From Microthyrium microscopicum (taxonomy: Eukaryota), in contig MU004237.1 of the NCBI GenBank assembly GCA_010405405.1, forward strand, positions 1,685,345 through 1,749,344: a stretch of DNA of 64,000 nucleotides, written 5' to 3'. This document shows positions 1 through 64,000 of this stretch, piece after piece (within the stretch, counting starts at the first letter, position 1; every line of letters starts with the position of its first letter). Both the position numbers and the translations under genes were made by a program. Under the pieces are notes generated by a model that searched no databases, was not told the origin of the DNA, and saw only the letters and a list, made by a program, of their open reading frames with translations.

Positions 1-3000
1 CGGACTTCCTGTATGTAGTTGCTACCCTCCTCTCTCAAGGTGAACATGCTGAGATACTTGTCTTTGTTGCTGAGTTTGGTCTCGGGATGATCTCCAGCAG
101 ATTGGGAAAGCTTGGAGTCAGACTTGGTGCGATGAGGCGCACCACCTGGCCGCATACCATTCTTAGTTGGAGATGGTGGCATACTCTGGGTTGGACGATC
201 GTGGGAAGCGAGTGACACACCAGCGGTCATTTCGGTCATATCAGCCACATCGGTATCTTCGTCATCATCAAAGAGAGCGTCGGCTTCATCGGTAGCCATA
301 GAGCCAGTGTCCAATTGGCGACGTTTGGCTTCTTGGGCCTCCTTCTCGCGCTGCTTGGCCGCCTCCTGTTCACGGTGAAGCTGAGCAGTAGCCTGGTTGT
401 TGTTGCCACGAGAGTTGGCCTTTGGCTGTTCGTCTTCTGGGACATAGGCTGAGGATGGCACACCCTTCTCCCAAAACAGTTCAAGGAGACGAGTGTGTTT
501 GTCAAACTCTGCTTTCTTGAGTGGCAGCTGGTCGCAGTGAACACGCTTTTCAAAGCCCCATTCAGGGATGAGAACATCAAAGGCTGATTCGTAGACGCAG
601 ACTACAATACCTTCGGCAATGAGGTCACCGCCAATCTCACGAGCCTTTTTGTCCATCATACGGCAGGCATCGATGTGAACGCTTTGCTCTTGAGCGAAAT
701 GTGCCGAATCCTTCTTCGTGGTACACATCTCCGCGGCCTTAGCCAAGCTATCAACGTCTTCAGCGAAATCGCTAGGGTTACCAGCAAGAACAGAATCAAG
801 CTGTCGGTGAACAAGAACGTCGGCGTAACGGCGAGTTGGGTGAGTGAAATGAGTGTACACCGGCAAGTTCAAAGCATAATGAGCATGCTTGTCTTCGGAT
901 GATCGTCCTGCAACATAATAGCGGCCTCGTTGCATAGTCTTGATGAGGAGGGTCTCAACACCCTTTCGGGTATCATCGTCCTCGATCTTGAAGATGCTGT
1001 TTTGCAGACTGCCACTGCTCTCAGTGTCAATGTCGAGACCAATTCCGTTCATGCGTTCATGGAAAGTCTGGAGACGACGCATGTTTGGTGCATCTTGGCG
1101 ACGAAGGAAAGCCTTTTCAGGCATGGCTTCATGAAGCTTATTGGCAACAAAGTAGTTAGCCTTGCAGCATATTTCTTCAATGAGCTCATGAGCTGGCGAG
1201 GAGTTGAAGATGTTGTTCTCCGGTGGTACGTTTTCGTCATCGAGCTGATAGACGAGGCGTAGGGCTGGGATTTCAACCTCTGAACGATCACCATAGCGAG
1301 CTTGTCGCCATCTACGAATGATACTGTTGAGTTTCTTGACATCTTCGGCTTGGCTGTTGTTGAGACCAGATCCACGTCCAGAGAGAACACTGTCGACGTC
1401 TTCGTATGAAAGTAAGCCGGTGCTTTTGATGATACCCTTTCCGATCCAGGTCTCGTCATCAAGAACACGTCCAGTGGAGAGATCAACCTTGAAAACAATA
1501 CTGACAGTGTAGCGGTCCTCACCAGGCTTCAAGCAGAGAATATCGGTAGATAGACGAGGTGGAAGGAGATTAACCGTTCGGTTCGTCAAATATACTGCAG
1601 TGCCACGCTTGCGAGCCTCGCGATCAACCAAAGAGTTGGCCTTGACAAAGTGAGCAACATCTGCAACATGGATAGCGATTTCAGCATGTCCATCATCAAG
1701 AATCTTGAAATGAACTGCATTGTCCAGTTCCTTGATGCCATGGGGGTTGACAGTAAGAACAGGGTCATTGCGGAAATCACGGCGCTCTTGGGTAGCGGCC
1801 TCTCCATCAGCTTCAACGGACCATTGGTCATGTCCAACGTTGTTTGAGACAGCCTCCGCAAATTCATCAGGACCGAAGTTGTTGTCGCGCAAAAGAGCAT
1901 CGGTTTCCACCTTAAGGTCGCCCATGTCTCCAAGAGATTCAACGAGTGTGCCAAATGGATGCAACGAAGTAATGGGCCATCGCTTTATGCAAGCCACAAA
2001 TATTTTATTGGCATAATCTTGGTGACGTTCAACAAAGTCTCGTGGAGCTTGTTCAGTTGGAATGGCAATGAGGGGAACACGCTTGTCGGTAGGCTTGAAC
2101 CACACAATCTTTGGGCGCTCTTGTTGGCGTTCTGGCTGTCGGTGATGGGAGCCTTCACGAGCAGCACGTTCGGCTTCTTGTTTCTCCTTGGTTGCCTGGC
2201 TGGATGGACGGAGAAGACCCAAAGTACCAGAAAACATCTGACCGGCGACTCGCTCAATGACAGCAACAACATGGCCAGCATAGAGAGGCTTTTGCTCATC
2301 GTTGATTTCCTCTTCCTCCATCAAAAGAAGACTCTGACCTTCGACTTCGACGTCATCATTCTTCTTCTGGGTAGGTCGTTGTCGTAGACTGCCACGGCGA
2401 CGAAGACCGCCCTCAGAAGCAGACTCTGGTTGAGTTGTGGCGTCATTGACAGCAATGGTGCTGGCGCGACCATCGTTGCCGTCCTTGCGCTTTTTCTTCT
2501 CTTCCTTCTCACGCTTCTGGCCCCAAACTTCATCGACATCGAGAAGTTCAATAGCAACGAGATCGCCTTCGAGAGCACGATTGCGATCTTTGCTTCCGCA
2601 AATGAAGATGTCAGCATCCAGGTCATTGGTGGTGACATATGCGTCGCTACGGTTCTTTTTGTTGACACGAAGGATACCTTGTACCAGCTGGCCATCACCC
2701 AAGAGAGCTGGGAGAGTTGCTTGTGGAAGGTAAGGAGTGAATAGAGTCTTGCGCTGCTGTTGGTTTCCACCCATGCTCATTTGAGGAGCATGTTGACTAC
2801 CAGCCATACCCATCTGACCACCCATTTGCATTTGAAGCTGGGCAAGCTGAAGTTGGTTTAGAGCCTGAGTGCCAAACATCTGAGGCATCAAGAACTGTCC
2901 TTGTGGTAATTGGACAAGTTGAGGCTGTCCAGGATACTGGAAGTTGCCGATCGAGCCCATGGACTGATTGACTGAGCCACGAGAACGATGGCCAGGCTGG

Positions 3001-3998
3001 AAAGGTGGTGCATTGGCAGTAAAGTTTCCCATAGTACCATGCTGGGGTTGTTCCTGATTGTTCTGGTTGTTTTGGGGCTGGCGCCAGTTGCCATCAAAGT
3101 TTCGTGAGCCTGAGCGACCATGTCCATGAGAGCCACGACGAGCAAAGTCGTTTTGGTTGGAATTCGAGTCATTTGCAGGAAATTGAAAACCGCCACGTCC
3201 ATTGCCACTGCCCCTACTACCAACAGCCATACTCTGGCTACGGCCGTGAGAGGTACCGCGACCTCTAGGCGCATAACTACCTTGCTGCTGCTGTTGGGGT
3301 TGCTGCGGTTGTACTGACGAGTTGGTTGGTGAACTAGAAGAGCCTTGGCTGTTAGTTTCACCTCCAGGGCCTGGGAATTGGAAGTTGGCGTTCTTGCGCT
3401 TTTGTTCCGCAGCTTCTGCAGCCTTTTTTGCTTCTGGTAGAGCGAGCGAGTGTCGGCGGGCATGGCCACCGCCAGGTGGATTGGCATTTCCACGTCCACC
3501 TCGAGGGTTGGCATTTTCACGTCCTTGATAAGAATAATAAGTGTTAAGTTCTGTTTTTTCGGGATAGGTATACAAACCTTGAGGAGCTGGTGGTGGACCC
3601 ATTGAGCCCATGCCAGCAGCCGATTGATTACGGCGATGTGCTGAAGGTTGTGTAGGAGCATTCATTGGTACAGCAAGGTGCTGTTGAGGCATTCCCTGAG
3701 GCATTTGGAAGTTCTGATGCATCTGACCTTGCATGGGAAAGCCTTGCATTTGTTGCTGAGGCTGAAGTAATCCCATATTGACATACTGTTGATGAGGCAT
3801 ATGCTGTTGGGGTTGAAGGAAATCTGAAGTTTGGGACATTTGGAGATGTTCGACTAGGAAAAAGTCAGTATTCAGTGAGAATTGACAGGGGAACAACATA
3901 CTCATGAGAGGTGTAAGTTCCGACGGGCTACGGCGATGAGCAATGTGCAGTCTACGACCATTGAGGCCCGTAGGGCCAGGTTGAGCATTTGGATCCAT
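1..3998 (-). CDS. SSD1: SSD1/GUL-1 family RNB-domain pseudonuclease, mRNA-binding cell-wall regulator; 3' end runs off the window
   Basis: ATG at 3998 gives MDPNAQPGPTGLNGRRLHIAHRRSPSELTPLM. Introns at 3901-3854 and about 3577-3524. The low-complexity N-terminus has repeated HxRxxS NDR-kinase sites (HRRSPS, HRRNQS, HARRHS, HGRSQS) and FQFP motifs. It is followed by cold-shock and RNB-like regions (KIVWFKPTDKRVPLIAIP, HVADVAHFVK, HFTHPTRRYADV). The frame is still open at base 1. Confidence 0.93.
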   Translation of the reverse strand, partial: MDPNAQPGPTGLNGRRLHIAHRRSPSELTPLMSMLFPCQFSLNTDFFLVEHLQMSQTSDFLQPQQHMPHQQYVNMGLLQPQQQMQGFPMQGQMHQNFQMPQGMPQQHLAVPMNAPTQPSAHRRNQSAAGMGSMGPPPAPQGLYTYPEKTELNTYYSYQGRENANPRGGRGNANPPGGGHARRHSLALPEAKKAAEAAEQKRKNANFQFPGPGGETNSQGSSSSPTNSSVQPQQPQQQQQGSYAPRGRGTSHGRSQSMAVGSRGSGNGRGGFQFPANDSNSNQNDFARRGSHGHGRSGSRNFDGNWRQPQNNQNNQEQPQHGTMGNFTANAPPFQPGHRSRGSVNQSMGSIGNFQYPGQPQLVQLPQGQFLMPQMFGTQALNQLQLAQLQMQMGGQMGMAGSQHAPQMSMGGNQQQRKTLFTPYLPQATLPALLGDGQLVQGILRVNKKNRSDAYVTTNDLDADIFICGSKDRNRALEGDLVAIELLDVDEVWGQKREKEEKKKRKDGNDGRASTIAVNDATTQPESASEGGLRRRGSLRQRPTQKKNDDVEVEGQSLLLMEEEEINDEQKPLYAGHVVAVIERVAGQMFSGTLGLLRPSSQATKEKQEAERAAREGSHHRQPERQQERPKIVWFKPTDKRVPLIAIPTEQAPRDFVERHQDYANKIFVACIKRWPITSLHPFGTLVESLGDMGDLKVETDALLRDNNFGPDEFAEAVSNNVGHDQWSVEADGEAATQERRDFRNDPVLTVNPHGIKELDNAVHFKILDDGHAEIAIHVADVAHFVKANSLVDREARKRGTAVYLTNRTVNLLPPRLSTDILCLKPGEDRYTVSIVFKVDLSTGRVLDDETWIGKGIIKSTGLLSYEDVDSVLSGRGSGLNNSQAEDVKKLNSIIRRWRQARYGDRSEVEIPALRLVYQLDDENVPPENNIFNSSPAHELIEEICCKANYFVANKLHEAMPEKAFLRRQDAPNMRRLQTFHERMNGIGLDIDTESSGSLQNSIFKIEDDDTRKGVETLLIKTMQRGRYYVAGRSSEDKHAHYALNLPVYTHFTHPTRRYADVLVHRQLDSVLAGNPSDFAEDVDSLAKAAEMCTTKKDSAHFAQEQSVHIDACRMMDKKAREIGGDLIAEGIVVCVYESAFDVLIPEWGFEKRVHCDQLPLKKAEFDKHTRLLELFWEKGVPSSAYVPEDEQPKANSRGNNNQATAQLHREQEAAKQREKEAQEAKRRQLDTGSMATDEADALFDDDEDTDVADMTEMTAGVSLASHDRPTQSMPPSPTKNGMRPGGAPHRTKSDSKLSQSAGDHPETKLSNKDKYLSMFTLREEGSNYIQEV

Positions 3999-4104
3999 TG
4001 TGAAAGAGCTTGCAAAGCCCGTGTATGAAAGCAAAAAGTATGTGGTCTAAGTTGTCGAAAGACGTTGGATATGGGCGATGGTAGATGAAATTTGTTACTG
4101 TTGA

Positions 4105-4229
4105 CTACGAAGCTGTCAGCACGGGCTCACGATCGATGCGGTCATGATGGGAGCAGGGATCAACGTTGACAGATGGTGCGGATGGTCAAGTCAATGCCAA
4201 GGAGACGAGTCTGGGTCTTTGAAGCTTAC
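4105..4229 (-). other. Probable 5'UTR intron of SSD1
   Basis: Minus-strand GTAAGC donor at 4229, GCTGAC branch site near 4120-4115 and TAG acceptor ending at 4105, about 107 nt upstream of the ATG. Confidence 0.55.
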
Positions 4230-5612
4230 CGGACAATATGGTATGCTGTGGATTTTGGATGAAGGATTTGGTGAGACTCGAGTATGAGCAGAGATGGGTG
4301 AAACTGGTGGAGCTGGAGGGACAGTTGTTTGCAGTAGACGGTAGAGATGGTAAAAAGGAATCACTTGGGTAACCTGAGTGAAGGAGCGGATGACAATGTC
4401 CGGGGAGGAGACGACCACCGACCGATGAGTACTCTGTTGGAAGGACGAGCAGTAATCCGATTGTGTAAACTGTGAAGCTGGACAAGTGGGACCAAGGAGG
4501 GAGAAGTTGATGATGCAAGCTATGGAGTGCGAGCTGAGAGCTTTGAGTGCCGTGGCAGGCGACAGTGTTCACAGGTAGTAGGCAGTAGGGAGTGATGCAG
4601 GCAGCGCAAGTGAAGGAGAGAAAGATGAGAGCTCTAATGACTGAGTGAGGGTGGTTATGAAGATGGCATAGGAGGAGGCGACGATGAGGGAATAAGGATG
4701 GATAGATTGAGAGAGTGAGGAGAGATGGAAGCTGGAGGAGGAGTGAGTGAGTGAGTGCAGTGCGGAGAGACAGAAGGTGCAAGGCTCAAAGGTGGGAGAG
4801 GTGTTTTAGTGCTAAGTGCCATGGCAGGCTAAGCCCACAAGCCTCTGATGATGTGGGTGGATCTTTTACCCACTCCTTCATCTTCTACATTTATTTACGA
4901 TGTACATCTACTTCGAGCCAAATACTTCGTTAATTATTCTACTGATCCTCTACCAATGCAAGGAAAATCTCTTGCATCTGCTGCATTGACGCATCAATCA
5001 GTGCAAGAGTGCGTAACTAATTGTGGATCTCGCCCAGGTGTTTTACTCGTTTGGGATGCTGACAGCAGATTGACAAAAAACCGCATACTCCCATCAAGTG
5101 CAATACTTACATACTGTTCTCTTCCTTCTTTTCTGATCTTTAGGCGCATAGATAAAGTACCGCTTCATTGGATGCAAATGGAAAATAGCTGTTTTCTCTT
5201 CATTCGATGCGATGGTGGCCGTGGCCATACATGATACTGAAGTAGTCGACGTTTACTTTTGTAAGTCGCCTTGTGAGACATCTTCGCCCCTCGATTAGCT
5301 ATGGAAATCGTCTGTCGCATTCAATACCAGGAAGCACCTCCTTTACTCATCCGTATCGAGCACTATTTCGTCCTAGACTCAAGACAACACCCGGTCACTT
5401 TTGACGATATAAAAATAGCTTGCCCTGTCCCATACTCAATCCATACATCAATCTTCACCAGGATACATCACTAACAGACATATATTGCGTCGGATTGATG
5501 TCACTGTTAAAGCAATGAGTTCGCTGCTCAGAATTTCATGATCTGGATGTTACGAAGCTTTTTTCGTGGCCGTGAAAGAGATGGTGGCAATTCATTGTCT
5601 TGACAAGCTGCG

Positions 5613-5763
5613 TACCGTTTTTACCCTTTCAGTTGGGACATGCTAGCGCGCTTTTTTTTGCTGGTGGCGCTCTGAGCTTAGGCAGTGACTCGCTATCGCT
5701 TACGGACAAACCTCGCCTAAAAACCCGCGCTAGCATGTCCCAACTGAAAGGGTAAAAACGGTA
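5613..5763. mobile_element. MITE family B, copy 1 (TA-flanked, Tc1/mariner-pogo-like ends)
   Basis: Perfect 38-bp inverted repeat including the terminal TA: taccgtttttaccctttcagttgggacatgctagcgcg (5613-5650) and its reverse complement (5726-5763). Interior resembles 30054-30203. Confidence 0.85.
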
Positions 5764-7040
5764 TTGTAAAGCTGACTTGATTCGCACAACCTGAAAAAGG
5801 AAAAGTGTTCAGCTGCGTCCTGCAGGAGGCAGCATAAACTTCCAGATTTCTACCATCCTCCTGCGTTTTTGTTCTCGAAAAGAATAGTCATTGGTCTGTT
5901 ATGCGCTCAATTCATGCTATACGATAATCGATGCGCAGATATCGAACCCGCAATCCGACTGCATACTCCGATGCGATGCTACTCTACTCTGGTACTGATG
6001 TTGCCCATGGATCATACAATTCCCTAGCACAAACGTACCGAGCATCGTTCTTCCAAGAAACAAAGATACAAACAACGCATTCTCAATGTACTTTTGCCCT
6101 AATGAAAAGCTTTCCATCAATGGTTTTAACCTCATCTCGAGATCAGGCTCAGAGCCCTCGAAAAGCTCGAGTTTTCGACTGTAAACAAACACATGGGTAT
6201 CTACAACAACCGTTATAGCTCAATATCAACCTCATCTTTTCTTTAATTAGCATCTCTCCCCACAACAGGAATACTTGGCGACACTAGCAGTATACCTAAT
6301 CATCCTTGTATTTTCGTTCTTGAACCTTCTCCAGGGCCGAAAATGTTCAAGGGCATCCATGTTTCCAGGTTGGTCAATATCAAGACGCCTCGAGGTGACT
6401 CTGATTATTTCAGCAATGGCTTCATGATACACCAAGCTTCCGCTTCTTTCAAAGACGCCTTTGAATATCAGTCCAGATCCTTACTAACCTTATGTACACA
6501 GCTCTATAGATCATATATCGTATTGTAAGATTTGCGCGCCCTCAAGTTTTGGTGCATATACTATACACCTAATTATTAGTAAGTTGGTCATGTTGCGTAA
6601 CTCGCGTCGAGGTCATACATTCACGATCTAGCAAGAAGTCCTCTAATGCTGGCCCATCCCAAGCAATTAACCCCATTACAATAACATTATTTAAAGTGCG
6701 GCAAATAGCTGTGAAAGGGAAGTGTTCATGAACCTACGGTAAGACGTCAGATCCTAGAAATTGATGGCACCTTCGAAACGCCACCCATTTGATTTCCTGA
6801 GCGCGCGACGCGTCTCCATTGACATCGTCCTTCTCCCAGACCCTCTCCAACTTTGTCCCTCATCTAGACCCAATTGTTCGCGAAGGCCAAACTACAAAGC
6901 CTAATGCCAAATCACCCCCCTTTCATTCTAGCACATATTGTTTGACCAACCCTCTCCAATTCCCTCCTTCAAGCACAACAAGCGTCGTGCGTTCGCTAGG
7001 TATCCAGTTACTTCTCTTTCTCGGAGCCTCGCTCTTCAGC

Positions 7041-8107
7041 ATGACCATGGCTCAGAGCAGAATAAATACCACTGAAGACCAAATACAAATGTAAGCCTTG
7101 TGATGTAGTGGTCATATAGACACCTTCCACTAATCACCCGGACTAGTGCAACGACAATTAGAGATAAAAAACGAAAACGACAAGAGGCCGAAGCGTTAGC
7201 ACGGAAACGTCGCAATATTTGTTCTGCCCGTTGGGCCACCGGTGGCCGTTGTGAAGTTTCAAGCTCTTATTCGTAAGTTTCCCAGATTCTCTCCGTACTA
7301 TCACCGCGAAGGCTAATGCTTTCTTTTTCTTATAACAGATTTCGAGGCCCATCAATCCAAATCATAGTTGGCGAAGGCCACGATACATATACACCACATA
7401 CCTTCACCGTTCTCCAGGATGTTCTGACTGCAGACTCATTGTTTTTCCGGAACATGTTGCAAAGCAAATTCAAGGAAGGCTCAGAAGGCGTTGTGAGACT
7501 GCCTGACCAGGACCCTGATGTATTCGAAGTATACCTGAAATACCTCTATCAGCAAAAGATTTTCACTGCAAACGATCTATCCCCTCAAAATCACGAAGGA
7601 ACCTATGATAGGCCTACAGCGAGGGACAAGCTACAGAGGGACGCCAGGGCTGCCGCGGAAGCGGTGATCTTGGTACAGGCGATTAGCCTCGCAGACTATT
7701 TGCAAAGTGATCACTTTCATAATGCGTCGATTGATGCGTTGATCGAGAGTTGCCAAGTATATGGTTGGACGCAATTCACTACCACAGAAGCGGTTGCGCT
7801 AGTAGTAGAAGTTGGTGTACCCTCACTTCTGAAGTTGACTAGAGATATTCTTATCTTCGAAGCCGATTATATAGACCCCGAAGAGGAAGTATCGCCGGAG
7901 GTCTCAAAGTTCTACTATAACGCTCTAGCTGAAGCCGTCAAGTGGCTAAAGAGGGGTGGACAGCCTTCTAAACGTCCATGGGACGGTGACAGATGCCAGT
8001 ATCATCGTCATCCCGAGAATAAAAATGGCGATGACTCTGTTCAAGTTGAGGAAGCAGAGAACATAGATCCCTCCCCATGGACCTCAAGTCATCCACCAGA
8101 CTGGTAA
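7041..8107 (+). CDS. BTB/POZ domain protein
   Basis: Three exons (introns 7091-7146 and about 7273-7339) join in frame. BTB signature IQIIVG...FTVLQDVLTADSLFFRNMLQSKFKEGSEGVVRLPDQDPDVFEVYLKYLY, ADYLQ, C-terminal CQYHRH, basic NLS-like KKRKR. Confidence 0.88.
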
Positions 8108-8546
8108 GATAACAAGGATATACATGGAATGAGATTTTATTCTTGTCTGGACCTGACTTTCAGAAGTCGAGGAGCTCAAAAGTTGCAACTTTTTGTAGCA
8201 TTCGAAAGATTCTTAAAGCACCTTCCGTAAATAATTGATCCATACTCTTAACAACAGGTAGCTTGAATACTCGATAATGAATGAGTTGCTGGATGTTAGT
8301 AAATGCTTTTCTCCCCAAGCTCATTATTAGAAGACTTCAAGGCAACCAAGGCAATTACCGAGAAGAAGTAAGCGGCAACAAAACACCATGACTATCACCA
8401 TCCAACCCCAGGCTTATCCCCCTCTCCCATTGGTCCAGCTCCACCACCACTCCCCCATGCCATCAAATGCAATCTCCAGCGTAAGCACAACTCCGACAAT
8501 GCTTTAACTCTCTTTTCACCACCTTTCTCTGGTGATGAAGCTCTCC

Positions 8547-9715
8547 ATGCCCTCCTATTCCATTCTCCTTTCTTCTCTCTTCCTCGCCCTCCCGCTCATC
8601 ATTTACACAATGGGCCTCTTCACCCGCAAATCCCAATTCGTTGTCGATGGCCGTGTAAGTTCCCTGTTACCGTACAGCTTACAAAACTGACTTCAGCAGA
8701 CGGTCCTGATCACCGGCGCCTCACAAGGTCTCGGCCGCGCTCTCGCAAAGCTTCTCGCGCAAAAAGGCGCAAATGTCATCGTCGTAGCGCGCAGCGAAGA
8801 CAAGCTCAAAGCCGTCGTCGCTGAATGCAGAGTAGCCTTTCCTATTCCTCTCCTTGTTCTATACTGATACAACTGCGATAGGCCGCAGCAATTCACTCCT
8901 CCCAACGCTTCACCCACTTCGCCATCGACCTAACTTCCCCCGCCGCGAATACCCAGCTCCTCGCCGACGCAACACAATGGAACGACAACGTCCCTCCCCC
9001 AATCATCTGGGCCAACGCTGGCTCCGCCTACCCACATCTCCTCGCCGACACGCCCGTCGATACATTAAGATCACAAATGGACATTGATTACTGGGCAGCT
9101 GCATACCTCGCGAAAGAGAGTATTGCCGCCTGGATATCTACCAGCACCAACGACACCAAAGAAAGCAAGGGAAAAGATGGACTACCAAATCACTTGATAA
9201 TGACATCGAGCGTGATTGCTTTCGCCCCACTCGCCGGCTACGGTCCCTACGCACCCGCCAAAGCTGCCCTTCGCGCCCTCGCGGATACACTACGCTCCGA
9301 ATTACATCTCTACAATGGGGCTCGTTTACATAAGTCTTCTCCAAGCACGCATCCAGAGCTACGCAACCATGTCGTTTTCCCATCCGGGATAACAACCGAA
9401 GGTTTCGACGCTGAGAACCTCGTCAAACATCCCGTCACGAAGATTCTTGAAGAAGATGACAAGCCCCAAACACCCGAGGAAGTTGCCATAGCGGCCGTGA
9501 GAGGCTTGGAGAGGGGTGAGTATATGATCACGACGAACGCTTTAGGGTATCTGATGAAGGTCTCGTCACTGGGAGGGAGTAAGCGGAATGGTTGGGCTGT
9601 GCTGGATACAGTTGGCAGCTGGGTGGGCAGTTTGGTGTGGTTATTTGTTGGACCGGATCTGGATAGCAAGGTTTTTAAATGGGGGAAAGCGAATGGTGTC
9701 AATGGGAGTAGCTGA
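8547..9715 (+). CDS. TSC10: 3-ketodihydrosphingosine reductase (SDR family)
   Basis: Hydrophobic N-terminus then MGLFTRKSQFVVDGR, intron, TVLITGASQGLG (Rossmann), YAPAKAALRALADTLRSE (YxxxK), EDDKPQTPEEVA and a C-terminal hydrophobic segment. The start could be 8535, 8547 or 8610. Confidence 0.88.
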
Positions 9716-10070
9716 AATAATGAAAAGTTTAGTATAGAGAGCGGTGATGTTGGTATTCAGATGTAATGTATGATAGAACAGAGCGCGTCTGGAGTACGGG
9801 GTTATTACTATTGAAAGCTGTAGACTGACTATGAGCAGAGATCTGGATCGAGATCATACATACATAATACAACCTCATATATTCAGCCATCTTCAATCTT
9901 TAACCAAAAATCCTCAAGATCATGTGTCAATCACGTATCATACATCACATATCGAAGGAGCGAAACAAATTGATGCCAGAACAATTTTAAATTCGAATGA
10001 AAAGCGGCCATTAAGCACGCACTAGATACTAGTAATTAAACTTTAAATAACTCTCCCAAAATTCCCCTCC

Positions 10071-10544
10071 TTACAAAAGCGCAGCGAAAAGACCAGCAGC
10101 ACCAAGCACAACACCAGCCGCCGCCTTTCCAGTCGCCATAGCACCACTTCCAGCACTGCTTCCACTTCCACTCGCCCCACTTGCACCAGCACCAGTGCCG
10201 CTCGCCTTGGTAGTAGTGCTGCTTGGCGTAGGTGTAATATAGCTAGTGCTTGTGCCGTTGATCGCCAATGTATAGGTATTGTTTTGGTAAGTCAAGGTCG
10301 TGGTTCCATCGCCTAGAGCTGGGATGGAAGCGGCTGGTGGCAATGAGGTGACGGCGCCGGGCTGGGTGGTTACGGCACCGGGTTGGGAGGTGACGATGGT
10401 GGGCATGCCGGTGACGACACCGTTGGAGTTTGTCTGTGTGAGGTATTGGGTTGCTGGGTTGGAGACGGGGGCGACGCTGGTGGTCATTGTTGATTGGGCG
10501 GTGGCGAAGGCCGCGAGGGCGAGGGAGATGATTGTGGTGCGCAT
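10071..10544 (-). CDS. Small Ser/Thr-rich GPI-anchored cell-wall protein (157 aa)
   Basis: Signal peptide MRTTIISLALAAFATA, TQTNSNGVVTGMP...VTSQP repeats, and a C-terminal GPI signal (SGA...GVVLGAAGLFAALL). Confidence 0.88.
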   Translation of the reverse strand: MRTTIISLALAAFATAQSTMTTSVAPVSNPATQYLTQTNSNGVVTGMPTIVTSQPGAVTTQPGAVTSLPPAASIPALGDGTTTLTYQNNTYTLAINGTSTSYITPTPSSTTTKASGTGAGASGASGSGSSAGSGAMATGKAAAGVVLGAAGLFAALL

Positions 10545-12063
10545 TTTGATGTGTTTGGTTTGGATTGTTGGATGTAGGAAAAGCGAGTGTGGTGGTGGAA
10601 GAGTTTTGGTGAGAGTGGACGTGAGGAATGTTTGTGTGGGAATGAACAAAGAGAAAATTTGGTGTAAATGGGTGGAAATGTCCAGTTTTATACGGTATGC
10701 CAATGGGCTGATTTTATTTTGGTTGGGGGCGTAGCTGGCTTTTTTTCTCCTCTTTCTCCTTTCTGGAATCCACTGGGTCAAGCGTGCTTCACAAACACGA
10801 TGGCAAAAGCCCGGCAACCCGTGAGACTCGAGAGCAACCGTCCGCAACGCGCTTTGCTTTCTTGATCTCTTTTCTTTAGAGAGAGTCCAAAACGGGCGTC
10901 GCTGATCTCCATACAGCTGCCCCTGTCCCTGCATTACTTAGTTCACCCGCTGTGCAGTGCGGCTTGCGGCTCCATCTTCGCCCTCTGTCATTGGCTGCTT
11001 TTATTAGTCTGCGTTGCTAGGCCAAGGGAGGTGGCTGCTTCAAGTCGCCCGGGGCAGAGAGTGATCGTGTTCGACGCGCGTGTGGAGAGATGCTGGCCAC
11101 CTGTGATTTGCTCGTCAAACTGGACATGTCTTGGTGGTTGTTGTGCTTCCTAACTTTGAGCTTTCTTACATTGAACTATTGGAATACATCGGGCAGTCGG
11201 CATAAGGCCTTGCCACTTACGAATGGTTATGAGGCTCAGCATGCGCAATTGCTGATAGTTTGTTTTATATGTTGGAGCTTGTAGGGGTGTTTCCGTCGCT
11301 AGCTGGTGGGTTTACGGAGGAAATTAAATCTCGAAATGGGTGGGTGACAGTCAAGCTTGGACTGGGCCTTTGTGGAGGGTGGCGTCCAACTCTGTGGACT
11401 GTGACACACCTTTTTACAATTGTGGAGATGCATCTCGTTTGCAGTTTTCTGTCTCTGGCAACTCCCGACTTCCATTTCGTCTTCGAGAGCACGAGATGCG
11501 GAGAGAAGGCGTGTTGCTCAGGATATCAAGTTGTACAAACCCTGAGGACCGTTTGAGACCGTTTGAGATTCGGGACATCTGCTCCGGCTTATCTTGAGAA
11601 TGGGACACTGGATTCGAACTGACGTTGGACAAATTCGTGTGCGAGTCGTACCGAGAGTCGGGGCTAGGTATCAAATCTCACTTCTAGACCCATTTTCAGC
11701 CTGATGGCTAATTCATGCGCAACAGTATAATGACTTAACCTCTTCGAAGTTCGTGAACAACTGCGATGGGAGTAGTCGTCGGAACGGCTGATTTATCTTG
11801 TCCCCCGAGAGTTAACTTCCTTCCTTCGTACCCAAAAACTCACCCATCTTCTCTTATATAAACAAATACAACAAACAATTGATGTTTGTCGGTAATTACA
11901 TCGCCTGTCTCTCGATACATTGCGACTTCGCCGAGCGCTGGCAAGAAGGATCGGGAGACAGTGAGCAGACTTGAGTACATAGTACTTGCAGAAGAGCGTC
12001 TATTTTGTCAAGCTCTAAAGACCATCTACAGTCTCCTAGCTACATCAAAGCTGACAACGAAAT

Positions 12064-13520
12064 CTACAGATGGTGATCATTATCTCCAGCCAACACACCA
12101 CCCGGCATCGTCTTGACCCAACCATCAACCGACTCCGAAACAGTCTGCTTCACATTGCACGCATTCGCCGCCGCATACGTCTGGTTTGTCAACTGTGGGC
12201 AGTAGTTTCCTAGATTTCCTCCACAGCGCGCATCCATAGCCCTCTGGAGCGAATCGCCTTTCCAGCCGAACATGTAATCGCCGTGGTGGCCGTAGCCGGT
12301 GCTAAACACATATTAGCATCGAGCCTGCAATGTGTTAGGTTTATGGGCATGACTTACTTGTCTCCAGTGCTGAACACGAACGGCTGCGAGCCATCAGCCG
12401 GCCAATCTTCCTTGTTATTGAACTCGCGCGTATCCCAAATCGTCTCATAAAAGAGCTGTGGTACACGCACTGGATGCGTCGCTGGACATGGTCCACCTAG
12501 ATCACTTAATATCATCCTATACCACTTGCTCCTGAGACTTACCGCCGTTGGGCTGTCCAGAGGGATAGGCCATGTGGCTCGAGTGATTGGGAGAGTCGAG
12601 GTTCTTGCCATCCCAGCATCTACTATCTGTCAGCAAAGTCCCATTTGGAAGCGGTGGCGTTGGAGAGAAGGGTGATACATACACAGGAAAGTACGTATTC
12701 GATCTTATACCCCCAAGACACGGCTTCTTCGGAAACGTATCAGTATCAGATCCACCACCCGGCGCACCCTGATCCCCCGACCAATTCTTCCCAAAGCACC
12801 GAAACGTCAACTCGCGTGGCCTCACACTCTTCGTGCGCGCCGCTGGGTTGCCAGTGATCATGCGGAATCCCTAGGCCGCCCAGCACTGTTAGCCACTGAC
12901 ACTCTCATTTATATCCTCTTGCTCTGTCTCCCACAACAACAAATAGGGTAAGGTAAGGGAAACTTACAGGCTTAAAAGCAGTAGTCTTACTCTTCCCATC
13001 ATAAGGCGGAATATAATAAATCGTCATCCCACCCTTCTGTCCTTCCAAATGCAAATTAGGCATTTGCGGAACACGTTTATATGTCCCATTGCGCGCGCGG
13101 AAATACATGACTGCTGTCCAGTAGTTGCTGAAATCTTCTTGTTTGGTGCAGGTTGTGCAGGAGGCTACTTTGGAGAGATCGGTTGTTGTTGGCATGGTTG
13201 GTTTGAATGCGTTCTAAGGTCTCATTAGTTCTATGAAGAGGGTAGGTGGGTGGTGGGTGTGAGTACTCCTCCGACGATCTATGGGTTTTTAGTATAAAGT
13301 GTATGGTGTTGGTGGTATGGGACGGACCTGATGGAGATGGGCGGTTTGGGGAACGCCTGGGTCGACGAGACTTGAATATGTTAGGATGGATTTTTGATAG
13401 AATGGATGGATCTTACGGATCGAGACGTTCGACGCTCAATTGTGAGCAGGCGAACCGCAGCATCTGCTGGGCATTGCTCTGCGTTGCGAGCGCAATTGCG
13501 ATTGCGGAATTCAACTTCAT
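12064..13520 (-). CDS. Secreted DUF1996 domain protein (multi-exon)
   Basis: MKLNSAIAIALATQSNAQQMLRFACSQLSVERLDP, HLHQ followed by a 12-nt IVGG micro-exon, NAF, SCTTCTKQEDFSNYWT, CWDGKNLDSPNHSSHMAYP, GPCPATHPVRVPQLFYETIWDT, GYGHHGDYMFGWKGDSLQRAMD. Confidence 0.9.
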
Positions 13521-14852
13521 CGTGAATTCGTGACACTAGCAAGTCTATCAATGATGTGAGAAAACCAACGATACTGTTGTTGAGTAAAAGGGTCCCAAGC
13601 TTCTTTTACGTCCAATTAAAGTTCTATAGATACTTTCGTTCAATTTCTAAAGATTTGTCCAAACCTGGTAGACTCGGCCATGGCACTAGTTTCTGGACTG
13701 GACCGCTCGGAAATGAAGTGTCTTGGACCAGGATGGCCATACTGTTATCTTCAATGATCAAGCACATATTTGTGCTATCAAGAGGATCTCATGTTGCTGA
13801 TTGGGCAAAGATCTTTAGAGAAATTGGGCGAGATATCTCTGCCCTAGCATATAACAGAACTGTAGCGCTATCTGATAAGTCGCGGAAATGTTGCCCCGTA
13901 TATTGGAAAGTTCCTGGTTCCATGTATATTGGATTTCGGTATGTGATATCGGTCGAAAATCCGAGTTTAAAACTTGCGTCTGGAGTTTCTCGATCGGGCC
14001 GAAAAAATGACTTATTTTTGTCAAGAAGAAGAAAGGGCAAAAAATAGGATCTCGTTGGATGGATGGCGATGAAGTCGACCAGAGCAGTGGAGGTTTCAGC
14101 CAGATGCGGTATAACGCTCGGTATGGCTGTCCCCTAAACCGGTTAGCCTACTAATCCGAGAACCTAAATTACAGCAGAATTTTTGACCATGAAACGCCGA
14201 AGACAACTGTAGGAATTATTGACAATTTACCTACTGGAATATATATATCGCACAGCATAAAACTTATAACACCTCGTTTTCAACCTCCATTTGCAAATCT
14301 CATTTTCAATAGCAATCTCCCATCGCATTCGTAATCAAAATTCCGTTACTGACTGCCTCAAAACAACTAAATTACGTGCCATCAATTGTTATAGAACATG
14401 TATAATCAACTTTCTATTTGTGATTAAATAAGTTTTACAACAATTGTGTCACTAAGTTTCCTATATTCACCAGTCAACGTTGTCGAAAATCTTCAGCTTA
14501 CAGTACATTCAGAAGAGGCTAGCCATAAGGCTGAGCTAAACTAGCGCAAGGCTGAAAATGCTTATACCCGACCACCCCCGGACCGATGCCGCTACTCTTC
14601 ACAGATACAAGACATCACGATGTGCTCGTCATTATTGGCTATCTATCTAGGTAGGTATAGAGCATAGATTTGAGTCTCGCTTGAATTTCGGTAGTTTGGT
14701 CGGATTCTTTGCCTATGATTAGTAGCATTCATCGCATGACGTGCTGTACAAGACACTGGAAAGAATTATCGAGGCTCACAAGTCATTACCATCACAGCTG
14801 CGCAATTCATTCCCGGAAATCTGTGACAAACATTGGGACAAGATATAGCACT

Positions 14853-16063
14853 ATGGCGAACCAAAAGGACGACGAGACGGGCAATCCACAAAACCTCGAT
14901 TTCTACGATATTGATGCTTCGACGACTGTCGGAGACACTGCGAGAAAATTGTTGCACGAGTACAGTAAAATACCTTCCGAACAGATCGATGAACATGTCG
15001 AAACTATTGTAAGCAAGCTTCGTGGTTCAATGTATTCACGCTGACCTTGACAGAGAAAACAAGCTTTTGAGATTGTAAGTCGTACCCTAAACAACAGTTC
15101 CACAAAACGCTGACAACCGATCCAGTTTCCGTATCCATGTATAGGAATGTTCAGGTTCCTAGATCTTAGTATTCCAACCACACCGATCTATTCTGAAGTC
15201 CTTGAACGTTTAAAGAACGGCGATAAGCTTCTCGATCTCGGGTGCTGTTTCGGGCAAGAGATTCGCAAACTCGTATGGGCTCACCCCAGGCTATCTCCCA
15301 GAATCAATCACTGACACCAATAGATCTTTGATGGCGCACCAGCAGAGAACCTCGTCGGCTCAGATCTCGAAGCCGACTTCATATCCCTAGGCTACGACCT
15401 CTTCAAAGACAAAAACTCGCTCACAACCCGCTTCATTCCCGCCGACGTCTTCGACGATTCCTCACCCCTTTGGTCACTAAACGGCACCTTCAGCATGATC
15501 TACTGCGGGGCATTTTTTCACCTTTTCAACTACGACCAACAAGTCGCAATAGCCCTTCGCGTTGTCAAGCTTCTTGCGCCAAAGTCTGGCTCGTTACTAA
15601 TGGGCCGTCAAGTTGGCAATATAAACCCTAGTGACTACGACAAGAGCGGATATGGTAAGGAAAAGTCTAGATATCGACATAATCCGGAGAGCTGGAAGAA
15701 GCTGTGGGAGGAGGTAAGCTTTCCCCGTGTCAAATCACATCTCTTGACGTCATCCATTGGAACGAAACAAATCATATCTCTCAATGTACTCGATGGCTAC
15801 CATAGAACGTGTTCTTAATCGAGTGCCATGGATTGCACTGAATGCGATGATGGTTTTATGGTTTCACCACGAAAAGACAAACGATTTGATGGTAATCTTA
15901 TACTAACAAACTCCAGGTGGGGGAAAAGACGGATACGAAATGGGATGTTGATGTGACAGTTGATCCTATGCAATGGGGGATGGTTGGGCCGGAGGTCAAG
16001 TTGACGGAGAGGAGAGCGGAAACGGGCGCTACAAGGATTCATTTTATTGTGAGGAGATTGTAG
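14853..16063 (+). CDS. SAM-dependent methyltransferase (AusD/Trt5-like fungal family)
   Basis: Five exons. Motifs [67 protein letters not shown]. Stop TAG at 16061-16063. Confidence 0.88.
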
Positions 16064-16473
16064 TCCAATCTTTTGCGATCTGGGCTGCGCATGAAGCTGG
16101 CGGGGAAGTCGAGAAATATTAGTTGCTGAGCACCCCGTTACCTGTAAATTACAGAATCAGTTTAATTTTCATGAATTACCACTTTTTGTTCAAGGCTCGC
16201 ATAACGGCAAATATGCACGGAATATGTACAGTAATGCTGCATTTAACACACCTTCAATTTGTTGGACATTACCCCTGCATGAGCTGATAGCGCTGCGGAC
16301 TAAATATTTGATGCATAAGGCTGAGCACAAGGCTGAAGTTTGGTCTGAAAGATCTGGAGCCTGTGAGCCCGGCAGCTCTTAACGCAAATTGTATGCGCCT
16401 TTTCAGAAGGCAGTATATCTGAAATCTTGAACACCACTACTCTTCAAACCCATCCTATATCATTTTGTGGAGC

Positions 16474-17370
16474 TCACAAGCTTGCATCATTTGACGCAAT
16501 ACTATCGCCCGCACCGTCAAACTCACTATCTCCCATAAATTTATCAAAGCAATGACTCCAGACTCTCCGTTTCTTGGCTCTGTTAGGATCAGTTGACACC
16601 ACGAGCTGCATTGCTCGTTTTAGCGGACATCGAAATGCTCTTGCTTCGCCCAACAGTTCATCATTGGCGAGTAGTCTGACATCCCCGTCTTCTACACAGC
16701 CATGCTTCGCTGCATAAGCTCCATTCATCCATACCAGTATCACCCCATCTTCTTTCCATTCTCCATCAAGAACAATGAAAACATAGGAGAATGTCTCCCT
16801 CATTTCAAAGGTGCGCATCATGCGGCCACTTTGCGACGGCGGAAAGCGTGGATGATATGAGATGCTTGGAAGCTCCACGGCCGCTAAACTTCCGCAAAGC
16901 GCTTGGTGAAACGATACAAAATCTTCCAGTGGCCAAACTTTGTCGTCTTCATCGATCTTCAGTGGCTTCCCGAAGAAGTTGCCGTCGTAGAAGCTACGGT
17001 CTCGTGCACGATGTGGCAACCACTCCTCGTAGATCGCTTTGTACAGCTCCGGTCTTTGGTCACTCCAAGCCTTCTTGTTGTTGTAAAAGGCGCAGTCTTT
17101 GTGGCAAAATGGGCGAACGTCGTCCGGTGCTGGCGAACCAAGCCTCCAATTAGTACCGTTCTGCCAGTGGGCTCGGGCCCATACATGCCGATCGAGATCT
17201 GTTGGTGAAGAAGCCGAGTGAATGATTACAGGATGGGTGAACCAGCGCTCTTCGTGTTCATAGTGTTCCTCTTCGGCTGAGATGCGATGCCATTCTAGAT
17301 CGTGGGTAGCAACACCTGGTTTAGGCGTAAGGAGTTTGTTCTCAAAACGGGTGATTTCGTCGGTCGCCAT
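16474..17370 (-). CDS. Hypothetical protein (298 aa, single exon)
   Basis: Long ATG-initiated ORF with globular-protein composition; no family recognised. Confidence 0.7.
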   Translation of the reverse strand: MATDEITRFENKLLTPKPGVATHDLEWHRISAEEEHYEHEERWFTHPVIIHSASSPTDLDRHVWARAHWQNGTNWRLGSPAPDDVRPFCHKDCAFYNNKKAWSDQRPELYKAIYEEWLPHRARDRSFYDGNFFGKPLKIDEDDKVWPLEDFVSFHQALCGSLAAVELPSISYHPRFPPSQSGRMMRTFEMRETFSYVFIVLDGEWKEDGVILVWMNGAYAAKHGCVEDGDVRLLANDELLGEARAFRCPLKRAMQLVVSTDPNRAKKRRVWSHCFDKFMGDSEFDGAGDSIASNDASL

Positions 17371-18604
17371 GAGTTGATTTTTGTGGACTGGCTCTCACAG
17401 TTTGGACATATAAACTGCATAAGTTGAGCCAAGAGGAATTATTAGGTCTCCCGAGTAAGGTAACAATATTGAGACCGTTGTAAGGAGGATCGACACCAAA
17501 TCGTTAGAGGGCGCTTCAGGCGGCGAGGTGCCGATGCCTGGTGGTGTTATTGGATCTCACTCAGTACCTCAGTCGGGTTTACTTGATAGCGCTTGGCAGT
17601 AGATTCTGCCTCAAATCGGTTGTGTTGGCAACTTGAAGTTACTGGCCAGTAGTTGTCCACTTCTCCACTGCCAAATTCCCAAAATTTGATGTTTACGATC
17701 GCGCATTTTCGAGCATTCTGCAAACCATAACCAAGATGATATTTTGCTCAGAATACTGTAGGATAGGTACCGTAAGTCCACGGTCTGGGTTGGGGGGCAT
17801 ATTTCACACGTGATACGACCATAACTGCATCACGCATTTGCATATGTTGAAGTTGCTCTTTCTAAGCATTCGGAAATCTACAGACATAATCTTAAACCTG
17901 CTATTGCGCAATGACGACTTGGGACACTTCTTTTCATCTTTCCTGCCATCTTATAAGCACCATCTATCAATGCCTTTAGGTCTCGTATACCGCGAGATTT
18001 AATTAGCCAACACCTTGTGGCGTGGGAGAATCTGGGCAATGGAGATTGGTCTCAAAATCGGGATATAGCCAAGAGCATCTCATTTACGCCTGGTAGTCAG
18101 GGTAACATGCAACCTCTTTAACATCAGCCTACTAACACCAGTACTAGTGTCATAACTGTACTGATGTACGTTCGATGGAAAGCGCGGGGCAAAAATTTTG
18201 CTTTGATAGAGTCGAATCCAGCATACCGGGCCATTTCTGGTTTCGCTCATGTCACGGCTTCAGCTGTTGGTGGCACAAATTCCGAAATCATGAAATCGGC
18301 GCCCTGACGAGTTGGTGACCGAGGAATTGGCACTTTCTCTAGTATGATTCGCAGTCTCACGATGCCAGTAGACGCGACTGAAGATTGTGCCAAGTAGACC
18401 CAAGTTATCCAACTCAAAATTGCGGCAAGATGTCGTTTGTTCGCAAGAAGTGTGCAAAGTATCATGGTCTTGATGACTCGGGTTCGAAACCCTGGGAAAA
18501 ATGATGGTCATGCTATAAATGCCTCCAACATGCCGCTGAACATAAAGTATTGAGAACAACATCCACTCTATTCTTTCCTCTTTTTGCCTGAGAGGCTCGC
18601 AAAA

Positions 18605-21499
18605 ATGCTCGTTAAGTCTCTTGTCTGCTTCCTGGCGTTGAGCATTGCAGTTGATGCTGTGGCCATCGATCTACGCGAACATCACAAAAGTCAAGATGGT
18701 CGTAGAGGTCACATCCGTCGACAATACTCTGACAGCTATCCTATTGCCTCTCCGTTAGACACTTTCATTGCCCCTATCGCGAGTTCTGTTGCGGTCTATG
18801 CGTATTCAAGTACCAATATTCTCGCACCTCCGATAGATACTAGCTTACCTTGGTCTACTGGCAATACAATCTGGTCTGCTGTCATTACCAACTCGCCAGT
18901 ATCCCCTGCTGGCGGTGCTGATCTGAATACACCACTAGCTAGCAGCAGTTTTATACCTGATCCACCACCTCCTGTGGAAAGCAGCCCCGTTCCATCGTCA
19001 CCTAGTGGCAATGATCCCCAACAACTTCCGCCAATTAGTGCAACCCTCAATACTCCTCCAGTAGTTACAGCTGGCAGCACCTCAGGCTTTGTTACGATTG
19101 TTACCATCCAGCCAAGCCCGCCCCCAGGCAGTATCAGTCCCGCCATTCTTCCACCAGGGGCAAGTAGCAACAGTCAAGTCTTGCCTCCTATTGTTACCAA
19201 CCAGCCAAATCTGCTTCCAAGCGGCAGTGACCCTAGCCCATCTCCGCAAGCTAGCGTCAACCCCGAACTTGCTCTCACAGGGACACCTCCCATAGCTACC
19301 AACCAGCCAAGCTCGCCTCTAATTGGTCGCGATCCAACTTCATCCCCGCCAGGCAGTATTAACAACCCTTATGTACCAGGCACGGCTAGCAACAGCCCAA
19401 TTTTGCCTCCTGCGGGTACCAGCCAGCCAAGCCCGCCTCCACGAGGTAGTAGTCCCAATACCCCTACAGGCGGTGGTAACGGCCCAGAGCCTACAGGTAG
19501 TGGAAACGACCCAAAGCCTACAGGCGGTGGAAACGACCCAACGCCTCCAAGTGGTGGCAACGACCCAACTCCTCCAGGTGGTGGAAACGATCCAAAGCCT
19601 ACAGGTGGGGGAAACGATCCAAAACCAACAGGTGGTGGAAACGATCCAAAACCAACAGGTGGTGGAAACGATCCAAAGCCTACAGGCGGTGGAAACGATC
19701 CAACGCCTCCAAGTGGTGGCAACGACCCAACTCCTCCAGGTGGTGGAAACGATCCAAAGCCTACAGGTGGGGGAAACGATCCAAAACCAACCGGTGGTGG
19801 AAACGATCCAAAACCAACAGGTGGTGGAAATGATCCGAAGCCTACAGCTGGTGGAAACGATCCGAAGCCTACAGCCGGTGGAAACGACCCAAAGCCTCCA
19901 GGCGGTAGCAATCCTAATCCACCCACAGGTTCTTTAGCCACGCCTCCCCCATCAACAAACACAAGCGAAAAGCCTTGCGCAGCAACAGATACTGCCACCG
20001 AATGTAAAGTTGCTTGCTCAACAGTCACCACAACTAACCTTGGAGGCACCGCGACTTCGTCCGAAGCCTGCTCCACAACCTGCAATACCCAAGTCGCCTG
20101 CACTGCCACCAACTCTGCGACTAGTACTACTTCCGGGTCATGCATCAAGCCAACATTGGGTAGTGTCCAGAATGTTGATGAACTTAAGGAAGATGCAACT
20201 TTTACAGCATCTGCACCAACAACCAGCTCTACCATTGACCCGGTCCAATCTGACCCAAACAAATGCCATGTTCACGTGGAACAGATATTGTGGCAGGATA
20301 CCAGTAAGCCGGATACCTCTCTGGATGTATGGGCCACGGACAAAGGGAGCGATGACAGAAATAGCGGAGTGAAAGATGTGAATTGGGGTGGGACATTTGA
20401 GCTGTCAACGAAGCTTGGACAAAGCATCGTTATCACAGCTCAAAACAACACTGATCAAAAAGCTGGTGAATCACCATTTGGTCGAGAGCTGCAATTGCTT
20501 AGCGTCCTGGAGTTCTCGGTCCCGTCTGAAAGATTCATATCCAATACTCCAGCATGTGCAACTACGCCCTGGACGGACAAGCAAGATCCACATGATCCAG
20601 GCCACTCTCCAACTAGAGACATCGATTGCAACTTTGACTGCCCTACTACAGGCCCTGTGTCTCTCGTAAAGCGATTAGCACACATTTTCAGAAGCAACCT
20701 ACGGCGAACATTCAGAAGATTGTTCCGACGGGCAGACGGGGACGTACCAACTGATATTGACCAAAAGAAGGCTTATTATGCTGAGAGGGGTCAAAAATAC
20801 TATAAGGCTTGGAATGATCGGCCCACAACTGAGCCCGATGCAAGAAGTATCTGCGATTTGAACCAGTTTCCTGATAACACTATCCAGCTTGGGAAGGCTA
20901 CGGGGAAATTGAAAGCACTACTCGCCGAGGAAGGAATCTCTCCTACCGAAAGCTACTTTCGACTTTATAACGCGAAAACTAATGCGGAGTTTAGCAACTC
21001 AATCAGCGTTGCAGACGGTGCTTTCATAGCCGTTGCCAACGACCGAGACATTGGAAGTACAGGAAAGCCTGTGGACGAACAATTTTCCCAGGTTGCATGG
21101 GAGCAGTGGGTGAAGACGGTGCTTACCGCCAACCCTTCTGCCACAGATTTCTCTCTGCTCAAAACCATGTGGCGACGCAATATTAGCAACCAGCAGACAG
21201 TCGATATTATAAGTATTGCATTCAAGGGTAGGCCTGAAGTATCAGAGACCATTGTGTTTACGCCTAGTGACCAGAGTCTGGACAATCTGTTCTGGGCGCT
21301 GCTAGGGACCCCGAACGGCAACGGCATGCAGTACTTCCTTGGGGACAACAAGAGAAAGATGAAAGGCAAGGGCATTACCAGTCTAAAGGTCCGGCGGACC
21401 GATACTGGAGGCAAGCTTCCCAATGGCAATACCGCTTGGGAGTACAATATCTGGACAGTTTTTGGCCCAGTTGATCCTGCTTGGGCGAATTTGGAGTAG
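18605..21499 (+). CDS. Large secreted modular protein (964 aa): signal peptide, Pro/Ser-rich region, GGGNDPKPT repeats, Cys-rich segments, dibasic cluster, C-terminal globular domain
   Basis: Single ORF with ATG at 18605 (MLVKSLVCFLALSIAVDA), internal tandem repeat, KR/RR sites near 20669-20731 and a C-terminal FWALLGTPNGNG motif. Confidence 0.88.
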   Translation: MLVKSLVCFLALSIAVDAVAIDLREHHKSQDGRRGHIRRQYSDSYPIASPLDTFIAPIASSVAVYAYSSTNILAPPIDTSLPWSTGNTIWSAVITNSPVSPAGGADLNTPLASSSFIPDPPPPVESSPVPSSPSGNDPQQLPPISATLNTPPVVTAGSTSGFVTIVTIQPSPPPGSISPAILPPGASSNSQVLPPIVTNQPNLLPSGSDPSPSPQASVNPELALTGTPPIATNQPSSPLIGRDPTSSPPGSINNPYVPGTASNSPILPPAGTSQPSPPPRGSSPNTPTGGGNGPEPTGSGNDPKPTGGGNDPTPPSGGNDPTPPGGGNDPKPTGGGNDPKPTGGGNDPKPTGGGNDPKPTGGGNDPTPPSGGNDPTPPGGGNDPKPTGGGNDPKPTGGGNDPKPTGGGNDPKPTAGGNDPKPTAGGNDPKPPGGSNPNPPTGSLATPPPSTNTSEKPCAATDTATECKVACSTVTTTNLGGTATSSEACSTTCNTQVACTATNSATSTTSGSCIKPTLGSVQNVDELKEDATFTASAPTTSSTIDPVQSDPNKCHVHVEQILWQDTSKPDTSLDVWATDKGSDDRNSGVKDVNWGGTFELSTKLGQSIVITAQNNTDQKAGESPFGRELQLLSVLEFSVPSERFISNTPACATTPWTDKQDPHDPGHSPTRDIDCNFDCPTTGPVSLVKRLAHIFRSNLRRTFRRLFRRADGDVPTDIDQKKAYYAERGQKYYKAWNDRPTTEPDARSICDLNQFPDNTIQLGKATGKLKALLAEEGISPTESYFRLYNAKTNAEFSNSISVADGAFIAVANDRDIGSTGKPVDEQFSQVAWEQWVKTVLTANPSATDFSLLKTMWRRNISNQQTVDIISIAFKGRPEVSETIVFTPSDQSLDNLFWALLGTPNGNGMQYFLGDNKRKMKGKGITSLKVRRTDTGGKLPNGNTAWEYNIWTVFGPVDPAWANLE
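19469..19927 (+). repeat. Coding minisatellite, 17 x 27 bp (GGGNDPKPT)
   Basis: Unit ggtggtggaaacgatccaaagcctaca; units 3-8 and 9-14 form a 162-bp higher-order duplication. Confidence 0.95.
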
Positions 21500-21829
21500 A
21501 AATCTCTTTACTACATATTTAGAGATGCATATATCTTGTCAAGTACACTCTCTTAGACCAGTAGTCTAGTTCATCTTGTGGAGACTAAGGAATTGCAACA
21601 GCTGTCATGTCTCAATTGACGGGCTAGACCATCACTGATCACACCCATATACTCATTCAGCACTTGATGATAACAAAAGAGAAGCCAAAGATCGCCGAAA
21701 TATAGTGCCCATGATATAACGAGCAGACATCATGAGCCTCAAGCACGTTTCTTCAGCAATAGTAGTCAACAGCATCACCGCAAAAAGTCGTGTTGATCCT
21801 TTCCTAAAATCAGGACATAGCGAGACTAT

Positions 21830-22257
21830 CAATGGGTCGGCAAGATAGATGGCGCGCTCTTTTTAGCCCCGTTGGCTCCCAGATGGCAGAGGCTACGCTC
21901 TCTTATCGAGCGCTTTAGCTGCCTACGGCCTGGCTAAATAAATGGCTCCCTCCCAGTGACGTTGATGGCTCCCATGACCCTATTCATTAGGGGCTGCTTT
22001 GTTTGCCATTTTACACGCTATTTTCGAACCTTGAACGTCTTCTATGGAAAATGAAGCACTCGATAGCTAAGCGCAGCGCATGGTAGCCATCGAAGTGGAT
22101 GGAAGCGCGCCAATTATTATGCCTTGCGGTTGGTTACCACGAAGGATGCTTAGATTCAAATGATGTATCGAATACAATGGGAAACATAGCACCTTTTGCT
22201 TAAGAGCGTTGTTAGCAGCCATCGGAGTCGATGGTAGAACGTCGTTTATTTGCCATA
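21830..22257 (+). mobile_element. MITE family A, outer copy interrupted by a nested copy
   Basis: Left part 21830-21922 (caatgggtcggcaagatagatggcgcgctc...ttatcgagcgcttta) and right part 22133-22257 (...gcagccatcggagtcgatggtagaacgtcgtttatttgccat) match the two halves of the family consensus. Confidence 0.7.
21923..22132 (-). mobile_element. MITE family A, inverted copy nested in another copy
   Basis: Reverse complement contains cgatggctacca...tatcgagtgcttcattttccatagaagacgttca. Flanks gctgc/gttac form a degenerate 5-bp duplication. Confidence 0.7.
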
Positions 22258-22443
22258 GGCAAGAACAGCCCCTGAGTGTAAACAAACAGGCTCCCCCTTC
22301 AGAATCAAAGTCCTCCCCCATTCCGATTTTTCACCCAACCATCAACAAATCGGCCTCATTTTCATCAGAACATTCAACTCTGCCTACTCGCATTGCCAAA
22401 TCAAATACCTGTCCCGGTATTGTGTACCACAGCAACGTCCACG

Positions 22444-22815
22444 ATGAAACCAGAAGTCATTTGGGGGATTGTGGCCGCTTCCTTGACGTGCACCTCTGCT
22501 CTGCTAGGCATTTGTTACTACATGGGGTTCTTGGTTGGGATCATGCCATGGCGAAGGCGAGAGAAAAAGGTCGAGGAGTCAATTGAGTTGGGGTAAGTGA
22601 GTTGCATAACAGCACCATGGCTTTGATCACCCTGTCTGGCTCCCATCGCGTGTAGCCCCTCGATTGAGGTCTTATGCTGACTTGAGGTTTCCATTAGAAT
22701 TGGGCCGAACGGGAAAACCGAGTTTGCTGAGTCGGATGCTCAATCGATTGCTGAACCGAAAGACGAAACGGCAACACCCTATTCAACAACGACTGCTGCG
22801 ACGGAAACAGTCTGA
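22444..22815 (+). CDS. Small single-pass membrane protein (about 88 aa, 2 exons)
   Basis: MKPEVIWGIVAASLTCTSALLGICYYMGFLVGIMPWRRREKK, a GTAAGT intron from 22593 to about 22698 with GCTGAC branch, then an in-frame acidic tail IGPNGKTEFAESD...TETV*. Confidence 0.6.
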
Positions 22816-23196
22816 GAAACTTGATGACTTTGGCGGTTACCTACAAATACTACATCCCGAGTCCTAGACACCTATGAATGCAATCAATTGACCATCTCTA
22901 TAATCTATTTCATGTCTAATAAGGGGTATCAAGTTCAACAACCACATCATAACAAAACTAGCTCTTCGTGGACAAAATAAGTGAGCCGTTTCGACAATTA
23001 CTCCCATTGATTGCGATGGCTGCCAGAACACTTCTTGAAGAGTGATTGCATTGATTCCCATCAGCGTCGTCAATTTACATCAGATTATTAGCTAGGAGGT
23101 TAACTAAAGTAGCGACTCTTTAGAAGTGTTATGGCAGCTATCGCGATCGATGGGATTAGTCGTAGAAACGGCTCACTTATTTTGACCTTCGAGAGA

Positions 23197-25962
23197 CTAG
23201 CTCGGTATCTTTTTCTTCTTCACAGCTCGCATGTTCACCAACGTGCCTCCACGTCCATCCGGTCTCCCAATCTCCGTAACCAACAACCTGACAAAATCTC
23301 TATTGATCCAGTAACTAGAATGTGCACCCAGCATGGTCAGGTATTGAATCTCCAGTGGACCACCACCATATTTGAGAAAGTAGTCGATTTGCCCATTATC
23401 GTTGAGTAGATATGCCTTGCGCTCTGCAATTTCTTCCCGAGTGAAGTCATGCGTTTCCATCTCAACGTTTGATGGGAGTCTGTTGAGTATTAGGCTTGGC
23501 TTTGGCATTGCGGCTGTGCTCTGAGCGCGATTGAACATTGGGAACCATGATGCGGCACTACTCGGTACAAATGCTGGTTTTAGCGCGGCCGCGTAGTCAG
23601 CATCGACAGTAGCGTTGAGACAATATGCGACGGGGTCATAGCCGTTGACCACGTTGTAGACATTGTCAACTGCGAGACAGCCGTAAGTGCCTTGCTGGCC
23701 TGCTACGCCAGGCATGCTGTCGTCGCTGTAGTCAGCGCCGGCTTTGTTGCGGCCTTTGCGAGGGAGAAGACCGGAGCGCTTGAGGAGGAGGAAGAGACCG
23801 GCTGGTGAACCAGCCATGAAGAGATTGTGGACGTCGAAAGCGAAGTGCGTTGCTGGTAGATCTTCAGGAGTGAGTTTAGCGACATCGCGGTCGAATTGTA
23901 GGTGGGTGGGTTGGGCAGAGAGGATATCGATGGCCATAACGGATCCGAGGGAGTGGGCAACAAGATGGACTCGCCCACGTTGCTCGAAGCCGGGGTTGTT
24001 TTGACACCAGAGGTGGTAGATGCGGTTGCATTCTGTAGTTACAGCAGCGACCATTTTGTCATGGTAGCCTGTTGTAAGGTAGTAGGGAATATCGAGCATG
24101 ACATCGGACACAATGTTACGCACAGAGGGAAGAGTTTCTGGTGTTATATCTTTCAAGGAAAATTCGTTTTGAGGAGCTTCATCGTCGTTTCGATAGCCAC
24201 CATCTTCAAAGGAAAGGGTCAAGCGCCAGTTGACGGGCAGCATCATAATGCCACCCATGTTCTCTCGCAGGGACTGCTTCACAAACTCATCGCCAAGTTC
24301 GACGTTTGCCTCTCTTCGAAAGGCATTGATAGCATGGGTAAAGTGGTAGCTCTCCACACGTTCGGAAAGCTTTTGACCGATACCATGAATAACCAAAACT
24401 AGGTCTGTGACTTCAGGTCTATCTGAGAGAGCCAATGCTGGGTCGATGCTATGTCTTCTGTCCGTGGATGCACCTTGCTCAGATGAAGAGGTTCCCTTCA
24501 TGGCCTTTTTAAGTTTTGGTCCCTTTTTGGGTGGATAGAGCTTGGTCCATGTTTTCTCATCGAAACCTCGTACCACGGGTATCCCCACAGGTTTGCCTTT
24601 GCGAATGTGATTTGCAAGAGGTCTTCTACCTTTATATGCTGAAGGTAAGAGACCAGGCCGTAGAATGTATGCATCCTTGGCATTGGCGTATATTACTCCT
24701 GCTGTTCTATACAGTCGCACTGTGCCATCTCTACCCCAGATTGTGGCTCCGGATGCTTTATTGTCATTGCCATTTGGTCCAGTGGAGAGGTCGATTAAAG
24801 CTTCGGCTGTTGTAACGACCTCTTGTCGTTCTTTTTCCGGGTCGTTGGTAGTTGGTTCCAGAACTAGATCGCTCTGTGCTGGCTCCATTACTCTCGAAGT
24901 GCTCGGTCTACTCGGAGCTTTTATCTTCTCGGGCCAGAGTCGATGTGTGATTTTTTCTTCTCCAGCTGCGCCAACTTCTATTGCACTGTTAAGCTCATCT
25001 TTCCAAGTATCTGTCCAAGCTTGCATTTCGATATATCCCATTTCCAGTAAGTTTGCGACCTGAGTTTCCACTGGCATCATCGTTTCAGAGTAAAACCATG
25101 TGGATCGTTGAATGGGGGCAACATCTTTTACTGGACTCCAATATATTGGCACCATTTGAAAATCAGGGAACACCACTGAATGTAATCGAGACACCCCTAC
25201 AGGCACTTTTGAGCAAGATTTCTCCTCTTTGACTTCTGGTATCGGCTCCCTAGTCTTTGATTCATTTCTGGATGGTAATTGCTCCGCGCCAAAAGTGTCT
25301 TCTCCCCAATTATAGCTATCCTTCATCCTTGCCGAGGGTCGAAGAGACTCTGTATGAGATTTGCTGGAAGTTCCCAGAATGTCCTTGCCTTCTGATCGGT
25401 CTGGTGCTCGAACAAAAGGATTTCTAGTCGTGCTGGACTCGCCACCCAAAACACCATCTCCAAGCTCAGCTCCGCGGAGAGAGCCAGATAAGCTTCCGTC
25501 TGTACTTTTCGGGTCTGTATTTTGACGTGCGGCATCACGGATAGGCACACTTCGAGGTCCTATTCGGGGACTACCCGTCGGACTATCAGTACCGTAGCTC
25601 TTTTTCCGTTCTGGTTTGCGTAACGAAGTAAGCACATTGGTGAGCTGGTGAGCTGTTGAACTGGCAGTGCCAGCTCGTGAACGTTGTCTTTCATTATTGC
25701 TTTCTGCTGCTGCCTGGCGCAGTTTCTCGCGCGTTTGGAGCCACGACTTTTCCAGCGCAGAATTATCGAACACCGAGAATGGTCGAGGTGCTTGTCTCAG
25801 GAGCGGTTGTGTGACGGTAGTGGCTGGAGGAAGTGGTGATAAAGGATCGTCAATTGCGAGTAGAGAGGTGTAAAAATAGCGAACATCAATGGGTGGAGGT
25901 GGGTCTGCTATGATTTCGCGGGCGGTGCGAGCGAACGGGTTGATAGGAGAAGAGGAAGACAT
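23197..25962 (-). CDS. DDHD-domain intracellular phospholipase A1 (yeast Ddl1-like)
   Basis: 921-aa ORF with DLVLVIHGIGQK, lipase motif VAHSLG, FMAGSP, NGYDPVAY, IDY and LGAHSSYW. Confidence 0.92.
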   Translation of the reverse strand: MSSSSPINPFARTAREIIADPPPPIDVRYFYTSLLAIDDPLSPLPPATTVTQPLLRQAPRPFSVFDNSALEKSWLQTREKLRQAAAESNNERQRSRAGTASSTAHQLTNVLTSLRKPERKKSYGTDSPTGSPRIGPRSVPIRDAARQNTDPKSTDGSLSGSLRGAELGDGVLGGESSTTRNPFVRAPDRSEGKDILGTSSKSHTESLRPSARMKDSYNWGEDTFGAEQLPSRNESKTREPIPEVKEEKSCSKVPVGVSRLHSVVFPDFQMVPIYWSPVKDVAPIQRSTWFYSETMMPVETQVANLLEMGYIEMQAWTDTWKDELNSAIEVGAAGEEKITHRLWPEKIKAPSRPSTSRVMEPAQSDLVLEPTTNDPEKERQEVVTTAEALIDLSTGPNGNDNKASGATIWGRDGTVRLYRTAGVIYANAKDAYILRPGLLPSAYKGRRPLANHIRKGKPVGIPVVRGFDEKTWTKLYPPKKGPKLKKAMKGTSSSEQGASTDRRHSIDPALALSDRPEVTDLVLVIHGIGQKLSERVESYHFTHAINAFRREANVELGDEFVKQSLRENMGGIMMLPVNWRLTLSFEDGGYRNDDEAPQNEFSLKDITPETLPSVRNIVSDVMLDIPYYLTTGYHDKMVAAVTTECNRIYHLWCQNNPGFEQRGRVHLVAHSLGSVMAIDILSAQPTHLQFDRDVAKLTPEDLPATHFAFDVHNLFMAGSPAGLFLLLKRSGLLPRKGRNKAGADYSDDSMPGVAGQQGTYGCLAVDNVYNVVNGYDPVAYCLNATVDADYAAALKPAFVPSSAASWFPMFNRAQSTAAMPKPSLILNRLPSNVEMETHDFTREEIAERKAYLLNDNGQIDYFLKYGGGPLEIQYLTMLGAHSSYWINRDFVRLLVTEIGRPDGRGGTLVNMRAVKKKKIPS

Positions 25963-26316
25963 CTTTGCAGGAACTTTAGACGATATATATGCCGTCTAAT
26001 GAAAGGACTAGAACATGATTAGATGAGTTTATTTGTTCGTTTTAGAAGGTTGTGGGACGAACCGAACAAAGTTTCTAGCATAGTACCCAGGTATAACGAG
26101 CCCTGAAGAGGAGTCTAGGGTCTAGATCAGAGAAATGAATCAGACGACGCACTAGGACAAGAATAAAGCAGCCAGCGTATCATGCTGCTAGACGAGCAAA
26201 AGATGCCGCGATGCAAGAAGAAAGAAGTTGAACAATGAAGGTTGATGGACAGGCACACCACAAACCGCGCCGCGCGAGGATCTTTAGGATCCCAGATGAC
26301 GTCGACTCTCACAAGC

Positions 26317-26536
26317 CAAGGGGTCGACAAAATCAATGGCGCGCTCCCAGCGAGTGCGATGGCTCCCATGCAAGACGATCTACTATGAGGTGCTTTATTT
26401 GCCATCAAGCGCGTTCAGACATGGACATTTTATTGAATACAATGGGATATATAACCCCTTCTATTTACCTGTTAGTAGTGGTCATGGGAGCCATCGACGC
26501 TAATGGGAGAACGCTAGTTATTTTGTCCACCAGTTG
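26317..26536 (+). mobile_element. MITE family A copy
   Basis: caaggggtcgacaaaatcaatggcgcgctccca...gggagaacgctagttattttgtccaccagttg; flanks only loosely duplicated (acaagc/acaaac). Confidence 0.8.
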
Positions 26537-26660
26537 ACAAACTTCACATATGCAAGCAAGCAACTACATCTCCTCCATCAACACCTATTCTGCTCCAAAA
26601 GATAATAATCACGAGTGTTTCCATTCAGTATAAGCTTCACCGAGTGGACAATCTCACAAA

Positions 26661-27125
26661 ATGGTCAACATGTTCGCGACACGCAGCGAATTTCCCCTCC
26701 TGCCCGCTTTCGCGCTCGAAGCCTTCGCTCAGATCCTGATGGGAACCATTGCCCTCGTTGCCCCTACGTGGACTCTATCAAATATTGCACAAAGTCCGTT
26801 GTTTATATCACCTCTGTCAACATTCCTCCTCCAAGTCGGTGGCACGCTTCTGATAGGGGTGACGGTACCTCTTTTAGAGTCTCTCAGCGCAAATGCCTCT
26901 CCAGCCGAGCGACGGCTGGCATACAATGTACTTGGGGTGCCCGAACTTATCTTGATACCGTTGTGCCTGGGCAAGTGGGTTATCAACAGTGAATCGGGAA
27001 TGGATGAGGGAAAACTACTCCAACTTGCGATACCAATCATTCCATTTTTGGCTTTCAGGATCTGGTGCTTTGGATGGCGACGAGAGTGGTTCGGACAGGA
27101 CACGAAATCGATCAAGAAAGCTTGA
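26661..27125 (+). CDS. Small integral membrane protein (154 aa, about 4 TM)
   Basis: ATG-initiated ORF with four hydrophobic segments and a W/R-rich C-terminus (AFRIWCFGWRREWFG). Confidence 0.75.
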   Translation: MVNMFATRSEFPLLPAFALEAFAQILMGTIALVAPTWTLSNIAQSPLFISPLSTFLLQVGGTLLIGVTVPLLESLSANASPAERRLAYNVLGVPELILIPLCLGKWVINSESGMDEGKLLQLAIPIIPFLAFRIWCFGWRREWFGQDTKSIKKA

Positions 27126-27371
27126 ACTACTGACAACTATGGGCACGATTGTTTACAAGCATTTTTCCGAGTTTTGTTAGCAATTGCAAGGCTGTCTTTT
27201 CTCTCGGATATCCTACAGAACTTCGAAACTACCACTTTGTATTCAATCGTACTCGGCCACCATACCTAGGTTACTATCTATTAATAAAATACCTGTAACC
27301 ATCCAGAGACCTCCATCAAAAGCTGATCATTTGGAGAAAGAACATTGGCATCCGCTTAGCCACTTCATCTC

Positions 27372-28167
27372 CTATTCTTCATCTCCCCACTTGGTTCCCT
27401 ATTTTTGTTAGTCTGAAACTCCGCACATAGGGAAACACTTACATAATGCAATACAAAATCCCACTTCTGAGGCCAGCTGTCTGGACGAACACCAATAGAA
27501 CCTAGAAAACAGTCAGCAAACCATATCTCAGCATACTTAGATAGCTTGTAGCTATCAACTTACCTCCTCTGTTGCCGCACAATCCAGTAATATTTGACAA
27601 AGCCATCCCAACCGCCTGGCAAGGGACAGTCAGATTACCACGTTTTGGTGAGCCTAGCGGATACCAAGTTCTAGTGTACGCTTTCAACTGTCCCTCATCG
27701 CATACTCCAAGAAACTTATCGTCATTTGCTCTACAGGTGTGGTAGTTCTTGGCTAGCTCGTTGATACACTTAGGCAGCGAGTAGAGCATATCGCGCTCTG
27801 GAATGTCATCGTTATTGCAAGTAGGCTGGTATTTGGGCATCGTTTGGGGTTTCTCGGTGTTGTATATAGTGACAGTTTTAGTTACCTGGAAGCGGTTAGT
27901 ATAAGATTGAGATCAAAGCTATGAGGAGAAATCCACCTCTCTGGGTTTGTGCCAAATCGTTCCTTGGTGTCGGGGGTCAGGCGTCGGTGTTGCTCCGATG
28001 GGCACATAGTCAATGAGATGGGCCTTAGAATCTTGTGTTGGTCGAGGTGTATTCATGGGCTTTCTGTTGGCGGATTCTTTGTTTCGAGCAGGAGCTGGTT
28101 CTAGTGTCGTAGTCGCGAACACGCTGGGAATCGACATTAGAATCGATGTTAGAATGATGGCCTTCAT
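27372..28167 (-). CDS. Small secreted Cys-containing protein (effector-like), 4 exons
   Basis: Signal peptide MKAIILTSILMSIPSVFA, Pro/Thr-rich linker, six-Cys domain (TCNNDD...KCINE...TCRA...VCDE...PCQAV...LCG). Introns with ACTAAC/GCTGAC branch sites restore the frame to GTKWGDEE*. Confidence 0.72.
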
Positions 28168-29414
28168 GTTGGTGGTTTGCTGTGAATTGATGAGTCAATA
28201 TTCAAGTTTTAGTGGAGCACGCAAAATGAATAGTAATTCAGGTGATCGAATGGTGCGAAGTTTGCTACTTAAATAATTATTCATGCTTTGGGTCTTGGTA
28301 CGACTACCTCCATCTTTGGTACTTGGTGCTGACTATGGGAAGAAGAGCCACTGGATGACCTGTGGAAAGGCTTAGACGCCAAAGCCAACCTTACTTGTTG
28401 CATTCTGGGATGCAGTTTCTGTAGGATCGTAGGACACTTCTACCGTCAATGGCCTCTTTGGCCCAATCAGCATCCTATAAGTACCTAGGCATCGGGGCCA
28501 TACTCTGGGAGTCTGACCATGTGAAATGTAGACAGATAATAGAGTCTGTTATGGACACTAGGTCTTCGTTGGCCAAACTTTTGTATTGTATACTAGATTT
28601 CACCTCCCAAGCCTAAACACCCCAATAAGCTGACACCAAATTACCTACTTACTAGTAGGTAGGACCGATGCAGGTATCGCACCTCCAAATTGGCGCCCTA
28701 CGTGCATCCCCATTTGCAGAATGTGTAACCATTTCATCGAACGTTGGATTAGTCAAGTAGCAACCCGAGACTGTAATTGATATCATACTCACGTTTGAAT
28801 CTAGATGTCACGTTAGACTTCGATATCCAATAGGGCTCAAGAACAAGTGTGATAGAGGATATATAAAATTAGTGTACCCTCAACAGCTCCATATCTTCCG
28901 TAGGTTTCTTTAGCCAGATTATAGAAGTCTACAGAGCGGTGCCGTTGGCGCTCGTACAAACATCGTCACTGGGTAGATTCAAATCTCTCTCGACAGCCAG
29001 GCTGAGCCAGCAACAACGTGAAGTACCGCCTCGAGGTCGACTATATGACATCTGAAGACTTCAAAGAGGTCCGAGATCCTATAAGACTACCGCATGTTAC
29101 ACACTGATGCTTACCAAGACATCACGGGCAAGAGAAAAAAATTGAGATCACAGCCAAAGCAGACAAAGCTTCTGAGATGCTCCAGTCTCTTTTCGGTGAT
29201 CGGGTCTCCTCCTGAAAGGCTCTCGGAGGAAGGGCCAGATGTGTTTACTGGTATTGTTGATACTTTGGTGACTTTGGCCAACACTATACAGGCCAATCGA
29301 CCCGGTGATATTGGGTCGATGCCTTGGTCTTGTGTGCTTTGATCAAAGACTGTATGAGCGACAGATCAGTTGAGGTTTTCCACCACGAGAAGGCAATCTG
29401 GAATGACTGAGTGC

Positions 29415-29627
29415 CAACGGCACGGCAAAATAAATGGCGTACTCCCATCAAATGTGATGGCGCCCAGAGGCTACGGTATGTTATCGAGTGCTTTATTTGC
29501 CTTAGAGGGCGTTCGGATTGGGAGTATTTGGTAGATACGATAGGAATTAAAGCACCTTTTGGTTAGCAGCGCTGGTGGTAGCCATCAGAGTTGATGGGAG
29601 TGGGCCATTCATTTTGCCATGCCGTTG
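29415..29627 (+). mobile_element. MITE family A copy with perfect 5-bp TSD (agtgc)
   Basis: About 50-bp imperfect TIRs caacggcacggcaaaataaatggc.../...gccattcattttgccatgccgttg; agtgc at 29410-29414 and 29628-29632. Confidence 0.88.
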
Positions 29628-30053
29628 AGTGCTCAACTATTTTCAGAAGAGTCGTTGACTTCACTCAAGCCAGGCGGCCTAAGAGTATCCACATTGCAAG
29701 CAAATTTGGGGTCTTTTACGGAGTAGCACTGCCAAGCTGCATCCTCTTGATACTTTCCCAAGATGCCACGCAATTTACTGACTCCTTGAAGAATCTGGCA
29801 GCAATCTGGGAGTACAGGCAACGCGACACGAACTGACGTTGTTGAATGAGTAAGCTCTTCTAGTGTTCCAGACTACCAGTGTTGTTTATCTGCATGTCAG
29901 AGGACTTGGAAGTTGGAACCTGCAGGAAAAATTGTAGAAAGCTTTACCGTAGCCCGTAGGAAAGTTGGATATCACTATAGCTTTTTCCTTGATAGGCTCA
30001 TGCAAAGTATTTATCTCCTTCCCGTGTCAATCTTGAACTTTTAGTCGACGAAC

Positions 30054-30203
30054 TACCGAAAACTTCTGTTGAAAAGTGACATGCTAGCGTGGTTTTTCTT
30101 GCAGGGGGCGCTGCTTATTTAGGGGATTCCCGCTATTGCTTAGGGACAAAACGTCGCTAGAAAACCACGCTAGCATGTCACTTTTCAACAGAAGTTTTCG
30201 GTA
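30054..30203. mobile_element. MITE family B, copy 2
   Basis: Perfect 43-bp inverted repeat including the terminal TA: taccgaaaacttctgttgaaaagtgacatgctagcgtggtttt (30054-30096) and 30161-30203. Confidence 0.85.
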
Positions 30204-30718
30204 TCGAGGCTGATCTCAAAGGTGTGGTTTTGTTTCGAAAGCGTGCTCAAAAGCAACCTCAAACGACGGCTCTCACGCTAGAGAGCGACGATGCATATTT
30301 TGGACGCCACAACGCCCCCAAACTGTATTTTGACCAAACAAAACTCTCGTGGCGTGCTGATGCTCCTGTCAAGAAGTCGTTTGTGAGCGCGGCGGTTGAC
30401 AGATCGAGTCGGCAAGCACCGCCAGCATTTCTCGGCTCGACGGCCAATTGCTTGGAGAAAGCCTCAAGGCCAAAGGGATCAAAACATTTTCTATTTTCTT
30501 CATTCTCCCACTATTCGACGCTTAACAATCATTACAGCCCTGGATTTCGTCGCCTGCTTATTTGGACACTCGCTTAAGAACAAGAACATGATCCCGCGAA
30601 GAAGATAATACCCAGATTACCAGGACATCGCGATTCAATTCCCGCGCGTCGTTGGAGGGGATGGAAGGTGAAAACAGGGGGATCTGGAGCAACAACAACA
30701 TCGAGGACGACTATTGAC

Positions 30719-32579
30719 ATGTCTACCACCTACCTCCCTTTCTTTCCGCAAGGACATGGTGGTGAGCCTTGTCAAATCGTGAGCGGAATATGCGCGACTC
30801 TTGCGTTTATTGCCGTTGGTCTGCGTTTCTACACAAAATGGAGATATGTAGGGAGGATCAAAATGGACGATTGGCTGATGTTGAGTGCATTGGTACGTAT
30901 TGTTTTTGTCTTTACCAGAACAACTACTAATATGCCCATAGGTATTTCTGCTCGCATACTGCTCTGCCGTTATAGTAGCATCGGTTGCTATCACTCAAAC
31001 ACCAACGCATAGTATTTCTGGAAAGGATTATGCAATATCCATCGACGTATGCCATTCAAGCTTTCACAATACGTCCATAACCAAACACTAACGCGACATT
31101 AGATGCTTAACAGCGCCGAAATATTTTACGTAACTGCTGTTGGGATGCTTAAACTCTCGATTGCAAGATTCTTCCTGGAAATCCTAACTTCTGGCCCATT
31201 ACGACTTGTGGTGTACTATACCGTTGGACCTACGACTCTTTTCGGAGTTGGAATGATCCTCTTCTGCTTATTCCAGTGCGGCTTGCCGACAGATGCCTTA
31301 TCGTTCATAGACAAGCGTTTTCTTCACCCTGAATTATGCGTGTCTGATTCGGCGGCATTGGGTATGACATATACTCATGCCGTCTTAACCATTTTTACCG
31401 ACTGGACATTCCTTATCATGCCGTTTTTCGTACTTCGAGGCACATTAATGCAAAAGAGAGAGAAGTATACATTGGCTGGGATTCTCGCCTTCGCTTCCAT
31501 CTCAGGTATCGCGGCGATCGCCCGCCTGCCATACATCAGGTTATTAGCCGCTCCCAAATATGAGATCTTTGGTAAGTCTAAATTTTCATACTCTCATTGT
31601 TCATTCTTGCTTACTAGTACTAGCAAGCGTCAAAAACATTGCTATTTTCTCTGCCATCGAGCCTGCGGTTGGTGTCATTGCTGGCAGTCTAGTCACTATG
31701 CGCCCACTCTTCCGCATCATGTTTTCAAATACCAGCAGCCGCAAACGAGGAGGCTACGCTGATATCGAAACACCCCGTCTTGCGACCTTTCGTGATCCAG
31801 AGGACCATTTCAACGATCCTATCTTCGACAAACACTATGATGTAATACCCCAACATCGTCCATCTACCGACCCTCCAGAATATGCGCGCTTCTGGGAGAA
31901 AATGTCGCCCAAAAAGTTTCGCGCACCAATGACATTAGGAGTACTGCCATCACCCACAGACACAGTGACGGATAACTCACCACCACAAACCCAAATACTC
32001 GCATCTCGTCTAAAAACTCCGGCTATCTCTCGGCCACAAACTAGTGTTACAAGACCGCAAACGGGCGGTCTTAGGCCCAAAACCGCGGCTAGCAGACCAC
32101 ATACTGCTGCCACCTTTTATATCGAAGCTACCACCAACGACTCGGGCGATATATCCGCCTCAGACTCAATCGGCGCCGCACCATCAGACTGGGCCGCATA
32201 CGTACAACTACAAAAAAATGCCTCCACCAGCACGTGGGACACACCGCCCATGCCGCCAGACGCCATTGCGCAACGAAGTAGCTGGCTATCACGCATAGAC
32301 ATGGGACCTTCCGCCATACCTGCCAGTCAAAGGGGGTCGCGCAATGATCTGGATCCATCGTCTACACGAGCCAGCGAACGGCGGTCGATACGGTCATCTC
32401 GACGGTCTCTTTTCCGACAAACGATATATGATCGACCATTACCGCCATTGCCGCCTATACCGCAGAATGTTTTTCCGGCACCGCGGAAGAGTTATGTGGA
32501 GCCGGGGTTACCTCTCCATTTGTTCGGAGGGGCGGACGAGAGGGAGGTGTCGACGGATGATTCCAGTTCGATACAGTGA
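30719..32579 (+). CDS. PTH11-like (fungal rhodopsin-domain) integral membrane protein without a CFEM domain
   Basis: AVGLRFYTK...MDDWLMLSAL, LKLSIARFFL, FQC, IFTDWTFLIMP, IAAIARL and IEPAVGVIAGSLVTMRPL across four exons; long disordered C-tail. Confidence 0.88.
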
Positions 32580-33374
32580 CGACGGTTAGAGAAAGATGGC
32601 ATGATGAAGATGACAGCAGTTGGTCACGAAAGCAGTTGGTCACGAGGTTATGTTTGGGTTACGGTTTGGGCGTAAATGAATACTGGTTGATATGCTACTT
32701 CTCGATGAATTGTTCGGGAGTGTGGGTAACATGATACCCCTTTTGTTAATTTTGCATGACTAGCTGACATATATGTCAGCAATGTAAATAATATTGTACA
32801 TACACAATTTTGACGATGCCTCGCAAGCCTATAAAGATCTGAATAAAGATACGATCGATCATGTTCTTGTCCAACGCCCAGTATCCGTGATATACCATAA
32901 TTTAGGATATAATTCATAATGGATGCTATTTGCGCGAATCATGGCACTCTCAAGCAGACAAACCCTCGTGTTTGATCATGTCAATTGATAAAGGCTTGAT
33001 CTTAGATGATGACAGCGCCCTTGCTATTCAGCTGTACATCGCCACGCCCCTGAAAATCACTGCTCTCGACATTATCACTCCTTTCGTCACTAGAATCGTT
33101 TCTTATCTTGCAAACATTTTCCTTGTCCCACAAGTTTATAGCTGTGGAGTAACCAGTGAGTCTATATCCATTCGATATAGTATCATTAGGCATATCTTGA
33201 AAGCTGTTGTGCCGGCAACAAAGATAAAGAAGCCCTGATACACTTGCGATTTTTCTACGACTTCTGACGTTGATTGATTGAAAACAGGGTTTACAGATCA
33301 GATTCACGATGTGATAGCTTAGGAGATGCTTTTGGAGGGGCAGCTTCATGCAGTATCGTTTGGCGGTAAATGCT

Positions 33375-33587
33375 CAAGGGGTCGACAAAATAAACGGCGC
33401 GCTCCCAACGAGTGCTATAGCTCCCATACAAGACGATCTGCTATTAAGTGCTTTATTTGCCATAGAGCGCGTTTAGACTTTGATTATTTATCGCATGCGA
33501 TAGGAAATATAACACGTTTAAATTAACATCGTTTATAGGAGCCATCGACGCTGATGGGAGAACGCTAGTTATTTTGTCCATCGGTTG
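33375..33587 (+). mobile_element. MITE family A copy with perfect 5-bp TSD (atgct)
   Basis: caaggggtcgacaaaataaacggcgcgctccca...ttattttgtccatcggttg; atgct at 33370-33374 and 33588-33592. Confidence 0.88.
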
Positions 33588-33955
33588 ATGCTATTGTTGG
33601 TCAGGCTGAGGCTGTGCTGCAGTGCCATCCAAATTCGAACTGATGAAAGCCGTGATTAGGAGTCTGCCTCATATATGCCTCTATCGCTGCCTTTATACTG
33701 ATACATTGGATACGAGTTGAGTTGTTGCGTCCCGCTTACATTCTTCACCATCATCAGTTCAAGAAGTACTTTCGGTATCAAAATCAACAATAGCAAGCAC
33801 CAAATACTGAGCGGACGAGACATTAGAAAAGACGGAACGTTGTAGATGTAATCGAGGCCGGAACTGCTGTTGCTCTGAGCATACCTACGTCAATCAGATC
33901 GTGAGCAGTCTTTGATATTCTGAATTCGCGTGATCACTGCAACTGGATTCGCGAC

Positions 33956-35524
33956 ATGCCTTCCATCATACTTCAAGAACCTCATATTCTGCTAATTCTT
34001 GATCTTCTCGATCGAGCCTCTCTCAACAACTTCAGGCTTTGCTCTAGTCATTGGCGAGCAGCAAGCGATGCGGTCTTCTATCGAGAATTGGCACTGCGGA
34101 ATCAGATTACGTGGGATGAAGACATTGAAGATGGCAATGCTCATATCGCAAGAATTTTGCAACGCCTCTTTGACCCAGATGACAGAATTCGATTCCATGT
34201 CAGGCATCTCCAAATTGGTCCTTTTGAAGGAGGGAAATGGCCGAGAGTCCTTCGGCCCAACGACGTTCTGCAAGTTCTTCAGGCACTCAGCAATTTGACC
34301 GATTTTCAGTGGCATTGTGGCTATAACATGCCATCGGCGATACTTCAAACTGTGCACGACAAGTGGCCACACTGCCGCATCCATATCAAACAGGACTATC
34401 GACTAGAAAAGGCTCTCGACCTAGACTTGCTATCGTCACCGCAACTAGTGACGCTGGTAATTCCACTGTGGGAAGTCAGCGGCCTGGAACCATATCAATC
34501 AGAGTGGCCAGCAATCACCAAACTTGTGAAACGTCAGAAATCACTAAAGTCATTTCAACCATTCGTCGGTCATATACTAAACAAACGCCCCGTGCCGGTT
34601 TGCGAATATCCTTCCGTGGGTCCCGGAAGTCGTCGACGATTGCATCTCGTTCCGGGTACGCGATTACCTGAGCTGGAGGAGCTTTCTTTTCCCGACGAGC
34701 TACGATTTCAAACTTTTCCATGGACATGTGGCGAATCTAACAAAAGATATATCGTGGTCCTTTCTGAATCATTTGGGCGTGGGCGTCTGGTCGGGGCCTT
34801 TGTTCAGAGCAATCACCGGGCTTGTTCCTCAACTGAGATCCCTAACTCTGAATTGTACCCATATACGCTACCATGGCGAGGATGGAGACGCTTTTGAGCC
34901 TTTCCTTCGGTCAGTTAATTTTTTGGAGACGATATCTTTGAGTAGTAGTGATCGATGGTCCGTGGAATCAGCACTCACTGCACTTTTTGAGACTGGGCAT
35001 GGCTCCTACCTGCGCGATTTCACGTTGGATGGTCCGTTGAAGGTAAGCACTTTCTCAACGATCATTGAAGGAGCGCGCAATCTGGAGAACTTTTCCATCA
35101 ACAAACAAGTCAAGGGTGGGGAGGTTGGGGTTAGTGATGTTTTCATAGTACGTGTACACCAAATGAAAAGTCTCAAACCAAAAAGTTGGCCCAGCTAATG
35201 AATTAGAAGCCTCGAGAACAGATTCAACAACTCAAAACCCTTTCCTCACTTCAATTCCTGTCCTTGACATTTACCTTTGCCAGCTATGGCAATAACGAAG
35301 AAGCCCAGACAATTGGCCCGATTGAGGCTCTCAGCGACGCCATATTGGATGTCAAGTCACTGATCAAACAACCAGGAAGTATGTTAGAACTGGCGAAAAT
35401 AAGGTTCTCGTCAAGAGACGCAAAGACCCGTTGGGTGCTCAGAATTTCTCCTGGCACAGATGGAGAGGAGCCATCAGTAAGATGTCGACAAAAAGCCATA
35501 CCCAATCCGCCTATGAGACCTTGA
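33956..35524 (+). pseudogene. F-box-like/leucine-rich-repeat-like gene with an apparent +1 frameshift near 34690
   Basis: N-terminal F-box-like LQEPHILLILDLLDRASLNNFRLCSSHW. Protein-like sequence continues in another frame (PTSYDFKLFHGHVANLTKDISWSFLNHL...LVPQLRSLTL). One later intron at about 35124-35209. Confidence 0.6.
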
Positions 35525-36266
35525 TAGTTGTGAAGAGTAATCTGAGCTCCGTTTGCGTCCTCAGCTACCAGAATGGATCTAATGTATGAGTTGAGGTTGT
35601 GAATGATAAATCAACACATCCCTGCTCTATAAATGTAATTGTAGTCTCTATAAAAGCTTATATTCACTGCCCGCTGTAGCGTAAGATTGATCCTTGCTCT
35701 TCACGATAACGACACAAGTCCTACCCTTTGCGTGCAGTAGATATAGGGTGAACAATTCGAGTATACCTACATAAAGCGCACCCTGAACTCGCAAGATCCT
35801 TTTCAAAGCCAGGTTTTCTAGAAACACAGCCACGTCAATCTCAGATCTCACTCCAATCCAAGCTGACAATGGCTGTTTATAATGAGCCTTTATTGCATAA
35901 AATCCCTTAGCCCCGAAGAAATCTGCCTCGCAATAACATGCAGCTAGACACGCACAAGCGCACAGGAAAACCCCATTGAGATATTTGAAACGCTTCTAGC
36001 GGTACGAAATACCGTCTCCCCGCCAGTGACTCACAACTCAATTCATGCAAGTCTATGGGGAAATGAACGATTGATCAATGCGTCAATTGAATCGACGTCC
36101 CATCAGGAAGATACGTTTCCCTTTGAATCCCTAGCTAAGGACTTACACAAATGAACTGCCATGAAGATCAAATTGAAGCACGAGGGCTCCTTGAACTGGG
36201 TCAAGCGAGAGAGAGATAATTACTAACAGATTCTTAATCTCCGCCAATATCCGGTTGGGAAAGTGT

Positions 36267-36470
36267 CAAGGGGTCGACAAAATAAACGGCGCTCGCCCAA
36301 CAAGTGCGATGGCTCCCATATAAGACGATCTTGCTTTATTTGCCATAGAGCGCGTTCAGACTTCGATTATATATCGAATGCGATGGGAAATATAACACAT
36401 TTGGATTAACAACGTTCGCGGGAGCCATCGACTCTGATGGGAGAACGCCAGTTATTTTGTTCATCGGTTG
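36267..36470 (+). mobile_element. MITE family A copy with perfect 5-bp TSD (agtgt)
   Basis: caaggggtcgacaaaataaacggcgc...ttattttgttcatcggttg; agtgt at 36262-36266 and 36471-36475. Confidence 0.88.
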
Positions 36471-37505
36471 AGTGTAACCTCAATCGCGCAACCATGGATC
36501 AGAGATAGGCAAGCTGATGCGGACGATGCAGGATTTCAATCTGTTAAGAAATGAATGCCCGCACTTCCTGAGCGTGCATGCAGGTTCAGACCTGGGATGG
36601 GCCTGGTTGGTCGATTTCAACAATGCGGCGACCGGTCAAAATCAGTCAACGGTGTCCTCGATGAGGAACAGTGGCCTGGGAACTGGGATCCACCTGTCCA
36701 AGTCCGCTCTTCTTGGGGCATTTTGCGCGCCTAGACCAATCAGTGGGCAGGAAAGCGGACAGACAGGCGGGATTGCTGGGAAGAGAGAGAGGGCCGAGGC
36801 GGAATATGTTTCATCAAGGGCGCAGAATTGTGCTGCGGCAGATGCAGGAAGCAGTCTGCGGAACGAGGTGCAGTGGGCTTTGGAGCCAAAGAGAGGCCGG
36901 AGACGCGCTTGTTCAGGAAAGGGCGTGCGGGTAGTTTGGACAGATGGCATGTGCTAGAAAGTGTTCAAGAGGCCATCGGTTGGATGCCTGATGCGTGATA
37001 GATGTTTGATTTGAGGATGTCGTGAAGGCTTTGGGAATCTTGAGATGCAGGCTTTCAGGAGTAATTTACAGGCACAGGCAACCATGGTTCAGGATTCAAC
37101 GGCGGAGTACAGAAGTATCCCAAAGAGGAAAAGTGGTAATCATTTCTTCGATGTTGGTCCCCGCAAAAGATTGAGTTGCGTCCGCTGCGCCTCGTTCTCT
37201 ACGGTTGGCGGTTTTGCTAGTGAGTGCTATCAGAATTGCTGGTACGATATCGTGAAATTAGCATATTGATTTTGCTATTTCGTCTCTTGTTCTGCTTCAT
37301 TTCTCAATAACGGAGAGGAGTAGAGAAGAGTTTCAAGTTGAGTTGGAAAGCGCAACAAGCGGTCCTTCCTCAGCGTTTCCTTCCTTCCGTGCTCCAAGCT
37401 CGCTGCTGCCTCTAAACAGTGGTGAGAAAGGCCGGGAATCTCATCTATTCTTGCCCGTTTAATCCGTTTAATCCGTCGTACCTCCCTTAGTTCCGCCAAG
37501 CCAGG

Positions 37506-37512
37506 TGAGTCA
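37506..37512. promoter_or_regulatory. Gcn4/CpcA response element (TGAGTCA) in the cpcA promoter
   Basis: Exact TGA(C/G)TCA about 300 nt upstream of the uORF leader; further copies at 36027-36033 and 39794-39800. Confidence 0.6.
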
Positions 37513-37823
37513 CAACTGATATTGCACTAGTGGTTTCCCTACATCTGACACCGCGTTGATTTGGCTTGATTGGTTGCATCTCGTATCTTTGGCGTACTAC
37601 TGCGGCTGCGCACCAATCCAAAGAGGCGCCAGCGTAAATTACATGCGATGCTAAGCCTCCATAGCAGCTAGTCCCGTGCTTCCACTTTCTAGGCCAACAG
37701 TCATAAAATCCTCTCCCCCCCGCCAGTCATCCATCCTTTTCTCTTCTTCTTCCCATTCCCAAACACTTTACAAATACATACGCACACTCACACATAACAC
37801 TCACCCAGCGCATGTAATCAGCT

Positions 37824-37835
37824 ATGGAGTTCTAG
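37824..37835 (+). promoter_or_regulatory. cpcA uORF1 (Met-Glu-Phe-stop)
   Basis: ATG GAG TTC TAG, preceded by an ATG-TAA at 37812-37817; both are in frame with the main ORF. Confidence 0.8.
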
Positions 37836-38029
37836 TCTCCCCCTTTTCACTCTTCATTTTGTCTTCCCGGCAAAATTCAGTCACACTCTAACCGACTCTC
37901 AAAACCCAACCACTCTTCAGAGCCACCTCTCGTAGGACATCTGAACTACAGCAACGCCCCAGGCAGCTTCACTTCTCTACTACCCACCGTTTTCTTCCCG
38001 CCGTCCACCACGGCTTCCCACCAGCAAAC

Positions 38030-38179
38030 ATGGCCTTCCCCACAGGATCCCCCAGTATTTCACCCATCAGAGCAGCTTCAGATTCCGCGTACAGATTTCC
38101 AACTATTCGATTCCGCCAGGCAGGTTCGCGCCCAGCAACAGCGACCCGCTCAAGGTCACAACTTTGTTCCTACGATTAA
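38030..38179 (+). promoter_or_regulatory. cpcA uORF2 (49 codons, inhibitory type)
   Basis: aaacATGGcc context; MAFPTGSPSISPIRAASDSAYRFPTIRFRQAGSRPATATRSRSQLCSYD*; out of frame with the main ORF and ending 157 nt before its ATG. Confidence 0.82.
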
Positions 38180-38336
38180 TACCCCGAGTCAACTTTCTCT
38201 CTTCCCAAACTCGGCACCCGCTTCTTCTACCGGTCTAAACCAACTGCATCAGCACCAGTCTCGTCATCAGGGCCAGTTGTTCCCTAGCAACTCTACCACT
38301 CAACTGAATCAGCAGCGATCCCCTCACCAGGCCAAC

Positions 38337-39092
38337 ATGGCAGGTAATTCTTTGCTCTCCTCCCCCGCAGAATCGCAAATACTTACTCCTACATCAGACT
38401 TTGAGCTCATGACGAGCTTCTCGTCCGAGTTGACTGGTGATCTGGATGGTGGTCTCTTTGACCCCACCAGCCCACTGATTGATTACGATGGTTTCGGAGG
38501 TGCTGAGCTTAGTGCTATGCCCACCAACACCTCGGATCTAACAGTATCTCCACATGAGTTGGCGCTGAATGACAGCCCCAGTCTCTATGGATCTGCTCCT
38601 CCTTCTGGTGCCTTGACAAACTTGACGTCTCCCGACATTTACAACACCTCTCCCGACTACAGCTTGGATCACCTTGACGCTGCCAACTGGTCGTCTCTCT
38701 TTCCCGACCAGCCAGATACCGTCGCTCCAGTTGCCATGCAACGCAACTTTAGCAGCGGTAGCTCAATAAGCCCAAGCAACTCTCCACATGGTGTTGGTGC
38801 TGCCCGAACTTCTGAACGTCCAACTTCCATCCACCGCAACTCTGTTGGTGGCGTGACCAAATCTCGCCGCCGACAAGGTCAACTCAAAATTATCGACTAC
38901 GATACCAATGACAAGGTGGCTGCCAAGCGTGCCCGCAATACTCTAGCCGCTCGTGATTCTCGTGCTCGCAAGGCTGCTCATGTCGAGCACCTTGAGGGTG
39001 AGATCAGCAAGCTAGAGGAAGAGCTTGATCAACTCCGAAAGGAGCGAGCTTCATGCCACTGCGGTGCATCTCAATCTCACGGACTTCATTAA
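38337..39092 (+). CDS. cpcA: Cross-pathway control bZIP transcription factor (GCN4/CPC-1/CpcA)
   Basis: ATG GCA G followed by intron 38344-38397. Motifs TVSPHEL, SAPPSGALTNLTSP, WSSLFP, GVTKSRRR, and bZIP KRARNTLAARDSRARK with a leucine zipper. Two-uORF leader. Confidence 0.95.
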   Translation: MAGNSLLSSPAESQILTPTSDFELMTSFSSELTGDLDGGLFDPTSPLIDYDGFGGAELSAMPTNTSDLTVSPHELALNDSPSLYGSAPPSGALTNLTSPDIYNTSPDYSLDHLDAANWSSLFPDQPDTVAPVAMQRNFSSGSSISPSNSPHGVGAARTSERPTSIHRNSVGGVTKSRRRQGQLKIIDYDTNDKVAAKRARNTLAARDSRARKAAHVEHLEGEISKLEEELDQLRKERASCHCGASQSHGLH

Positions 39093-40390
39093 TTTCATCT
39101 TTGCAAAATGTTCGCCCAAAGAGAAGACATTAACTTGTTCTTCTCTCATCTTTTCCCCACCAGAAATCCAACCCCCAAAAGTACAAAAAATACTCGCTTA
39201 TTCCAACAAAAGTCGACCTTTTCACCATTTTTTTTAAGCGCCAAACCGGTTCTGACGTCTCCCATTTATTTGGGATTTGACTCGTGGTTTTGGTTGTCCT
39301 TGTGCTCTATTATTGTTTTTATTCTTACATCTGAAGCTCGGGGTTCCTGTGGGGAATGTTTCTGGTTGATTGATTGAGATATCATGATCCAGAGACAATC
39401 TCTATTTTCTTTATTATGCTGCCAAAATTGAGGGCGTGTGGCATGGACATAGCTTCAGCGTGGAGTCTTGTAGTTAGCTACCTCCGTTCGGAATATGAAT
39501 ATTCACTATTCTCTCATAACACTTCGATCTCTTCATCGTGGATACGCTCTTTGGTGTTGAGATCCTGATGGGCGTGATCTGTATGATTTGAGGCTCATCT
39601 TGTTAGATCTGCCTAGTGGTCAAAAGATCCGGCTGCGTTGGTCCTATCGGGCTGGTCGTGTAACTCCCTCAAGCCCCTGTATGATAGGCCAGTTGTTGTC
39701 TGTTTGATAAACGAGGTCAAAATCTTCGAACAGATGCCGCGAATCTGCCACTCTTATATATCCGTTTGTGAGCCATCGTGGCAAACGGGTCAGTGAGTCA
39801 ACTTGCTCTTATGACTGGTTGGGCATTGGGCGTGACTTATGCCTGTTTGTTGCGTGTCTGTTGGTGTCATTTGGTATTTCTTGTATGATGTTTGGACCGC
39901 CTGGCAGTGTCTGTATGTTTGCGAGTTAGAGTTATCGACTTGGTATGAAAACTACCTATTACCTGATATGGAGGGAAGTGTGGTTCGCGCAACCACATTC
40001 TACATCTGGGTGTATGCTTCATGCATGTGTGATTTGATCAATGGTGATCCAGTCACCGCTGTTATAGATAGTGTTTTCCCATCGGCGCTTCGCCTTGCAT
40101 GAATTTATGCTCAAGGTAACCAGCGTTTAGCTATCTGCGAAGAAAAAGCTTAAGCGAGTCTGAAATTCCAAGATGTGCAATTGGCTGAATTAATGCTGCA
40201 GCATGCTTAATGCGGCCTGTAAACGATCAGGCTGAGGCGGAGTGCATGCAGATATGGTTACCTGCAGTATCGAGTCTGCCTGAGCTTTCCTCTTTGACTT
40301 CTGGACAGTCTACGAGGCTGGCGAGCGGTGGAAAATTATATAAGGACCGAGGGCGCTCTTGAGTCCTTCATAGACAGATACTGATTAACT

Positions 40391-41929
40391 ATGTCTGACG
40401 GCGTCACCGACGATCCTGGATATTCCGCTTACGCCAAAAGAAAGCAAGAATTCAAGGAGAATTTTCCTGAAGAAGTGGTAAAAGCTTGGTATGATATTGC
40501 GGCAGTGCTCAGTTCTCCAGAAGACGTTATCGAAACGAAGTATAACAGCACAGAATCACAGTGGTTACGGCGTTTTCTGGAGCCGAAACATCTCTCTGGA
40601 GATCTTGGAGATGTATGGAGTCAGGTAGTGGAGAGACTACAGCCAGCAAGAATAGAATTCGACGTCAATCCCAGCCTTGCGGTGGAGAGGCTTCGTATCT
40701 TTGCAAATGATATTAGGAACGAAGCGGTGGGAATGTACTTAGCTAGAAGCACGTGGCTTGACATGAGTACTAGCTTCATATATATTTGCACGGAGATCAT
40801 GAGGAGAAGAGAGACCTTCGCTGCAGCTGTTGCACATGCAGAAGTAGCGGCTGCTGCTGCGTCGCTGCCAGCACCCTATGATCCTTCAAAGATGCGGGCT
40901 CTGGAGGGTGCAGACTTCCACGTACACCAACAAGCTGCGACAAATATCGCCAGCCGGCTTCAGAAGCATGAATCAAAGTACACTTCCTACGGCGCTAACA
41001 AGCACCCGGGATTTGCTGTCTCTCGTTGTCAGTTCTACAATCGAAGTTGAAAGAACAGGTAGTAACCTAACGGAACAGTTCATCGACGAATATACGATCG
41101 ACATACTCTTTTCGAGGTGTACGAGGCAGCTAGAGGACAATGGCCACATGAAACAGAACAGCTTGGGAGCCTTTTCCGAGAAATGATCCAGTCGAGTAAT
41201 TGGAGCGAGCTTCTTGAAATCGATCTCGCCCCTTGGCACCAGGTGAGAAAAAATATCCAGCTCTTCGTGAGCATGATCACTGGCGAGCACCCGAGCGAAG
41301 GCGATTCAATGGACGATTTATTCCAGCGACTCAACCGCAGCGGAGCTTCTAGGCAATACGATCCAATTTTCAAAGAGATGAGAAATCTCCGAGACACAGT
41401 ACAAAAGCTAAAACAAGTAGTCACCAGTCTTGAATACCGCAGACTACTAGAACAACTTCCCAACAAGAGCCACTACGACACACTTCCAGCTTTCGCCAAG
41501 CCTCACCAGCGGTCCGCTACGAAGTACTGGCAACATGCATGGGATAAGTTAGTCGAGGAAGAGATGGTACATCTCATCAATAGTCGTCCAGCAGGTGGCC
41601 CACGCATGCCGTCGCAGCGCCCTCTATCTCATCTCTTCGAGTACAACTTTGGCAAATGGCGAGATAGCCACCCAACTGGCCTGATTGTGCCTCCAGCGGC
41701 TTGGAAGAAGTGGCCTGGATATCAGAGGGGCTTGGATCTCTATGGAGAGTTGAGCAATAATATTCACCAATACTCGACGGTAGATGGTACTACACCATAT
41801 GAGATCAATGAGACGAGTTGGTCGAGAAGTGAACGGTTGATTCTGGAGTCTCTGAAGCCAGATCCGACCAGGTTCGTGGATAGGGATCCAGACTGGGATA
41901 ACGAAAGAACGATACGAAATCTTCCGTGA
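40391..41929 (+). CDS. Hypothetical protein (2 exons, about 495 aa)
   Basis: Intron 41028-41078 (GTCAGT, CCTAAC, CAG) joins ORF 40391 in frame to ORF 41117; contains SLEYRRLLEQLP and LYGELSNNIH. Confidence 0.72.
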
Positions 41930-42372
41930 GTCAGGCTAGTGAGACGTTGCGGATTGAAAATAAAATGATTCCTCTGACTTGATGGTCTGTGGACATATTA
42001 TGCTCCCTGAGTGTTTTATGCTTATTATCCAGATCCAACTGACTTTGAGTTCTCGAGCTAATGGAACGTGTCAAAGTTAGCTGTGTTGTGGTGAGTAGTC
42101 CCTGGCTGCCATCAATAGAGCTGGTAACCTTTTTCTTGCTTGCCAACTGCTGCTTATGCCCTGAGTAGTTCGTCGGACCTGGATGCTGATTGATAGTTTG
42201 TAAGGAGGAGCACTAGCTCACGAGAAATAGCAGATCTAGCCTTGGAAGCAAAAGGAATCGCATTATGCGTGTGCTCGTAGATTCTACACACGACCACTTG
42301 ACGCTCTCATAGAAAAGGATAATCATTTTCTCCGTACCCTCAGACGAGATAAACAGCATTCTTCTATTTATT

Positions 42373-42657
42373 TTAACGTTTGCCGACGCCGTCCATACAA
42401 TGCCTATCTTTACAGCATCGACAGCGCCATGAATTCTCAGGACATTCTGAAAAAGAGTCAGCAAGCTGTTTAGAAGATGTTAAGTTTCTTCACTCACCAA
42501 ACAGCATATAGCCATTAGGATAATTTGCACACTGTGTTTCACACATTTCTTGCGCTTGGGTTTGGTCTACGTGCCGGCATACTATCTGTGCTGATGTCGT
42601 AAGGGTTATTAGCGACATTGAGCCAGAGATGAGTAGAGCAAGAAACTGAGCCTTCAT
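42373..42657 (-). CDS. Secreted 8-Cys CS-alpha-beta defensin-like peptide (77 aa, 2 exons)
   Basis: Exons 42657-42498 and 42446-42373 (GTGAGT, GCTGAC, CAG intron) give MKAQFLALLISGSMSLITLTTSAQIVCRHVDQTQAQEMCETQCANYPNGYMLFECPENSWRCRCCKDRHCMDGVGKR*. Confidence 0.8.
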
Positions 42658-43490
42658 GCTTGCTTTTGATGGTATGATGGTATGATGGTATTGATTGTGG
42701 TGATGCTTAGAGCTGAAGAAGAGATATTGGATATTTGTGTAAGTTTGAATAGTGTGATGGCGAGCCAGGCGAGTGCTGCCTTTATATGTGTCTATACCAC
42801 AAGTTTCCAATAGCACTCAAGATTTCCAGAGGACAGAAAGTGGGGCAGCTCACGATAGATGGTAGTACCCGAATCTGGAGTCTTGCTTCCTCTTCTCGTG
42901 TAACTGGATCGATGGCTATTACGTTTATATCTGCTGAAGATGAAGTAGCATTAAGAGCTACGAAGCTGCTGATCATCACCGTCGTCATCATGGTCACCAC
43001 TCAGGTACTTGTTGTATCGTAAAACATAGTGTGCTGTCTGGTTTTAACTTGTTGGGGACCTCGATCAAGTATTTCCTGTTCTGTTATTCTATATGCCTTT
43101 GTTTGCAGCACCATCTGGTCGGTAAGGCTTGTAGTTGATACCGGCACGCATTAATGAAATCCTGGGTTGTGGTTTGAGGCCGGAACGTCCCCGCGGTGGA
43201 TATACTACAGATGGTAAGGCTGAGCGTTCATGAGATATAATTGGTTGAATGGTCGTGGAATGGAACCGCGAATAACCGACGACACCAAATGATATAACTT
43301 CACGTCTTTAGCGGCCCTGGACGAAAGGAACCATCAAACACCTTGAAAGAGCTAGGAACCGCCTGGAGGGCATCGAAGAACTCATATCAAAACATCTACG
43401 TTGCGCGCTGTTTTTCGAGTAAATTGCAACACCAAGCTCACCACGGCATCGCTCCATCCATCACCTAGTAAATCATCAAACATCATCACA

Positions 43491-44855
43491 ATGCCTGTTA
43501 CCAACTTCTCTACCCCTGAGAAATACACCTATCTCCCCGGCTTCGCAACATATCACGAATCCGAAGCCATCCCAAACACAATTCCCATCGCCCAAAATGC
43601 CCCCCAAAAGCCCGCCCATGGCCTCTACGCTGAGAAACTTTCCGGTACCGCCTTTACCGCCCCTCGTCATGAGAATCAACAGGCCTGGCTATACCGCATC
43701 GTCCCGGCATCTGCACACTCCTCCTTCGATCCGCTAGACCTCTCGCCCAAACTGAACCCACCAACCAGCGAGAATGGCCGATGGCATCAAATTCCGAACC
43801 AACTACGCTGGTCGCCCTTTGATCTTGACGACCAAGCGAGCTGGGTGGACGGCATGCATTTGGTTGCAGGTGCAGGCGATGCGGCGCTGAAGCACGGGTT
43901 GGGGATTTTGGTATTTGCGGTGGGTAAGAGTATGGAAAGGAGAACGGCGTATTACTCAGCTGATGGCGATGCGTTGATTGTGCTACAGCATGGTGTGCTA
44001 GATGTGACGACGGAGTTCGGCAAGATTCTGGTGAGGCCGGGAGAGATCTTTGTCATCCCAAGGGGAATAAGATATCGCGTAGATCTGCCAGATGGGCCAG
44101 CAAGGGGGTACATTCTGGAGCTATATTCCGGACACTTTGCGCTGCCGGAGCTGGGTCCTATCGGCACGAACGGCTTAGCGAATGGTGGAGACTTTCAATG
44201 TCCGGTGGCGGCCTTTGAGGAGGACTTCGAGGACGGGAATACGTACACACTCGTTGCGAAATTCGCTGGCAAGCTATTCAGGGCCAAACAGGATCACACG
44301 CCTTTTGATGTAGTGGGCTGGAAAGGCAACTATTACCCGTATAAGTACGACCTTGGCCGGTTCAACACTATGGGAACAATCAGCTACGACCACCCGGATC
44401 CGAGCATCTTCACAGTTCTTACTGCCCAGAGTGACAAACCTGGCACGGCAATCGCCGACTTCGTCATCTTCCCACCTCGCTGGCTTGTCGGCGAAGATAC
44501 CTTCCGACCACCATACTACCATCGAAACTGTATGAGCGAGTTTATGGGCATGATATGCGGCGAATATGATGCCAAGATTGGCGGTGGCTTTCTGCCTGCG
44601 GGCGCCAGTCTACATAACGTCATGTCAGCACATGGCCCTGATGCAGAAACACATAAGAAGGCGTCCGAGGCACCATTGAAGCCGGTGAAAGTCGGAGAGG
44701 GAAGTATGGCGTTTATGTTCGAGAGTTGTTTGATGGTGGGCGTGACCGAGTGGGGATTGCACAAGTGTGATAAGGTGCAGGAAGACTATAATAAGGAGAG
44801 CTGGGAAGGACTGAAGGGACACTTTAAGCGACCGGATGGAGAGGCGGCGAGATAG
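43491..44855 (+). CDS. hmgA: Homogentisate 1,2-dioxygenase
   Basis: [48 protein letters not shown], iron-ligand motifs [15 protein letters not shown] and HGPD, AFMFES. Confidence 0.97.
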
Positions 44856-45611
44856 GAGTCTTTGATGGGCTGCGGGCGTAGAGACTTGCCTACTCCTATG
44901 CAATAAAATCTCTAAAATCAGAATATCTTACCATTACCTAGAGCCCTCAGCGTGGCTAAATGATAAGATGGGCATTTGACTGCTTTTGAAGGACGAGAGC
45001 TTATATCAGAGTATCGTTTTCGCTTTTGATAGCATTGAGGACTTTGACATACCATAAATCTTATAGTCCATCTCGCGCTTGAATATGAAGCAAATTTTCG
45101 AAGCACTTATCAAAGTCACCACAAGAATCTCGAGAAACAAAAATTGGGCAAAGAATGTTAGCTTCCTATGGTGTATCTATAATCAGGGAAGGAAAAAGCC
45201 TCAATCCTAAACGAATGTGCCAATTTGAGTTGTCTCCTCCTTTAAAAGAATGTGTGATCCTGCTTTCGATGCTGGAAATAGGTGAACGAATGTCTGATAG
45301 TAGTTGGAATGCAATGAATTCTCTCCTTTGAAAAGAGAGTAGAACTTCTTTTCAGTCTTGAAGTTGGTAAGTGAAGGGCCAGTGCTGCAAGAATAGAATG
45401 CACTAGTTCGGATCGATGTATTTTTTTGAGTGTAGGTAGGCTGGAAGGTGGCATGATTTGTGAGTCGAAAAGTGTTCACTTGATCTAAGCAGTTTTCTGC
45501 TTTTTGTTTCGACCGTTGGACTTTGAGCCAGATGCCGTTCGTTTGCCGGATTTGGAAGATGGAGAGCTTCATGTACGTTAGATTTGGGCCAGTTTAGAGA
45601 ATCTTGTCGAC

Positions 45612-48600
45612 TTACTTTTGTGCCTTTGGTTGTTTGTCCTTGTCATCTTCATCCAAGCATAGGTCAATGTTTTCCTGCTTCGCTTCCTGTCTGTCTTTCA
45701 TGTACTCTTCGACGCTGTCCGCGGTGACAACACGAACGATTTGGCATTTCTTGGTCTGGCCAATGCGTACGAGTCGGCTAGCTGCTTGATCGTCGATAGC
45801 CTCATTCCACCAAGGGTCCATAATCAAGGCTCGAGAAGCCATGGTGAGGTTCAGTCCAGTGCCACCAGCTCGAATTGAGCAGAGAAAGACCTGGTGCTTG
45901 TTCGTGGAGAATTCTTTGATAGATGCGGCTCGCTCTGCCTCGGACATCTTGCCTTCGAGCTAGAAAGGACAGCAATTAGAACCGAGCCTTACCATGCTTC
46001 GCACAGAACTTACTCTATTGCACTTCCAGCCATTTTTCTGACAAATCTTCTCATATATGTCCAGACTATGAAGCAGTGTCAGAATAGGATAATACCTTGT
46101 ATCATATGGAGAACATACGGGCCCAAGAATTGGGAGAACACGACAACCTTCGCCGTTGGATCTTCTTGCATCCAATTTTGCTGTGTCCCAACTCGTTAGT
46201 GATAGAATCAGAAGAAAGGGATGATCTCCTTACCATCTGAGCTTCAAAGACTGCCGTTTTTGCATTGGATGTATAATCATCGAGGAATCTTTTGAGCCAG
46301 GACACGCTTAGGCTATCTTCGGTGAATGGTTTGGGTCCATGGGTGTTGTTGACATTTGCACATTGCGGTTCGGGGCATTTGGTCGAACAAGGATCGACAA
46401 AATATCGGTCCTCCCAGCACTGATAGCATGTCTTATGGCCACATGCAAGCTTGAACTTCTCGTCTTCCTGGCGTGGGTTCTTTTGGCAGAACGTGCAATG
46501 ATTAGAGGCCTTTTCCAAGTCATCCACAAACTTTTCGTAGTCATAGACGAGGCCTACATGGAATAAGTCAGATAAAGAACGTCAAGTAGGGCCAAGAGCG
46601 GAACGAGAACTTACCGAACCCTTTAATCTTACCTGCCTCACGCAGCTCTACAGGGCTAATCGAGGAGAATTCATCTTCCACATCTTCCCAGTCTAGCGTT
46701 CGAGAAGGGGCTTCAATACCCACTCCTCCGGGGAACTCGACCTCATCTTCGTAGAAATCTTTCAACAGCTTTCGCAGTCTTGCCAGGTTTTGAAAGTTCT
46801 TGTGGTGCCGACCTGGGACTTCCATGTATTCCTTGACCACCTGCTTGACTTCTTTGATGTCTTCAAGGGTGAAAAGCTCCTTTAGTATGCCTTCGACCAG
46901 CATAACATGATTGACACATTGTCGTAGCCGAATGCCGAATCCCATCGGGCTCATATAGTCTTTGGGCTCCTCAGCTCTACTTCTAGCCTCTTCGACCTCA
47001 GTGTCATCCGCCGCATTGATGTCTTCGCCAGCCTCTAAGATTCGGTCATAGAGAATCTGGTAGATCTTTGTGGTGATCTGATCCATTGGCACCTGTGAAA
47101 CGTTAATTACGCCGACTTGTTCGTACCAGGAGAGTGAAATCACTTACTAGCACTCGTAGCTCGGAATACGGTGGGAGATCGAGAATCTTTTGTCCGAACA
47201 ACCACGAATCTCGATTGCGGCGAAGCATGAGACGGTCAAGCAAGTCTTGGAGCCTATCATCCGATTTCTCTCCAGTATGCTTCGAAATGAAATCTCGCTT
47301 GCTTTTGAAGGTGTTCTGATTCAGGACTTTCAGGTAGGAGTATACCTCGGATATGTTGTTGACTAGGGGCGAACCGGTGACGATCCAACGATACTTGGCA
47401 TGAAGATCGGAAACCATCTTATGCTTCTTCGTTGCGTCGTTTCGGACAATATGGCCTTCGTCGAGAATTACTCGGCGCCAGCGATGCGTTCGAAGAACGG
47501 AGGCCGCTGGTTGTATCAATTCATCCCAGCTAACAATGATCACGTCATTTTTTGGTTCAACCCGTCCTTTTCCAGTGGCAAAGGTGTCTTTGAGACTGGT
47601 CCAAAGAAATACCCCGAGTTCAAGAGGGCTCAGATCGAGAAAGGAGTCAAACTCTGCTTCCCACCCATGGCGTACAGACTTTGGGACAACAATGAGTGTG
47701 GAGTGACAGGCCTTCGCTCGGCATGCTTGTTTGTTGGCAAGCTTGTCAAGGACAATATTGGTAATCATTTGAATGGTTTTTCCAAGACCCATATCGTCAG
47801 CAAGAATACCGCCTTGGTACCCATCTTCCGAGCTTTCTTGCTGTCTAATCCAAGCGACACCTACTTCAGTTAGCATAGTTGAAGATTAGATGCCAAAATA
47901 TCATACCACTCATCTGATGGCTATAGAGCAGACCACGAATACCTTTGAACTCCCATACAGTAGGAGCTCCTTGATGGTAAGCGTCTTGATTAAATTTGAC
48001 CAGCTTTTTGACAGCCATCGTGCTTGATTTGAAAGATCGCATCTGCTCGTTCAGTGGCCATGCCTCATTCACTTTGCACCATTTTTTCCATCCATGAGGA
48101 GCGCGTTTTGCAAGCGCCAATATGGCGGTACTAGCAGCCGAAGTGTTGATAGTGGCCAACGAGTTTTCTGCTTCCTCGGCGGCATTAACTTTCCAGAGGC
48201 GAGGGCGTGTAAGACTGACACCACCAACACTGCTCGTATAGAAACGGTGATATTTGAGTTTTCTCATGGCAGAACGTCGTTCCATGAGTTGCTGCGTTAC
48301 GTTGGTTGGGCAAGAGTCGTCGATTGACTTGAACTTGCTCTTCTTCTGCTTCGCTTTGGATTTGACTTTTGCATGTGCACCAAGTCCTTTTCGTTTGCTG
48401 CCAATATCCTCATCACCTCTATGCTCTTTATCGCCGTTGATATAGGCTTCGTCATCACTACCATTTGCATTCTCAGCCTCGCTCTCTTCGTCGTCACTAC
48501 TATCATCAGTCTCATGCTCAGAAGACTCGGAGCTCTCACGATCTTCACTAAGGTTGAAGTTCGTTTCATTGAAGTTGGGAGAGAGCGAGTGGGATGGGCG

Positions 48601-49152
48601 AATGAGACTGAGCAGCTGCTCTCGAGTCTGCTGCAATTCCGGTGGTATATGTTCAGTCAGGTCGAGTGGCTCGAGGTTCTGACCGCGCTCAATGCTCGCG
48701 CGCACCTCCGGCTCGTCCACGTCCATGAATTCCTCTTCTGCAGCATTGACTTGGCTAGATGGTGTTGGCGATGGTCGAGTCGGCAGATCCTGTACTAGTT
48801 CAGCAAGTGGGTCATCATCTTCGCCAGAAAGTACCGGCAGCTGAGTTTCGCGCAGGAATTCCTCATCGGTAATACATACGAAGCTGAGTTTCTCAATCTT
48901 GACTGGGCTGGATGACGATGGCTGATTTTGAGAAGCACTTGGGCTGGCAACAAGAGTTGCAGTATCATCATACTGCAGACCGTCTTGGTCCATTGAGCAT
49001 TGAGTCTCAGTTTGGGGATTTGCTGATAGGCTGGGCTGTTTGCTTGGTGAAGTCGGTAGTTGGCAGGATTGAGTGTATGGTCCAGGCTCTGGAACGCTTG
49101 CCATATTGCGCGGCTTCTGTACCGTTGTTGGTGTTTTTGAGGTTTGGAACAT
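45612..49152 (-). CDS. SNF2-family ATPase with internal RING finger (Rad5/Rad16/Uls1-like)
   Basis: GGILADDMGLGKT, WRRVILDEGH, TGSPLVNN, RLRQCVNH, C3HC4 RING (CTFC...CGHKTCYQC...CPEPQC), AGGTGLNLT, MDPWWN, RIGQ; multiple introns; acidic disordered N-terminus. Confidence 0.9.
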
Positions 49153-49876
49153 TTGGTCGGAATGATCGACGAGTTTGTTATGGAGTGGTCTTAAGACAAA
49201 TGGAGGGAGAGGCTTCGGTTTCGAAACTGATGAAAGCTCTGGGAAGAGATCTCAGTGCTTGAGAAAGGATCTTTCGATGTCCACTTAAGTGCCCAGTGAG
49301 GCTTCACTCAGTTTGAAGTCTCGTTCTACTTGGCTCACAGACTGAGGGACGAGGAGCTGAGAATTGTTGCTAGGGATGTCGTGGTGGAGATAAAGTGTTG
49401 ACAAGGAAGATGGTGCTGGGCAGTTGAAGGAGGAAGTTGTGTGAGGAAGGGTATGAGACCAGAAAAGGCCCAGTCAGAACCTCGAGGAAGTCCGTAGACT
49501 CGCCCGTGAAGTGAAGATAAGAAAGGAATAGCTTAGGCTGACTGCCTTAGCGGAATCCAAGGGCGATGCCCCAAGAATAGGCGTAGGCGATGTGATATCC
49601 GGCCGCGGGTTGAGAAGCAAGCTGTCTTCAGCACTTGAAGATAGCTGGGAGAAAGATAGAAGATTGTGTTAAGATGCAAGGGATATGGAATAGTACTGGA
49701 GACCTTCGAACTCTTTGTGAAGTTGCTTTCGAAGGCACAAATCTGTACTGAAGTGGTGTGGAAGAAAGATGGAGGAAGAGGTCGAACCAAAATGCTTTAT
49801 ACCCATCAAATTCCACAGAAGTGCTGGAAGCATCCATCAAAGTTGAGAGAAAGTTACTAATGGACAGACACTAACA

Positions 49877-50045
49877 ACGAGATGAAGTTTGTAAGAGGTT
49901 GTTGCTTTTGAGGACTCGACGCATACTGCTGAAGGAAGTAAGACAGAAGATGGTTGAGAGTGGTGTTGATGACGAGATGAAGTTCGTGAAAGGACGTTGC
50001 TTTTGAAGTTCCGACGGATGCTGCTGAACGAAGTAAGACGGAAGA
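49877..50045. repeat. Degenerate direct repeat, two 74-bp units with a 95-bp period
   Basis: 49877-49950 versus 49972-50045, about 61/74 identical by eye. Confidence 0.75.
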
Positions 50046-51040
50046 CAGTCAAGAGTAATGATGACAACGAGAGCGGTGAGTACGAAGAAGAAGATCTCAA
50101 CGCCTCAGATCTTGAGATAAGAGAGTGATATTGCCCGTTCAAGGGCAGATGCCAACTGAAGCCAGTAAGGCGATGGAGAAAGCCATCGGAGGCAAGACTC
50201 AAGGACACTTCGAGGATCGGGCCGGGCCGCATATCAAGATATCTTGGGTAGTTGCAGAGTGTCATAATCATGATGGCGGTCGTAGACAAGCAGATATTGG
50301 TGCTGACTTGGAGCATTTTGGAATTCATACACCCCTTCTCGAGCCCAAAACTTGGGCATAGCGGAACATGCTTGGTCACTGACACTATTAGAGTTGATGA
50401 ATATAAAGAGGGAAGTACGTACTTGGAATACAAAATGTGAACATGTTAAATCTTCGATGGAGAATATGCCTTGGCTCATGGGTAGTCATCCATAGGAGAT
50501 GGTCGGGATATGAGCGAGAAGAGAGGCACTGCTGCTGTTGATGTGTGCTCGCTGTGCGTATAGTATATACCATACATCATGATGGATGAAGCGCGTTCAC
50601 ATCTGATGGGCCAGCTGTAGCTGCTGCCTTGACGGCTTCGCAAATTAATTATTGATCGAACATATCTTTTTCATCCATGCTCTTCAAGTCTGGCCGTCGT
50701 TGGTGCATTCAAGCGAGAGAGAGCCATTGCCGCTGTGCTTCTGTGGCAATCTAAATACATCGAGACGATAGACACAGCGTCGGGCACTGGCGAGGGAGAC
50801 AAAGTTAAAGGTACATAGCTTTTGATTGTGTCGCAGAAATGAAGTTGACCAGGCGTTGGACGCTGAATGAAATGAAGTTGAGATTGAGCTTGGACCAGCT
50901 GGGAGGGGACAGGCGCCAGCCAGGCTGAAGGCATACAATAAAAAGACGGGAGAAAATGTGTTTGGAGATGCAGATGAATGTAATTAAAAAGAGTAAATGC
51001 TATAATACCGTCGTTAAATCATGCCATACCATCGTATGAT

Positions 51041-51528
51041 CTATCCGTGAGTAACCTTCTTGACCATTCCCTCGCCATCAACATGGATGTTCATGCTGCC
51101 AATCGTTAGACACACACCACAGCCAAGTAATTAATGATAAACTCACCGATCGGGATTGTGATCCATGGTAGTCATATCGCCCTCCTTCACAACACGATGT
51201 TGTTCAGGCAGATCCTTCTTCGCAAATGTCTACGTCTCCATTAGCATAAGGCTGAAGGAAAAAGCAAAGGCGGGGTAGCCTCGTCTCAAGAGCGTACTAC
51301 TTCATCTGAAGACTCGCCAATCTTCTTGCCCATAAGCTTATTGGCCCAATCGTCGTTCTTATCCTTGCCGGACGACATGAGACCTGGGACTACGAGAGGC
51401 ATTCTTTGGGTGGCTGATGGAGTTGTTACGTTGACTGCTAGGGTGGGGCCAAGGTATTTGTGCTTGGTCAAAGAGGAGCGAGTTGGTCGTTTGATGAGAG
51501 CTTTTGTATGCGTGAGGAGTAGACGCAT
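51041..51528 (-). CDS. Small peptidase-inhibitor I78-like protein (3 exons)
   Basis: MPLVVPG (ATG 51402)...WANKLMGKKIG...TFAKKDLPEQHRVVKEGDMTTMDHNPDRMNIHVDGEGMVKKVTHG*; upstream in-frame ATG at 51528. Confidence 0.8.
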
Positions 51529-52159
51529 TGATTGAGGAGATGGAGTTGGAGGCTTTAAGTAGCCGTTGGTCGCGGAATGACGCTGTTGCTCTCGGGGCCT
51601 ACTCCGGCCTGGTGAAGCTAGGATCTAGCTTTAGACCCTAACGACATGACGTAGATTTGACTGGGATAGGGGTATCAGATGCTTCCTTTGTAGTATCATT
51701 TCGTCTGCACTCGGCCCTCCGCATATCATTTGGTTGTAACTCCCTGGCATATCGGAAGATATTGGCGGCTGGCAAGATAAGCTACAGGCAACAGGATTGG
51801 GCTCACATCGCCGTCGATATGAAAGTAAGAGATGCCCTCTTATTGGATCTACAATCAATGAACATGAGGCTTGGTTATATGATTTTGTAACATATGGACG
51901 CTTTTGTGATGTTATCCAGTAAACTCGGAGGTGTATCGAGAGTCTGTACGCTCCCGACTCTATGCTTCGATAGCCATAACTTCTAGCAAGTCCCATATAT
52001 ATCATGAACGGCAGGAATTTGCCAAATGTGTCCGCAGTCGATGTCAGAAGAACATAGCACCTCTGATGCCAAATGACTGGCGAAAGATCAAACCGGCCAT
52101 TCTGTATTGCATAACACGCTTCCTGCTTATGACCCGTTCCACACACTAGTCTTGCTCCT

Positions 52160-52739
52160 TCAAGCCAGCGGGTTCGCATGAATTGTAACTCCCTTCACCG
52201 TAACCTTCTCTTTACTCCGTCCTTTGGAATCAACACTAACCGCCTCAATCTTATCCACCGTCTCCCACCCATCAATCACCCTCCCAAAAACCGTATTCTT
52301 CCCGTCAAGCTGCGGCTGTGCTCCAAAGCAGATAAAGAACTGGCTCCCATTCGTATTCGGCCCTTTATTCGCCATACTCACTATACCTCGTGCATTGTGT
52401 CTTAACGATGGTCTGATCTCGTCTTCGAAGAGGCCGCCATAGATGGAGGTGGAAGTCTTGGATTTTGGGTCGGACGCAGGTGAGCCGAGCTGGAATATGA
52501 AGGAGGGGATTATGCGGTGGATGGGGGTCGAAGTGTAGAAGTCGGAGGCGCAGAGGGCGAGGAAATTCTGGAGGTGTTAGTCGGGAATGGGGAGAGGTGG
52601 GTAGTGGGTACCTCGGCGGTTTTGGGGACGGCTTCGCAGAATATTTCGAGTTTGATGTCGCCGAGGTCTGTGTGGAGCTGGAAGTGTTAGAAATACTCCT
52701 TTTGACGGTGCGGATTTGAATACGTACTGTGACAGACAT
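52160..52739 (-). CDS. cyp10: Cyclophilin PPIL3/Cyp10 peptidyl-prolyl isomerase
   Basis: MSVT|LHTDLGDIKLEIFCEAVPKTAE|NFLALCAS...FEDEIRPSLRHNARGIVSMANKGPNTNGSQFFI...VTIHANPLA*. Confidence 0.93.
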
Positions 52740-53908
52740 TATGCGTTAACTCATCGATGGGATGTTTAGCTGTGGGGAGGGAGCGACGTGGTGGGGGAGG
52801 TGGTAAGACGCGTCGCGTGCTGAGATCTTCAACTTTTTTTTTGGTGTTGAGGGGAACTGGTGAAGCTCAACTTCAAGCCAGCAAAGTGTTTCAGCAACGT
52901 CCACTGAACAACCCCGAGGATATGTTCTAGATGTATGATCTGTCGAGATGAAGGAATGAGCTAACTAAAGTCTTTCAAGATGTAAAAATTGTTTATATCT
53001 ACGAACTACATCCACTTTTCCCAAGTCGATACTGATACGGAGTACTGCACTAAAGCAGGCTCAGCGGTGCAGGAGATTTAAACGAAATCAAGCGGCGAGC
53101 TTATGACCGAAGCTCTCAGATAGAGCAGGAATAATGTAGACAAGCACAGTCATTGCTAAGAACAAATACGGCGCACAAGTTCAGGATGAACTGGGCTCAT
53201 CGGGGGGTTGCGTCAGAGGCTGGGTATAGTACCGGTATGATGATCTGTAGTCTTGACGGCTATACGAAGTATGACACTCCATAAATACATCGATTTGAGA
53301 TCAAGACTCCAGATGGAATAGAGTTGAACAGTGATGAGATCTTTGGATCAATGGAACAATTGTGAGATTGCAGAACCCTAACCCTAGCGAGCATCACTCT
53401 TGCCTTTGCAGGGGTTGAGTCACTGCGCACTTTCCTTTCTTGGCAGCGCTGCCTGTTGTTGGTTGGCAAGTGCGCTTGCTGCGATTGCTGCAGGCAGAAG
53501 GAGCGACAGCTGAGAGGCCTGCTGCGCCTGCCCTCTCTTCCCCTTCACTTTCGCCCTCTCCGACGACCTCCCTTTCCTTCCCTCTCCATCACTCAACAAC
53601 ACTTCATCACTCCACCACTCCAATCAATTCTTTATTTCTGCCATCGAGCATCACCATCCAGCTACTCCCAACTGCTGCTTATATCAACTTCTTCTGAATC
53701 ATTTTAATTTGATACTGCAAAGCTCTCACAGCCTCTCTGCCAACACTCTCTTCGACGCGTCTCTCCATCAGTCGCGCCTTGCCATCTCTCTTCTCAAATC
53801 CATCCGCTGCCCACGGATATCATCTGCTTCTATAAGCACTATTAAATCTCACTGAGATTAGTCGCTCACCAACTCATCTCCACCTCCAAACTATCTAAAA
53901 CCTTCAAG

Positions 53909-55479
53909 ATGACTGGAAATCTCGATAAGTCTCTCGACTCCATTCTTGCTGAGCGCAAGCAAGTTGCCCGTCGCGGCGGTCGCAACCGTCGCACTGCCAC
54001 TGGCAAGCCTATCACTGCTCCAGTTGGCGGTGTCAAGAAATCCACCAAACCAGCTCCGAAATCCAGCAAGTCCGGCATCCCAACTGGTCCTAGCAATAAG
54101 GGTGGCGTGTCCAAGGATGCCAAAATCATGGTCCACAATCTGGCATGTACCCGCGATCATTTCCTGCTTCAACTTGCTAATGTCCCATAGCCGAATGATG
54201 TCGACGAAAAAATGGTCAAGGTACGTTAGTGTACAGCGAAACGCGCTATTCCTATTCAACGGTGTTGCGAACAACGTACCATTACAAATCATCAAAAATA
54301 GAGAAGATCACTCTACTGGATCGAAGTTCCTCCTGTAGGATTTTGCCTTACTCGGACAGCGCAATTCATATTGTCAAGGAATCTTCCTGATGATTTTGAG
54401 TCGTAGACTTCGTCCCGCTTCGCAATAATCTCCAGCTATCGGCGTCGCCTGGCAAGCAATCCGCAGCTGTTGAGATGCAAGCACAAAGTAATGGCTTTGT
54501 ATTCTTTGCCTATGAGCATTTGAATCTCATGCAGAAGCTTGTTACTGTGGTAGCATGACGGTGGGCGTCACCAGCATAAATAACCTCCTGGTCACATCGA
54601 GAAAGTTCTTCCATACGGGTGGCTCCTTTGGAACTCGACTCTTGTCGAACCGAACTGCGCAATCATAACATCGATGTGCTGGTACAAGGTGGTGCCTGAA
54701 AATGGCGCCACCAAGTCCTTTGGTACTACATCTTGCGCTTTCAGCGCCTGATGCTAAATCCAGGATGGTGCAGACTGCTCCCCGCCATGCTCCTATGTTT
54801 ATCGCTCCTCTGCGATCTTTCGGTCATCTCGGTTTTTCTGGACTTTGTTCTTACGATGTGGTGCTATCTATACTTTACGGAGACGGGGGCTTCTCAAGAT
54901 TTTCCGCTAACACGAACTTTTCACTTCCATAGGAATACTTCCAATCTACAATCGGTTCAGTCAAGCGCGTCGAGGTCAACTACCTCCCCAATGGCAAAAG
55001 CCGCGGCAGTGCTTATGTCGTGTTCCACAACCAAAACTCCGCCATTGAAGCAGTGAAGAAGACCGACGGTGTCAAGGTCTTGGAGAAGCCACTAAAGGTA
55101 AGCGTTTCATGATGTTTCTTGCATGAGCGTTGCTAATAAACATTAGGTCGAGCTTGTCCTCGATGCTTCTATGGCACCCGAACCAAAGAAGCTTGCTGAT
55201 CTCATCACTCAGCCAAAGAAGGCCGCCAAAGGAAAGAACGGAGCTAACCCCAAATCAGCCGCCGAACCAAAGAAGGCCACTACCGGACGCAATGCCAAAG
55301 GCAAAGGTACTGCTGCTCGTGGTGGACGTGGTGGTAAGCGCGCACCTGGACGTGGCAAGAAAACTGCAGAAGAACTCGATGCCGAGATGACCGATTACTT
55401 CGGCACTGGTACTGCAGAAGCCTCCAATGGCGGTACCGCTCCCCAGGCTGCCGACACCAACATGGATGGCGAGATCTGA
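53909..55479 (+). CDS. YRA1: REF/Aly-family mRNA export adaptor (Yra1/Mlo3)
   Basis: N-box LDKSLDSIL, RRM (KIMVHNL|PNDVDEKMVK|EYFQSTIGSVKRVEV...GKSRGSAYVVF), C-box KKTAEELDAEMTDYF. Exons 53909-54142, 54191-54220, 54933-55097, 55147-55479. Confidence 0.93.
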
Positions 55480-56596
55480 TTGTCATCCTATTTTCCACTT
55501 GCGAATATTCTCAAATTGTGTTATCAGCATGGGACAAAGGAGTTGAGGCAGGAAACTGGAACCATGGGCCAAGATTGAGGCCGCTTTGATTTGCGAGGTC
55601 GGAAGAGACTAGTATGAATACAATAACACACTCTTGACGGAACGAACAGCATTCCAACCTTGTCTGGCCAGTATAGGATGGTCAAAAATATTCATCTTCA
55701 CGGAGCCGACGAACATAACCATAAGCCGTGCGCTGGCCGCTGACTGAAGACCTGAGCCACTTCGACTCAGCACATCGATTATTATTCCTTTCATCTGTAT
55801 TCAGCAACCTTCATACAAGCCACGATATCCATTTGTCTTCTTTTGTTACGATCGCGACTAGAAACTGTTCAGACATTCGTAAGCAGATTCCCGCAGTTTT
55901 ATCCACTTTCGGCAGCCACTATGTCCTCTGTATATTAATGGGTACCACGGCCTGTTCTTCGTCCTCCTCTTGCTTTGCACTGCCAAATTTACCGCAGTTA
56001 ACATACTGAAGCCGTTGAATCGAAGCGACGGTCTCTTGGGAGACAGCCAAACAGCCCAGACGTCAAGAGGAACCTAATTGAAACCTTACTTATCTTCGGA
56101 TCGCAGCGAAGCTTCTTCGACTGGGAATTAATCAAGGCACTCTGTTTCCGATACTATGCTGTTGTCAAGCCGTTAAATCAAGGCCCTCCGCTGTGTTATC
56201 CATAGCTTGATATTGGCCTGAAGACATTCACTGCCTTTACATCCCGTTTCACCTCTTCCACCAGCATTTCCTTGGACGCACAATATTGTAGCATCAAGGT
56301 CGAATACCGCCAACCACACGCAGGACTGCAAACCCGAAATATTGGAACTCATCTGGTCGATCGAGGTAAGTACTATATTGCGCAGTGAGCTCATCATACC
56401 CATTGCCATAAATCACCCTCAACCTAAGTCATGCGCGCCGTGCGATTTTCAGAAGTAAATGCCCAGATTAAGGGATGAATTCGTAAGTACTAATAGTAGG
56501 TGTATATAACAAGAAAACAGGTAAGTCCCAAGAAACAGCATTAGAACCGAGAACATATTATAAGACACAGGAACCCAAACTCATGCTCGAAACCAA

Positions 56597-57319
56597 TTAT
56601 GCGAAAAGTGCCATCATGGCCGCACCAGCTGCCAGATAACCACCAGCGCCAGTCAATTGTAGATGGCTCATAGCACCATTCGACTTCGCCGCTGGTGGTG
56701 CAGACGTGGTGCTCGTCCCTGGCTTGGTGCTCGAGGGTGCAGACGAGCTGGAGCTCTTTGGTGTCGTAGTCGCCGCCGTAGTCGTCGTCAAAGTCGTGCT
56801 AGCAGGCGCGCTAGAAGTCGTTGCAATAGGCGTAACAGACCCCCTCGAAGACTCATTCGCAGCCGTCGATGAAGAAGGACCGGCAGAAGCTGATGCCTTT
56901 GTTGTCGCGGTGCTGCTCACCACCACTGACGCATCTGAGCTAGCTTTTTGTTGATTTGCGTTCGCGATGCCGAATTGCATCGTATACTGGTATTGGCTGC
57001 TGCCTACAACATTTAGTCTGATGCCATAGCGCGTTACGTCGTTTTCGAGGGTTGTGGGTGGTGTCCAGTCGTAGGAGCCGGTGTTATCGATCCCTTCCAC
57101 GATTGTGCCAGCTGGTTGCAAATTGTTGCCGGGTCCGCGGAGTAAGTAGAGGGAGACTTTGCCGGGTGTTGAAGGTGTCCATTTTATGGTGAACGGTTTG
57201 CCGACTGGTACTTGTTCGCCGCCGTCTGGATGGGCGAAGGCGTTTCCTGACGGTGCGTCTTCTGCGTTGATGAGCGTAAGGGCCGTGGCGAGGATGGTGA
57301 GTAGTGATTTGAACTGCAT
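56597..57319 (-). CDS. GPI-anchored Ser/Thr-rich wall protein with Kre9/Knh1-like N-terminal domain
   Basis: Signal peptide, P...VPVGKPFTIKW...LYLLRGP...NTGSYDWTP...YQYTMQFGI, S/T stalk and hydrophobic GPI tail. Confidence 0.9.
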   Translation of the reverse strand: MQFKSLLTILATALTLINAEDAPSGNAFAHPDGGEQVPVGKPFTIKWTPSTPGKVSLYLLRGPGNNLQPAGTIVEGIDNTGSYDWTPPTTLENDVTRYGIRLNVVGSSQYQYTMQFGIANANQQKASSDASVVVSSTATTKASASAGPSSSTAANESSRGSVTPIATTSSAPASTTLTTTTAATTTPKSSSSSAPSSTKPGTSTTSAPPAAKSNGAMSHLQLTGAGGYLAAGAAMMALFA

Positions 57320-58771
57320 GGTTGCGTTTGCTTAAGTTAGAAAATGAAGAAGTTAACTTGGCTTGATGAGTTTTTGGTGGAGTCGTTTTGTGTGGAATGT
57401 AGCAATGTATGAAATATCTATGGAATGTAAATAAAGCAAAATAATGACACCAGATTACACCGTATATATACAACCACAGTCTCGCCGCACACAACCAGCC
57501 CAAATAACCACCAGCCTATTGACGGGTACTACATGCCAAAAAATGCTTATTGGGAGGATTCGCTCCCCTGAACAGTAGGATCGTGAACACTATTTCCAGT
57601 CACCCAGTATAACATTTCAGGGTCCAGGCACAAAGGGACATTGATCGTCCAATGGATCTGCATCCTAGTAGTTTTTCTATTTTGTTATACCTGGTAGGAT
57701 TCTTCCTAATTTATCTTTATGGTTCTAGAGCTCGCAGTGTTAGCCTGACAGGGAGGTTTGTACTCTATAGTAGGTGTGATACCCGAGGTATATAGTTATT
57801 TGCGGCGTGGTAGACCTATAGCAGCTATTTTGGTATGCTTGGTGCTCAACATAGAGCAATTTAATTTATTGTTTAGATTGATGGTTCGCCGGTCTATAAG
57901 GGTAGGATTTTTGGAGTTGGTGGCTTAGTTGTTTTCTGCTTTGAAATGTCACGAATGGTTGTTACCATCTTTTGTTATGCTAACATGGCTTTCTGGGACT
58001 TTAGGCTGAATCGAGGCTTTGACGCGTCTAATGACACGTTAATGTCGTAAGGCGTAAACGCACTCGTGAGGCAATCAATTGTGGTCCTTGAAAGTAGGCC
58101 TTATAACGGGCTGTCAGATACCTGTCCACTCGTTAAAGATTCGTTGTATATTGGTCTGACTCCCGAACTTGGCTATAGGGCACTTGCTTACATACTTCAT
58201 TATTGGCAAGTCAATTTGGGATTGGTTAAATATCTATAACGGTGCCATTTGTGAGAAGACGATGGCGCAAATATTCTTCCACTTGAAAATAGAGACACAA
58301 CACTGGACAATTACGAAGCTGGGTGGGCGGACGAGTTCTATCAAAGCCTGTGGGAGCATTTCGTATGTACTATAGATATCAATGTATCTTAGAAAGAACT
58401 ATAGATTCGTGGCTTGTCAGTACAATTTTGTAGAATGAGAAAGACTAAATTCTTGTGGTGCTTAAACGGCTGCGGCCTAAGGACCACATGGTCTTGATGT
58501 GACCTTCAAGAGCTTCTGTTAGGTTACAGTCGACTGTACATTGCTTGTTGAGGCGGTGCTCACATACCTAATCTGATCCTCGTTGTTAATCTCGCATCCT
58601 GGTCTCGCTCTATTGACGTCCAAAACACTGCAACATTATCGAACATTGACATGCTCATGCAAGACATATGTGCTAACTTCAAGAGTACAGGGCTAGAGAA
58701 ATTCTACTAATACTGTCTTGACAGATGTTGAGTTCGAAATTCGGACTTCAGAAATCGAAAACATTAGAAGT

Positions 58772-58989
58772 CAATGGGTTGGTCAAATCAACGGCGCGCT
58801 CCCATGAGAATTGTTGGCTCCTAGACGCTACTCTCATTTATCAAGCGCTTTATTTATCATAAGGGCTATGTAAATCTGAAACATTTTTCCATTGCGATCC
58901 GAAATATAGCATCTTTTGTCTAATAGCGTTGGTGGAAGCCATCAGAGTTGGTGGGAGAACGCGATCTATTTTGCTACATAATGCTATTG
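58772..58989 (+). mobile_element. MITE family A copy (diverged)
   Basis: caatgggttggtcaaatcaacggcgcgctccca...gggagaacgcgatctattttgc...ctattg; flanks gaagt/gaagc. Confidence 0.75.
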
Positions 58990-59389
58990 GAAGCGTGATT
59001 TATGGCTACCAGAGACGATTCACCAAATATGACAAGCCTAGGTAATTCTTGAGTTAGTTTGATCAGTAATATCGAATTGAGGATAGTCAACACCAGGTCG
59101 CACTTCGTTCCGGCAGCGATGTACTGGTCGGCGAGAGCCCGATTACGGTTCCAAGTGGTCATAATCGACATCAAGTCGCACTTCCTCCCGTTAATAATGC
59201 GTCGTTCTGCGGAGGCTTGAATCTAGTCCTGAGGTCAGAGGTTATATAATAGGTAGAACATAGCAGAAACTTGATTCCACTTCAACTCGCCTCATCTCAT
59301 AGTGCCAAACTGCTCAAGAAACACAACTCATCTCATACCTTCAACCTACTCACAAAGTTTATATATTGGACTTTAGCTTTTTATCAGAC

Positions 59390-60634
59390 ATGTCCTCTCA
59401 GCACTCCACTGTCACCATTCATGGAAGAACCTATAATCTTCCTACCAATCCTACTGTCATCGTATGCGTTGACGGTTTCGACCCCGAGTACCTCGAGCGC
59501 GGTATTGCTGAAGGCATCCTTCCAACCATGGAAGGTTTTGTCAAACAAGGTTTCCACCAAACAGCCCAATGTGCCATGCCGTCTCTGACGAATCCCAACA
59601 ACGTCTCCATCATCACTGGCGTTCCCACCGCAATTCATGGAATTTCTGGAAACTTTTTCCTCGACCGCGAGACTGGAAAGGAAGAGATGATCTTGGATGA
59701 CAAGTTTCTTTGGGGCTCAACAATTCTTGAGTTTATGTCGAAGCGAGGTGTCCGCGTCGCTGCAATCACTGCAAAAGACAAGCTTCGACTCATTCTCAAG
59801 CATGGACTCGAGGGTGCTATCTGCTTTTCATCTCAGTATGCTAAAGACTGTACGGTGGCTGAGAATGGCATTGACAATGTTGAAGAGTGGGTTGGACGTT
59901 CGACTCCTTCGCAGTACTCTGGCGATCTTTCTATCTTTGTGCTCGACGCTGGCATTCGGGTACTGCAGGAAAAACGGGCAGATTTGTTGTACCTCACCCT
60001 GTCGGATTTTATCCAGCATAAACACGCTCCTGGCTCAAAAGAGTCAAACGAATTCCTTTCGGCACTTGACAACCGCTTAGGAGAAATGGTCAAACTCGGA
60101 GCCACAGTGGCAGTCACAGGGGACCACGGCATGAGCGACAAAGCCAAAGCAGATGGCACTCCAATGGTCCTATTCCTTGAAGATGCCTTGGAAGCAAAGT
60201 TTGGCAAAACCAAAGGATTTGCAAGAGTCATTTGTCCCATCACCGATCCTTTCGTCAAACATCACGGCGCTCTGGGTGGTTTCGTCCGGCTTTATATCAA
60301 CGACAAGTCCGTCGACAATCAGCAAATTCTCGACTTTTGCAAATCATTGCCTCAAGTCGAAGCCGCACTGACCGGCAAAGAGGCTGCTGCAAAATACGAG
60401 ATGCCACTGGAACGCGAAGGGGACTTTGTCGTCATTTCAAAGGAGAATGCTGTGATTGGAACTCGCAAAGAGGAGCATGACCTTTCCAGTTTGAAAGGAC
60501 ATCGTCTTCGGTCACATGGTGGGTTGTCTGAGCAGGCGATACCACTGCTCAAGTCTATTCCAACCGATCGAGTGGTGGAGCCTGGGAAGGTTTGGAGAAA
60601 CTTTGACATTTTTGACCTCGCTCTTAACCCATAG
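59390..60634 (+). CDS. phnA: Phosphonoacetate hydrolase (alkaline phosphatase superfamily), 414 aa, intronless
   Basis: VCVDG, catalytic-Thr motif PSLTNPNNVSIITG, HGISGN, TAKDKLR, YLTLSDFIQHKHAP, TGDHGM, RVICPITDPFVKHHGALG, LRSHGG, RNFDIFD. Confidence 0.95.
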   Translation: MSSQHSTVTIHGRTYNLPTNPTVIVCVDGFDPEYLERGIAEGILPTMEGFVKQGFHQTAQCAMPSLTNPNNVSIITGVPTAIHGISGNFFLDRETGKEEMILDDKFLWGSTILEFMSKRGVRVAAITAKDKLRLILKHGLEGAICFSSQYAKDCTVAENGIDNVEEWVGRSTPSQYSGDLSIFVLDAGIRVLQEKRADLLYLTLSDFIQHKHAPGSKESNEFLSALDNRLGEMVKLGATVAVTGDHGMSDKAKADGTPMVLFLEDALEAKFGKTKGFARVICPITDPFVKHHGALGGFVRLYINDKSVDNQQILDFCKSLPQVEAALTGKEAAAKYEMPLEREGDFVVISKENAVIGTRKEEHDLSSLKGHRLRSHGGLSEQAIPLLKSIPTDRVVEPGKVWRNFDIFDLALNP

Positions 60635-60683
60635 GCCATGAGAAGATACGTATCCTGGCTTTTTTTAACAACTAGGATGTGCA

Positions 60684-62742
60684 TCATGGCATTTGTTGTA
60701 GACCAAGTGTATCTAGATTGAAATTGAAATCTCTCAGTAAGCTTTGTGAATCCAAGAACTCATAGCTGCCCATCAAAAATCCTCCTGAAGAGTTCTCCAT
60801 CCAACATTGTGAAGTATCTGGGCTTACAGATTCAGGATGCCGATGTGTTGACAGGAGATGTGTAGGTTCCTGGTCCGGAAGCTGTAAGCATCGATCTAAT
60901 AGCTTCTCGAGGCTCGTTGCGATACCGAATAGGAGATGTCGTGGATGGAAGCTGGGCTTAAGTTCCTTGAGAACAGTGACAAGTTGCCGTATCATATCCA
61001 GTACCTCTTGCTTGTTAACACGAACATTTCCCGATTCTCTTGTTGCAAGTTTGAGTAAGAATACAACTGCGAATGCAATCATGGTGTCAAAGTACAAAGT
61101 TAAGCCATTGAGACATGATTGGATTTCAATGTCAGAGATGATCGTTCGTAGTATTGCTGTGGCTGACAGGATCGCACCATTGGCGAACTCCTCCATATCT
61201 GGAGACATCTCATGGAAGACATTAGCATTCTTATTAGCTCCTCGAAATACGTGAGCACCGAGATAGAGCTTCGCAAAATGAAAATGCAAGGCAACACTTT
61301 TCCGAGGATAGTTTCCAAGCTGCTCGTTCTGAGTGAAGCGCTCATTCCAGTTTGCTCGCCAGGTGTCGAGAGCGATTCCATATCGGCGGAGTTGAGCGAC
61401 GCTCTTATCTGCTAGCGGAGCGTCAGTGTCGACACCAAAGTTTTCGAAGACACGAGTGCTTGTCGACCATAGTTCAATCTCGCTAATCAACCTTGCATCG
61501 TCTTCTGCGGCATATGGTGACTCCAGAAACACAGCAGGAGGGTTGAGCGTCTCAAACTCATGCGTCATGGGTGGCTTGCCATATGCGATGGAGAATTGAT
61601 GATCGCAGATGTAGACAAGATACCACATTCGAGTACGTTGATAGCAAGCTAGTTTATCGTGAGGCATTTTGCTTATACAGCGGTGAAGTTGTATTTCGGA
61701 GGCAATTCTAACAGCTTGGACTTGTTAGTTCACTGGGGTTCGAATTGCTGGAATTAAAGACTTACCAAGGCCAACAAGGGTCCAAGATATACTACTGAGC
61801 CAAAACGCTCCGATACACAATGCTCGGACGTCGTCAACTGTATGACTTTTAGAGAAGACTTGGATCCCACATAGTCGTGTAAATTCTTCATAGCAAGCAT
61901 CGTACTCTGGTGATCGCAGATGCAGCGCGCCAACAGTACATACTGCTGCTGTTAGTAGCGGAGAACTGGCTCGAACACTTGAGAGCGAATTGTGGTCTAT
62001 AAGGATTCGGTAGAGGAAGTGATCTAGTCTCTCAGTGTAAATCTTGAAGAATGACTCGACGTCTGCCAGAGATAAAATACCACGGGCAATGATATCGATG
62101 TTGGACCGATCGCCACAAGGTAGTAATGGTGGAGGTCGAGTAGGTGGAATAGTAGAAACCACTGAAGCTGGAATTGCTGCTGGTCCCGATTCTGTATCCA
62201 TAACCACTTCCCAGCTTGGTGAGTTGTCGGTGTCTCCAGTAGTCGATACCAAAGGCCGATTTCCACTAGCAGCTTCGTCCTCTCTAGCATTTGCGGCCTC
62301 GTCTTGTGTTTCAATGAGTAAAGTTCTCAATTCTGGCATAGAGAGCTTGTTCGCGAGCAACTTGATCGCCTCTTCCAAGTTACGAATCTTTCGTTTCGTG
62401 GTATGTCTATCTCTTTTGAGGCTATCAGTCAACGGCAATGATTAAAGAATCTTGGAGACAGACAGGATATCTTCCTCCAAAACCATCTGCAGACTTCGGT
62501 TCACAGTACATGGTAAATTACGCCTCTTACATCGTATGCATGGTGCTTTTGGGTCTTTCATGTGACATTTAATCTATAGTTGTCAATGATTAGCGAGTTT
62601 AATCCCTGTCTTCAAGACATACCTTTTGTTTTCGACAAGCTACACACGCTGTCACCTTTCTGGAGATTTCTGGTGGTTTTCCATCGCCAAAATGCTCTCT
62701 GAGAGCACTTATGGACGCTTCGGCTGAGGGAGAAGACGGCAT
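60684..62742 (-). CDS. Zn(II)2Cys6 fungal transcription factor
   Basis: ACVACRKQK|IKCHMKDPKAPCIRCKRRNLPC binuclear cluster and middle-homology region (SPLLTAAVCTVGALH, RMWYLVYICDHQFSIAYGKPP); three introns. Confidence 0.93.
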
Positions 62743-63195
62743 ATTTTCAAATCGAGTCGTGGTCACCGAGAGACCTTAGATCCATGAAGTCAAGCAAGAA
62801 CTCAGATCGAGTATGCTAATAGTCATACGGCGAGTAGTAGGGGATACTATCTTTTACTGCTGCACGTTATTTGGTGATCGCACTTCGCCCCGACAACGCT
62901 AAACCTCGGGATACATCCGACATTCAGACCTTTCGATTGTCTAACCAATAAGGAGCTGGATTTAAACACATGTTTTGTTACTCCCCTGTCTAATTGCCAG
63001 GATTTCATGAAAATAGTGATCGAAAAGTGTTCATGATGATCAGTGTTCCTAATGTTCGGCGCTGGCCTGCAATCAGTGGTTTGGAGCTCGGAATCTCTTC
63101 AAGAACAATATCTACCATGTACAACGTTTCCAATAAAGCACTGCGTTGTCCACTATCCATCGTGATCCTAGAGCAAAAGGCCGGAGAGTAAAACC

Positions 63196-63994
63196 TTAGC
63201 CAGCCAATCCAAGCGTATGCTTTACTCGAGCTGCTCTCTGGGGACCATTTCTGGAAGCATATGCGTTATAGAAGGCTTGCCGATGGTTGAAGTCCAATGC
63301 TGACCGGACTTCATAAATTTCAGTGTAGTATCTTTGGATAAGGAAAATCAAATCCTCGAAATCCTTCGCTGTGTGGCGTTGACGGTATGCCTCGAGCTTC
63401 GTTTTCATGATTCTCTCAATGTTCAACACTGGGAAGTTGACATCTTGGTAGGGAATGAGCTCGATGATTGATGGGAACTCATCTACTGAGACAAGACCAA
63501 ATGCGCCTGGGGCTGGTCAGCTCTTAAAAATTTGGCAGAGAGCTGGGGGATGATTTACCGGAGAGCAAGAGATCGACTTCTACCCACATCTCTGGCATAT
63601 TCTGATCCTCGACTTGGGTGAAGATTCTAGCAACTCCAGAGGTTGGGCCGGCGGGCCATAAAACCCTGTTTCTGGCGTTAGTAGCCTTGGGATGGTTATG
63701 TCATGGTTTTCCGTACTTGGGTTGACCTTTCAACGCAATCTTGAGATCGTTCATGTTGCAACCGCAAGCAAAATCTATATCCACGGTCCGTCGAGCGCTT
63801 CCGCGAAGATGAAGTGACCTGTTATATGTTAGTAATAAAGCTGTGATGTCTGCAGGAGAAGGAAAAGCTTACCAACCACCCATCAGCGCATGTACTATGC
63901 CAGCGCTATTCAGCAGACTCGAAACATACAGAGCAGCTTGATGAAGATGCTCATTGGAAACATTTCGCTCGCATAGTGCCTGTAGAGCAGTCAT
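63196..63994 (-). CDS. AbiEii/MenT-like (Pol-beta fold) nucleotidyltransferase, about 213 aa, 4 exons
   Basis: Exons 63994-63873, 63818-63717, 63665-63559 and 63506-63196 total 642 nt. Motifs ALMGGWSLHLRGSARRTVDIDF, VEVDLL and KLEAYRQRHTAKDFEDLIFL. The N-terminus may extend beyond the window. Confidence 0.78.
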
Positions 63995-64000
63995 TTGTTG

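Follow-up and report, generated by a model that had tools for sequence, protein, structure and literature searches.

The window analysed here is a stretch of 64,000 nt of DNA from Microthyrium microscopicum (assembly GCA_010405405.1, MU004237.1 positions 1,685,345-1,749,344), and all coordinates below are positions within it. At its right end lies a nucleotidyltransferase (NTase) gene, which is on the minus strand, runs from 63994 down to 63196 and has four exons and three introns. It is followed on its 3' side, on the same strand, by a gene for a Zn2Cys6 transcription factor (Zn_clus and Fungal_trans domains) ~420 nt downstream. The features of the NTase gene are:

63873-64000, minus strand: in-window part of exon 1, encoding the N-terminal helices and motif I (G58-G59)
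63992-63994, minus strand: in-window ATG, which is Met20 of the 232-aa model; exon 1 counted from this ATG is 63994-63873
63819-63872, minus strand: intron 1, 54 nt, GTAAGC..CAG, phase 2 in codon W60, skipped by the X1 contig
63717-63818, minus strand: exon 2, with the catalytic loop R69-x-T71-x-D73-x-D75 at 63773-63793
63666-63716, minus strand: intron 2, 51 nt, GTACGG..CAG, phase 2 in codon K94, skipped by the X1 contig
63559-63665, minus strand: exon 3, with the third acidic residue D125 (63572-63574) in the strand V-E-V-D-L-L
63507-63558, minus strand: intron 3, 52 nt, GTAAAT..CAG, phase 1 in codon G130, skipped by the X1 contig
63196-63506, minus strand: exon 4, coding 63506-63199, stop codon 63196-63198, encoding the helical C-terminal domain
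63352-63399, minus strand: DUF1814 motifs III/IV (K166...R173...D178..D181), in exon 4
62776-63195, minus strand: 3' flank from the NTase stop codon to the next gene, gapless in the X1 contig (piece 62623-63505)

The initial annotation, made from the sequence, had proposed four exons, a 213-aa product and a set of NTase motifs, and all of these were found at the positions listed above. The exons joined by script gave 642 nt encoding 213 aa with zero internal stops. The product was identical to residues 20-232 of the deposited 232-aa gene model, P0005, whose junctions (...MGGW/SLHL..., ...GQPK/VLWP... and ...LLSG/AFGL...) match the proposed splicing exactly. The sequence CT[AG]AC sits 14-16 nt before the acceptor in each of the three introns. 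Exon 4 is the only exon that appears as a long open reading frame (63196-63516, 106 aa), as had been remarked at the outset. The extent of the protein was right in part: residues 20-232 are as described, but the true start of the coding sequence is probably 57 nt beyond the right edge of the window, giving a protein of 232 aa. The six bases from the in-window ATG to the edge encode QQ, which are residues 18-19 of P0005, and the frame is open to the edge. Tyr15, which is kept in 36/39 aligned relatives, is among the 19 residues absent from the 213-aa product. Because this residue belongs to the part of the protein beyond the window, the 213-aa product is N-terminally short.

Splicing of the gene was observed in a public sequencing run (X1), which is labelled only 'RNA?' and whose contigs carry no expression level. 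The run contains 71% of the words sampled from 63100-64000. A 5,385-nt contig from X1 was compared with 62000-64000; it skipped five intervals and otherwise showed no differences. All five skipped intervals have CT..AC ends on the plus strand, which are GT..AG on the minus strand. Three of them, after the stated cut offsets were applied, are exactly the predicted NTase introns, and the remaining pair falls within the 5' portion of the downstream gene. The contig, missing five canonical introns of two neighbouring genes while retaining the sequence that separates these genes, looks like a transcript assembly. It continues without a gap past the NTase 3' end into the downstream gene and extends ~1,091 nt past the right edge of the window, a continuity across both genes that does not show a single transcript. 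The NTase gene is spliced as predicted in one public run, and the junctions on which the initial annotation had staked its reading are supported by the contig.

P0005 was compared with protein family models. It passed the Pfam AbiEii model (PF08843), of which AbiEii is the founder, with 36.0 bits against a gathering cut-off of 22.5 (E 9.4e-9), residues 56-217 aligning to profile positions 17-191 of 238. Exon 4 alone also passed (25.6 bits against the cut-off of 22.5). The PADLOC AbiEii models gave nine weak matches, the best at 2.6e-7, and no NCBIfam model matched P0005. Only 3/17 relatives passed the Pfam cut-off, which places the fungal family at the edge of the AbiEii model. Word-index homologue searches in the near and longer length classes returned P0005 itself only. 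A HMMER search of 1.84 billion cluster representatives returned 183 proteins at E<=1e-3, 41 at <=1e-10 and 9 at <=1e-30, self included, and the closest representative was only 43% identical to P0005. From the best 150 of the 183 matches, 39 near-full-length relatives, 23-42% identical to P0005, were aligned.

The profile of these 39 relatives was searched against PDB sequences. The strongest matches were MenT1 (8an4, E 8.1e-10) and Pb27 (5uvd, E 8.2e-10), followed by weaker matches to LnuA-type chains (E 0.012) and TM1012 (E ~0.08). A phmmer search of PDB with P0005 alone gave TraJ as the sole match, at E 0.88, which was set aside as chance. A single-sequence AlphaFold prediction was unusable (pLDDT 41.5). 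The Pol-beta NTase fold, named in the initial annotation as the feature to look for, was found by profile and by fold comparison. P0005 has a two-domain fold with an NTase core and a helical C-terminal domain, as in MenT proteins, and MenT1 was its best match by both measures, with both domains covered. A family-specific N-terminal segment of ~33 residues, which holds Tyr15, falls outside the MenT1 alignment and is confidently modelled. Together with the residues described below, the Pfam, profile-PDB, fold and RNA evidence supports the assignment originally made to the AbiEii/DUF1814-MenT NTases with intact catalytic motifs, and P0005 is almost certainly a DUF1814-family NTase of the AbiEii/MenT type.

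MenT1 (Rv0078A of Mycobacterium tuberculosis, PDB 8AN4/8AN5/8RR5) is bacterial, whereas P0005 is eukaryotic and is encoded with three spliceosomal introns. P0005 also has the ~33 extra N-terminal residues, including the nearly invariant Tyr15, the MenT1 alignment covering model residues 34-214, and no MenA1-like antitoxin was seen beside its gene within the window. The AbiEii proteins of Streptococcus agalactiae and Lactococcus share the same motif set with P0005, which passes their Pfam model. JHP933 of Helicobacter pylori, MenT3/TglT and MenT4 differ in being bacterial, larger (~230-290 aa) and equipped with additional elements; COG5340-type antitoxins accompany MenT3 and MenT4. The one solved fungal structure, 5UVD, is that of the Paracoccidioides brasiliensis protein Pb27, which is antigenic and NTase-like (PMC7913102). 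Its structural identity to P0005 is only 15%, compared with 22% for MenT1, and the profile E values are 8.2e-10 and 8.1e-10, respectively. Since Pb27 is no closer to this family than the bacterial MenT1 is, the two belong to different fungal subfamilies.

The catalytic residues of P0005 were located and their conservation was counted in the 39 aligned relatives. The motif I region comprises M57-G58-G59 and S61-L-x-L-x-G66 (G58 kept in 37/39, G59 in 38/39 and G66 in 39/39), and motif II comprises R69, T71 and D73-I-D75 (R69 in 39/39, T71 in 35/39, D73 in 37/39 and D75 in 38/39). The third acidic strand is V122-E-V-D125-L-L (D125 in 36/39). The C-terminal motif is K166-x2-A169-x3-R173-x3-K177-D178-x2-D181-L182, in which K166, R173 and D178 are each kept in 38/39 relatives and D181 in 39/39. 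The DUF1814 motifs described for TglT are G62, the invariant R76, the phospho-acceptor S78 (Thr in some proteins), D80/D82, K189 and D208 (PMC7205606). In MenT1, T39, D41, K137 and D152 are described as highly conserved, the substitutions D41A and K137A abolished activity, and phosphorylation of T39 inactivated the enzyme (PMC11375011). In the profile-PDB alignment the MenT1/TglT motif residues align to P0005 G58-G59, R69, T71, D73/D75, K166 and D181, with MenT1 K137/D152 corresponding to K166/D181 and with T71 as the equivalent of MenT1 T39, TglT S78 and AbiEii T65. Every residue marked as important by mutagenesis of MenT1 or TglT is present in P0005 and conserved in the family. Retention of this pattern in relatives that share just 23-42% identity with P0005 speaks for selection on catalysis, and from its sequence P0005 is probably an active enzyme.

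One alternative is a catalytically silent protein, merely nucleotide-binding or with a structural or antigen-like role as Pb27 may have. Pb27 offers the precedent, since PMC11646218, citing Coitinho 2019, gives it binding of ATP and CTP with no function assignable despite a crystal structure, and the family is patchy with some copies decaying. Against this, the metal- and phosphate-binding residues are kept in 35-39/39 of those distant relatives, and we consider a pseudo-enzyme very improbable.

A more substantial alternative is that P0005 modifies small molecules (xenobiotics or antibiotics) rather than RNA. ANT(2'')-Ia and LnuA act on small molecules. The Aminoglyc_resit model (PF10706, ANT(2'')/Lnu) was passed by 3/17 relatives, but P0005 itself had no match to it at E up to 1. 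The fold matches to ANT(2'')-Ia and LnuA end at model residues 189-206, short of the last C-terminal helices, whereas MenT1 is the best match by profile and fold over both domains. To our knowledge ANT(2'')-Ia and LnuA lack DUF1814 motifs III/IV, and the DUF1814-specific K166, R173, D178 and D181 are kept in 38-39/39 relatives of P0005. A small-molecule substrate is accordingly a rather improbable reading. The overall explanation that we favour, with moderate confidence, is a catalytically competent DUF1814 (AbiEii/MenT) NTase belonging to an old Ascomycota gene family.

We examined the taxonomic spread and the genomic setting of this family. The nearest ESM-Atlas cluster has 81 members, 100% of them Eukaryota, with Ascomycota the commonest, and the next clusters hold short bacterial AbiEii/DUF6036/DUF2204 proteins. 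The Ascomycota label rests on this cluster together with the named matches of a neighbour (partner) family described below. The protein matches to two relatives from metagenomes (33% and 45% identical) are interrupted near residues 90-94 and at ~130, where introns 2 and 3 of the window gene lie, and are continuous at intron 1. Fragments of <=150 aa make up 72 of the best 149 non-self matches listed, and 43 of these 72 end at query residues 86-97, most often at 94, whose codon is interrupted by intron 2. Such ends are what exon-wise open reading frame calls on intron-bearing genes would give, and from these sequences the position of intron 2 appears to be common to the family.

The GC content of the NTase gene is 0.472, close to that of the window (0.477). 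Besides the Zn2Cys6 transcription factor, the other window genes encode a type I phosphodiesterase-family protein, a Kre9/KNH protein, a FoP-domain protein and a cyclophilin. Bacterial contamination and recent transfer were both considered as origins and rejected: three spliceosomal introns interrupt the gene, two of which share their positions with relatives 33-45% identical, its GC content matches that of the window, and its neighbours are ordinary fungal genes. Membership of an Ascomycota family with widely common intron positions indicates that the NTase gene has long been resident in ascomycete genomes. The N-terminus of P0005 shows nothing signal-peptide-like, judged by eye, and the protein is for that reason probably intracellular. 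No antitoxin-like gene was seen on the 3' side of the NTase gene within the window.

The occurrence of DUF1814 proteins in fungi is itself on record. It is stated in print (PMC7205606, PMC11375011), and AbiEii proteins appear in several fungal genome papers. An expanded AbiEii orthogroup with 11 members predicted to be secreted is reported for Colletotrichum siamense JDA-12 (PMC13468701), 'AbiEii toxin' genes are reported as detected across all 66 sequenced skin-associated fungal strains (PMC13448219), an AbiEii orthogroup is listed for Sporothrix epigloea (PMC11822852), and an AbiEii/AbiGii-family protein is included in the vesicle proteome of P. brasiliensis (PMC12565617). With these reports and the solved structure of fungal Pb27, fungal occurrence is not new, and the novelty implied by the initial annotation was overstated. 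Among the listed papers on AbiEii or DUF1814 in fungi we found no functional study of a fungal member. The window gene adds to the recorded, uncharacterised eukaryotic DUF1814 branch.

Among bacterial toxins that arrest growth, the DUF1814 enzymes are comparatively well understood: they extend tRNA 3' ends and thereby block translation. The fungal relatives appear in genome papers, some tagged as 'toxins' or 'virulence-associated', and we know of no eukaryotic DUF1814 member with an established substrate, phenotype or regulator. The window gene provides a clean test case, being spliced in a public run, full length, intact in its catalytic residues and set among ordinary fungal neighbours.

By comparison with the bacterial enzymes, P0005 would bind an NTP with Mg2+ at D73/D75/D125, while K166 and R69 would contact the NTP phosphates, and an NMP would be moved from the NTP to a 3'-OH. 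Modification of tRNA is described for MenT1 and MenT4 (PMC10435456). AbiEii is described as pyrimidine-specific and as silenced when its antitoxin induces T65 auto-phosphorylation (preprint 10.64898/2026.01.19.700257). If P0005 behaves like MenT1, MenT3, MenT4 and AbiEii, the foremost candidate target would be an RNA 3' end, for example the acceptor end of tRNA, and a pyrimidine NTP would be preferred. The analogy makes RNA or a tRNA 3' end a tentative assignment of the substrate, with rather less than an even prospect of being correct. Antiviral defence, allorecognition cell death and RNA tailing, the roles put forward in the initial annotation, are candidate functions. Inside a eukaryotic cell an enzyme of this kind would have to be controlled. 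Its activity is probably held in check by T71 phosphorylation or by a protein partner, both of which have precedents. The phospho-acceptor position T71 is kept (35/39), which makes an auto-phosphorylation mechanism possible, no more.

A candidate for such a partner came from the genes that adjoin NTase relatives elsewhere. Metagenome contigs were scanned with a tighter alignment (A2); 176 stretches matched, of which 6 encode an NTase relative. The six loci represent two organisms: identity is ~100% among L001-3 and 100% among L004-6. In both organisms (2/2) the NTase homologue adjoins a gene of one conserved family, and the neighbour proteins of the two organisms are identical at 104/204 positions (51%, E 3e-67). 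In L001 the neighbour open reading frame (~6823-7630) lies upstream in tandem with the NTase, whose ATG is at 7992. In L006 the neighbour runs from 10683 to 9540, convergent with the NTase at 7977-8814. The L001 and L006 loci have zero nucleotide similarity. Comparison of these two loci by eye showed no other look-alike open reading frames.

The neighbour family has 114 database matches, and all the named ones are 'hypothetical' proteins of Pezizomycotina, from Leotiomycetes, Onygenales, Dothideomycetes, Xylariales and Aspergillus. None of 24 members (0/24), and none of the locus open reading frames, matched Pfam at E 0.001 or better; the weak Pfam matches of the 24 members had E values of 0.034 to 0.11, none of them to an AbiEi family. 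A search of PDB sequences with the family gave no match. Among 150 NTase-family matches listed and the 114 neighbour proteins, there was no NTase-neighbour fusion. The N-terminal half of the neighbour protein shows remote homology to the core of the NTase (hhalign 93.6%, E 2.2e-7, over 117 columns), and the two families give reciprocal weak HMM matches. Where the enzymes carry DxD, the neighbour family has D-W-E (D in 20/24 and E in 20/24). Opposite the catalytic Lys of the enzymes it has an invariant Gln-Ser (24/24), a pairing obtained manually by setting the two motifs side by side, directly beyond the columns that hhalign aligned. The AbiEi antitoxin, for its part, is reported to have NTases among its nearest structural neighbours, 5UVD being one of them (PMC7319586).

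We modelled a complex of two full-length proteins, the NTase relative P0008 (~68% identity to the L001 NTase copy) and the neighbour-family member P0159, with a predictor that used no alignments. The scores were 0.88, 0.84 and 0.88, compared with 0.00 for the best of 3 controls. The runs agreed in at least 88% of contacts, and the pLDDT of the partner was at least 90. The mark used for these predictions is reached by 51/78 solved complexes and 2/108 mismatched pairs and, on eukaryotes, by 39/65 solved pairs without a like complex among older structures and 2/126 unrelated pairs; neighbouring genes drawn blind pass in 7/44 cases. The predicted interface on the NTase takes in residues 67-74 (the G-x-x-R-x-T-x-D loop), 129 (third acidic residue) and 181-199 (motifs III/IV), as well as its N-terminal and C-terminal helices. 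In the AbiEi:AbiEii crystal structure the interface is described as covering the N-terminal domain, the active site including the Arg/Thr loop, and the C-terminal domain (preprint 10.64898/2026.01.19.700257). All three of these patches are also covered by the interface modelled for the fungal relatives. In contrast to AbiEi, the fungal neighbour has no winged-helix DNA-binding domain and no detectable sequence similarity to the antitoxin. The fungal pair is also not an operon, unlike AbiE, and phage defence is not applicable to it as such.

These observations raise the possibility that P0005 serves as the enzyme in an AbiE-like (type VII toxin-antitoxin-like) module of two genes, in which an NTase-fold partner would silence the active site and would lie beyond the right edge of the window or have been lost. 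The suggestion in the initial annotation of a partner beyond that edge gains indirect support from the conserved neighbour gene of the two relatives. The NTase adjoins the same gene family in 2/2 species with differing orientation, the neighbour is remotely NTase-like with an invariant Gln at the catalytic-Lys position, and the predicted P0008:P0159 interface covers the same three patches as the AbiEi:AbiEii crystal interface. The X1 contig also reaches ~1,091 nt past the right edge. Several points weigh against such a module. The pair was recovered in only two species, and the NTase copy looks damaged in both: that of L004-6 has an in-frame TAG at 8166-8168 within ...MGGFSL(stop)LRG..., and that of L001-3 opens under 0 canonical GT-AG models, a GT..AA intron (8275-8320) being the only one that would open it. 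P0008 and P0159 have no established common source genome. Since each chain resembles an NTase, and NTase dimers and the AbiEi:AbiEii complex have already been solved, the pass in the complex test may reflect likeness to solved structures; the 7/44 pass rate of blind-drawn neighbouring genes also tempers it. The 64-kb window holds no copy of the neighbour family (best tblastn E 0.15), and none of the 114 matches of the family is on a contig of 2,411,957 bases, the recorded length of the contig of P0005, which is weak evidence that no annotated copy exists there. On balance we consider it unlikely that P0005 is one half of such a module. The broader proposal, that filamentous ascomycetes carry AbiE-like modules of a DUF1814 NTase and a hitherto unrecognised, catalytically altered NTase-fold partner that clamps its active site, with the window gene as a member or a solitary survivor, is likewise doubtful.

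The reading of P0005 as a competent DUF1814 NTase of an old ascomycete family does not depend on this partner, and without it the gene would be one more uncharacterised member of a recorded family. The partner lead is nevertheless the part of the finding most worth following. If correct, it would supply the missing regulator and make bacterial-style enzyme/anti-enzyme modules directly testable in eukaryotes. With such a module eukaryotes would have their own counterpart to type VII toxin-antitoxin control, for use in conflict, addiction or stress-triggered arrest of translation.

Further contigs were searched for both families. Viral contigs held nothing for either the NTase or the neighbour family. 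The scan of genome contigs matched no prokaryotic relative, which is no evidence of absence. Its only match was one contig (L007), filed under a Deltaproteobacteria metagenome-assembled genome in which a search returned just this locus; the contig carries the intron-bearing pair of L001, with the match signature of the L001 locus (45% identity, 812 nt).

The NTase homologue is adjoined by a member of one conserved, uncharacterised Pezizomycotina gene family in both relative species represented by metagenome contigs (2/2; L001-3 and L004-6, respectively). The neighbour-family genes lie as follows:
L001, about 6823-7630, + strand, adjoining the NTase homologue
L006, 10683-9540, - strand, adjoining the NTase homologue
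A database search with this family returned 114 matches, and no Pfam domain was found in it. The family is remotely NTase-like and carries D-W-E and an invariant Gln-Ser. In a predicted complex of the NTase relative P0008 with the neighbour-family protein P0159, the latter is placed over the active site, suggesting that neighbour-family proteins may bind NTase-family members there.

Judged from their sequences, the NTase homologues adjoining the neighbour-family gene appear damaged in L001-3 and L004-6 alike, and the neighbour-family ORFs at these loci look intact. The apparent lesions are:
L006, 8166-8168, in-frame TAG within the NTase core motif, also in L004 and L005
L001, 8275-8321, frame break in the NTase homologue, also in L002 and L003; no canonical GT-AG intron restoring the reading frame was found in L001-3

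The same intron-bearing NTase and neighbour pair as in L001 is present on L007 (NYXK01000225.1), a 21 kb contig assigned to a 'Deltaproteobacteria bacterium' MAG, a name also attached to one annotated neighbour-family protein. Mis-binning seems the likely origin of this bacterial assignment, L007 itself appearing to be fungal.

In the window, the contig from the public run X1 (labelled 'RNA?') also lacks two introns of the Zn2Cys6 transcription-factor gene downstream, both located towards that gene's 5' end:
62412-62464, intron skipped by the X1 contig
62573-62623, intron skipped by the X1 contig
It continues gap-free from this gene via the intergenic stretch to the NTase gene (62623-63505). 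This continuity could reflect overlapping UTRs or read-through and does not in itself establish one transcript. Past the transcription factor, 2.5 kb away from the NTase gene, is a type I phosphodiesterase/nucleotide pyrophosphatase family gene, whose closeness is probably coincidental:
59306-60634, + strand, Pfam PF01663 (E 7.4e-28)

Among NTase-family relatives, the 586-aa gene model P0013 combines a retrotransposon gag match, a weak jacalin match and a C-terminal NTase domain; this combination may reflect an insertion or a chimeric model. Judged by eye, P0005, the 232-aa database model of the window's NTase, has no signal-peptide-like N-terminus. The N-termini of two relatives, P0088 and P0091, are hydrophobic and signal-peptide-like by the same inspection, which fits the predicted secreted AbiEii proteins of Colletotrichum siamense described in PMC13468701.
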